A stretch of DNA of 63,891 nucleotides, counting the filler, from Folioceros fuciformis (lineage: Eukaryota), in the NCBI GenBank assembly GCA_049999805.1. It is 5 parts of 4 records of this genome, joined end to end, with 100 filler letters (N's around TTAATTAATTAA, not from the genome) between each part and the next. Parts side by side here need not be neighbours in the genome. Positions count along the whole stretch, not along the records: positions 40,902 to 57,811 come from JBNGIO010005937.1; 4 more parts are not named here. The stretch is one strand, 5' to 3'. The notes under the pieces were generated by a model. The model was not told the origin of the DNA. It searched no databases and worked only from the letters and a program-made list of their open reading frames with translations. Below are positions 1 through 63,891 of the stretch, one piece after another (positions within the stretch are counted from its first letter, which is position 1; every line of letters starts with the position of its first letter). A program made the position numbers and the translations under genes.

Positions 1-240
1 AGGAGAGGAGAAAGAGAGGTCACACTCTCACAATAGAGTCACTCATACAAGGGAGCTCAAGGGGGTATTTATACCCTTTAGAAGAGCTCCCTAGGAAGCT
101 TCACAAGAAGCCCACAAGAAGCTGAACAAGAAGCTTCCTAGATATTAGCTTAAGCTAATCTAAACTAATGATACTTAACTAGACACTAATCTTAGACTAA
201 ACACATTAGTCTAGGCACATTGGGCTTTAATAACCCTACA
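1..240 (-). mobile_element. LTR fragment, same family as the LTR at 22411-22692
   Basis: Closely matches 22460-22692 (gggagctcaagggggtatttatacc...cacattgggctttaataaccctaca) and ends in the same CCTACA terminus; truncated by the window edge. Confidence 0.85.
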
Positions 241-274
241 AAAGACTCCCTGGAAGTTCTTGCTAACAAGTGCA

Positions 275-620
275 AGGGAGACAAGCAACTCGATTGTTGG
301 GTTAAGAAAGGTGTCGTAGGAAGCCTTATTGATAAAGAGGTATTGAGTGTAGGGAGGTAGAAATCGGCAGAGGGAGTAATGGGGTTCTACTAACTAAGGG
401 AATGATGTCCTCCCATTGAGTGGACGTGTTGTAGGATTGGTAGGTACTGATTGAGAGTGTTGACTATCGTAGGTGAATGATAGACTTAGTTGGGGGAAGC
501 TGACCATTAGGCTCGAAGGGAGCAAATATGAGGAAGCCTACAACTACCATGGGATTGATGTGGCCACGATACATGTGAGTTGTGTCTGGTAAGGGTACTA
601 TACCTGCTTGCTCACATCAA
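275..620. repeat. Dispersed repeat (putative degenerate LTR), homologous to 59381-59890
   Basis: Shared blocks such as ggtattgagtgta..gtagaaatcgg, gacgtgttg.aggattggta, gggattgatgtggccac.atacatgtgag and ggtaagggtac.atacc.gcttgc.cacat. Confidence 0.75.
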
Positions 621-1090
621 TATAAGATTTATTTGAAAAATGTCTAAAATATAGATATGTGACCAGCACGACGTAATCTCAAATGTGCATTACATGAGCT
701 TTGTGGAATCGACCATCATGCGCAGACTATGTTTTAATACTAAATCTAAATTCCACTTATTTTTTATGATGATTATACGTACATTTGTGCCAGTTATACT
801 CTTCTTGCTTGTTTTTTATGATGATTATGAGTAATTTGTGTCCACTCTTCTTGCTGGTTTTTCTTTGCGCCCCATTTTTTCTCCTTCTATGTCCACGGGT
901 TCACTAACCTCATTCCACATCCCTAAGCTCACTAGCCTTCTTCTGTATCCCTAAGCTCACTTGCCTTTGTCTCTTTGACCTTCTTGATTATTGACAATAT
1001 AAGCTACATTCTTTCTTCCTCCTTTGTTTCCCTTAAAAATAAATTATACAATTTTAGTTATACAATTTCTGTCTTTCTAGTTAAAATATT

Positions 1091-1210
1091 ATATAATATA
1101 ATGATACTCCAATTATATAATATAATGATACTCCAATTATATAATACAATGATACTCCAATTATATAATATAATGATACTCCAATTATATAATATAATGA
1201 TAATCCAATT
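1091..1210. repeat. Tandem minisatellite, 24-bp unit (atataatataatgatactccaatt) x5
   Basis: Five near-perfect consecutive units read directly from the sequence. Confidence 0.95.
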
Positions 1211-1975
1211 TCTATCTCATACAATTTATGTCTGAGGATGGATTTCATCTTAGTGAACATAAATAAAATTTATTGATTGAGTAAGGCAGAGTATTGATGT
1301 AAGGCTGATAGGAACGTTATCTAATCAATCAAACTATACGATAATACTATGACTGCAGTAGTAATGACCTTGAGCCACCGCAATGACTGGCCCACATCTC
1401 CAGTGCGAGGAACAACACAAACACGAAATGCAACCGAAGCAACGAAGGAAGCGCGGGAACTTCATTCATAGAGTACATACTCCAAAGGCTGTCCTCGGTT
1501 CGGGAAAACGATATCGCTTGTGAAGCAGGAGGTCTTGTCCGCGGTGAACGGTACTGTGGGAAGCACAATCACAGGTTCCCGTCCTACTGCACCATCCTCT
1601 CGGGAATGCTGGAGGCTGCATTGGCTCAACTCCGTCGCATTGGTTCAACTCCCTCAAGTGGCGAGTATGTAGGTGTGTCAGCAGTTTTGCGAAACCGGGA
1701 GTGGAATTCGGAAGACGAGCTTACTCAAAATTCAGTGACGGTGGCAGCGGGAGCTGTTCAGACTTTGTGCTTCGTCATGTGCTACTATGGTTGTCTTCTG
1801 GCCTCATCCTCCACGTGATTTCTAGCCGACGTCAAGCCTTGAGTTGTCTGCTCGGCAACTGTCATCTCTCAAAGGGTTTTTGCCATGGAGCACACGTGCA
1901 AAGTACTTCGCTCTCATCCAGCGTTTTTGCTCCATTTCCGCACTCTCAGTTGCCTGTCTCCTGTGTTCCTGTGAC

Positions 1976-6742
<4,767 letters not shown>

Positions 6743-6755
6743 GAGCTTGAGAAGC

Positions 6756-7685
6756 TCAATCCATTCTGAAGCTGAAGCCGAAGTCGGAATCCTTTTCCAA
6801 CACCGTCACGGCGTCGCCCACGGAAACAACACGCCGTGACCCCAGTTTGCGCGAATCCTCGCACACTGCGTTCATTCCGAAGTAAACTTGGTTCCTCATT
6901 TTTGGAGCTGCCGGAGCGAGCTGCTGCCCGGCTCTGAAAGTCCTCAAGACCACCAAGGGGTCTACGCCTCCCAACCCGGTAGACTGGTCGATGGTAGTCA
7001 CCTTGCATCGCGAGCAGGGCTTAACCCCGTAGAAGATGAGGTCGCCGACTTTGAACTTCCTCCATGTGTCCTCCTCATAAGCCTCCACCCCGTCCCCCTC
7101 TACGAACAGGTTGGGACGGAATCGGTTAATAGGCAACGGAGTGGAAGGCACCATCCTGTTGAGCGCTTCCAAGGACGCTTTGGAGATGACCAGGAAGGGG
7201 AAGGCGTCAGCGAAGCCGGTGGTGAATCCCGGCGCTTCCTCACCACAGGACCGCGCCACCCGGGCCTCGTCGAAGCGCACAAGGCGCACGGGCTTTCCCA
7301 AGTAGCGCGACAGCCAAGCGGTGGGAAGGGGCCCTTCGTCCAGAGCTCCCCCGGCCCAGCCCCACACCGACACCCGCTCCACCGCTGGCCTTGGACTGTC
7401 GGGCTCCAACGGCACGTAGAGCGGCTCCATCCCCGGCGCTGTCAGGCGCAGCGCTGCTCCAGCCGGCAGAGGCTCCTCATATGCCCCCGACGGCAGGCCC
7501 GTTTCTACCAGCGCCAGCCGCGGCTCCACCCTCTGCGTCTGCATTCTGCCCCTGGCGTCCACCACCATCCACTCCCGGTCCCAGCGAAATCCTCTGCTCC
7601 AAATGGTGGCCCGCTGCACCGCGATGCCACGGCACGACTTCACGGGGTAGATGAAGATCCCGCCAATTCTGCCTGCTTCTGCCAT
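6756..7685 (-). CDS. mARC: MOSC-domain protein / amidoxime-reducing component (mARC), intronless, 309 aa
   Basis: MOSC_N IYPVKSCRG, WDREWMVV, FADAFPFL, NRFRPNL, EEDTW, and the Moco-binding Cys motif KPCSRCKVTTIDQ. Confidence 0.93.
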   Translation of the reverse strand: MAEAGRIGGIFIYPVKSCRGIAVQRATIWSRGFRWDREWMVVDARGRMQTQRVEPRLALVETGLPSGAYEEPLPAGAALRLTAPGMEPLYVPLEPDSPRPAVERVSVWGWAGGALDEGPLPTAWLSRYLGKPVRLVRFDEARVARSCGEEAPGFTTGFADAFPFLVISKASLEALNRMVPSTPLPINRFRPNLFVEGDGVEAYEEDTWRKFKVGDLIFYGVKPCSRCKVTTIDQSTGLGGVDPLVVLRTFRAGQQLAPAAPKMRNQVYFGMNAVCEDSRKLGSRRVVSVGDAVTVLEKDSDFGFSFRMD

Positions 7686-9518
7686 AGCTCGTCTCTCCAG
7701 TCACCAGGCTCGGCTTTGCCCTGCTTGCTTCCGTTTCATGTTTCTGCATGCGAGTATCTTGGGGAAGCGCCATAAGCGCCTGGTACAGCCACTGCTTTCG
7801 GGACGGGCACCGCGAGATCTGACCGTCCACGTCCCGCACAATTAGCGTAGTCTGGACCTCGCTCAGACTAATAATGCAAGCAGCAAGCCCTGTTGCACTG
7901 ATTCCAAGGTGTCTTCGGGCTTCTCAAGAAGCATCTTGAAGGAAGAAAGAGACATTTCTGGAGAGCCTTTCCATACGACTTTTAGTGTTCACGTTCTAGG
8001 TGTAGCTGTTTGTACCACCTCTAGTGCAATGGAGATGCCCACGGCACGGCGGACGTGATGAAGGTTGGGCAAACATCCTCCTCCTCCTCTCAATGCGTCT
8101 GCCATGCGTACACAGACATATGCTCCCCCAGCGGGCCCAGGATCTGGCCCTACACTCTCACAATTCTGCTACAATACACTGTACTGGGAGTAATGATAGG
8201 TCAGTCCCTGCAGAAGCGAGACGAGTCGACGGAAAGAAGTGGACGAGTCGAGGCGAGTCGATTCAGGAATCCAGAGGAGATCAAGATTGAGATTCCTCGT
8301 CTCATCTCTCGGCACGGCACGGCACAGCACGGCATGGCATCGGCTGGTTGGTGTGATTACACTACGGTATGCTGCGCTACTAAGTGGACGTTTGTGTCGC
8401 AAATGCCGTTGATTTGGTCGTCACACTGCGCTGTCGCTCCTTTCCCAGTGCACTGCATATCTCTTGTGCCCACGTGGCTGCCGTTGGGCAGCCGGGAGAG
8501 GGAAGAATTTCCGCCACCGTCTTCCTGTTTACTTGCTAAACACGATGCTTAACCCTGGTAATGGTAATCAACCCGATGCTCATCCCCTCTAGCATGCACC
8601 CGTGCTATACCTTCCCGTTCCCGTCTTAGAAAGTCCGTGGTTAGTAAGGGGAAGCGATAGGTTTGCTGCTCGCGCCTGCCCACCAGGCCTAGAATTGCGT
8701 TGGAGCAGGAGAAAGAGGAGGGAAACCGCGGGAACGGTAAGATCTGGGGCGTGCCGCGATCCATCTCTTTTCCAATCTCCTTCCTGCCTCGCGGGTTGGC
8801 GCCCGAGTCTTCTTTCTCTCCTCTGTTCTCACGCCCCGCCATCGTCGACGCATCGCGGAGCTCGGGCTTCCGCTCACCAACCAAGGTTCTCCACCTGATC
8901 GCTCTGCGCCCAGTCAAGCACGCTGGGAGGCGGAAGTCGCGAACGCAAGTAGGTTTGAGAAGAAAGGCTTCTGACCGCAGCGCATCGAGGCTCCCGAGCA
9001 GCAAGTTCCGCAACTCTAGGGTGTTGCGGGATCGGGCCCCGCGGAGGCTTGCCTGGCCCTCAGTTGCCAGGGTGGTGCAGAATTTACGTCTCAAGACACA
9101 CGCTTGGTCTGAGCCGCCCAGGGTTTGCCACTCTCGGATGCTAGTATGTCTTCGGACCGCAGGCGGCTGGAGGAACAGTTTCGGGGCTGAGCGGCTCAGG
9201 GCGGGGCCGCGCCAGGCCCAACCGCCGCTTCTTGACTACTGCAGCCTCTGCGCTGAGGCTTGAAGCCGGGGTTGTTTTTTTTCCCTGACTTGGCTAGTGT
9301 GCCGGCAATTGCTGTCTCTCGTTACCGCACATGCAGTTCCCTCGCACTGTGCCTACACTGTGAGCTCGCCGGGCTGCTCCCGAGCTCTGGTCTCTACCGA
9401 GAGGGGACTCTTTTTTCTTCGCCAGGTATATTTGTTAGGACCCGTTCATGGTTTGAGTAGGTTGGGATCAGAAGGACGAAGGTTGCGCCATTACGACAGG
9501 GTTTAGGGTCTCGGCAAG

Positions 9519-12500
9519 ATGGAGATTGATGTCGTTGGAGCCCCCGCTGGTGTACGGCCGGATGCAGTTAGTGGGGCTTTGAGGGAAGAAGTAGAGCAGC
9601 AGCAGGAGGCGGGAAAGGCTACAAGGCCTCAGGACGCCGACGATGACGAGGAAGATGCGTGTAGGATATGCCGGAACCCTGGAGGCGATGGGTCTCCACT
9701 CTACCATCCTTGCGCATGCTGCGGCAGCATCAAGTACGTGCATCAGGAGTGCTTACTACAGTGGCTCAACCACAGCAATGCACGGCAGTGTGAAGTGAGT
9801 GATGTTTTCATGTACTTGTGCATATTACCAGCTGTTCCTTGTCCCATGGTGGTTGGTGTTTCTAGAATGGAATGACCGAAGCTGCTCGTGTAGTGCTTTC
9901 TTCACCTCGGTTCCTTCTTTGTCCACTTCTTGACAGTTGAGCTCTCTGTTTTTTTTTTTTTTTTTTCTGGGTAGCTTGCAGTGTCCTTAACCTTAGGCCC
10001 CTGGCTGTTGCACGTTTTTCAGGTATGCAAGCATGCCTTCTCCTTCTCCCCTGTATATGCCGAGAACGCGCCGGCAAGGCTCCCTTTCCAGGAACTCGTA
10101 CTCGGCATAGCCCTCAAAGCGGGAAGAGGATGCAAGTTTTTCTTCCGCTTGGCTTTTGTTCTATCCGTATGGCTCCTCTTTATCCCGTTCACCACTCTTT
10201 GGATTTGGCGCCTCACTTTTGTAAGGAGTTTTGCTGGGGCACACATGCTGTTCATTAGCCGGCTTGTTCCCAGTCTGCTGCTTGCAGACTGTTTGCACGG
10301 GTTTCTTCTTTCCGCGGGTATTGTTTTCATTTTTTTGGGCGTCACCTCTCTGCGAGAATACTTCCGTCATGTGAGGGAACTTGCGGGTCAAGATGATCGC
10401 GAGGATGATGCAGTAGAAAGGCAGCTTGGCGGCAGGGCAGGGAGGCGTGGGGGTGCATTTGGTCGAGCGGCAGTGGAGCCTGCTGCCCAAGCTCAGCCCG
10501 TTGCGCTAGCTAACGCTGATGTTGCACTTGGAGGTCAAGGCCTTGCTGCTGGGGCTGGGCAGCTTATACGGAGGAATGCAGAGAATGTGGCAGCACGTCT
10601 GGAAATGCAGGCAGCTCGTCTTGAAGCTCATGTTGAGCAAATGTTTGATGCCGTTGAGGATGTTGATGGGGCTGAAGATGTACCTTTTGATGAGCTCGTA
10701 GGGATGCAAGGCCCTGTGTTTCATTTGGTTGAAAATGCTATCACTGTAAGTTCTTCCATCACTAGATACAATTGTAAGGTGCAAGTTGTAAGCTGGTATC
10801 CGTTTCTGCCACAAAGGAGAACGTATGCCTTGCTCTCAGCGTTTAATTGTGTGTGCAGGTTTTAGCGAGCAATGCCATCTTTCTTGGCGTTGTGGCTTTA
10901 ATTCCATTCACAATTGGCCGCGTGATCCTGTGGATCGCTTCTAGGTTGGTTGGATCATCTGCGGGCATGCCAGGGGTCAATCACCTCATGGAGAACCAGA
11001 AGTTGAACAGCTCAAGTCCACTTGTTAACAACTCAATGACGCTTTCAGCTGCCTTGTTCTCACTGGCTACCACTGATGTAAAATCTAATAACAGTGTGAT
11101 AAGCGTACCACCTGGGGGGGCCCTGGCAGCAGAGGTTACACATGCATGGGAAAGTGGCCTTGAGTCCGTAACTCTGGCAATGATCGGAAAATTACAACTG
11201 TCCGATGCTGGAACGGTTGCTGTCGGGTATGGAGTGATTGGTGTCGCATTGGGTCTCTACCTTGGGCTCATGGCCTTGATAAGGTATGGCAGAGGGGAAC
11301 CCCTGAGGGTTGCAAGGATGCATGGAGTTGCGTCTATGGCCGAGGCTGCACCTTCAGTGGCAAGGCAAATGATGGCAGGTCTAACGTATCTCGCAACAAT
11401 GGTGAAGGTTGCTTTCCTCCTTGTTATCGAGCTAGGGTTGTTTCCTCTTCTGTGCGGATGGTGGCTTGACATCTGCACACTTGGGATGTTTGATTCGACA
11501 ATAGCTCAAAGGGTTGTCTTCTTCTGGTCTGCCCCGTTGACAAGCTGTATACTCCACTGGCTGGTCGGCATTGTCTACATGCTGCTTATCAGCATCTTTG
11601 TTAGTCTCTTGCGTGAGGTATGTCAGTCCAGCCGCCTTGGTGCATATCCATTTTCCTCTGTCTAGTTTAGGTCTAATCTGTGCGTTTATTATTTCTAGGT
11701 TCTTAAACCCGGAGTACTGTATTTTCTGCGCGACCCTGCTGATCCCAACTACAATCCGTTCCGAGATCTAATCGATGATCCTATTCACAAGCATGCTCGT
11801 CGTGTGCTGCTCTCTGTCCTGGTTTATGGTAGTTTGATCGTTATGCTTGTCTTCCTTCCAGTGCAACTGGCTGTTTACATGGCACCTTCTATGTTTCCTC
11901 TGGATTTAAGGTGAGCAGAAACTAGGATTGCCGTTGTTGGAGGATTGGAATTGTGACCCGCACCGTGGAATCTGATTGCTTTGGTGTTGGAATCGTGCAG
12001 AGTATCAGACCCGTTTACAGAGATTCCCGCTGATATGCTTCTATTTCACATTTGCATCCCTTTCGCAGTGGAGCATTTCCGGCCACGTGTGACCATCAAA
12101 GCTGTTCTCCATCATTGGTTCTCTGCTGTTGGTTGGGTTCTGGGACTCTGTGAGTTCCTACTGCCTGGTCCAGAGGATAATAACAGGGTAGGGAATGCTG
12201 GCAACCACGATGCCGACCAAGTAGTCAGACCATTGGCTGCCCTTGCTGAACCAGCTGCTGCCATTCAGAACAATGGAGAGACAGGGCCATTGTTACCAGC
12301 TGGCAGACATGTTGATGTCACAGATGACTCTGACGAAGAGGGAGATTCTGAGGAGTAAGTGAAATCTTCTCGGTGTCCTAAGCCTCTGGAAATGACAATG
12401 AATAACCTAATTAGCATTTTACATCCCATGCAGGTACCGTTTTGCAGTGCGCATTGCCTTGTTGCTTTTTGGGGCTTGGATCACCCTTCTCTTGTTCAAT

Positions 12501-13946
12501 TCTTCGGTGATTGTCTTGCCTATATCATTGGGTAGAGGACTATTTGCCTCGGTGTCGCGACTACCAATTACTAGGGGTGCCAAATGCAATGGTACGTATG
12601 TGAAACGAGTATGGTCGGAGGTTTCACCTGTTCTAAAGGGTGGTGGTCGCAATTGGTGGGATTTTTTATTTATGTGTTTCCGGGTGTTTGTGGCAGACCT
12701 ATACGCTTTCAACATTGGATGTTATTTGCTCTGGGCAGCTGCTGCAGCTGTTCGCTATGCAGCTGACTACTTGAAGACACATAATGTCAAGGTGTTAATG
12801 CTGCAGATACTCAAGTGGTCAGCAATTGTGGCAAAGAGCGCTGTCCTCTTGACGCTTTGGGTGAGCGTGACTTTGGCTATATTGCTACAAGTGGTTTTTG
12901 AAAACCAGTCTCCTGTCCTTCAATTAAAGTGGGCGCCGTCACTTCAGCTAATCAATGGTGGGGTGTCTGTTGCAGATTGTTGTGTTACCTGTGCTGATTG
13001 GCCTGTATTTTGAGCTCCTTATACTCGTCCCCATACGGGTGCCCATCAATGAGTGTCCAGTCCACTTACTCTACCAAGATTGGGCTCTAGGGCTTGTGTT
13101 TCTGAAAATCTGGACGAGGCTGGTAAGTCAAGAGTTGCTTAGGTGCTGTTCTGATGGCTGTGGCCACTGTCTGTTAATCTGTTGACTGCTGTACAGGTCA
13201 TGCTGGGCGGGCCTGTCAGACCTTTGTGGGATGATAGCTGGCGTGTGAAGTTTGAGCAGGTTAAGGCCGACGGTTTTGCCGGACTACGTGGCGTCTGGAT
13301 AATTCGAGAGATTATTGGCCCTATCCTGCTTGATCTCCTCGTAGCACTTGGAGGTCCATATGTTCTTGGGCAAAAGCTTTTCCCGCTCTTGGGCTTCGGG
13401 TACGATGTGGACTCCGTTGTGAGCCGGTTTGCTTGGCTCGGCTGCTTGGTGATGGTCATAATGTGGTGCGTTGCTGAGAGGCTACATGTATGGTTGTTGG
13501 ATCTTCACAATTCCATTCGTGATGATCGGTATCTTGTTGGGAGGCGGCTGCATAATTTCGGGGAGAAAGTCCGTGGTACCAATGAACAAGCTGCGCAGGA
13601 AAGCAGTGGAAGAGGTGAACCTGGAGTCGCGGAAGAGGGAGCAACTGTGGCAGTTGCTTCAGAGCCTTCGTCTGAAGGAACTACAGTGCAAGAGGGCGCG
13701 ACCCCTGTGTCCAGTTTTACAGCGGGCAATCTTTCATCTCTGAGTTATGTAAGCGGTGGCATCGGAGCCAAGGGCAAGAAAATTGTTGGGGGGGATGTTG
13801 CTTTGATTCCGGAATTTCAACAGGATTCTGACAGGAAATTCGGGAGAATCAGTGGGTCGCTGAGGTTCAGGTCCACTGCTGTTGGGGCTGCTTCGTCGTC
13901 CTCCTCGACGTCGTCCAACTCCGCCACCCTGAGCCAGGACCAATAG
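9519..13946 (+). CDS. SUD1: E3 ubiquitin ligase SUD1/CER9 (Doa10/MARCH6 family), ~9 exons
   Basis: RINGv [70 protein letters not shown]; TD domain KVAFLLVIELGLFPLLCGWWLD; many TM helices; C-terminal HNSIRDDRYLVGRRLHNF. Confidence 0.96.
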
Positions 13947-14735
13947 TGGAAATGTGGCGTATAATTGGCTTCCGGTCCAAACGGCGTGTTGTCCCTGGCT
14001 GTCTAAATAGGGTATGTGTTATCGGACCTACCCTGCTTTGCTGCGTATGCGTGGTCCTTGAGTTAGCTTTTGGTTACAACTCTTTTGAGAATGCATGTGC
14101 CCCTTCTCGAATCCCGCCTCTTCATTCTTTTGTACTGTAGCCTTTCAGTCGAGCCTTGTTGAAGGCGAGTAGCAATGTGCTGTGGGGTTTGTGATGTCGT
14201 CGTCGACGCAAGCAAGAAACTGGGTACCAAGTACGCCAGAGGCCATCTTTAGTCCTCATTTTCCTTGTAATATTACTATTCTTGAAGGTTGTCATGTGCA
14301 ACACAATGAACTATCCTGTGTCCGTTCTCGTCTGCGTAATGGTTCGCCATGCACGAACGCCTTCAACTTGTCACGTGATTATAGGAGTTGCTGACTCCGA
14401 CGCCGTCCTCAGCAATGCCTGGGCGTGAGCCTGAATTGATGGACACCGGCGCCGATTGATTGTAGATCAGCCAGTCACACTGGTGGTGGCGACCTTGAAT
14501 TCGGCATTCTGGACGAGCGTCGGCCGTCGGCCGAGGACAGCTGTCTCTTTCTCTTCGAGCATGGAGGGCGACGATTGGAAAGTCATTGCCTGTCCAAGGG
14601 ACGCCTCGTCGCCTACGCTTTTGATATAGCGAAATTCACGCCAATTCAATGATGCCTTAGTCTACACTGGTTCGTGGATTGTGGTACGTCCGGAAGGCAG
14701 TTCATCCGAATTGGGGGCTTAGATTGCAGGAAGAC

Positions 14736-17324
14736 ATGGCTGAGAACGTGCAGAGTCATCACCAACAGAGCCAGGGCTCTAGTGGAGGAACCAATTTCTC
14801 GCCCTGGGTGTCTGTCTTAAATCTTTGCAATGCTGCGATCGGGGCTGGTGTATTGTCCTTTCCCTTTGCTTTCAGGTAACAAAAGTGCACAACTCCAGGA
14901 CCACGCATGTTGGAATTTTTGACGAATAACAACCTGCCGAATCAAGAAAGCAAAGCGGCTACTGTCTTTTGTATAGGCAAACAGGGATTGTGGGGGGGCT
15001 TTTCTTCACGGGACTCATATGGCTGTTGGAGGTTGCGGCTTTGTGTCTCCTGGTTCGCGCATCCGACTCTTACAACGCCAAGAGCTATCAGGTACCGGGC
15101 TAAGCCTGAAATGTCGAACAAATTCTCTACTATGAACTGCTTCGCTTCCGAGAAGTCTGAGGTTTGCAATTCTGTTGCAGCAACTTGTGCAGATAACACT
15201 CGGTCCCAAGATGGCTGTCATCACATCTGTGACCATGATGGTTTTCCTTATCGGAGGTCTGATTTCCTACCTTATCATCACAGGTGCGCTAACCCTCGCC
15301 TCTTTCAGGCTAAGACTGTTTCGTGCCCTCTCATAATCAGCCTTTAAATCTCACTAGTGCTTTCCACAGTCGTTGAACGATCTAGCTTGCTGTAGCAGGA
15401 GATGTGTTTGAGCCCATCTTTGCTGCGGTCTTCGGGCCGGAAAGTAAATTTGCCGATCGAAGGTAAATGGAAGCTGAAATGTTGTCGATATCCCTCGTCA
15501 TGGACAAGGGGGCTCATATGTACACGTGGTGGTCCCTGTCACTTACGTTTCTTCATTTCTGCAGAGTTGTCATCAGCCTATGTGCGACTTTAGTTGTTCT
15601 GCCTCTTGCATGGAAGAGGAACTTGAAGGATCTAAAGTTCACCAGTATTTTGTCGGTAAATGCTCCTCGAATCTTCCTTCGTTTGACTTCTTCCCTTTCG
15701 AATAAGGACTTAACTCCATGACCAACAATCCTTCTCTCTCAACAACTTTGTGTCTTGCGCTATGAGTAGGTGGGAATACTCTTGTACTTGACGGTGGTGT
15801 TAATTTTATCTGGAGCCGCCAAATTTTCTAAGGAAGGTCTTCCAGAAAAGGTAGGCTTCTAAGCACACAAAGGCTGCTGACGGCCGAGAGTCAGAGATAG
15901 TGATTCCAAGAGAAGCACTAGTGCTGCAGGTTTCAGTTTTCAATTTCCAGCTTTACCATCTGTTTGGTGTTTGCCATGTATTGTATCAGGTGAATGTGTT
16001 TACGGGAGGGATAAAGGCCTTCATAGCGATGGACATTGTTGTATTTGCTTTTCACTGTCACATTCAGGTACTTCCTTATACTTGATTGCTGAATTTTCCC
16101 TTATGGGGAGTCTTATTGCGCAGCTGCAAGTGTGTGAACCCTGCATCACATAGTTGTCATGTCTAGATACCAAGGTCAATGAGAGCCAGCATGCTTGTTT
16201 CAGTGAACAAAGTCCAGGCTATTCATTCCTCATAACTTTGATCTGCATGTTGATCAGGCGACTGTGCTGTCAGGTGTTTCCAATATACACAGAGTTAGCC
16301 GGAAACCCAGACCCCCTGTTTGGAGTCAAAAGCGAGACTGTAGGTGTGGAGGATGCCGAGCAATTGATACCAACTGGTGGTGGAAGTGAGATTTATTTAA
16401 GTAGTGGCAAGCCGAGAACCAATGCCCGAATTCAGATCATGGATCAAATCATCGTGTGCTCGATGCTTGTTTGTGTCACGGGCTATTGCGTGGTAAGGAG
16501 TCAGCTTTCAACTCACGTGCTTGCATGTTTGTATGTGAGGTTCACCTTCCTGAGTAATTCATCGGATTGCATCCACTCTAGGTCGGTGAAGTGGGTTACT
16601 TGATGTTTCCAGACGTTGATGGTGACCTGCTCAAGAGTTTTGGAAACGACAACTTCGCTATGAATGTTGCACGGGTTGGCATGGCTGTGGTATGTGTTCT
16701 GGTTGCAGCCAATTTAGCATGACTGTTGTATGTATTGTACAGTTGCATCAAATTGGTCCATGGTCGTCGGTCTCTTACTTGTCTTCCATAATTTCAGGTT
16801 GCTATGGTCTGCTACCCACTAGCCAACCATCCAGCAAGATCCATTATGGATGATGCCATTAAACACACGTTCAGACTGACAGACGAGAGTTATGCAGTTG
16901 AGCGCCATGCAGGGTTGACATTATCCTTCTTCCTGCTGTCCCTCATGACAGCGTTGGTGCTTACCGACCTTGGAATGGTAAGTCCCCCCCCCCCTCTTTC
17001 CTCGATTACAATATAAAGCTGGTGTCTTCGGAGCAGGTAACTGCTGTTTTCCGTCCTACTTGCCAGGTTTTCTCCATTGTTGGCGCAACAGGAGGGGTGA
17101 TGGTGATCTTTGTCTTTCCGGGATTGTTGTTAATACAGCAAGGGTCAAGAAACGAACTGTCCAAGTTGATGGCAGGCTCTGATATAGACGTAGAAGATAA
17201 GACTAGTCGTCACGTCAGCAGTTTCTCCAACTGGCTTGCAATTTTCTTGGGTTCTGTGATTATCGGCTTCGGAGTCCTCATCTTCATCGCCACGTTCTAC
17301 GTAACAGTTAACAAACTGGCATGA
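14736..17324 (+). CDS. Amino-acid transporter, Aa_trans (AAAP/SLC38-like) family, multi-exon
   Basis: VLNLCNAAIGAGVLSFPFAFR, YNAKSYQ, LKDLKFTS, FAFHCHIQVFPIYTEL, CYPLANHPAR, VFSIVGATGG..IFVFPG; about 11 hydrophobic segments split by GT-AG introns. Confidence 0.88.
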
Positions 17325-18290
17325 TGTACACATTGTAAAGACCAGTGTTCCAGCAACGTTATTTCAGGTGCCTGAATCCCATGCCGGGTGCACGGCCGTT
17401 ATGGCTGGATGAGAGTTCCCATGGACAATGGCTGTCAGAGGTGATCGTTTCCATAAAGTACAAGTATTCATTGGCCGGAGCAGATACTCAGCGCGTCTTT
17501 TTCGACTGGCCACACCAGTCTTAAGTGTACCACAGCTTTCCTGGCAAAGATATCTCGTCCAGACGCCTGCACATTGCCACGTTAAAGTGCAGTTCACTAA
17601 TTGCTCCACAGACTCAAAATATAGCGCATGGGACGAATCGGATAACGCAGCCTGTATACAGCGCCTTGTAAGCAGGCGGAAATTGCTCGATCGCTGCAGG
17701 CTGACGCGTCAGAGAAAGCATCCCATCGAGGGTACGTCCCTCTTTATGCCACATGGTGCGGAAAAGCAAGATACCGACCGCTACATGTGATCTGTCCCAC
17801 AAGCGAGCGAACTGAAAAGATTTAAATGTCTTGCCACCGTGCTGCTTGTACACAGGTGTCCATGGATAGGAAACCTAAAAGTGTGAGACTTCATGAGTCT
17901 AGACCTAGACTCACACTACCAACTCTGAATTTAAATTGTACTTGTTAAGTTAAAGAACTGCCAGACTCACCCTCTCTGGGATCCACATCTGCTGAAAAAT
18001 ACAACCCTTGCGCCTACGCATTAGGAGCAGAAGTTGTCAGCTAGAGTGAAGGAAAAGGGAGCACAAGCATCGCATGCTACTAAGCGCAAGGAAAAAGTAG
18101 GAATGCTCCATCGGGAACATAGTGCAACCTGAAAGGTCTTCGATAAGAGGTCAAAGCTGCAGGACTGGTACTCTGAGGCACCAGAGAGGGATACGAGGGA
18201 ACGGGCTTCCATCCACTTGCAAAGGACAGGACTATGACACCCTGCATCAAGGCAAGCTCATTCCTTAGGACAAAGCAAGCTAGGGAACGA

Positions 18291-19673
18291 TTAGTAACTG
18301 GGCGATCGGTGAGGTGTGCCCTTCCTTCTGTTCACGGAGGGTAGAAACATGACATGATCTTTGGGAGAGGCAGCAGCAGCGGCTTTGAAGGGCCCACTAT
18401 TTCTGCTCTTCTTCAGTGGAGGCGCTGGGGTTGGTGTGGACGAGACAGCGCCGCAACCTACGCTGTCATCCTGATCAGTAGATGCCGACGAGATTTCCGA
18501 TTGCGGCTTGTCCAACACGGAATTGGGAGACGACTCCTCTTCAATTTCCACCTTGCCAATCTTGTCGCTGTCCGGTGGCGAGCAGGGGCAGAAGTCTGTA
18601 AAGGGCAGACTGTTACAGCTTGGCATCAAACCCGCCCATTCCAATCCTTGGTTGATCGCGGCATCTACCTGAAGCACATATCATATCACTTCACCATTTG
18701 ACCTCAATTCACGCTCCTCTGCTAAGTGCGGCAAACCTGAGATTCCGCCATTGAGCTTACCTTGCAGGCCACGGAGCAATAGCGGTAAGCGTCTTGCAGA
18801 CTCCTGTCGCACGTTTCACACGAATTGCCCTGTCCTTTGGCAGGTCGGGGCTGAGGCCTCTGGTTTAGGAACACCACGCGCGCGCTGTTAATGATATAAG
18901 TCTGCAAGCACAGCGAGACCCCGAGGCATGAGCTACTAAATCTTGCATCGTGATCTCTCCCTCACTCTCTGAGACGCAACCTGGGTTCGTAGATTGGAGA
19001 TCCGAGAAGATATGACGCGACATTTTCGACCTCATACCTGCACTAGCGCGCAGTCCACCAATTTTTGGATGTCTTGGAGTCGAATTACATCATGATAGAC
19101 ATATCTTCGGATCTGAAAGTAGACTCCGAAATTTGAATCAAGAAGCTCAGAAATCAAGGAAGTCAGCTAACCGTACACCAAATACCGGGACTGAATTCTC
19201 TCGGCAATGGGCACATCTCCCACATCTAGCAGCAGCCAGCAAGCTGAGAAAGCGAAACAAGAAAACATTTGCCACGAGCACTACTGCGCCGGAACGGAGA
19301 AATCTGGCTGGCTTCGTACCTGGAGGAGACGGTGGGTCCGATGGGCAGAGAGGCAATGCGTGCAGATGCTGTCATTACAATCCAGACAAAAAATATTCCT
19401 CTCATTCTTCTTAGCAGCGGCGTGCTTGAGGCAGGGACTGAAGAACTTCTCCGTGAGCAGCGCCTCCAACCAATCTGGCCTTTGAGGCACTACAGTAATA
19501 GCATATCCCACCTGCACATGTACAGCCACCATAATTGAGCACCGAACCAGCAATCGCCGCGAATTCCACTGCCGTCAACACCAATTGGGAATGCCACTTG
19601 TGGCAGTTCTAGCAGACCAAACGAATTCCGAGCACGAAGCAAACATTGCGGCCGCAGGATCGTCCCATACCAT
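18291..19673 (-). CDS. PLATZ: PLATZ transcription factor (ATG-only first coding exon 19671-19673 plus four more exons)
   Basis: [15 protein letters not shown]...[12 protein letters not shown]...ICTHC...[17 protein letters not shown]...[19 protein letters not shown]...[21 protein letters not shown]-terminal [10 protein letters not shown]. Confidence 0.95.
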
Positions 19674-21252
19674 GTCTCGCCTCGACGCTGCAGAAAGGCC
19701 CTTTCGGCAGGGAGGAGGGGAAACGGGAGGAGAGGCGAGCCACGGTGCGCAGGCAACGCGTAAGGGACAATCGCGGTCGAGGGTGCGAAACCTCTCTCAT
19801 CTGGGCTGGCTGCCAGAGCTTGCAGCGAGGCAGAGAGAGGCCCAGGGAGCAGAGTGCAGCAGAGCAGCGCAGAGCAGAGCGTTCAGAGATCAGCGCGAGT
19901 CGCGGGCGGCGAAACCCAGTCCGTCCCGGCGAATGCTCCGCCACTCCGGCTCCCGCTCTCGCTCTTTTCAAACCCGAACGGGCTACGGTGATCCGATCCC
20001 GGGCGGAGAGCCGCCAATCCAGCCCACCAGTGGTAGAAAGAGTCCGTGCTCTGGCCCCCCTCTTGCCGGGATCCTGTGGACAAGGCTGAATTCGGACTCC
20101 ACAGATCCCAACCAGCTTCCGGCCCCCGGGCCAGCATACATCCAGTATGTAGCGGATGGCTTACACGCGGATAGGCTTTCTGGAACCAACTTACCCGGTC
20201 TCCGTACACACCACCTGACCGAGACTTCCAATCCCGAAGTTGGACGGCCGCGAGCTGCGAGCACCACACCCGCCTCGTCTCTGCCCTGTGTGTTATTAAG
20301 ATTTTAAAACATGACAGAAGTAGAAATATATGTGGATTCATGTTTTATTATATATTTAAAATAATTTTATTTCTGTTCAGGGTTCAGAAAGAAAGCATCA
20401 ATAAACACACAAGAGAAACTAATGGGAGAAAAGGCGTACATAGTTTATGGAAAAAGATAGACGATTCCATCCACCCAACAATGCAGAGAATTGACCCTAA
20501 GAGTGTATTTTATTGAAAAGAGATGGTAGATCCCATCTACCCAAAAATGAAAACCAAACAACATGAAAAGGGTTCAAGGCAGGACGAGGGATAAGCTCTA
20601 ACAAAGAGCTCTTAGCTTGTCATGTGAAATGACTAAGCACCTACCTACCACTACCAATGCCAAAAAAGCTGCCAAACGTGCAATTCTCATAATCTTGTAA
20701 TGCACATTGGCCATTCCTCTTTGTAAAGCAATGAAGACATGTTGCCAAAAGAATGTCACTATAGAGGAAAGGGTGCAAAACCTCATTGGGCATAATGCAC
20801 TTTCACACACTCTTTAGTAAGCCTTGAAAAGTCATTGCTTATTACTCCACCCCATAAGGTCTGAAGAAGCCTTGAAAAGTCCTTGCTCATTACCCCACCC
20901 CATAGGTCCAAAGAGTAAGGGGACAAAGACATGATCATCCATACAAAAGAGAGATAAGGGGATTATACATGCTAAGTCGATCTCACAACAAAGTAGGATA
21001 GCCTACCAATATGCTCAATGATTTACAATCAAAATATAAATTGTATGTATAAACATCATTAGGTAGATCCATCCAAAAATTATAAGACTTGTTCTAAGTC
21101 ATTTCACAATAGTATACTCAATTGATTTATAGTTAAATTATATATATCAACATCACTAGTTTGCCTTGGAGGTCTTCTACTTGCTGCAGCACCTCCATTC
21201 GCTTCCGTGTGAGCTCCTTTTCGGCATCCAAGGCCCGGTTTTGCTTCCTTCG

Positions 21253-21427
21253 GTAGCAATCTCGGTCCACAATGTGCTACATGCAGAGTAGCAATCTCGG
21301 TCCACGATGTGCTACTTGCAGGGTAGCAATCTCGGTCCACGAGGTGCTACTTGCAAGGTAGCAATCTCAGTCCACGATGTGCTACTTGCAAGGTAGCAAT
21401 CTCGGTCCACGATGTGCTACTTGCAGG
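21253..21427. repeat. Tandem repeat, 35-bp unit (gtagcaatctcggtccacgatgtgctacttgcaag) x5
   Basis: Units start at 21253, 21288, 21323, 21358 and 21393; each has an internal GTAGCA/TGCTAC inverted pair. Confidence 0.95.
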
Positions 21428-22394
21428 CCTCTTGAAGGTCTGCCTCCCACTTTAGCCAGACCATGCGTTCTTCTACGTGCGTGGCCTCCATCACAATCCC
21501 TTGAGTCTACAATAGTCAATCACACTCAGATTGCACCTCTCCCTACCTGCTCTACACTCCGAGTCTTGAGGTCCGTCAGCTCCTTTATGCAACCATCCCG
21601 CTCTTCCCGTAGCTTCGTGGACTCCTTTTGGAGTTCCGAGGTGAGCCCGATCGCTTGGTCCTTAAGGGTAGTTAACTGAGCTGCTAATTTCGGACATCCG
21701 ACTTCGAAGGTCAATGTTCTCACCTTCCCGAGCAGCAACTTGTCCGAAAGACCGGGCTAGGCCTTCAACGACTGAGGTCACAATCCCCTAGGCCGCATCT
21801 GTGGCTCCTTTGGAAGTGGCTTCAAAGTAGAACTAATAATTGGGCGGCAATTTCACCCTTCCAAAGGAAATCCAGTTGGCCTTCCTCATCACCTCTAGGT
21901 TGGTGATGCCTCCGTCGATGATGTCTTCCAAAATGACAGAGCAAGGTAGAACCTTCCTCCTGGCCGATTCTTCTTCACTCAATCTCAAAGCAGGGGGGGT
22001 ATAGTCCTTATAGGNNNNNNNNNNNNNNNNNNNNNNNNNNNNNNNNNNNNNNNNNNNNTTAATTAATTAANNNNNNNNNNNNNNNNNNNNNNNNNNNNNN
22101 NNNNNNNNNNNNNNCCGGCGCTCGTCAATCGGGTCCTCGCTTCACTGGCACGCTCGTTTCGTGCGTCACGGGCACCCACGTGGTGCCCGGTGGCGCCTAG
22201 GTGGCATCCAAGTGGCACCTAGGTGGCGCCTGCATGGCGCCCAAGTGGCGCCTGGGTGGCACCGAGGTGGTGCCCGCGTGGCGCCCAAGCAGCGTTGATG
22301 TGGCGCCCGCTGGCGCTCACATGGCGCCTAGGTGGTGCCTACGTGGCACCCCTCCCCCTCCTAGATGGCCATCTTCATGGTCTTGCTCCACAAC

Positions 22395-22692
22395 CTGCTC
22401 TGATACCAGTTGTAGGACCACTAGAGGAGCATGGTGGAGGAGAGGAGAAGAGGAGGCAGAGAGGAGAGGAGAAAAAGAGGTCACATTGAGAGTAGCTGGC
22501 AAGGGAGCTCAAGGGGGTATTTATACCCTCTAGAAGAGCTCCCTAGGAAGCTTCACAAGAAGCTCACAGGAAGCTGCGCAAGAAGCTTCCTACAGATTAG
22601 CTTAAGCTAATCTAAACTAATAATACTTAACTAAACACTAATCTTAGACTAAACACATTAGTCTAAGCACATTGGGCTTTAATAACCCTACA
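22395..22692 (-). mobile_element. 5' LTR (22411-22692, TGTAGG...CCTACA) with tRNA-iMet primer-binding site (22395-22408) of a minus-strand LTR retroelement
   Basis: Terminal inverted hexamers; the adjacent ctgctctgatacca is the reverse complement of TGGTATCAGAGCAG; a second LTR copy lies at 1-240. Confidence 0.9.
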
Positions 22693-23642
22693 ACCCCTAA
22701 AGCTAATTCAACCTTTGCCCCTCCTCGCCGAGTTGGAAATTGTAATTGGTGCGGAGCTGCCGGCCATTGGGCACGAGAGTGCCGCAAGAAAGAGGCCGGA
22801 GAGCCGCAGAAGGTTGACTTGTGACAAGCAGCCAGTATTGCCGTTAAGGGGAATGCTAGCACAATGGAGACAAAAACTGTAAAGATACTTATGGTTTGCC
22901 TCAACACCTAGTTGCATCAGGATGCGGGGTGGTATGTCGACAGTGGAGCCACCGCCCACATATACAACGATCGTACTCTATTTACCAAGCTGGATACTCG
23001 TCCTCTCAAGGAAAGGCTGTTACTCGGTGACGAATAGAGTAGATCCAGCCTACCAATCATGGAACAAGGCACTTGTGAATTTCCCCTCGAGGATGGTTCG
23101 GTGCTTACCTTGGAGCATGTGCTCCTAGTCCCAAAGATGGGCAAGAACCTGATCTCCATGACTTAGCTGCTAAAGCAAGGCAATCTTAAGTTGCTTGCTT
23201 CAAGGGGGTCATGCTACCTTTTCAGGACTACAAATCATGGCTTGTGCCTCTTTAGTGCCGTGCCTCCAGACGGCATGTACAGGCTCTCATTAGCCTTTAG
23301 AGGGAGCACATCAAAGAGGAGCGTCGCGCTCCATGGGAGATAGCCTCCACCACTGATCAAGTTACGTTCAGCTTAAGAGGGAGTGTTACGGAATGGATAA
23401 TCTGCTCGTAACCCTGCCGACTAGCTAGTTACTGTAGACCGTAATTAATAGTATTTAATAATCACGAACGGGTGTGCCTCTTCGGAAGAGACACCTAGTG
23501 CACTATTTAAGACACAATTTGTATACACTTTTGGCAGCTAAACATGAAATATCTTTCTGAGCATTGCATCTCGATCATGCAAGACTAGATGCAATCCTAA
23601 TCATGCTAGATTAAATGCAATCCTATTGCTAGGATTTTATCA
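22693..23642 (+). mobile_element. Internally deleted Ty1/copia remnant (gag zinc knuckle, protease, PPT, putative 3' LTR from 23384; right end approximate)
   Basis: CNWCGAAGHWAREC (CCHC), WYVDSGATAHI protease motif, VLLVPKMGKNLIS; the polypurine tract aagagggag is directly followed by TGTTAC. Confidence 0.8.
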
Positions 23643-23944
23643 GGTCTCTGCCCAGGGACTTCCAGACTCACAAATCTGGCCTTATTGGATGCTTTCCATA
23701 CATGAAAATGCCAATCCTTGGGAAACAAGTCAAACAAGACCCCGCGAATCAACCACACTCCTTCACTCACATTGTCAAGCCACTCCACTCATGCAAAACA
23801 CACTAGCGATCCGGCTCATAGCTCTTTATTAATTACGAAAAAATAAGGACAAGTTTAAAAATAGATATGTCGAGAGGGTCTAGGTTTTGGGGCACATGAT
23901 TAAAAATGGATAACTGACTGGGATATCATTGTTTCCAAATTGTA

Positions 23945-24129
23945 TCAAACGGGCTTTGTAGAATAGGATTGTTTAGTACAGACCATGTAGACCATGTAGA
24001 CCATGTTCTCTTTTATCGAAGCTATTAAACCTAGTGATATTCAAACGGGCTTTGTAGAATAGGATTGTTTAGCACAGACCATGTAGATCATGTTCTCTTT
24101 TATCGAAGCTATTAAACCTAGTGATATTC
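23945..24129. repeat. Tandem duplication of a ~90-bp unit containing a variable 9-bp sub-repeat
   Basis: tcaaacgggctttgtagaataggattgtttag...gctattaaacctagtgatat occurs twice; the gaccatgta sub-repeat is present x3 in one copy and x2 in the other. Confidence 0.9.
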
Positions 24130-24339
24130 TTCACCTACTACATAATTAAGCTGTCTTAAGACATCCTCCTTCCTTATAGTTCATTTTTGACTCTCATATA
24201 CATGAGAAAAGGCCTAATAGCTTTCCATCTCCTTGTTTGTTTTACATTCACATCTAACGAACTTGCATTACAAATAAATTACTTAACACCCACATATGAT
24301 ATTTATTCAATAGTGTATCTTCACAATTATAAGTGATGT

Positions 24340-24830
24340 AACTTTTAGTTCAAGGTTTGGTCCCCCTTGGGCATCACGCACCCTCTTCAATGTTTGGGAA
24401 AAGATATTACTTTCTCACATGGATTGCAAGTTTTGGGGGTTCTAGTAGGACCTCCTAATTTTATTTGTTGACATAACCTTGGAAGAAGACTTGGCTTACA
24501 TTAGGAACCTTGCTCTAATTGAAGAGTCTCATATAGTGTTTGGTGTTCTCTCTTCTTGCTTTGGGCAAAGGCCAGGTTATCTCATTGGAATAGATGTTCC
24601 TTCTCTAGCTTTCTTATCAAGTTTGAACAATTTTAATGATCAGGATGTGTAAGCATTAGAAGACAATATTTGCCTTAGAAGGATAGAATGTGCAACAAGA
24701 AATAAGCAACTTTGCCAATTTCCTTTAAGAGTGTTGGTCTTCTAGGCATGGAGGTCTCGTCCTCAACTACCTTCCTAGGTAGTTGGGCCCTCTTTGTTGA
24801 AAATATGGCTTCTCAGTTTTAATGTAGGAT
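24340..24830 (+). mobile_element. Degenerate CRE-like non-LTR retrotransposon RT C-terminal fragment
   Basis: Broken frames read GLQVLGVLVG, LEEDLAYIRNLALIEESHIVFGVLSSCFGQRPGYL and LPISFKSVGLLGMEVSSSTTFLGSWAL, matching the LG.P.G / LP...GG.GL...A.LGSWAL pattern recalled for CRE-type RTs. Confidence 0.6.
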
Positions 24831-25254
24831 TCTTCTCTTACTCAAAGAAGAGAAGAACTTCAACCCTTCATTTCAAGGCTTAAGGGGAGAGTATTTTGGA
24901 TCCCCTTGCAAGTATCTCTTAAGTAGGCTAGGACTCTCTAGGATAGATGCTTAGAGACAAAGAGAGCTTAAATCGACTCTTATACTATTCTTCTTCTTTG
25001 TGCTAGGGACTCCCTATCCTTAGAGCCCAAATCGACCCCTCCTTTGTGTAATCCTTGAATATCTTCTTCCTCTTCCGAGAAGTAGAAGTATTCGATGGTT
25101 TAGTCATTTCTAAGACTCAAGACTAAGAAGAGTTGTCATTAGGGAAAAGAATCAACGCCGACTGGCAGAGACTCAAATGATGAAGGAGGAACGACGCACT
25201 CGCACCATTACGTTCGGTCCTTCTTTAAGATACATACAGGGCCTGTCAAATGGT

Positions 25255-25357
25255 CCGTTCTGTTCAAGGTCCGATCAAACCTCCCGTTCTGTTCAAGGTC
25301 CGATCAAACCTCCCGTTCTGTTCAAGGTCCGATCAAACCTCCCGTTCTGTCCAAGGT
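25255..25357. repeat. Tandem repeat, 29-bp unit (ccgttctgttcaaggtccgatcaaacctc) x3.5
   Basis: Three perfect units plus a partial one, read directly. Confidence 0.95.
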
Positions 25358-25536
25358 GTTTTGCTCTGTGGTATGGCTCTCACCGTAAGGGGAGCTGAAT
25401 GCGCTGACTGACGTACGCCACTGCTGCAAAACGCGAATGAATCATTTGTACTATTGCTCTCCAAAACGCGGTCATTAAAACTTCGCCATGGTCATCATTC
25501 TAGACTTCACCGTGATCATTTCAGACTTCGGCGTGG

Positions 25537-27055
25537 TCATTCAGACTTCAGCGTGCGCATTGAGTCTTCCGTGGAATCACACATGTCTGGGATGTAGCGT
25601 TCCAACGCCTGCCAATCCACAAGTAAATCTTTAAAAACCATTCATGGCCTCAGCATCCAAGCATGACACAAGCCCAAACCCTAGAAGCAAGGAAGGCAAT
25701 AATCAACTAATCAGGACATGCCACGAGCTCAGATTCACGCCCTGGAAACCTGCGATCAGGACAACGAAAACTTGCATGGATTGTATCTGCAACTCCAAAC
25801 TTACGGAGATCAAGGATTGCACGCGAGTTGTCTGTACCTTCCTCTCTTGACGCACAGTCTCATTCACCTGAAGAAACACACACCGAGGCTTTTTGTTACG
25901 TGGTCCAAAAAATCAAACGTGCATCCTGACTAAGAGAGCGAGGAGTGCCGGCATTCACAGATATTAACCTTGATGGCATCAATCTCCAGTTGCACTTGCG
26001 TCAGTAGCTCCAAAAGCCTGAATTGTTCCTGCGCAGGCACAAATTCGAAGAATTGAGACGTAAAGAGGTGGATACAAACTGTATGCGGACAAATTAGATA
26101 GCATGAACCATCGACACGCAAATGAGAAATCCATAACTTCATTGATACGTGAACAAGCACATAATTTAGTCAGGAATGGGCGTGTAAATCACAGTCCAAG
26201 CATCAGAGGTGTATTGAAACCTGGCAGAAGAAAAGTACTTTCTGCTTTTCAAGCTTTTCATCGGTTGTTGTCCCTGCTTCCTTGAGGAAGTTGGCGGCCT
26301 CCTTCTCAAGCTGATCAACCTAGAAGCGAATCCGGGCGAGAGGACAAGTCAGGACAAAATTCGGACACATTCTTGCTAGCCATCCAGTGTCTCCCCTCCC
26401 TCCATCGTGTGCTGAATTTACCCCTTCCTGCTATTTGAGAACATTTGAGCAGAATTTTCAAACCTAGATTGAAACAAAGATCGGACCTTGCGAGTCACCG
26501 CAAGGACCATGCCAAGAGGGGTAGGCTGAGCAGTAGAGGCATCGCTCTTGCCAGCAGTGCCTTTCCGCGAACGCGCCTCTGCAGCCTCTGCGCGTAGCTT
26601 TCTGAGGTCTGCCAGGTTCAAAGGTTGGTTGGCAACCCGAGACCCGAGGGTGTCCGAGTCCAGTCCCTGATCCCTTCTGTCAGTAGTCTTCCCCCTCTTG
26701 GCATCCCGCCCTAGTTGCCGGCCTATGATTGCAAAACAAGTTTGATCATTTGGCGATGCAACAGCTAGCATTCATTCAGCTCCGGGTTTCCACTTGCATC
26801 CATGTTGTGCGTGACCTCAACCCTGGGCGTATCCTAGGAATCCAAGCCAATCACACTCCCCGTCTGACTGCAATCCCCCGTCTCAAGGCACGCTGGATAG
26901 AACAGGAAGGAAGGCAGCCTAAAACGACGTCTGTTGGTATCTCCACTCTCACCTCTGCGAGAGCTCACGAAGTGGCCGAAAAGGAAGACGGCTACAGCAG
27001 CCACTGCCACAAACGGCAGGCTCACCCACACGGGCTTGGCACGGTCCTCAAACAT
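25537..27055 (-). CDS. Putative BAG-domain co-chaperone with N-terminal transmembrane anchor (~6 coding exons)
   Basis: Phase-compatible splicing gives MFEDRAKPVWVSLPFVAVAAVAVFLFGHFVSSRR|GRQ...LGMVLAVTRK|VDQLEKEAANFL...|EQFRLLELLTQVQLEIDAIK|VNETVRQERKVQTTRVQSLIS|ALERY...; the helix pattern L-E-L-L...L-(E/D)-x-D...R..RK...RVQ is BAG-like. Confidence 0.7.
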
Positions 27056-28954
27056 GGCCCGCCTGTGCACACCAGATGGCCTCCGGCCGCCTGTCATGAT
27101 GCTACTGGAGTTCCTCATCCTGCACCGCCTGAAACGTAGGCAACGAAATGAAAACAACGCCCAAAAAATGCATCCATGCTACCACAAGATGCCCCCAGCT
27201 GCATCATGATCCTTGCACACAGCGACCCCGCCACATCGTACCGCAAGATAATCTTCCGGCGACCCTCCCGGGCCCTGGGCTCACACCAAGACCTTCTCCA
27301 TCACCGGACCCGACAGAGGAACAGGAGATCAAGGCAACTAGTGGCAATCCCGCCCAGGGCGGCCCTCAGGGCCGTCAATCCAGCCAACGAACGTGAGAGA
27401 GCATCCGTGCTCAGGACCGACCTCATGCTGGGGTCCTCTTTGACGGCAACGACAGGCTGCAGACTGCTGCTGGTGAAACCGCGGCAACAGGGTGGGACCC
27501 TGCGCCTGTTGGGTTACACGAGGCTGGGCCGCCCACAACTCCGGACTTACCCGGTTCTCGTGAGGACTCGAGAGCGGTGGGTGGATTAGGCTTAGAGACA
27601 ACGACCACCACGATCTCGTCCGGAAAGTTGTACTGCAGTGGGCTCTTAGCTTGGGACTTGCATGTAGTCGCTCCAGTTGCTTATCCGGTGGTTCTAGTGA
27701 GAGAACTGAAGTCCATCATTTTTGACTCAAGTCCAACAACGCCGGATGCTGGTGTGCTACCACAAATTCTTGCTTCATCACTATTCCCTCGTTGCAGCAT
27801 CCACTAAAATCATCCTCTTTATATTTGAGAACGTAGATTATGCGTGCTGTGAAGTGCATTTCAAGTGTGCTCTTCTTGTAAGGATGTACTCAATTCATCA
27901 CTAAGCAACTATGTACCCCATGCAAAAAAACATTGGGTAGATCTTGAGCTATGTACTCCATGCAAGAACATTTGGTAGATCTTGAAGGGCTTGTAATAAG
28001 CCCAAGATACCTACTTTCTAGGTTACATGTTGTGCATGTGCAGGAAGCTACCTAGGGCAAACTAAAGCCAATGCACACATACCTAAATTATCGATCAAAG
28101 ACTTTGGTGGCTCAAATATTGGATGGCCACCTAGCACTAGAACTTGGTTAGGTTTGTGTTCTTAAAAGGACTAGTCTACAAAATAAAATAAAAATTCTTG
28201 AAAAATGAATTATAATTATATTACATTTTTAATTAACTAAATATTATCATTTATAATAAGTGAGAATTTATTACAATTGACTTCCCCTAAAAGATGTTTA
28301 ATTGCGTGAGGTCTTTTTTTTTTTCCATAGAAAGAGATTCGGATTATCGCAGCTTGCACTGTTTGCAAGGTTACAAAGGGTTGTCGAAAGGGCTCGAGCA
28401 CAAATAAAGCCCTTAAATTCTACCCCTAATCGGATACAAAACAATTGACTCATTTAGGTGAGACACATCATGATGAGATCTTAGTACCTAACCTATTCAA
28501 GGGATGTAGAAGAGGCTACCCTTTGTGTGTGAGGTTTTAGATTTGAATGTTTAGGGTTTAGGTTTTAAATTTGAACGTCATATCACCATGTGATTGGAAG
28601 GGCCTAAACATGATTCTTCACTTCATATCGAGTCATTAAATACCAAGATATTGAATGTGAGATATGGGGAGGTTGGCATTATTAATGTACGAAGACATGG
28701 ATAATGACATGGCATCTATAGGTGTTGATATCCAAGTATAAGTGCTAAAGAGTACAATAACTTGGAACAAGAAGAGAACATGGAGACAACATTTGTGTCC
28801 ACTAAAGATAATAGGATTCACTATTCCTTTTAGTTGAAGAGGAGCTTTTAGATCATGTTGAAGAGGAAGTAGTACCCTACCAAGATGTAGGTAGAAGATG
28901 GTATGAAAGGTTTATAAGCTGGTACAACTTACTTTATCTAAAATCCCACATGAT

Positions 28955-31900
28955 AAGAACGAAGCTATGGGATGCTAGGAGCCTCTCGGCGATGGAGGAG
29001 GCGCCGGGCAGGGGCTAGCTCGGTGGCTCTACGGAGGCGATGAGCCCCCCACGGAGGAGCTCAACAGTTGGCATATGGGCGGCAGTGGTCGGTTTGTGTG
29101 CTAATAAACAGAAGGTGCGCGGGGAAAACGCGGTGGTGACGGAATCTAATCAACCTTACGTTGGCCTGACAAAAGCCGCGACAAAGGATGACTCGCAGGT
29201 ACGGACACCTGAGGTGAACTATGCGAAGGATCAGGTACGGGCGGACTCTTCTCAAGATTATGCCTCAGGTTCAGCAAAAGAGGGTATAGGGTTACAGCTC
29301 GGTCCTCTGGTGGACGTGCTCACCGAAGCGCTATTTTTTCAAAAAGAGGAAGACAATCTTGCTTCCAATTCAGTCGTGGGGCGGCTTCTATCGGGAGGTC
29401 CTCCTACCGTGGAGGAATTGGAGGACTGGGTGGCACAAGTTACGGGTTGCCCTCCAACGTATGTCTTCTTAAAAGCATATGGTTCTTTCCAGATTAAGTG
29501 TGACGAGGCAGCTGGAGCCCATGCTCTCTTGCAAACAACAAAGTCATTTTGAGGATCTATCCCGGTGTTGGAGGCCTGGTCTCCTTGGAGTACGATCATG
29601 CAATCTAAAATCAAGCGGCACTTTTTGTGGGTGGGTCTCCCAGCCTTGCCTGTTCAACTCGTCCCAATGATCCACCAGATGTTGGAGACCATTGGCAGGG
29701 TGGTGGAAAGTTCCTAAGGTGGATTCTCAATTCTTCAATAGCAGCAAGCCACCACGTTTTGGTGTAAGAGTGGATAGCCTTCTCGCTTTGCCGGAAGGTG
29801 TTGTCATCCGTGATCCAGAAGATCCCTCTAAAAGTTTCATGCAGCTCTTTGATTAGCCCGATCTGCCTATTAGGTGTGGAATGTGTGGTGTGCAAAACAA
29901 TCTTAAGCGAATGTGCCCTCTTCGAGCCGGAAAGGGAAGCGGGAGTGACAAAGCTAAGACGAGGCCTTCAGGCCCGCTACCTGGTTTTAAAGGTGCTCCT
30001 AAGAGGTCTTGGAGGACTAACCTTGGAGCGCAACAATGGGCAAGCAAGGTGCAACACGCTTTCTTCTCGGGGAGCGCTGGTGTAACCAACACGCAGATTA
30101 AAATGTGTGCGCTCTTGAGGAAGAAGGTGGATAAGACTTATTTCTACTAGATGCCGAAGGGCGGGAAGCTCAGGGCCTTGCCTACACGCTCCTTCCAGCT
30201 AGGGGCATCGTTTGGGGATCAGCTCCCTACTCTTTGGAGTGCAGTTACATTGAAAGTTAGGGGCATGCTACAGGCGAGCCTGAGGTTTGATGACCAAGCC
30301 GTGAGAATGTCTCTTCTATATGCAAGACAGAGTATATGGTGTGTCACAGACTGGATGATAGTTCCTCCATCTTATATGTGACCACACTGATTGAGCTGAG
30401 CGAGGAGTGCCGTCTTCGAGACGTTAACGGGTCGCAATGGAGGGGGGAACCTCAAGTACTGGCTTGTATCAAGGATGCAAAGTTTGGCAAAGGTAGGGTT
30501 ACTCTCACTTCTCGGGTGATCTTCAAGGCTCACCTTGGTTTTTTGGGCCTTCTCACAGCCCCGATCTCTATCAAACTCCCAAGCACTTGGGAGCTCAAAC
30601 GGGAAGAGCATTTGGTGGTAGAAGATGTTGTTCCTATGGAGGAGGACCCTAGTAGTGTGGAGCATGATCGGAGGGTTGGTTTGTCTCCAATAGGTGGGCT
30701 CAGTGATCCTTTTAATTAGAACAAGGTTATAAGCGGGGAGCCCGCCCAAAGGAAGGATGACCACCACCCTACCTGTCCCACAGTAACACAGAACTCCTTA
30801 GGAGGCTCCCTGGAAGCAATCCTTGTAGAGCTAGCAGCAAAGTCGGTGTCCCAGGGAAGGATTGCGAAGGGTGGGGTCTTCACCGTAGTGGACAAGGTGG
30901 CAGCCCAGCGAGTATTAAGTCAAGCTCGCTCATCGGAGAACCCCAGATCGGGGCGGATTGCATGGCGGGTCGCTCAAGGGGGAGTTCAGAGGGAGGGCCA
31001 ACGACCCAAGGTAGGGGAACGCACAGGGCCTAATGCTAGGCTGGAGCTTGGTGAGCAGGTGCCACACCAGGAGGGTGTTGACGAGCGCTTGGGTTTCCCT
31101 GACTGCATGCAGGTGACAAGAGTCAAAGTCGGTCCTGAACACTCTGAAGGACTAGGGGCAAACACTGCTCAGTCGGCCCAGCAAGGAGGTGTGAGCCGTA
31201 TAGTGGTTGAGCCTCACGAAATGGGAAGGGCGGCGCAGGATGGTGACTTCGGGGTACCTCAGGGTGTGGGGCGAAGCGCAGGGAGGTTGGCTCAGGATAG
31301 CTCCTTATCCCGGCTTCTTGTGGCGCAGCTAACCGGCTACTCAGAGTCGGGTTCAGGACCCCCTTCCTCACCGCCAAAGGTGAAGGATGGAGCAGCGTCT
31401 CGGAAGGCGTTGGTGTGGGGCTCAGTAGGTGAGGAAGCAATGGGCAAGCACGAGGACTTACAACTCTGGTGGTAGCAGCAGTCCGCTCAAGAGGTTTCTG
31501 GCAACGAGCTTGCCCGGGAACGATGCGTTCGACCGGTTCCCAAGACTGATGGTGAGTGGACTGGGGATGTTGCGGCGAAGGTACTGCTGGCCGGTGGTGC
31601 TAGGGCCGCAGAACAGCCAAAGCAAGTCCTGCCAATGTTCAAGGATCAGCAGGACGCAGGAGCACGAGCTCCATCACTGCTGAATCACGACGATTCTAGT
31701 GTAGAAGGAAAAAGACAGTTCTCGGCTTTGGATTTGGCAAACGAGGAGAGCAAGGCAGGGGTAGCGGATGATTCTGAAAAGCTAGGAGCGCTTGCGCTCC
31801 TGTCCAGGAGGAATCTTAAGCTGGCAAGCGGTTAGGCACGATCCAACGTATCTCCTCCAGAAATGGTGGAAGGGAGATATGGGGAAGTGATGCAAGAATT

Positions 31901-34900
31901 TCCTACCGCGATGGTTTGGGAGGATGAAGTCTCGGGGGCGAAAAATTCAGTCGAGGCGGTGGCCCAACCTGCCAGGGGTGTCTTAGAGTCGGATCAGTCT
32001 ACATCGTCGCTGCCTGCACCTATGATTCAGAAGTTTTTTTCCGTCTTGGCCTCAGGTGCAGGCCGGGAGTGGGAGGAGGGTGTCCCGAAGGCTGGCAGCA
32101 ATCGCGTGCTGGGCAAACTCCAGATTCCCAGGGCAGCTGTCGAAGGTAGAGATAAATCACTTAATTGTGTCGGTGCATGCACAGATGTGGCCTTTTCACA
32201 AGGTCAGGAAGTCGATGAGGTTTGTGTAAGGGAGTGCTTGCAGGCTGTGTTCTCCACGGATCTGGAGGCGGGTCGGGATCTGGGTGGAGTGCGTTAGGGA
32301 TCCTGTGGACAATATAGTGAAAGAGGACATGGAGAATTTGCGCTTGATCCTCAAGCTAGGTCAAGAGCGTAGATGCTGGTAGGGATTGCGGTAGGGTGTG
32401 ATCGCTCAGGCCTCGAGACAAGGTGCTTGAAGGGAGAGGCAGTTCCTTCGGCTGGCGACCCCAACGCAATGCTCCAGAAGGATTCTGCTGAAGCAATTCG
32501 TAACAACGCCATGGTGGGAGATCAGGAGGTGGGCTATGCCTGCAAGCAAAGGACGAGATCTAAGGTGAAAGAAGGGCTGCTTGTAGGGGGACGGGTGGCA
32601 GATGGGATTAAAAGATCCCTGGCCTTCGACATGGAGAAGGAGGTGTGGGCGTGTACGAGCGACGCTTCAGAAGCTGTAATTGATCCTGGAGCAACGCCGG
32701 GGCTACTCTCTCGTGGTTTTTGCCTACAAAGTGTGGAGGATTTGTCTCCTACACCCTCGTGCTGGAGTCCAAAGCAGGATTTGTTGGGCGTGGGGGTGGG
32801 GAAACGTCCCGGAAAAATTGTGAGGCGGGAGAGTTGCAGGCTTTCAAGGACAGAGCATCCCAAGCGGGGATTGTTTAGGGAGGGGAGGTAGAGGCGACTG
32901 GAAGTCTCCTTGCCAAGCTCACAACAACTGCAGCTTCTGATTCGGTACTCGAGGCTGCCACTGAGGGCGATCAGGTGGAGGAAGCGAGTCGAGATGTTGT
33001 GATAACCCCAGATGTGCTGGATGAGCTGCATGAAGGTGGCCAGGTGGCTGGAGGGAAAAAAAGCTCCCTTGCCGATGGGATTGGGGAGGAAAAATGGGCG
33101 TACATGGGAGGGGAGGCAGATGCTATCACCGTCACGGGTGCTCCGCCGGGACTTCCTTCCTAGGAGCTTAAGCTTCAAGGCGGGGTGGCGTTGCCTCCTT
33201 CGCGTTTCAGCTAGGGGCCGGAGTCTGAAGATCACTTAAGGGCTCCGAGTGTGGTCTTAGGAGGGTGTCCAGAGGGGGGAAGTCTTCAAATATCCAGGAG
33301 CAAGGAAAGTCAGGCTGGGTTTACTCAGGGAGGGGAGGTCTTTGTGGCTAGATACTTCTCTGACACATCCAAGGAGGACGAAGCGGAAGTGGTGCTTGGG
33401 GACTCCGGCAAGGGAGGGATTATAAGGGCCTTTGCCTATAGGTGCACGGAGGAGGAGGAGGCGAGTACCGGCGATGCTTTAGTAGCTGGCATCAGGATTG
33501 GAGTAGCAATAGATGCTACTTCTCAGGAGAGCTGTTTGCACGCTTCGGAGGTGTTGAGGTCACCAGGTTTGAGCCGGGAGCCAGGGCCTGGACTTCTTTC
33601 AAGGGCGGTCAGCGAGGGCGTGGGAAGGAAATTAGTCTCGATTTCCAGGAGCAACATTCGCCGGGCTCCTCGGCGCCAATGTCACCTCTTGACATTGAGC
33701 TGACATTGGCCCCCTGGGATTTGGTGCAAGAGCGGGATCCTGGCTTCACTGTTGGGCTGGATCCAGACGTGAGATCGGCCCATACTTCCACAGCTGAGCA
33801 TTCTGTGATTGAATCAGGTTGGGTACCATGCAAGCAAAAAAACGTGGAGATGGCTGTGGGGAAGAGGACTCGGACCTTAGAGGATCCGTCTGTTAGGTTT
33901 AAGCGATAGAACCATATCGCTGTGGCCAAGGCCAGGAAAGCCTTGAACAGAGTGGTTCAACGGATGGCCATGAAGGTAATTTCCCCGAATGAAAAAAGAT
34001 CAAAGTGGTAGAAAGGCTTAGGGGTGGAAATTGGATGCAAGGGCAGGGCTCAGCTAGTGAGATGATGGATCCCCTGATCAGGTGTGGAAACTGCAGCACT
34101 GAAGAGAGATTGGGATCAAGGGAAGATGAAAAAGGTTCAATGAGCCCGACAAAGGTTTTGCCTGATGGCGTGAGCCCCATCATGCGAGAAAATGTTGTGT
34201 ATGCTTCCGAGGACGACTTGTTTTCCACCCCTGGTATAGAGGACGACGAGGACAAGGAACCAATCTGGCATGAGGTCCAAGCCGTCTTTTCTAGGGATGA
34301 AAGATGCTCCTCTCCGCTAAGTTCCTGGGAAAGGAGCTGGGACCAGACCAAGATGGCGCAGCAAGGTTTCTGCCCTCTAGGGCTGGAGAATCTTACAAGG
34401 ATTAGTGGCCAGGGAAGTCGGACATCGGAAAAACTTGCCACGTGGAAAGGCAGTCAATACTCATTCAACCTTACAGTTACAAGGAAAGTTCAGGGCACTT
34501 GCTCGTACCTGATTAGGTTAGGAGACGAGGGGGAGCTGCTCCCTATCATCATTCCATTGCAGCATCATTCCATTGCAGCAGTTGCACTCAGGGCAGGACA
34601 GGAATTTTGTCGCCTTGTCATCCAGAGGGGTTTTGGCGAGTAAGGAAGGCAAGGAGGTGGAGTTTTTCAGCGGTATTTACCAGTTGGGTGACGGACATTT
34701 TGCTGATATCCACCTCAAACAGGCATGCGGACCCACTATGCCGCTTACTCCTGAATGGAGGTGGACCCTAGACGTGCCCTGGGCGACAGACAGGTCCTAG
34801 ACTCTAGACATGGCCGTAGGGGAGTCTGAGAGGCTCTCAAGTGCTAAGGGCAAGAGGTGTGCGCCTGCAGTCCGTAAATCTAAACAGCTTCAAAGAACGT

Positions 34901-37900
34901 CTCTAGACCTTAAAGCTAATAATTAGCTGTCTCGGTCTAGACTCATGTCTGGGGCTAGGATGCCTAAACCTGCTGCGGTCTGGAAGCTCCCAAGCAAACC
35001 CTGATAAATGGGTCTCGACACCTTAAAACATTATGAGAGGGGGACACACCTGCAAGTCATCTCATGGAATGTGAGGGGTTTAGGGGGATGGTCAAAGACA
35101 GCTTCAAAGTGTACGAGGTTGAAGCACCTGTTAGAAGAGGATGTCACTTGGGATGTTGTTTGCCTGCAAGAGCATAAGCTCTCTATGGAGCATATCCAAA
35201 AAGTGAAGAAGCTCTTCCTTCCAGGTCGAACTGAATGGGTGGCAGCTAGAGTAGAGGAAGCAAGAGGAGGGGAATCTCCGACTCAACGAACATCAGCAAC
35301 CCCGGGGGGGTGTCCATAACTGTTCACCCAGAACACACTCACAATATCTTGGAGTCGGGTCAAGATGAGGGTGGTAGGTTTGTGTGGCTGGTGCTACAAA
35401 CACCTTAAGGCCCACTCAGCATCTGTAATATTTATGCCCCCAATGCTGCCTCTGACAGGAGTAGTCTCTGGGGTAGGTTGGGGGAATAGTTGGATGAGCA
35501 GATACCGTGGATGTTGGCTGGGGATTTCAAATTTGTTGAAAGATGGGAAGATATTCGAGGAAAGAGCCCAATAGATATTCGGATGGTGCCCATGTCTTGG
35601 CAGGAACTGAGAGACAATGTCTTGGTTGTTCAGGATCCATGGCTGGCCCTCCCAGCGCACCGTTAGCCGCAATCCTTGAAGTTTAGCTAGACTAACCAAC
35701 AGCAACAGAATTTGGGAGCGCGCAAATTGGACAGATTCTATGTTCCGTCTGGTTGGTTATCCCTTATGCAGTCATATAGTATCCTTGCTGGTTTAGGGTC
35801 ATCACCCTATTAGCTTGCACTTGAGGCTTGCCCCTGCCTCGGAGAGGCAGAGGAGGCATATGCAAAACTTCGGATGAACACGTCCTTACTTAAGGAAAAA
35901 GGTGTGTTCAAGGAGGTCAAAAACATATGGCAGGGAATAGAACAAGGGGAAGAGCCTGCTGTGTCCAGATTGATATGTGCTAACAATGTCGCGACTAGGT
36001 ATTTGAGGAAACGGGGGGTTCAAAGGGCGAAGGAACTACGCCAGCAAGAATGTTTTTGGAGAGAGGAACTAGGCTGGCTACAAAGGAGTTGTGAGGAGCG
36101 GGACTTCACAATCGAAGAAGAAGCTCGAAATACAGAGGTGCAGTGTGCCTTGGCTAAATTGGAAGAAGACAGAGCCAGAGGGTGGTTTAAACGGGAGAAG
36201 GTTAAATGGGTGAACGAAGGGGACGGTCTGTCTAAATTCCTTTTCGATAAGGGGGCTGCTAACCGGCAAAGGTTGCGCATCCCTGCTCTCTCGGACGCGC
36301 AAGGAGTGGTGCAGGAGTTGCTTGAAGGTTTGAAAAAACTCATCACCTCTTCTATGTGGGAATTTTTTCTAGCGTTGGGAAGGTGGTAGGGCGGGAGCGA
36401 CTATGGGCGTCATCCTACGGGTCACTTCCGGCTAAAGCTTCTGAAGTCCAACGTCGGGAGCTGGATAAGCTGATTACTGCAGATGAAGTGCTCCAGGCTA
36501 TGAAGGGGATGCCAAGGAATAAATCCTCGGGTCACGACGGTATCTTGCCCGAGTTTCTGCTGTGGGGGTGGGAGTTTATGCAGCCTTTATTCATGGAGGC
36601 GGTGGACATGATCTGGGAGGAAGGCAGCATGGGGAGTTGGTTTAACATGGGGGTCATCGCCTTGCTCCCTAAGCAGGACACCAGTTTATCGATCTCTGAT
36701 TGGCATCCAATCACCTTGCTTACAACTACGTACAAGGTGATAGCTAAGGTTCTAGCTAACCACATTAAGCCTTTTCTGGATGATTGGATTGAGAATAGAT
36801 GGGGGTTCATCTAGAATAGATGCATCTTGGACAACCTTCTACTCTTGCGGGAGGCTAAGTATAATACGTAGGTTTAGAAGAAAGCTGCCGTTTTCATTTC
36901 CCTGATTTTTACAAGGCTTATGATTCCATTGAGTGGCACTTTTTGTGGAGGTGCTTGCATAGCTTTAGGTTCGGGAATACCTTCTGTAGGTGGATCGCCT
37001 TTTTGTGTGAAGATGCAGGGGCCAAGGTTGCGGTCAATGGAACCTTTACGGAGCGGTTTGGCATTCATCGGTCGGTACGTCAGGGTTGCCCCTTTGCTCC
37101 ATTCTTATTTATTATTGTTATTGACTTCTTCCTATGAGCAGTTAAATAAGGCCAGGCAGTCGAGGGTATTCGCAACCTAGACAGATCGCAGTTAAGGGTC
37201 TCTGCCTTTGCAGACGATACTCTTCTTTTTTCCTCGGCAGAGGAGGCCTCTTTGAAAGCTTTGCTCCAACAGGTCAAGGTCTTTGGGGAATTGTCGGGGT
37301 GCAAGGTTAATTGGAGTAAGACTTGTATGATGTGTCTGCACATGGAAGGGGAGTTACCTCCATGCATTCGACACATTCGAAGGGTGATGCAGGGGTGCTC
37401 TCACAAATATCTAGGACTTCCCTTCCATGAGGGATATGAGAACAGTGAGATAGGTAAGTATGTGTGCCTCAGATTCATTCGTAAAGTGCTGAGCTTGCAA
37501 TTGTTGGAGCTTAACCTTGCAGGAAGGTTGGTGGTGAATAATCACATTCTATCAGCCTCGCTATGGTATTATTTGTTCTTGTGGGCCCCTACCAAGATAG
37601 AGGTGAAACGGTTGCAACAAGTGTTGACCTCTTTCTTGTGGAAGCGTGCGGGGGATAGCTCGGCTAGGTGCTCTAAGGTGGCTTGGCAACACATTATTTA
37701 GGCATGTAGTTTGGGGGGGCTTGGGGTGGTTGATTCGGTTGCCAAGATGAAAGTCTTGCATGCTCAGTGGGTTGTTAGGGCGGCGGATCTTGCCTACTAC
37801 CCCTGGAAGAGCCTACTAACACAGCATCTGGAGTGCACCCAAGCTGTCACTAGGGGAAGGAGGTCTATCGACAACATCCTTGCTGATAAACCACTTCTTG

Positions 37901-39590
37901 ATATGGCAGAGTGCTCCCCACTATTCAAGTCAATCTGGAGTAGCTACTTAGAGGTTAAGCAGTGCATTATCCCTATTAACCCTGTGCATGTTGATGATGT
38001 TCTGGGTGTTCCTTTGCAAGGTTTCTCGAGGTTGTGGGCTCAAGAGTTTAGGGCAAGGGTGTATTGGTCACAAATCTTCGGATTGGCGTGTCGGCAAGGT
38101 GTTATCCAGCTTGGTCACTTATGGAATAGAATAGAGGCCCGCTGGATGGAGGTGGAGGAAGTCAAGGGTGAATTTGGATTAGTAACTAGACATGTTAGGC
38201 TCATTTTTTCATGGCTGCAAGAGGGGTTGGAGGATAACGTACAACAGGTGTTGAGGCAACAACCTACTCGGGGCGCCAAGGGGTGGTATGCGTACTCCAT
38301 GGATAGTAAGGGAGTCGACTCTGAGGAGGATGAGCAGGAGGATGACCTAGAATTGGATAGGGCAGTTTGGCTTACAGTTACGGCTGACAAAGAAGAATTA
38401 CGGTCATTCAAGGTCTTATCGCCTGAAGGGCTTTTGGGAGATCAGGGCAGGGATGATGGTGATATCCGAAGAGAGGAACTAAGGGCCATCACGGTCCTCT
38501 CAAAGTCTGTTCGCACAGGGCGGTGGTGCACTCAAGTTGAACGTTCTAGTGGGCCACAAACCTCGGTCAAACCAGTCGTGCGATGTTGGTTTCGGCTCGA
38601 TGAAAATTGGGATTTGGCCTTAAGACCAGATCTCTACAAATGGCCCGGGAGGCCAGGGTGCAAAGCGGTCAACCTTCGGTCCTTCTTCAACTTCCCAACG
38701 GCAGACATCTTCCTCTGGATGGTACGAGCGCAGAAACTCAAGCAATGGCAACCAATGGCTCCTAGGTTACAGTTATTTGTGAGCCGACTAAGGGAAGCTA
38801 TCAAGTTGCTTTGGAAGTCAGTAGGTATTCCTCCCAAGGTTAGGGCAACAGTTTGGTGCTTTTTTCAAGCTTGTTTGCCTAATGCGGATCGCTGGGATGG
38901 GTTGTTGGTTGCTACGGGAGAAGACCAGTGTCGACTGTGCTCCTCTGGTGCCCCAAACAAAAGCCATTTCTTCCATTGTAGTTTTGCCCAAGAGGTATGG
39001 AGTGAGGTGGGCAGTTGGTTGCTAAGGATTCCCCCTGGCACCAACCTCAGGATCACGAAACATACTGCCCTCTTTGGGTTGGATTCAACCTCGGGCAAAG
39101 CTCTACTTCAGGTGCAATGGTGGGGTTTACTATTGTCTTCTTGCCTTTTTCATCTTTGGGTCAACTTGTTTGCCGTGGTCTATGGAGGTAAGGAGCCAAC
39201 CTCGTCTAAGGCTCTACTTTGGCTCCTTTGGGAGCATATACTAATTGCGACAGAAAGTCTAGGCAGTCCTATCGCAAACAGTTCAAACGGAGCGAATGGA
39301 GGTCGGCAGGCTTCCTAGTTACTAGGACTGACGATCACTGTAATCAAGCCTGCCCTTGGGGAAGGTGAGCCCCATGGCCCTCGGGGGATTTTGAGGGTGA
39401 AGACTAGATGGTCTTTGCAGTCCGTTATTATCAAGGTGGTGGGGAGCCTTCCCCTCGCCTGTCCAGAGGGCTGGGCACTAGGTCCATTTTCCTCCCAATC
39501 TTGTGCCCATGCTATGTAAATATGTAGGCAGGGGTCCCCTTAGTATTATAAGAGGACGAAAATATTAATCTAAATATTTTCTTCACGAAA
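28955..39590 (+). mobile_element. Full-length but degenerate L1/Tx1-type LINE (~10.6 kb) with 15-bp target-site duplication
   Basis: TSD aaaatcccacatgat at 28940-28954 and 39591-39605; A-rich 3' end; ORF1 has a DUF4283-like region and zinc-knuckle remnant; ORF2 from 35008 has APE endonuclease (SWNVRGLG, CLQEHKL), RT (KSSGHDG, PITLLTTTYKVIAKVLA, RQGCP, FADD) and zf-RVT (CRLC...HFFHC); many stops and frameshifts. Confidence 0.93.
35008..39318 (+). pseudogene. LINE ORF2 (APE endonuclease - reverse transcriptase - zinc finger), disrupted
   Basis: Collinear ORF fragments 35008-35319, 35874-36389, 36356-36814, 36943-37137, 37252-37701 and 37711-39318 carry the EN, RT and zf motifs. Confidence 0.88.
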
Positions 39591-40178
39591 AAAATCCCAC
39601 ATGATGTAGCAAAGCATTCAGTTTTGCTAGACGTCCTTAAAAGACATGTCATAAGTCATCATGACAAAGCTTTCCACTCACAAACGAGAATTGCTAGATT
39701 ATTTCCAACCAATATAGATGTGAGTAAGAGATTCTAAGATAAAATCTTTAGGTAAACTAAATATTTTTAATGCTTCTTAGAGAGAGTGATCACTTTTAAG
39801 CAACCATGTTGAGAACTGCTCAAATGTCTTTTAGTAAAACTAGTCGCTCTTTCAAAAATATTTTTTTATAAAATTAAATATTTTTAAATGGTGAAAAATT
39901 AAAGGGGAATCGTTCCTTAAAGGGACCCCTGAAGATACTACAAGTTAGTCCAAATAAGGAAAGAGGCGATTGCAGTTAGATTCTTGGACTTTGAGTGCAT
40001 GTCGCATGTGGGTTCACACCATTATTGTAGGCTATTCGAGATACGCATCGAAAATTTACAGCTGNNNNNNNNNNNNNNNNNNNNNNNNNNNNNNNNNNNN
40101 NNNNNNNNNNNNNNNNNNNNNNNNNNNNNNNNNNNNNNNNNNNNNNNNNNNNNNNNNNNNNNNNGGCCGAAAGGGGCC

Positions 40179-40303
40179 CAAGGTGCTCGAACTTGTTTAA
40201 TAAGAAGTGGCAGCCCACCCATCCCAGGGGCTCGCACTTGTTTGACAGGTTGCGGCCCACCCGTTCAAGGTGCGCGCACAAGTTTAACAGGTTGTAGCCC
40301 ACT
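40179..40303. repeat. Degenerate ~42-45-bp tandem repeat (3 units) bordering an N gap
   Basis: caagg(t/g)gc(t/g)cg(a/c)ac..gttt(a/g)a(c/t)a...gcccac recurs three times. Confidence 0.7.
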
Positions 40304-40734
40304 GGTCGCAGCGGCCCTATGGGCTGCTGTGGTAAGCCATACAATCGTCATCTGACACGAGACCCATACGAAACATAGACCTCACTGGACTGTGCATCAA
40401 TGAATCCAGTGTCCTTGCTCCAACATGTTAAGTTCTCACTTGCACACCCTCAATGATGCGTCTCCTGAAACCTATAACCCTTGAGACTCGGGAGAAAGCA
40501 GCGTACAAGAAAACAGCTAGAGGGTGATCCGACACACGGATGCTTTCAGGTGGAGAAAGTACAACCAGAAACCTGAAAGATCTGGAGTCAAATAGAGAAA
40601 GTGGCAGAATAAATAGGACTATCTAAGGCAGCAGTGAGGGAACTAGCCTCCTTCTTGCAGGAAGAAAGCCCCTACAATGATATCCTGCAGCGAAGCCCAG
40701 CTGCTTCCTCGGAGGGACGCAAGGCAGGAAGCGG

Positions 40735-40801
40735 TTAGTAGATAGGCGATCGGCGTGGTGTGCCCTTTCTTCTGTTGACAGAGGGTATCCTGGGAGACGG
40801 A
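40735..40801 (-). CDS. PLATZ: 3' end of a second PLATZ paralogue (remainder presumably in the assembly gap)
   Basis: Reads [21 protein letters not shown], versus [17 protein letters not shown] in the gene at 18291. Confidence 0.75.
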
Positions 40802-42954
40802 NNNNNNNNNNNNNNNNNNNNNNNNNNNNNNNNNNNNNNNNNNNNTTAATTAATTAANNNNNNNNNNNNNNNNNNNNNNNNNNNNNNNNNNNNNNNNNNN
40901 NCCGGCAGCCAAACACTAGCATCCAGGTGTCTCGCCACCCAACCCGGGATTAAGATGGCAGGGATGGGATGCCAGCCCTGCCTCAATGCACGAAGCTGCC
41001 TGGAAAGAAAGGTACTGGGACACGTAGGTCAGCACCGGTGTCCATTGCCCGCTCCCTCCGCGCCACCTCGCCGATATCATTGCCGCGCGCGCACCAGCCC
41101 CGGGGGACACCCCCCTCCCCTCTTCATCCAGTTGGACCGTACTTGCTCAACATGGATCTCTTGTCCTCGTACCTCCGCGATTCCTTCTCCCCGCCATGCG
41201 GCGTCCAGCCCTAATTTTAAACACCAGCCCCGCTCCTCTCCGCTCCGCTCTGTTCTCTTTCGCCTAATTAAATGCGTTTTGCTCTTCCGCCCTTCTTACT
41301 TAGGGGCCACACTTCGCTACTACTCTTCTACTCTGCATGACTTGACCTAAACTCAGGTGTACCATTTCTCGTGTTGCCTTCGCTTCCTTTTCCCCTTCCG
41401 CCTTCCACCCCCACACAACACCACAGCAGGCAGCATGCAAAATCCAGGAACAAAGACATTCTCCACTTGTCCATGCCGACATCCCTGTACCGGTTATAGC
41501 ACAGACCCGGGGCCCGAACCACATCCCAACTGCTTATGCTTCTGCATCTGCTTCCTCATTAGGGTTTAGGTATCTCCCTCCTTAAGTCAAGTCAGGGTTC
41601 CGAACTAGGGATTGGAAGTTGTGGCACTTCCTTCTCATTACACATCCGACACATTCCGAACTGGATGTGATGTGCCAGGGGTCCAGACTTCCACTTGTGC
41701 AATTGCAAAGTGTGTAGCCGACGTGCTTCTAAGCCATCCTACACCTCCCTCTCTCCCTCCCCTCATGCTTCCCTTTGTTAAGTCCCAGCTCAACTCAACT
41801 CAACTCAACTCACCCGCTCGTCATGCCTTCTCCTTAGCTTTCGAAGGATCATTCTCCCACGCATTACGCAGCGGAGGAGAGGAGAGGAACACAAGGATAG
41901 GCGGAAAATAAGTGCCGCCGGCCGGCCGGCCCGCCGGCAAACGCAGAGAGAAGGGGTACAATCCGTCCCGTGCGCCACCTCATGAGCCGAGAGCCGAGAG
42001 CAGAGAGCCGTGCGCTGGCCCGCCGGATCGGAATCCTATTCAAGTACTTGGCACTCGTTCCTGCCTCATCTCAACCGCCTTTCGCCTTCTTCGCCCCCCA
42101 CCCCCCCAAAAAAATAAAAAACCCCAACACACACAAAAAAAAATCAAATCATATAAAACCGAATACCTCCAAGTTATTTAGATTAGATATCATCTGGAGG
42201 GCAGCGTTCCTTCCACGGCGCACACGTCATAGGCCTCCCCAACAATCTTGCCCACACCTGGCCCCCTGTGGCCCAAGTGTCCGAGTCGTGACGGCAAGGT
42301 GAACAGCGCACCACCTGGCCGTCAAGTCGGTCTACCGTGCTCCCTTATCGCCAGACGCGTTGCAAGACCGGACAGACATCGCGCCTGCACAAGCCGCCAC
42401 ATGGCCAGCTCCTGCGCAACTTCCGCTACTCTCACACTCCGTTATTGGAATGACGCATTCTAGGTGCTGCCACAAGCACAAGGCCTGACTGACACCGACA
42501 CTGGCCAACAGCAAGTTTACATGCCTACCATAGTTTACACAAAACAGTGCTACTATACGCTACTACTATTAGTTACGTCAAATAACTGAACAAGATAGCT
42601 TCCTCAGGAAGCTTTTCCCGCCATGTCGCACTTGCAACTCCAACTCTACTACTCCTCCAACACCTCGGCGTGCGACTTTGAACAATCTTCACCAGTCGAA
42701 ACTTCTACATTGTAAGGACGCGCCCACCTTCTTCAAGGAGCTCTTACTCATCTCTACATCAAAGAGAGACTCCTCTTCTCTCCATTCCCTTCCCTTCCCT
42801 GCCCCTCCTCCTCCCCTGCTGCCCACCACNNNNNNNNNNNNNNNNNNNNNNNNNNNNNNNNNNNNNNNNNNNNNNNNNNNNNNNNNNNNNNNNNNNNNNN
42901 NNNNNNNNNNNNNNNNNNNNNNNNNNNNNTCGCCCGAGGAGTACATTATTCAAT

Positions 42955-44790
42955 TTACATGGCACACACAAACTCCCCGCTACTATCCACATCCGGATCG
43001 ATGTCATCCACCAAATCCATATCATCTAAGCCGGCATCACCCAGATAATGATCTATGCCTGGTCCGGGTGTCCTGGCTTCCTCGATGATGTGCATGATCT
43101 CCTCAATCTTTTGAGGTGGGTGGTTCGGATCATCGAAGTCATAGCTCGAGTCAGCTCCGTCTCCCAGGTCTGCAGGCAGGTTCTTCAAAAACCAGGGATG
43201 TACCCTGATCTCGTTGATGGTAATCCTCTGTCGTGCCCACCGATCAAACGTGTCAAACAAGACCAGCAGCTTCCAAATCACCTCTCGTCACCCTCTTGCA
43301 GTTCAGGCTACTCACTTTCACAGGATTCGCAACAAAAATCCGAGACAAAAGATGGCGACAATCCGGTGAGATATGTACGTAGTCCGGTACAGAGTACTGA
43401 ACACTCAGTATTCGCTGCACTCAACACCATCACGTTGTGTCCCGACGTCAAGACTGTCACCACAACATGTTCCACATTTATGCGCCCCAGTAGAGGAGGA
43501 TACCACATTGACAATACTCACCCCAATAGTCTTTCGAAAATTTCGAGGGTCTTCAGGATCTTCAAACGGGTAAGCTCCTACCAACATCACATACAGAGTG
43601 ACTCCACAAGACCACACATCTGCGATCTGCCGACCAAAAGGACATCACGACTGCTCAGCTCAGTAACGGGATTGTTACGGCACTTTCGAAGTCAGCAAAA
43701 GCGTCAGGTGCCGGTTACCTTGCCATCGTACTCCTTCTTCGATAGGACCTCAGGAGCAATATAGGCCGGCGTCCCAACAGTGGACTTCGGTTGCGAGTGC
43801 AACAGGGAAGACTGGGGCACAAACACAAAAGGTAAAGAGAGACTTTAACTAGCCACATCCTATGCTTACACCACAGTACCAGACAAGCGGAAATTTCAAT
43901 AACTGGGATGATCATTGTGCAGCCGGTGAGAATAGGATGCTACAACCAGCAATGTTTGTAGATACCTTAGAATAGCCAAAATCACATATTTTAAGACGGG
44001 GAGCCGGACTGCCATCCAGAAGAGTGTTCTCCAGCTTCAGATCCCGATGGCAGATTTCCTACCACAGGCTCGAGCGCAGTACAGTGAAAGGATAATCGTC
44101 AACAACACTGGAGAATGGAACGTCAGGCCAGCTCCATTCCACCAGTGCCAAAACGGCACTGTTGGCTCATAATTTCACATCTTGGATACCCGGTGCTTAC
44201 CATAGAATGACAGTAACTAACTCCTGAGATCAGCTGCTGGAAGAAGAATCTGGCCTGCGGTAGGGAAAAGCATCCACCTCCGACATGAGTCTAAAGTAGC
44301 TGACACAAAATGACCATTCTCATGGCGATCATCAAACCAACAAAGGGGCTTCCCAAACAGGTAGTACCTCATCTTCACTGAAGCGGCCGGCATTGCAGAT
44401 GCGCTCGAAAAGCTCTCCACCGGCAGCATACTCCATGACGATTGCTAGATGAGCGGGTGTAAGCATGACCTGGAAGCAAGGGAAACCATGACTGAGTCCG
44501 ACGGATGAGCCAAACCGGCGCAAGAACAACATTGGGGTTCGCACACCCACGGGTGACAGCAAAGCCCGCACCTCCTTAAACCTCACAATGTTGGGATGAC
44601 GAAGGGAACGATGATTAATAATCTCCCTCTGCACATTCTCGTCGATCTTTTCCCCCCGTTCAATATACTTGACAGCTACCAGTTCACGGGTCTTCTTATC
44701 GCGCATTAGGCGAGCCACGCCGAAATTGCCAGACCCAATGTCCCGTACCAGCTCATAGCGGTCTCCATCCTGAAGATCGGGAAAATCCAT
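42955..44790 (-). CDS. SnRK2: SnRK2 Ser/Thr kinase, subclass III (OST1/SRK2E-like), 8 coding exons
   Basis: [84 protein letters not shown], and the acidic ABA box [23 protein letters not shown]. Confidence 0.97.
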
Positions 44791-45562
44791 GTCGACCGAG
44801 GCAGCGATGAGCGCCAGCTAGGTGGGAGACGAGACTGTCTGTGGGTCCAACTGCAATACCAAACAAAAGGCCCGCTAAGCTGCTCCGCCACCCGAGACGG
44901 AAAGGAACACGAAGCAGGGAGGGGCCGAGTGTACCCCAAACCCTCAGCTGATAGAAGGGGAACGAGAAGCACGAATTAGCTACCCACCTGTTAAAAAGTC
45001 TGCACTACGTTGCAGGATAATGAAACATAGCGACGGGCGGGCGCGTTGCCATGCCCTGTCTGCTGCTACAAGGGTGCGCGATCTACACACACGCAGCTCA
45101 AGGGGTTGTGGTGAGTAGACAGCCCAACATTCGATTGATCAGCCCCGCAGCTGAAGCACGCACGGCAATGATGCAACACAGCTCAGGTGCAGCAGAATGG
45201 GGCAGAGGAGAGGCAGGAACGGGGAGATGATGAAAGCCGAACCCACCTCCACCTGGCACAGCCTCTGAGGCAGAGCAACTCCTGACCTCGTCCCTGCTCC
45301 TGACTCTCCTTCCCCTGCCTGCTCCTCTCACTGCTCCGATTGCTCAGGCGGCTCAGCCGGGAGGCGACCCTCGCAGGGGCGCGGAATGCACGAAAAAGCT
45401 GCAGGATGAGAGCCAGTCGCGCTCCATGAATGCCTCGGCTGGACCTTCCCCTCGCTCTCCTTGCTGCCCTCGACTTGCGCTGCTGCGGCGCGTCTCTCTC
45501 TTGTCTGCTGCGCCCAGTGCCCGGCCTCCGGTCAGCCTGGCTGGTACGAACCACACCCCGTG

Positions 45563-45652
45563 GGTGTGGTAACTACCGTTCGCCCTCCAGCCCATACACA
45601 GCTTGGTGCGGTGTGGTAACCACCGTTCGCCCTCCAGCCCATACACAGCTTG
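45563..45652. repeat. Direct duplication of 43 bp (47-bp period) upstream of SnRK2
   Basis: ggtgtggtaac(t/c)accgttcgccctccagcccatacacagcttg occurs twice with one mismatch. Confidence 0.9.
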
Positions 45653-47035
45653 TATCCCCGGAATTTCCAGATTACTCAGCCTTTAGGTGGACCGGTTGTA
45701 CCGGTCGCTTGGTGCCGGGGCAGCAGTTCTGGCTCCCTTCCTACCATGATCGGGCCGCGGCGAAACCGGCGCAACCTCCCAACACAGGTGGCAGCTTCTA
45801 CACAGGGGTCAACGAAATGGACACGCAGCTATCATACAAGTGACAGCAGCCTTCACTGTAGGTAAAGTGATTCGCACTTTGCACACTGTTCATCGTGAAG
45901 AGCGGATAGGCACACACATATTTTCCTCTCCGCCATAACTTGGCTTCAGCTAGAATCCCAACCTTCTGCTGCTAGCATTTGGAAGTACAATTTGGAACAT
46001 GAGTTACCCTCTGATGCACTTGCACTGGTGATTTCCAACACACCAGGTGTCATGCTTATGCATCTGCCACGGACAGCGCTTCCTGCCGGGGGCAACTTGG
46101 CAATTCCCGGGACCACCTCTCCACCTCTTAACCACTGTGGCCCTCATCCAAACACGAGAGGAACATTTTGCCTGTCCGAGATTTTCGCTCCCCCGCCCAC
46201 AATGCATACATGTCCAGAGAAGCATCGCTCCCTCCCAATCTTTCCGTGTGCCAGTCATCCGCTGATTACAGTCCCTCCGCCTTCTCCTTCCCTTGCCTTC
46301 CACACTAAGCTAGGGAGGCCCACCACAGCATCTCCATCTCAAATACATAACATGTGATGACCTATACATACATCCACACATTACCTTTCACTTCACGCAT
46401 TTGAGGTGATCGACTCTGGACTTACAAGGCGCTCTTTATTCCGTCCTCCTTCACAGTGTCCAGAACAGCGTGGTTCATTGGAGCGATGTCTGAGGCCCCT
46501 TGTGACGAACTGCTGGCGCCGTATCACATCTTCAGCGTCCTAACCAAATGCCATTCGTTACCAACACTTGAATAATCCAACAAATTGCAATCGAAGGGTA
46601 CGGCTGGATGCGCAATCCACAAAATCACACCCACTGCGTATCCCCACTTGCCCACTTAAAGCGGGAGTATATGTACGAGATGGGCAGAGTTCTGCGGCCG
46701 CTGCCAAACTCGGGGGCGCCTCATTGGGCAGAGCCCCTTCCTGCACCAAACGCGTGGCGCTGCTCATTATTCTCGTCACCTGCCCGAGAATCCAACCTCT
46801 GGTAATGTGACACCGCGCGCTCCCGCTAATTGTGCCTGTTTCGCCAGTTCAAAAGCCACGTTCACCGCTGTACGCGGCCTCGCGGATTACATCCATACCA
46901 CGCTATTTGATTGTGGGATGTGAAACTTCACATCCACAGCGGTTTGGCTTAGTGTAAGCAAAATGTATCACCCCAAGCATACGACTACCTTCCTACACCC
47001 CGCACCTACGAAAAAACCAGACCTAAGCAACAGGA

Positions 47036-47863
47036 TCAACTGCCCAGAGCGGGAGGCCGCTCCAAGTGTAGTCCAGGTTTGGGCCGGGTGAAAGACGCTG
47101 GCACTCTGCTCTCGCTCCTGGCTTTCCGTTCCTCCTGGAACCTGGCCCATCTCGTCTCCCTCAGTTGGTGGGGCATGAGCTTCGATGTCACACGTCGAAA
47201 CTTGTCCTTCGACATCACCCTCAACCTCGCCAGTTCCGCCTCCTGTTCGCCAGTCATCTCCTTTAAGATCACCGTGAGGTGGCAATGCGGCCGCCTCATC
47301 TTCCCGCTTCGACCCTTGGCATGGTATGACATCCGTTTCAACATTTGACCCTTGCCTACGAATGCCTCAGCAACCACAAGCCGCTCCTTGTCCAGGCCGT
47401 GGTTGTGGATGGCATTGGCTCTCGCGGAGTGCACTACCTTGTACACGATTTTGGCTGCACGCTTAGGAAGAACTTGCATCTGCATGAGAGCATCCGTGCA
47501 GCGCATGCCGCGGACAAGAGCTGCAACCAGATTCACCTTTTTAGGGCTTATTCTCACCTCCGACAGCACTGCCCTGGCGAAGTTCTGAGTACTGGCGGAC
47601 TTGGCACCGTCCTCCAGCGGTCCCGGAGCTTGAGAAAGAGGAGACCTCACCGGCTCTACTGACTCCCCTCCCGCGCTACGTGGAATCTGACTGCTGGATG
47701 CCAACCCTGCTCGCATATGAAAAAATCCCGTCCACCCTCCCCTACATGGCCATGACAAAGCCCCTTCCTCAGACCTCAGCAAAGCACCACGCGCCCCTTC
47801 CGCATGGCTCAACTTCCTAAGCTGTTGCCGAACAAGGGGCAGCAGCCGACGCCAAGTTGCCAT
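47036..47863 (-). CDS. RPL22: Mitochondrial ribosomal protein uL22 (nuclear-encoded, intronless CDS)
   Basis: Arg-rich presequence MATWRRLLPLVRQQLR; L22 core ISPKKVNLVAALVRGM..DALMQ...VHSARANAIHNHGLD..RLVVAEAFVGKG...YHAKGRSG...PHCHLTVIL. Confidence 0.93.
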   Translation of the reverse strand: MATWRRLLPLVRQQLRKLSHAEGARGALLRSEEGALSWPCRGGWTGFFHMRAGLASSSQIPRSAGGESVEPVRSPLSQAPGPLEDGAKSASTQNFARAVLSEVRISPKKVNLVAALVRGMRCTDALMQMQVLPKRAAKIVYKVVHSARANAIHNHGLDKERLVVAEAFVGKGQMLKRMSYHAKGRSGKMRRPHCHLTVILKEMTGEQEAELARLRVMSKDKFRRVTSKLMPHQLRETRWARFQEERKARSESRVPASFTRPKPGLHLERPPALGS

Positions 47864-49216
47864 CTCCTGGACAACTAGCAACCTTCAATGCCGACTCCGG
47901 CCCTCCCCGCAGTCGCCTTACAGCAAGGCCATCTCCTCGTCGCAGCTCCCGGCATCCCTCGAATACAATGCAAATCTTATGCGATCGATGGCCGTGGCGC
48001 TTAATCCAGGATTCGGACTCGCTCGCCGGTGAGAAAACAGCGATGAACCCTAACCCGCTGATAAACCCTGACACCCACCCTACGGGAGGGCGACTAAAAT
48101 GATAGAACATCTTTTTTCCCTCTACACGCATGTTATACGCTGCACAGCTAACTAGTTCCATGTAATGGAGATTAGCACAGCAGTCCAGGAGGGGGCAGCT
48201 TTTGCTGGCCTCGGAAACAACAATGAAGCGGAGGCCCAGATTGCAACAGGATATCTGCCTCCAGCAAGCAAGACGCAAGACGCCCCGGCGGCCTCTTCGA
48301 TGATATGCTGCAATCATAGAGCACTCTTGTCCTTCCGTGTCAGCACGGTGGTTTCAGCCTGGACGGCATGATCGCAGCTGCCATGCAATTGGGTCCTAAT
48401 TCTACATTTTGCTTTTGCAATTTCGGCAATTCGTGTAAACCCCTGCAATTAGCGCAGCGCAACGTTTGCAAAACAGCCCCGCTTTCCTTGACTTCGCCTT
48501 AAGCTACTGCTCTGGTTCTGGTCGCGCTGCCAGATGTCCTGTTTCAGCTCCGCCGCCCTGGCACAGTCTGAGCTGAGCTTCTCTTGTGCGGCTCAGGAAA
48601 TGGTTTGAAAGCTCAGGACTTGTGCACCGGCGGCTGGAGGAGCGGGCTGTCTTCGCTGCACGCTGGTGTTTGATCCTGAGGTGCGGCCGTAGTTGGATGA
48701 GCTGCATCAAGCTGCTGCAGTCCTCCAAGCCCTCTAACTGCCAGGTAAGGTGTAGCTTGTGTGGCTAGATCCAAAGTGCCTTTCCGTTGTATGCAGCAAT
48801 TGGTTGTTAGTTTCCGGATTTCCAGCTTTGCCTCGCACATGTGTGTGCGTTTTGGAAAAGCTCGTGACTTTTGCGGTGCTGGCAGTTCGTGTCTGTCGTA
48901 CCGGAGATTTGCATTTCTGATGGACGTTACCGTCCTTGTCCGATATCGATCGGATTTTTTTATGTGAGATTTTGGTAGCGTGTTTTAGTGTGGGTGGAGA
49001 GGAGTGGGAGATGAAGCAGCAGCGTGCACCTTGAGTCGAGTCGGATTGACTTGATGGAAAAGTCGATTAGGTCGCGCAAAGCAGCAGATAGGTTTAGGCA
49101 TTGCCTAATACTCTGGTTAGGGTGGCGATTAGTATGCTTCTGCACGTTTTAACTCCTGGAAGATTGTGTGTGACGTGAATCAGGTGTCGTTGAGGTTGGA
49201 ATGATCTGGTTTGCCA

Positions 49217-50971
49217 ATGGTGAACTTCAAGGAGCTCAGAGTATTGTCGATGAGAGGGTCAGAGAAGGTGCTGATAGGAGCTGTTCGATGCCCTCTGGAT
49301 GCCACATTTGGGGTGGTGCGCAAGGAGATTGAGATGGACGAGCTCGTTTCTTACCCCTTTGACTTTGTTATTCTGGACAGTATTTTGAGAGGGAAACAGG
49401 AGGCAAGATGGCAGGTGCATGAGAATGAGGTGCACATAAAGCAAAGGTATGACATCCAGCCTGTGAGCAAAAGGCAATGCTTGGAGGATCCTCACAAGGA
49501 TGGAGTCTTGGATATGGAACACTCTCCTCAGACTGGGTTGGGAGAGGTTGCAGACTGTGAGAGCAACAACGAAAAACGCTTAGAGGCTTGCAAGAAAGAA
49601 CATGCCAGCTTAACTGAAAATCAGCTCAAGAGCAAACTTGTTCCATCAGACATTCTTCTCCGTTGGGAATGTGAGGCCGAGAGAGTGAGGGCTAGGTTGA
49701 CAAGCCGGGGGAGGGAGGACAAGTTTGACATCTACACAAGGGATGAAGGAGGTGAGGTGATCATCAAGGTTTGGTGCCTGGAATGTGGAAGGACTTACGG
49801 CTCTGGAAAGGATCCAGTCTCCAGTGCTTATCGGACCCTGTCAAACTTCCACCAGTCTCACATACGCAGCGCTACACACAGGGATAACTATGCTGCGAAT
49901 CATGGCGTGGACCCAGATGCGCTACCCAGAGCAGAGAAAACTCACAAGGAGGAAATTGAAGCAGCTATGCTTGAGGTGTCCAACTTCAACAGCTCTCACC
50001 CAGGAGCATCTTTTGAGATTGTGCAGCTGACCTTAGGTAACTTCAGCAACAAACATCATGTTTTCATGAGGTGCACACTTGATGACAAGTGGCTTAATCT
50101 TGTGCCCAAATGTGGCATGCCCACTGAGACAATTATGCTGCGCCATGTTCAGTCGACAGTACATGAAGTTGCCTTGTCTCAAAAATTGCAGAGTAGTAGA
50201 GCATTGGAGGAGCGAAAGGGCTTCGCTGGTGTAGGTGCTGCAACCCGGTTACCGGGACCTGGTGCTGGTCTGCATCAGCATCAATCAGAGGTGCAGCAGT
50301 GCAGGGAATCTGCAAAAGTCGAGTTCGACCAGTCAAGTGAATCAGGTAGTGATTGCGAGTTTGATGATGGTACCAGCAGCGGGGATGATGATGATGGTAG
50401 TGAGGAGGATGACAGCGAGGATCTCAGTGGTGGGCTCCTACTTTCATGCTCAGGCTCGGAGGTGGAGNNNNNNNNNNNNNNNNNNNNNNNNNNNNNNNNN
50501 NNNNNNNNNNNNNNNNNNNNNNNNNNNNNNNNNNNNNNNNNNNNNNNNNNNNNNNNNNNNNNNNNNNCGTCCGGCGAGTCAGAAGAAAGGTCATTTGCAT
50601 CTGGATCGCAGTCAGGGGAAGGGCAAGCAAGTGGGATCCACTCGTCTTCAGATCTTCTGGCTAACCTGTGCTGGGGATTGTGGCAACCGGAGGTGGAGAT
50701 CAATAACAGTCTGATGGCCGTCAAGAATCTGTTGGCAGATGAGAAGGGTGGTGCAGACTGGTGGGCTGAGCCACACGCCAACGCTTCAGTGTGTTGTAGA
50801 GGTAAAGTGTACACGATCAAGGGCTGCTTCAGGCACCGGAAGTGCGAGAGGCTGTCCCACGCAGATCCGTTTCCCAACCTGTGTTGCCCTCTGTGCAGAC
50901 AAATCCCCATGTGCACGGATTTCAGGGACAAGGCTGTGAGACTCGGGGGGCCACCGCATGTTGGTGTTTGA
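49217..50971 (+). CDS. Uncharacterised intronless protein with a putative ubiquitin-like N-terminus, C2H2/U1-type zinc fingers, an acidic tract and a Cys-rich C-terminus (spans an N gap)
   Basis: About 415 open codons before the gap and ~130 after; motifs WCLECG...SNFHQSHIRSATH, RCTLDD...LRHVQSTVH and CWGLW...GCFRHRKC...CCPLCRQIP. Frame across the gap is unverified. Confidence 0.65.
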   Translation: MVNFKELRVLSMRGSEKVLIGAVRCPLDATFGVVRKEIEMDELVSYPFDFVILDSILRGKQEARWQVHENEVHIKQRYDIQPVSKRQCLEDPHKDGVLDMEHSPQTGLGEVADCESNNEKRLEACKKEHASLTENQLKSKLVPSDILLRWECEAERVRARLTSRGREDKFDIYTRDEGGEVIIKVWCLECGRTYGSGKDPVSSAYRTLSNFHQSHIRSATHRDNYAANHGVDPDALPRAEKTHKEEIEAAMLEVSNFNSSHPGASFEIVQLTLGNFSNKHHVFMRCTLDDKWLNLVPKCGMPTETIMLRHVQSTVHEVALSQKLQSSRALEERKGFAGVGAATRLPGPGAGLHQHQSEVQQCRESAKVEFDQSSESGSDCEFDDGTSSGDDDDGSEEDDSEDLSGGLLLSCSGSEVEXXXXXXXXXXXXXXXXXXXXXXXXXXXXXXXXXXSGESEERSFASGSQSGEGQASGIHSSSDLLANLCWGLWQPEVEINNSLMAVKNLLADEKGGADWWAEPHANASVCCRGKVYTIKGCFRHRKCERLSHADPFPNLCCPLCRQIPMCTDFRDKAVRLGGPPHVGV

Positions 50972-52312
50972 CCCCAGTCCAGGTGTCGCGCATCGGCAAG
51001 CGTCGTGCACCCTTGGAAACTGGATGGATACAGGGAATTCCCGTTCTACGTTTTTGTCAAAATCGAAGGTTGAAGACAGTGGAACGAGCTTGTATGAAAC
51101 GTTTGTTTACAGGCTCACGGCTTTGTACTGTGGAAAGGGGAGACAACAAGGCAGTCTCACCGAGTTTTGTTAAGTCAACATCGTCGGGGTAGCAGACCAG
51201 ACCACGGAACCAGGCTGGTCCAGGATAGTCGTACTCAGGCTTTTCTTAGAAAATTGTTCCACACTTTTGCTAGAAAATCACTCACACACGCGGGGTGTAG
51301 CATTCTCTCTTTTGTTTGAAGTAAGATCTTGTTGTAAGCTGCTCTACCCCTACGTCACAAGGTAGGGGTAGAGCACAAGCTAGACTATGCGTGGAGTGGT
51401 TATCTAAAAAAAGCACACACTCCGATTATCGCGGGGACCACCCTGGTTCCATGGTCCGTCACCGGGGGGGTCGGGTTCTGGAATCTGGAATCTGGGCCCC
51501 CATGCCAGCCACCTGCAGAGAACCAGCTTCCGCTTGGCCTTCCTGGCCAGGGTAGTCGTGAGCGCGGTGTCATGTGTGTGAAATTCAGGGGAAGCGCTGC
51601 TCCCGCTCTCTTTCGTGCGCTCTAGCGTCCCACGTTCCGGGCTGGAGCTTTATATTCGGTAACCAGTTTCAGGCCTTCCTATTCTCCCATGTGCCCGGCC
51701 AGCCGTTGCTCTTCTTCGCCTGTTGTTGCTTCCTCGCCCGTCGCCGCTTCTCCGGCTTCCTTGACCTTCTTGATTCGGTCTGGCGGGAGCTTTCACGGCG
51801 TCCGCGGATCCTCCCTCTAAGGTGAGCAGCGCGCGTGCAGCGGATTTCAGTTTGCTTCTCCACTTTCTCAAATTTCAGTGGCGCCTTCCGCCATCTCTCT
51901 TGAAGAGAGAGATCGTTATGGCACGCCATTAATTCTCTTGCAATTTCCCGCGCTGTGAGCATCTGTGTCACCCCTGTGTGGCATGTTGGATTCGGCCACG
52001 CTGCATGCTGAGGACGTGTAGTCGGAATCCTCCTGTCTTGTGCCGCTTCTCATGTAACAGGTGTGTTGCTTGTTGTGTAGGTTTGAGGCCGAAGCATCGC
52101 GCGCGCTCGCTCCGTTACGAAATATTGGCACCTCTTCGGGCACCGACGTTTTTGCTTGTTAAGAAAGTTAACCCGTGAGTAGCTCAAGTGCGGGCTCCTT
52201 CTGCCTCAGCCTCAAGGGCCTCGGTTGGATACCAGGCTCAAGGTTGTTTGCTGCTGCTGCTCCTTCACTCGCGGTACTAACTGCTAGCCGTGGCTGTGTT
52301 CCGGGACAGGAA

Positions 52313-52585
52313 ATGGCAGGTCCCGGAAGATCTGACTCCTTTGGCCTGGACTGGGCGGACCAATGGGACTACAAGGGGCAAGATGAACGCGGGGACCGGA
52401 ATGAAACTGTTACCAACCCGAGCAAATTGTCATCATACAACCAGAAGGTGAAGGCTGCAGCAAGCTCGGGCCTCACCAAGGCGAAGTCTGCAGCTTCAAC
52501 AGGTGCACAGAAGATGAAGTCTGGAACGAAGTCCGGAGTAAACTGGATCAAGGAGCAGGTTGCGAAGAGAAAAACGAAGAGCTGA
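52313..52585 (+). CDS. Small conserved plant protein of unknown function (WADQWD ... KAAASxG ... GxxWIK family), 90 aa
   Basis: Motifs DWADQWD and KVKAAASSGLTKAKSAASTGAQKMKSGTKSGVNWIKEQ, as recalled for an uncharacterised land-plant family; a splice acceptor lies just upstream of the ATG. Confidence 0.8.
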   Translation: MAGPGRSDSFGLDWADQWDYKGQDERGDRNETVTNPSKLSSYNQKVKAAASSGLTKAKSAASTGAQKMKSGTKSGVNWIKEQVAKRKTKS

Positions 52586-53453
52586 AGGACTTCGGTCTCT
52601 CACCAGCCACCCCGACCCTAGGCTAGCAAGGGGTTCGTGACCGGTGCTGAAGTGGATCTTGTGTCACTATGTGCGGGTGGATAGCTAGGCCGAACTTCTT
52701 TTGTATATAATTCTTGTATTTGCGTGTCGACGCGCTATGCCACCTGTTTACATCCCACGTGTCATCCGTGATGGAAGTGCTGCATAAAGCGGCGACTGGA
52801 GTCCATGCACGCTGTCTGGGATCCTGGATTAGATGAAACCGCCAACATTGGCTTTGCTTTTGCTACTGAACCTCCTCTGTACGTACATAATTAGCACCGA
52901 TGTATGCACACACACAGAGTATAGGGTGGGTAGGTACGGGAGAAATCGTAGGAAAAGCAGTCTTTAGGTGGAAAGAGATGTGGAGGCAAAGTCGCTACAG
53001 GCCCCACGGCTCCCACTGTAGTTGGTACTCGCAATGCTTTATAAAAAGCGTGTCAACGATGGTGACAAATTTATGCTCCCGTTTCCCAGAGCTTGGATAC
53101 ATGTAGTAATGGGTAGACTAGTCGTGGTGGCCCCAAACCTTTGACCGAGGTAACTGCTCGAGCCACAGGCAGCGAGCCCGGCTAGCAGTGACTTAGCACC
53201 GCTCCGCCTTGAGATGATAACAGTGTGTTTTTTGGGCCTCGGAAGGGACCACGCACCACACGGCCATGTCACCGGCGACATTTCCATGCGGCCGAAGCAT
53301 GCCTGCTGTTTCGTCATGATGCGGATCGGGCGGCTTCGCGCATATCTCCTCCCCTGCTTCCTCTGATTGCCGCAGCGGCAACGGGAACAGGAATTGCTCG
53401 TCGGCACCCCTTCCCACTCTTGCTGCACCTACGCCTCCTCATCTCGCTTCAGA

Positions 53454-56400
53454 ATGGCGGATTTTTCGGAATCTCCCCACGGAGGGAAGAAGTCCTTCCG
53501 CCACATTATCAGGGAGCATAAGTGTCTATACGAATTCTCCAGCGTCATGGCCTGCTGCCATTTCTCAGCTGGATTCTTCCACATGGACTTGACACTTTCT
53601 GCTCCTCCAGGTCTGCTTCATGATATGCTGCGTACCGCCAAGCTGTCCAAGTCTGGATCTGAGTGGAAGGTCCGTGAATTTCGCCCCAAACTTTTTTCAC
53701 TGGATCCAAACTGGGCAGATCCGTTTTAGTGGATGTGAGAATTCTGGGGAAAAGATCTTTGGAATGCGTTAGGATTAGCGAAACAATGCTTGTACAGCTG
53801 CCTCTTGTTCCATTGCACGCTTCATTCCTGCTGGGACCCATACACCACCTACTTGTGCAACGCTCACTCTAGCTTAGCATGTTTGTCGGTACCTTTGTGG
53901 CATCATTTGGCTTAGAGCGTCGCGCTGCACGCTTCGAACTTAGTGCTGTGAGGGATTAGGGTGACGTATTTGCATCCTCTCACATCTATTTTTCCACCCT
54001 ATTGGACTTGTGGTTTGCTTCACAGGTCCTCATCATGGATGAAGTTACTGTCAAGGTGATGTCGTATTCTTGCAAAATGGCAGATATTACAGATGAGGGC
54101 ATTTCACGTATGGACCTGGACTGTACTCCTTGTTTGCATTCATATGGATTCGTCTTATAATTGTTGCTCGGATCTTAACTCTTGATTTTCGGTCTAAATG
54201 ATGACCACAACTTTCCGCTGGAGAGCTTGTACTAGCGAATGTTGACGGGGAAAGGCCAGGAAACAGTGACAGTGTCTGAACTCTTTTGTTATTCCCCAGT
54301 TGTTGAAGACCTTAACAAGCGGAGGCAGCCTTTACCTGGGCTTGAAGCAGTGTATTTTATAACTCCCCATCGAGAAAGGTGCTATTCCGCCACAATTTCG
54401 TGTACTTGCATACCCTTAAATTTTACATTGTAATTAAATATTGATGCTTGTGATATCTGTTGCAATTTGGTGCTTTCATTGATCATTTTTTCTTCCCTTG
54501 CTTCATATTTATATCCTCTGCCATTGATCACAGTGTAAAAAAGTTTATGGGGGACATGTCTGGCAAATCCCCTCTCTACAAAAAGTAAGTCTTCATCTGA
54601 CAGGATTTTGGCGTTCTCATCAATCACTTGCACTGCCCCTTGAATCTCGAACACCTGCTATTCTGCAGAGCGCACGTCTTCTTCAGCTCCCCCATTGCCC
54701 GAGAATTGTTGCAAACAATTAAGAGCGATGCTTCTGTCATCTCCCGTCTAGCAGCTCTCAGAGAGGTACTAGGGGTTTCATGTTTCTCTGTGTTGGTGGA
54801 TGGGCTGACGAAATCCTTCGCCCTTTATTAAAGGTGCGACTGGTTGTGGTCGAATGCAGATGAATTTGGAGTATTTGACAGTGGACATCCAGGTATGTAG
54901 ACACATATACATCACCCCTTAAGAGGTTATCTAGCATGCAGTAGATCCTTCTCAGTTGCGAGTCGTCTCAAACCAGTGATCATGGTTTACGTATGAGCTT
55001 AGAGAGCATTGCCATGCAGGGATTTATCACAGACAACGATAAAGCACTGGAACAGCTATTTGGTGAGCATAGTGAAGGCACCCGGGATTTTGATGTCTGC
55101 TTGGACGCAATTGCTGGAAGACTGGCTACTGTTTTTGCATCACTTCAGGTTTCTGTTTCTGAAATCCTTTTTTGATGTACTTGGCCGGAATGCATATAAC
55201 TAGAATTCCAATTATGGACTTGGGGAAATACGTTGAAGACTTTGTTAGCAGGTTGTTGAATTAACTTCAGACCCTTGCAATGACTTCCAGGATTTCCCTC
55301 TTGTGAGATACAGACTACCACCAGCAGCAGGTTCTTCAGCAGGTGCAACAGGTCGGGAACTAGTTCCCACAAAACTGGCTGCAGCAATCTGGGACCGTCT
55401 GATGAAGTACAAGTCCTCTCTGCCTAACTTTCCACAGAATGAGACTTGTGAACTTGTAATCGTGGATCGATCTCTGGACCCGGTATCTACTCTTAACTGT
55501 TGAAGCTTTCTGCTATTCGCATGCTGCGCAATCAAGTTCTCAATGGAAGCGTGGACACGTGTCATTCTGCTGCACGTTGCAGGGTAGAGGTTTATACAGA
55601 GACGGTTGCAAGCTTGACGTGCCCTTATGATTGTGCTGCAGGTAGCACCCATCATCCATGAATGGACATATGATGCAATGTGCCATGACCTACTTGAACT
55701 TGATGGCAATAAGTACGTTTATGAGGTATGGCCTTGACTGATATGAGGTTGCAGTAGAAAACTGAAGTTTTGTGGAACTGCTCATTTGTAGCTTGTATCC
55801 TAGCTACAAGAGGACTGTATATTTGGTGCCTTAGACATGCCAGTCTATGTGTTGGTGTGCAGCTTACGACAAATTCAGGGAAGAAAGAACAGAAGGAAGT
55901 TCTACTTGAAGAACATGACCCTGTTTGGGTTGAGTTGCGCGATCTGCACATTGCTGAGGTAAATGTGCAACAGTTACAATGCAGTTTGACCAGGTACTTG
56001 TGAGAGTTGGCAAAACAATGGACTGGTCCATCAAAGTGTAAGCCAGTGAAATTCCTTTGTACAGGCAAACTTGAGGCTAAGTCAAAAGATGCAACAATTT
56101 GGTTCGAAGAATAAGGCTGCAGAGCTTCGCCTTGGTGGGAGGTACGTTAGATTCTTTAATGTGCAGGGTGCATCAGAGCGGGTGTTTTTAAGCCATCCGT
56201 ACTTAAGCAGTCTTAGTATACATCTCGTTTCGTATGTTCAGTCGTCCAGTTGCGTATACTTATAATTTTCCTCGCTGTTGAAGACGTTGGTTTTTTCTTT
56301 TTCTTGCCATCAGGCAAATACATTGTGGTTCTTCCTCATTGCCGGTCAGTGTAGTGGGCTTTCAATATTGTTTGACAATCACCTGCATGGCCGACCTTTC

Positions 56401-57811
56401 CTTCTATCCTAACAGGGAAGGAGCTGAGCTCTCCACAAAGGACATGCAAAAGATGGTGCAAGCTCTTCCTCAATATCGCGATCAGCTGGATAAGTTGGGC
56501 CTACACATTCATGTAAGTCGTTTGCAGCGGTGAAATATGCTTACAGCCAGATAGCTATCGAGTACATAACTTTTTTGAGTAGTTCTGTTACCTAGTAATT
56601 ACTACTTTCCTTAAATAGTGGCTTGGAATCTTCACTTATGTTGAACGTCATGGCCAGCTGGTTTATTAAAATCTTTGTATGAATGCAGATTGCCACGGTG
56701 TTGAATGACAAAGTGAAAGAACTCGGATTGAGTGATATTGGTAACCTTGAGCAGGACTTTGTATTTGGTGATGCCAGTAGCAAAGAGTTGATCAACCTTT
56801 TGAACACGAAGCAGGTTTCGCGGGCATGCCCTCCCTGCAGTTTTGTCCTACCTGGACGAAACCTCCGAGATGGACCAGTAAACACATGGTTGCATGTTTG
56901 GTGACAGGATATGTCCGCTGATATTCGGCTGCGGCTCATGATGATCTATGCTGCTACACATCCTGAGAAGCTTGATGCCACAAAGAGAATGCAGTGGATG
57001 AAGGTGTGACAATTCTGTTCCGTATCGCATTCTTGGACTTGATTTTGTCGTGAGATGAGGTCAAGTTCCCTAGTGAGGTGGTCTATCTGCACCTCGACTC
57101 ATAGGTTGATAGCTGCCATGATTTTCTTTACCTCTTATCCTGAAATCAGTGCACATCTCGTTATTATCAGGTGTGTGTGTGTTTGTTTCTTAACCACCAG
57201 ATGTTTGCAGCTTGCCAAGCTGAGTGGCGACGATATGAACGCTGTTAATAATTTGGAGTACATTGGGGTATCGGTTTCAAAGAAATCTTCTGGAGGATTT
57301 TCCTTGAAGTTTGGGGGACGCAAGGTAAAGTGCTTGGACACCGGTATGAGTCCGTCCTTGTGCAGCTTTGCCATCGGTAGTGTTACTTTTATCTCTTGAC
57401 GGTGCCTCTCCTAAGCTGGGTCTTAACGTTATTATGCCCTAGTAAGATTTTTGATAGGCCTCCACTTATTGGTTCTTGACGCTACGAGAAATTCTATGCA
57501 GGCCAAGCGACCTCTGAGAGAGGACAAAAAACCAGATGAGCAGACTTGGCAACTTTCCAAGTTCTATCCTATGCTGGAGGTTGGAACTAGGCTCGTGACT
57601 CTGAGCTTGGATGCCACTGTGATAACCTGTCGTTTATTTGGCCTTCTCCAAAAATTAGACTGAGGTGGAGTGCCAAACTCGCAGGATATTATTGAGCAAC
57701 TGGGTAAGGGAGAGTTGTCCAAAGACGAGTACCCTTACGTTAAGGAGCCGACGGCAGGAGCTGTAGGCTCCATGTCAGCAGACGCATCAAAGGCTGCAGC
57801 CAAACCTGCGC
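53454..57811 (+). CDS. KEU: Sec1/Munc18 protein KEULE/SEC1-like, multi-exon, 3' end lost in the gap
   Basis: [115 protein letters not shown]. Confidence 0.95.
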
Positions 57812-57911
57812 NNNNNNNNNNNNNNNNNNNNNNNNNNNNNNNNNNNNNNNNNNNNTTAATTAATTAANNNNNNNNNNNNNNNNNNNNNNNNNNNNNNNNN
57901 NNNNNNNNNNN

Positions 57912-58378
57912 GGGCATCTGATGCTGACAGTAGAAGATCTATCTCAGCTCATTGCCTTATGCTAGGCAAAAGTGAAACTGAGTCAACAGTTATAGCTTGG
58001 CACTCTAAGAAGCAGCAAGTGGTGGCCCTTTCCTCCATGGAAGCTGAATATATAGCTACCACCACCGCTGCCCAGGATATAATCCATTTCCGAGAGCTGC
58101 TAACATCCTTGGGAGAGACACAAGCTGCACCAACATTACTCCTCAGTGATAATCAGTCAGCAATTGCTCTCACCCAAAATCCGGTAATGCATGCCCGCAC
58201 CAAGCATATAGAAATAAAACACCACTTCATTAGGCAAGTCACTTCAGAGGGACATGTTAGCTTACAATATGTGTCCACGCATGAGAACATTGCTGACTTG
58301 CTAACCAAACCTCTGCCCCAGGACAAGCATGAGAAATTCTCAAGAGCCATGGGGTTAGTGGAGTGTCCAAATACCTAA
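57912..58378 (+). mobile_element. Ty1/copia RNase H (3' end of pol)
   Basis: WASDADSRRSIS, WHSKKQQVVALSSMEAEYIA, DNQSAIAL..NPVMHARTKHIEIKHHFIR, NIADLLTKPL. Confidence 0.93.
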
Positions 58379-59327
58379 GTTTACCTCCTTCACCTAGCTA
58401 GAAAACAACTGCAGATGCATGCAGGAAGCTTCAAGCGCACTTGAACTGCCTGTAGGGCATTCTAGATGTACAGCGCCACCAGGGTTCTCCACCAACACAC
58501 ACCAAAACACAAGTCAGTATGCAGGAACAGTTGGAGAACACCAAGGCAAGCAGGCAATGGGAGAAACTCACCATATCTTAGAAAGTGTCTGTCATCCTCA
58601 GTGAATTTCGCATCCAGCATACATAAACTTGTCTAGGCAATTGGGAAGGAACCGGAAAGGAGCGCCTGGCACAACCTGTGGCATCCCCTGAGCAGTCCAC
58701 CAGCGGGAGTGAGCAATCTTAAGCTCGTCCTCCAGGGAATACAGCTTAGCGAACTCCGCGCACACACCGCAAGGTCGGCGCCGACGAGCAGCACATGCCA
58801 GCAGCACAAGAACCAGCGCCAGCAACACAACGGCATCGAGATCACAGGTCAGGGCCATCACCTGCAGCGAGAGCTCAGCGCGCGAAGGAGAAGTAAAGTT
58901 CACAAGTGTGAGTGAGCGCTCGGCCGCCGAATCAGCCGTCTAAGGCAAGCCCTAATCCAAGATTTCTATGCCCTAACCCGGCAAAAAGGCTGGAAAAATG
59001 CACGAGAAGTCGTTATTTCAGCATATTAAATTAATTGGAGTAGGAAATAATCTAGCTAAGTGGAAGTAAAAGTAAGTAGAGGTAGAATAAATAAGAATTA
59101 AATAGCCAGCATTATTTCATAATTAAATAGGCTATGGAAAATAACTAACGGACACATATGAATCGACAAGATTCATATGGTTGTCACAAACCGTCAACCG
59201 ACACAAGTCACGGGACGGGACACTCCCAATGGTCGTGTCCCTGCACTCACATTTAAGCGGCCACACAGGCACGCATAATTTAATTCATTCTTTTATGCAA
59301 TCTATCTGCCGTCAATCCTAGTTCTAG

Positions 59328-59890
59328 TGTTACAAGCACGCAGTAACCGCCCAAGGAAAAAATTGTTGGTCGTTGAACGTAGGGAGACGAGTAGCTAGAT
59401 TGTTGCGTTGTGGAAGGTGTTGTAAGGAGTCTTGTGAGGAAAGGGGTATTGGGTGTAGGTGGTTAGAAATCAGTAGGAGGAGGTACTGGGGCCCTTCCAA
59501 GTGAAGGAATGATGCCTTCCTACTGACTAGACGTGTTGAAGGTACGTGCTAGGGAAGGTTGAATGTCGTAGGTGAATGACAAACACAGTCGGAGTGAGCT
59601 CACTTATGAGGAAAGGGTATTGAGTGTAAGCAAGTAGAAATCGGTAGGGGGGAGTACTGGGGTCCTTCTAAATGAGGGAATGGTGCCCTCCCACTATCTA
59701 GACGTGTTGCAGGATTGGTATGTATGTGATTGGGAGTGTTGACTATTGTAGGGGAACAATAGACGTAGCTAACCAGGCTCGGAGGGGAGTGATTCCGGGG
59801 AAGCCTATAACGACCGTGGGATTGATGTGGCCACAATACATGTGAGCGGGTGCTTGGTAAGGGTACCATACCCGCTTGCCCACATTAACA
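59328..59890. mobile_element. Putative solo/degenerate LTR (TGTTA...TAACA) with an internal ~170-bp duplication; homologous to 275-620
   Basis: Terminal inverted pentamers; 59441-59580 is repeated in diverged form at 59612-59760; no TSD seen. Confidence 0.5.
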
Positions 59891-59929
59891 TTAAAATATA
59901 TTGATAAATAACATAACTCTCACTAGAGA

Positions 59930-62591
59930 TGCAATGCGACTTAGGCGAGGGGGCGGTAGAAGTAGGGCGATGGGAGGTTGAGGCGTGATGATCTAATGGA
60001 TGCATTGAGCTCCCCATCGGGGGGCTCGACAGTCCACTCATGGGCACAAGTGGCCGGCATGGGTACAGACAGGCAGAATGGGCGGAATCCTAACAAAGGA
60101 ACGCATGCACCTAATACGGAGGTGCTTAGACGCAAGAAAGCAGTACCTGAGCAGGAGGCTCAGGTACGGACTCCCGGGAAGGACACCACTTGGGAAAGAA
60201 CAACTGAGGGCACAAGTATAGAGACGGAATCGGCCCCGGCAAATGAGGGGCCCAGCATCCAGCTTGGTCCTTTGGCTGACCTCCTTACCAAGGAGCGTTT
60301 TTTTCAACAGGAGGAGGTCAGGCTGTCGGGTAGCTCGGTGGTGGGGAGGCTCGCTGCAGGTGGGCCGCCCTCTATGGGCGATTTGGAGGCGTGGGTAACT
60401 CAGGTCACAGGGTGTCCTCCCGCCTATGTCTTCTTGAAAGAAGATGGATCCTTTCAGGTCAAGTGCGATGAAGCTGCTGGCGCTCTTGCTCTCCTGCAGA
60501 CAACTCTTCCCTTCAAAGGCATAACCCCGATGATGATTGAGGCGTGGTCTCCCGGAAGCACAATCATGCAATCTCAGATCAAAAGGCACTTTATTTGGGT
60601 GAGGTTGCCTGCCCTACTGGTGCAGCTCATCCCATTGATAGACAGGATGTTGGAAACAATTGGACGGGTGGTTGAGGTCCCGCAAGTGGATTCCCATTTT
60701 TTCGACAGAAGCAAGCCTCCCCGCTTCGGTGTGAGGGTACACAACCTCACTTCCTTGCCCACTGGGGTTGTGGTTCGAGATCCGGTTGAGTCGTCAAAGA
60801 GCTATACCCACTTCGATTACCCAGGGCTTCCTGTGAGGTGCGGAATCTGTGGTCTTTCTAACCATCTTAAGCAAGAGTGCCCATTCCGCTCAAGTGCAAA
60901 AGGAAGAAACGACAACTCTGAGCAAACCCAATCTATACCCCTACCGGGGTTTCAAGGTGACTAGAAAAAGCCATGGAGGGCAAGCCTAGCAATGCAATGC
61001 TGGTCCTGCCGAATTCAGGTCGAGGCCTTCCCGAGGTTTGCTGGCACTACTGTTATACAAATGAAGACTTGTGTAATCTTGTGGGAGAAGGTGGAGAACA
61101 CTTTCTTCTACTGGATGAGCGGACAGTTTGAAACTCCTCGGGTCGTTGAATCGGCAATGAAGCCCCTGGCTACTGGTTCTGAGGGAATGCTAACCGCGCT
61201 CTTGGGGAACACCCCAGGTTCTAGCGCAGTTCTTGATGAGCTGACGGTATTGCCCCCTCAGATGTTTTGTGAGGGTTTGGCTCCTGTGGGCTCAAACCAA
61301 GGGACAGGATCTGGCGCTCCTCGTCAAGCTGTCGGGGAGGAAGTGGGAAGAGTGTCTTCCAAGGGGCTTTTTGGGCTTCAATCTCTCGTCTTAGCGTGGG
61401 GGGACCTAACACTTCACAGCTTATCAACTCCGGGACATCAACCTCCCGGGCTTGGGGGGGACCCCGGCCATGCTTGAACCGTAGAGCTAGACGCAACATC
61501 GACTTACAACCCCACTACCTAGAAAACGGCGTCAACTTCTGTCTTGACCACAGGAGAGCAGAGGAGCTTGGAGGTGGCAGTAGGGAAGAGGACTCGTGTC
61601 TTGGAAGATATGGTATCATGACATAAACGGCAAGATTAGATTGCTGTTGCAAAGGCAAGGAAGGTGTTGAACAAAGTTGTTCAAGGCATGGCATTGCATA
61701 TCACCTTCCCGAAAGGGAAAAACATTAAGGTGCTGGAAGGGACAAGGGGAGGCAATAGGTCTCTTGGGAAGACGTTTGCTGGTGTGGGGAACGATCCGTT
61801 GGCAGTCTACGGTCACCACAAATATGGTGCAAGACTGGGGTCTGGATTGGATGGTAGTGGTTCTGCATGTCCCGGAAAAACCATGGTGGATTGTGCCAAC
61901 CCCTCTAACTGTGCTAGCCCCACCATGAGGGATAACGCGGTGTACGCTTTCGAGGAGGACCTTTTCTCCACCCCTTGTGCTGAGGACGATGAGGATATTG
62001 ATACTGTCTCGCATGAAGTGCAAGTAGTTTTCTCCGGAGATGAAGGAAGCACCTCTCCTCCTCCAGGGTAGGAGGATTCCGGCTTGCTGAGTGGCCAAGA
62101 GCTCAGGAAGGCGGAAGGTGCAACAAGGAGGAAAGGCAAACAGTTTGCGATCAACCTAACGGTTATGAGAAAGGTTCATGATTTTTATTCTTTTCTGGTT
62201 ATGATAGGAGGTGGGGGGGAGTAGCTACCCCTTACCATCACAAGACATCAATTGAATGCAGGGCAGGAACGGATCTTTGATTTCTTGTCTGCCGGAGGGG
62301 TTTCTGTAGGCAAGGAGGGAAAGGAGGTGGAATTCTTCAATGGTATCTACCAAAAGGATGGTAAACTCTTTGCTGACATCCGTCTAAAACAAGTTTATGG
62401 TCCCAATATGCCACTTATCCCATAGTGGAGGTGGTCCTTGGATGCGCCTTGGGCAAAAGACAGGGTATGGAGTCTAGACATGGCAATGGGGGGTGTTGAG
62501 AGGCCCTTAGATGGCCAAGACAAGAGGACTGTTCCTGTTGTGCACAAGTCGGAAAGGCTTCAAAGATTGTTCCTTGAGCTCAAAGCTAAGG
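59930..62591 (+). mobile_element. Second L1-type LINE copy: ORF1 region only, cut by the gap
   Basis: Homologous to the first copy (QLGPL.D.LT...FFQ.EE, VVGRL..GGPP, VTGCPP.YVFLK, KCDEAAGA.ALLQT); intact CCHC knuckle CGICGLSNHLKQEC; shared C-terminal block KEGKEVEFF.GIYQ. Confidence 0.88.
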
Positions 62592-63035
62592 NNNNNNNNN
62601 NNNNNNNNNNNNNNNNNNNNNNNNNNNNNNNNNNNTTAATTAATTAANNNNNNNNNNNNNNNNNNNNNNNNNNNNNNNNNNNNNNNNNNNNAGGTCTAAT
62701 GAATGAAGCATCGAAAGTTTCTCTCATACAATCGAAAGCAATGTCTTCACACGTGCGGTCCGCGTCTATATATGTGAGGTCCGGAGTGGGAAAAAACCAG
62801 CGCACTCATTTACGCGGATGTGTGGGAAGAGAGAAGGGGTGACACGAGGGTAAGTACGATAGATATTTTGATATGTTCTAGGGCCATTTATTTTTATCTT
62901 CTTGTCATAATGATAATGATAAGAAGATTATCATGTGCAATGATTGCACATGTTGTTTTCATTGTTTATGGAGTATGATCATGTCAATGTTGTACGATTC
63001 TAATTTTATTGTTTTGATTGTTTGTGCCACGCAGG

Positions 63036-63631
63036 AGGTTAGCAAATATACAAAGATGGTCACTACCGGTCGCCACCATCCTATTTGGAAGTACTACGAC
63101 CATGTGGAGTCGAGTGCATTCAAGACGTCGAAGCGCATAGTTTGCAAATATTGCAAAAAAAGCTTTGCGTACGGAAATTATCTGCGAGCAATTCAACATC
63201 TTGTCGAGGGGGGGAAGGATATGTCGAAGTGCAAAGTTCGTCCTCTCGCATTGAAGTTTGAGATATTGGAGGCTTGCGAAATTCTTGATGAAAAGGTATG
63301 TATCATTTACATTGGTTGTTTCATTGAACAATAGGTTTTAATGCTCTTCTGGTTGCCGGGTACTAACATGTCTAGCTAATCTGCATATGATTGTGGAGCT
63401 CAGCAAATTCAAATGAAGAGAGATCGCTACATACATGCGCAAGGAAAGCCAGCACATTTTGCTGCATCGAGAAATGGTATAGAAGCATCTTCTATGGAGG
63501 CCCTTATTATGAAGCCTGAAAATCATGCGGAAGAGATGTATGTACCTTTCATGGAAGCATTGGCTATGAAGACGGAGGAACATGCCGAGAAAGCAACTAC
63601 CGAGGGGGGACAGCATGCTAACCAAGATGTG
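63036..63631 (+). mobile_element. BED zinc-finger exon(s) of a hAT-type transposase or derived gene, interrupted by an LTR
   Basis: HPIWKYYDHV....KRIVCKYCKKSF......RAIQHL......MSKC fits the W..C2..H.C BED finger; bounded by splice sites. Confidence 0.7.
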
Positions 63632-63816
63632 TGTTACGGGTTAGGTTAACCCTGATTAAAGTAACCTACCTAGGGTTAATATTATTTAGTTAAATTAGGT
63701 TATGAACCTTTTTGTATTTAAGTGACCTTTGAGTTGTTTTTTAATTAATGCAATATTCCTTTTTGCTTTAGTCTGGGATTGGCTTCCATGCTTCCGCTAA
63801 CATGGTATCAGAGCAG
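63632..63816 (+). mobile_element. Short 171-bp 5' LTR (TGTTAC...CTAACA) plus tRNA-iMet PBS; element continues beyond the window
   Basis: TGTTA/TAACA termini; TGGTATCAGAGCAG at 63803-63816 immediately follows the LTR. Confidence 0.85.
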
Positions 63817-63891
63817 AGTTAATCTTAGTGATTTTTTCTGTCTATAGGATCTTGGGATGGTGTTTGTAATTAGCACGTCTTAAGTTGGATT

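Follow-up and report, generated by a model that had tools for sequence, protein, structure and literature searches.

What kind of protein is encoded by the long open reading frame (ORF) that lies beside a uL22 gene in Folioceros fuciformis, and does that gene belong to its host or to a transposon? We addressed this within the window, by which we mean the whole stretch of DNA analysed (63,891 nucleotides). The ORF runs on the plus strand from ATG to TGA over 584 codons, counting an internal assembly gap of 100 N, and is the longest of its region. The long open frame described by the initial annotation is real, and so is the head-to-head arrangement with uL22, which lies on the minus strand with its start 1,344 bp from that of the ORF. 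The uL22 coding region is likewise a single uninterrupted ORF. Because 100 is not a multiple of three, continuity of the frame across the gap is arbitrary in the assembly itself; the reading frame is validated by the 553-aa relative P0003, to which both halves of the ORF align collinearly (272/386 and 76/117 identities). Further gaps are present elsewhere in the window. The ORF occurs there as a single copy, and its GC3 (0.53 and 0.61) lies within the 0.47-0.75 of neighbouring genes and transposable elements (TEs), so that GC3 is uninformative. The features of the locus are collected in Table 1.

Table 1. The ORF, its modules and its neighbour, in window positions; residue numbers are those of the protein ahead of the gap unless stated.
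Feature	Position (nt)	Strand	Basis or remark
Whole ORF	49217..50971	+	417 known residues, 100-N gap, 133 known residues; collinear with 553-aa relative P0003
N-terminal ubiquitin-like (beta-grasp) module, aa 1-78 (predicted)	49217..49450	+	AF2 model, Foldseek; 54/78 identical to P0003
Basic K-R patch, aa 84-88, opening a disordered linker	49466..49480	+	K85 in 75%, R86 in 62% of 32 aligned rows
Helix, three-stranded sheet and two helices with finger 1, aa 144-229	49646..49903	+	pLDDT >90
Finger 1 putative ligands C187, C190, H215, H221	49775-49879	+	Conservation in relatives
Second helix-sheet-helix module with degenerate finger 2, aa 243-336	49943..50224	+	AF2 model, alignment
Finger 2 residues C286, C299, H310, H316	50072-50164	+	Alignment
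Disordered, acidic low-complexity tract (Ser/Asp/Glu) that extends into the gap	50330..50467	+	Sequence, AF2 model
Assembly gap, 100 N	50468..50567	.	Inside poorly conserved linker; about 15 residues there in P0003
Cys/His cluster, post-gap aa 34-117	50669..50920	+	67/95 identical to P0003
Short unconserved tail and stop	50921..50971	+	1/10 identical to P0003; relatives run on into the transposase part here
Neighbouring uL22 gene, bacterial-type (organellar-like), context only	47036..47872	-	Pfam Ribosomal_L22, E 1.3e-35

An exhaustive search returned 42 relatives of the window protein at E<=1e-3, and the description of it as an orphan was wrong. Thirty relatives were looked up and 17 of these are named, every one from a land plant (liverwort, lycophyte, two ferns and yew): Adiantum nelumboides contributes 8, A. 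capillus-veneris 4, Calypogeia fissa 3, and Diphasiastrum complanatum and Taxus chinensis 1 each, with no angiosperm or alga among these 17 named matches. The accompanying statement that the protein fits no recognised named family stands, Pfam giving no match below E 0.077. PDB was silent as well, both to sequence searches with the window protein (no match) and to a 45-sequence family profile (0 matches). The closest relative is P0003, at 70% identity.

From the sequence, the initial annotation had read a ~75-aa N-terminus with a beta-grasp pattern, an intact C-x2-C...H-x5-H finger, a degenerate second finger, an acidic Ser/Asp tract and a terminal Cys cluster, and each of these can be recognised in the protein. 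The AF2 model of the N-terminal module has pLDDT 92-98 and a beta-beta-alpha-beta-beta-alpha-beta topology, with strands at residues 4-13, 16-26, 48-52 and 71-76 and helices at 31-40 and 59-64. Ubiquitin-like (UBL) domains dominate its Foldseek list, with probability 0.9-1.0 and TM by target of 0.48-0.63 for the best matches, yet none reaches E<=0.001 (E only 2.6e-3 to 9e-2). Model topology and Foldseek matches agree, and we confidently assign residues 1-78 a predicted ubiquitin-like beta-grasp fold, a likeness of fold only that says nothing of conjugation. The linker that follows is poorly ordered in the model (pLDDT <50 for aa 83-115), and the K-R patch at its opening may be NLS-like.

The two finger modules differ in how well they have been kept. 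In finger 1, C187, C190, H215 and H221 are intact and each is conserved in 97-100% of 36-39 aligned relatives, N210 is conserved in 100%, and the surrounding region (aa 134-235) is identical to P0003 at 93 of 102 positions. At the position of finger 2, distant relatives keep C-x2-C...H-x5-H, whereas the window clade has lost the second Cys of C-x2-C. Profile-profile comparison of the two fingers is weak (hhalign P 7.9e-4, probability 24.8%) and suggestive only of modules that may be related by duplication. Tandem dsRNA-binding domains were considered for the finger region and not adopted, Foldseek matches to DGCR8, DRB4 and MLE having a probability of 0.10-0.33 and low TM. Residues 1-330 gave no usable match in ESM Atlas.

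Beyond the fingers, the acidic tract (aa ~372-417) is disordered in the model and poorly conserved, and the linker to which it belongs (aa 321-417) shares 39 of 97 residues with P0003. Conservation returns after the gap in the Cys/His cluster, where C34, H89, C92 and C106 (post-gap numbering) are among the residues invariant in 7 aligned proteins. A fold for this cluster, modelled from a seven-row alignment, was unusable (mean pLDDT 41.6). The cluster may resemble the CxC clusters of KDZ transposases and the piggyBac zinc fingers; Pfam matches to these are insignificant (E 0.55 and 0.077). In the tail, just ahead of the stop, GTGAGA at 50933-50938 reads as a candidate splice donor and, the tail being unconserved, a spliced continuation of the ORF into an unrelated exon is possible.

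What the cluster can be attached to becomes apparent from longer relatives. In P0056, a 717-aa protein of Calypogeia, both fingers and the Cys cluster share one polypeptide with a coil, an HTH-like segment and an RNase H-like domain; P0051 and P0055 have the same modules and continue into the start of the RNase H-like domain. In the fern protein P0011 the N-module is joined to a catalytic part that shares 47% identity with P0056 across 245 aa (E 1e-60). Alignments of the window protein match it to the N-terminal modules and the Cys cluster of P0011, P0051, P0056 and P0057, and in full-length relatives that cluster leads directly into the coil, the HTH-like segment and the RNase H domain. The initial annotation had likened the cluster to Zn-binding segments ahead of DDE transposases, and the cluster, together with all of the N-terminal architecture, does precede a DDE/RNase H transposase domain in the liverwort proteins P0056 and P0051 and in the fern protein P0011.

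The type of transposase was assigned through language-model features and predicted structure. Residues 320-736 of P0011 gave ESM Atlas feature matches scoring 0.94-0.95 and structural matches with TM by query of 0.68-0.93, in clusters that include THAP9; PF21787 is present in 90-100% of the members of the matched clusters and PF21788 in 56-97%. Directly on P0011, the Pfam match to PF21787 is weak (E 0.0022; 18.7 bits against a cut-off of 24.6), and P0056, P0057, P0055, P0051 and P0054 have no TNP-like Pfam match at E<=1. P transposase was not found in PDB by P0011, P0056 or a five-sequence profile. By features and predicted structure, the RNase H domain of the relatives resembles that of the P element and THAP9, an indirect assignment made on one fern protein, P0011.

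None of this catalytic machinery is present at the locus. The window protein and P0003 both end about 10 residues past the Cys cluster, at the place where P0035, P0051, P0054, P0056 and P0057 continue, and a search for longer fused forms with the Cys-cluster piece yielded P0003 alone among 81 candidates. The annotation had stated that no catalytic domain follows, and we found none in the ORF or in the rest of the window: the split RNase H domain (TNP-like_RNaseH_N/C) is absent from both, tblastn detected no catalytic remnant anywhere in the window (best E 0.37), and neither did a 571-position HMM run against 2,036 six-frame window segments (best E 2.8). The ORF contains no region corresponding to the GTP-binding insertion domain. 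The 12.9 kb downstream and the remainder of the window likewise show no similarity to the coil, the HTH-like segment or the RNase H domain.

What remains of the protein has diverged unevenly. Against P0003, the four folded modules are 69-91% identical (286/362) and the three linkers 30-53%, or 82/200 including the 10-residue tail (1/10), a difference between modules and linkers with a chi-square p of 2.7e-19. Neutral simulations run to 70% identity left 0 of 300 sequences free of stops, with a mean of 9.1 stops. These results lend indirect support to the view that the ORF has been kept intact by selection. In the family tree, the window protein and P0003 group together (SH-aLRT 100) and are sister (97) to two Diphasiastrum loci that likewise have no transposase part, one of which has five protein accessions in its annotation. 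Copies bearing the transposase part, or running on towards it, fall into two well separated clades, one of the fern protein P0011 and the other of Calypogeia and P0054. The tree is rooted at the midpoint only, has long branches that were flagged and is near a four-way split in its unrooted form; such a tree does not settle whether the modules passed from transposon to host or from host to transposon.

Homology to the transposase-bearing proteins, the common architecture, the absence of the nuclease and the maintenance of a frame with conservation focused on its modules are all direct results of these comparisons. From the maintained ORF, the domain-focused conservation, the lack of convincing flanking inverted repeats and the sister clade of annotated lycophyte genes, we infer domestication. 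The ORF probably encodes a putative DNA-binding protein that derives from the P superfamily, has no catalytic domain and is either host-exapted or a KP-like repressor. It would correspond to the front, non-catalytic half of transposases from a plant lineage of the P-element superfamily, with modules in the order ubiquitin-like, basic patch, two putatively related zinc-finger modules (one intact C2H2, one degenerate), acidic linker and Cys/His cluster, to which full-length relatives would add a coil, then an HTH-like segment, then a split RNase H domain that contains an insertion domain of P type. The retained modules may be the part of the transposase that recognises element ends and multimerises, standing where Drosophila P transposase has its THAP domain and leucine zipper. 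The RNase H domain is missing; the protein therefore cannot cut DNA and would act as a sequence-specific DNA binder. It might serve as a host-exapted regulator of transcription or chromatin, or as a trans-acting repressor of related elements in the manner of the truncated 66-kDa and KP proteins of the P element.

A different status is conceivable for the same protein. The ORF could still be part of a transposon, a deleted or truncated non-autonomous P-like element whose short transposase gene is kept as a helper or regulator of its family (KP-type) and is not a fixed host gene. In Calypogeia and Adiantum the family occurs in multiple copies and looks like a TE, occupying several loci, including truncated forms and, in one case, carrying a fusion to reverse transcriptase, and CpG in the ORF is depleted (observed/expected 0.44) as in the window's retroelements (0.21-0.60), the ORF flanks having 0.84 and 0.86 and uL22 0.71; TE-type methylation could be the cause. 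Drosophila KP proteins originate in exactly this way, according to the available text of one account (PMC7776569). We nonetheless consider continued mobility unlikely: inverted- and direct-repeat searches around the ORF found nothing convincing (the best spanning candidate is 21 nt with 76% complementarity), the 64 kb contain a single copy, which lies 1.3 kb from a housekeeping gene, the 70%-identical P0003 has the same truncation, implying long persistence of the form, and annotation treats the sister Diphasiastrum loci as ordinary genes. CpG depletion would also suit a dead relic that has stayed open by chance, but at the observed divergence not one of the 300 neutral simulations did so, conservation falls strongly on the folded modules and all four finger-1 ligands are intact, which makes a relic scarcely credible.

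The direction of descent might also be reversed, a P-type transposase of early land plants having taken up the entire coding region of an old host zinc-finger gene, with the window gene in the donor lineage. P transposases elsewhere have THAP and not the window-type module, in the available text of PMC7776569, so the module was acquired at some time, and the nearly four-way unrooted tree permits a root on the window branch. Against such a capture, which we regard as improbable, the transposase-bearing copies fall in two well separated clades with the window clade nested among them under midpoint rooting, the window protein stops about 10 residues past the exact point at which the transposase part of its relatives starts, and the 17 named relatives include no angiosperm or alga, unlike what an old, widely kept host gene would have. 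It is very unlikely, finally, that the gene model is incomplete and that the catalytic part is hidden by the assembly gap, by an error of assembly or by a long intron that extends past the window. The ORF does contain a 100-N gap, the window contains others and a candidate splice donor precedes the stop; however, the gap interrupts the acidic linker, ahead of the Cys cluster and not at the end, P0003 has the same end point in independent data, and the 12.9 kb downstream and the rest of the window are free of coil, HTH-like and RNase H similarity.

The reading as an exapted or repressor-like front half of a P-type transposase thus remains the one we favour, and we extend it only tentatively. 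The gene may be the first land-plant host gene to come from a P-superfamily transposase, out of an undescribed plant branch in which THAP was replaced by a ubiquitin-like module, two zinc-finger modules and a Cys/His cluster. Its nuclease-less form would have been fixed before the split from the lycophyte Diphasiastrum, and it would now be a predicted sequence-specific regulator or genome-defence repressor sharing a promoter region with uL22. In the available text of two plant TE overviews, six TIR superfamilies or seven DNA-transposon superfamilies are listed, with P not among the seven, and, according to one of the two, plants have yet to provide a demonstrated case of interference by inactive TE proteins (PMC9033089, PMC6839031). 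Our literature search for P-type elements or P-derived genes in land plants found no paper, a weak negative with Repbase and subscription journals outside its scope. If confirmed, these results would bring liverworts, lycophytes and ferns into the range of the P superfamily, there equipped with a new DNA-binding front end, and would offer, in the window gene, a tractable candidate either for a KP-like repressor in plants or for a new type of transcription factor.

New DNA-binding regulators are known to arise from transposases that have been truncated or exapted, and the P element is the classic example of self-repression through truncated proteins. Exapted transposase genes of plants, such as FHY3/FAR1 and MUSTANG (Mutator-like) and DAYSLEEPER (hAT), usually keep a disabled catalytic core. 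The window gene would be like them in being transposase-derived and kept by selection, presumably for DNA binding, without features of mobility; it differs in that its source would be P-type, these genes belonging to other superfamilies, and its core is wholly gone. The ligand pattern of finger 1 is similar to that of the BED C2H2 fingers of hAT transposases, with C-x2-C, a long spacer, H-x5-H and an aromatic residue before the first His, but the window finger is set in a larger helix-sheet-helix module. The BED zinc finger (PF02892) was rejected as an identification: it does not match the window protein at E<=10, and a control BED finger at 62882-63334 scores E 2.4e-6.

Drosophila P transposase and vertebrate THAP9 resemble the relatives of the window protein in the RNase H-type region, for which the nearest look-alikes by features and predicted structure are the TNP-like RNaseH_N/GBD families including THAP9, and the order of parts matches too, with a DNA-binding N-terminus, coil, HTH and split RNase H (available text of PMC7776569). 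In contrast to them, the window protein lacks the HTH, the RNase H domain, the GTP-binding insertion and the C-terminal domain, its N-terminus consists of a predicted ubiquitin-like module, two C2H2-type modules and a Cys/His cluster, and the hosts are land plants. No Pfam match to a THAP (C2CH) domain was found in the window protein, in which the conserved ligands are C2H2. There is also a parallel in form with the 66-kDa and KP proteins, truncated transposases that keep the DNA-binding N-terminus, have lost the catalytic part, do not cut DNA and repress transposition (available text of PMC7776569). The window protein is likewise truncated without a catalytic part, and by analogy it may have repressor activity. 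The 66-kDa and KP proteins arise within a single species, through intron retention or from mobile copies with internal deletions, whereas no element ends are visible around the window gene, which shares its truncation with a diverged relative.

The reading frame at 49217-50971 (+) runs from ATG to TGA and is the longest ORF of its neighbourhood, with 584 codons as listed; a stretch of 100 N (50468-50567) divides it into parts of 417 and 133 codons. Because 100 is not a multiple of three, agreement of frame across this gap is no proof of continuity by itself. The closest relative of the window protein, P0003 (553 aa), matches the two halves in the same order, at 272/386 and 76/117 identities, indicating that they belong to one protein, and has about 15 residues at the gap position, so that the gap covers just a short piece of poorly conserved linker. 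As the initial annotation had it, this long ORF lies head-to-head with the gene for uL22, the divergent starts being 1,344 bp apart. Its description as an intronless ORF among intron-rich genes held in part: other genes of the window are split into several ORF pieces, such as a RINGv-containing gene at about 9.5-13.9 kb, but the uL22 coding region is uninterrupted too. Directly before the unconserved last 8 codons and stop, GTGAGA at 50933-50938 could serve as a 5' splice donor; beyond it, no exon resembling the family was found in the window.

Searches of Pfam, PDB sequences and the ESM Atlas with the window protein itself found nothing. The protein had been called an orphan, and this proved wrong: phmmer, run exhaustively over 1.84 billion cluster representatives, returned 42 relatives at E<=1e-3, fourteen of them with E<=1e-10 and three with E<=1e-30. 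Thirty of the 42 were looked up and 17 of these carried species names, namely Adiantum nelumboides (8), A. capillus-veneris (4), Calypogeia fissa (3), Diphasiastrum complanatum (1) and Taxus chinensis (1). Short fragments make up many of the 42 matches, and in one fern copy the sequence is joined to a reverse transcriptase. Judged by such sequences, the family looks like a dispersed, decaying repeat family in the genomes of these relatives.

To describe the modules of the protein, we used alignments of relatives and an AlphaFold2 model of residues 1-417 (45-row alignment, mean pLDDT 79.1), in which pLDDT is above 90 for residues 1-80 and about 140-340. Residues 1-78 are modelled as a beta-beta-alpha-beta-beta-alpha-beta unit. 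Foldseek against the PDB gave no match to this N-terminal module at E<=0.001; ubiquitin-like domains (Dsk2, Get5, NLE1 and SUMO-like domains) dominate the list, with probability 0.9-1.0 and TM by target 0.48-0.63 over 75-91 columns, so the earlier beta-grasp-like reading stands at the level of fold. The proposed first finger is well conserved, with C187, C190, H215 and H221 each in 97-100% of 36-39 aligned relatives and an invariant Asn five residues N-terminal to the first His. The second had rightly been read as degenerate: distant relatives have C-x2-C...H-x5-H at this place, and the second Cys of C-x2-C has been lost in the clade of the window protein (the window protein, P0003 and the Diphasiastrum and Adiantum proteins). 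In the model, each finger is embedded in a unit of a helix, a three-stranded sheet and two helices, and the two units are weakly alike (hhalign P 7.9e-4). The acidic tract is also present, though poorly conserved and predicted to be disordered, and the C-terminal Cys/His cluster is conserved, with C34, H89, C92 and C106 (numbered along the post-gap piece) invariant in seven proteins. Ligand spacing in the window finger is like that of the Pfam BED finger, but the window protein has no Pfam BED match; the positive control was a genuine BED finger, at 62882-63334. For the model of residues 140-340 (49634-50236), Foldseek also lists the tandem dsRNA-binding-domain proteins DGCR8, DRB4 and MLE with probability 0.10-0.33; both modelled finger units share the order helix, three strands, helix, and any resemblance to dsRNA-binding domains is a low-probability one.

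Several liverwort proteins run on beyond the end point of the window protein. In one 717-aa Calypogeia polypeptide, P0056, finger 1, finger 2 and the Cys cluster are followed by a long helical/basic stretch, an HTH-like stretch and an RNase H-like region, which bears out the suggestion that the terminal cluster resembles segments preceding some DDE transposases. Two other Calypogeia relatives, P0051 and P0055, have N-terminal modules leading into the beginning of the RNase H-like region, and in a fern relative, P0011 (736 aa), the catalytic region comes after the N-terminal module. The catalytic regions of P0011 and P0056 are 47% identical over 245 residues (E 1e-60), their N-terminal parts 28%. 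In the ESM Atlas, residues 320-736 of P0011 gave feature scores of 0.94-0.95 and structural matches (TM by query 0.68-0.93) to clusters with TNP-like_RNaseH_N in 90-100% of members and the TNP-like GTP-binding insertion domain in 56-97%, a THAP9 cluster included. PF21787 was below the Pfam threshold in P0011 (E 0.0022), nothing transposase-like was seen in Pfam with P0056, and sequence and profile searches of the PDB with the relatives did not reach the solved P transposase. Assignment of the relatives' transposase part to the P superfamily is thus well supported but indirect. The transposase origin of the window gene is well grounded and can now be stated specifically. The nearest look-alikes of the P0011 catalytic region are Basidiomycota clusters (features 0.95, TM 0.93), ahead of animal THAP9-like clusters, a hint that, within the superfamily, a fungal branch may be nearest to the plant elements.

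The window protein and P0003 end about ten residues past the Cys cluster, where P0035, P0051, P0054, P0056 and P0057 continue. The earlier statement that no catalytic domain follows the cluster was confirmed in three ways: all family members map only to 49211-50938 within the window; tblastn at relaxed settings, with what lies beyond the cluster in four relatives as query, gave a best E of 0.37 in the window; and a 571-position HMM of the post-cluster part, run with filters off on 2,036 six-frame segments of the window, gave a best E of 2.8. Neither the gene nor the 12.9 kb that follow it therefore contains the nuclease, the HTH-like segment or the coil. Catalytic domain, insertion domain and THAP were each tested in the window protein itself, and each was absent. 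In a quick maximum-likelihood tree of 34 rows (midpoint root; long branches flagged by the program; rows <200 aa, the reverse-transcriptase fusion P0023 and redundant isoforms left out), the window protein pairs with P0003 (support 100), and the sister group of this pair (97) consists of two Diphasiastrum loci from different chromosomes that also lack the transposase part, one annotated with five protein accessions. Copies with the transposase part, or running towards it, fall in other clades.

Two results speak against a dead transposon relic. Identity to P0003 is 54/78, 93/102, 72/87 and 67/95 in the four folded modules, against 32/60, 39/97, 10/33 and 1/10 in linkers and tail (pooled chi-square p 2.7e-19). 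Simulated neutral drift to 70% protein identity by random substitution, with indels left out of account (which favours the null), introduced a mean of 9.1 stops, and 0/300 runs stayed open. Such a relic is very improbable, and these results suggest that the truncated form was kept by selection in two diverged lineages. Sequence comparison indicates a nuclease-less protein, apparently under selection, that retains every module upstream of the coil and HTH of its relatives.

A still-mobile transposon copy is unlikely for other reasons: the gene is single-copy in the window, has no convincing flanking inverted repeats (the best ORF-spanning pair is 21 nt with 76% complementarity) and lies close to a housekeeping gene. 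A TE-like state is nevertheless suggested by CpG observed/expected, which is 0.44 in the ORF and 0.21-0.60 in retroelements of the window, compared with 0.84 and 0.86 in the flanks (47873-49216 and 50972-52312) and 0.71 in uL22. The depletion is sharply limited to the ORF body, with GpC about 1.0, and could fit either TE-type or gene-body methylation. Domestication of the window gene is probable but unproven. Other features of the window are collected in the table.

Neighbouring gene and other features of the window
Feature	Position	Strand	Remarks
uL22, bacterial-type	47036-47872	-	Pfam Ribosomal_L22, E 1.3e-35
Inverted repeat, 22 nt	51200-51221 / 51435-51456		91% complementary, 213 nt apart; 230 bp downstream of ORF stop; with the hairpin, may be a small MITE-like insertion or 3' structure
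Perfect 14-nt hairpin, 8-nt loop	51340-51375		Inside the 22-nt inverted repeat
Two clearly similar ORFs	29019-29552; 59966-60964		Second has weak DUF4283 match (E 8.1e-6, just below cut-off); look like two copies of one repeat family, long ORF-rich stretches after each
LINE-like element	35800-39318		Long ORFs; RVT_1 E 5.5e-9 at 37150-37701
ORF directly after N run	57914-58378		By eye, looks like C-terminal end of copia-type polyprotein; no Pfam match; CpG o/e 0.21
BED zinc-finger ORF	62882-63334		E 2.4e-6; probably start of hAT-type transposase or derivative, at window edge

The best explanation, which we favour with moderate confidence, is a P-superfamily-derived front half without its nuclease, acting as a DNA binder that serves as host regulator or element repressor. 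The retained modules would recognise specific DNA, originally the element ends, and may bring about assembly, roles that fall to the THAP domain and zipper in P transposase. With the nuclease gone, such a protein would bind DNA without cutting it, and by analogy its role could be either regulation of the host or repression of related elements. More speculatively, the modelled ubiquitin-like module and the acidic tract might make protein-protein contacts.

Truncated or exapted transposases are a known kind of protein; as far as we found, this superfamily and front-end architecture are seemingly undescribed in plants. Searches of full-text literature (with Repbase, subscription journals and supplements outside their scope) turned up no publication about P-type elements of land plants. 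Sections of plant TE overviews count six TIR superfamilies in land plants or seven DNA-transposon superfamilies in plants, and P is not among the seven named there (PMC9033089, PMC6839031); one of them notes that no plant case has been demonstrated in which inactive TE proteins interfere (PMC9033089 / PMC6839031). In work on exapted TE genes of plants, THAP and P occur only in the reference list (PMC4948706). Drosophila P transposase, as outlined in one account, is ordered as THAP, leucine zipper, HTH, split RNase H with GTP-binding insertion, and C-terminal domain (PMC7776569). The plant relatives share this order except at the front, where the ubiquitin-like module, two fingers and Cys cluster stand in place of THAP. 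The window protein does not count as a P transposase in function; it is homologous to the non-catalytic region of proteins with a P-like core. According to the same account, the Drosophila 66-kDa and KP proteins retain the N-terminal DNA-binding part, bind to DNA of the P element and prevent transposition (PMC7776569).
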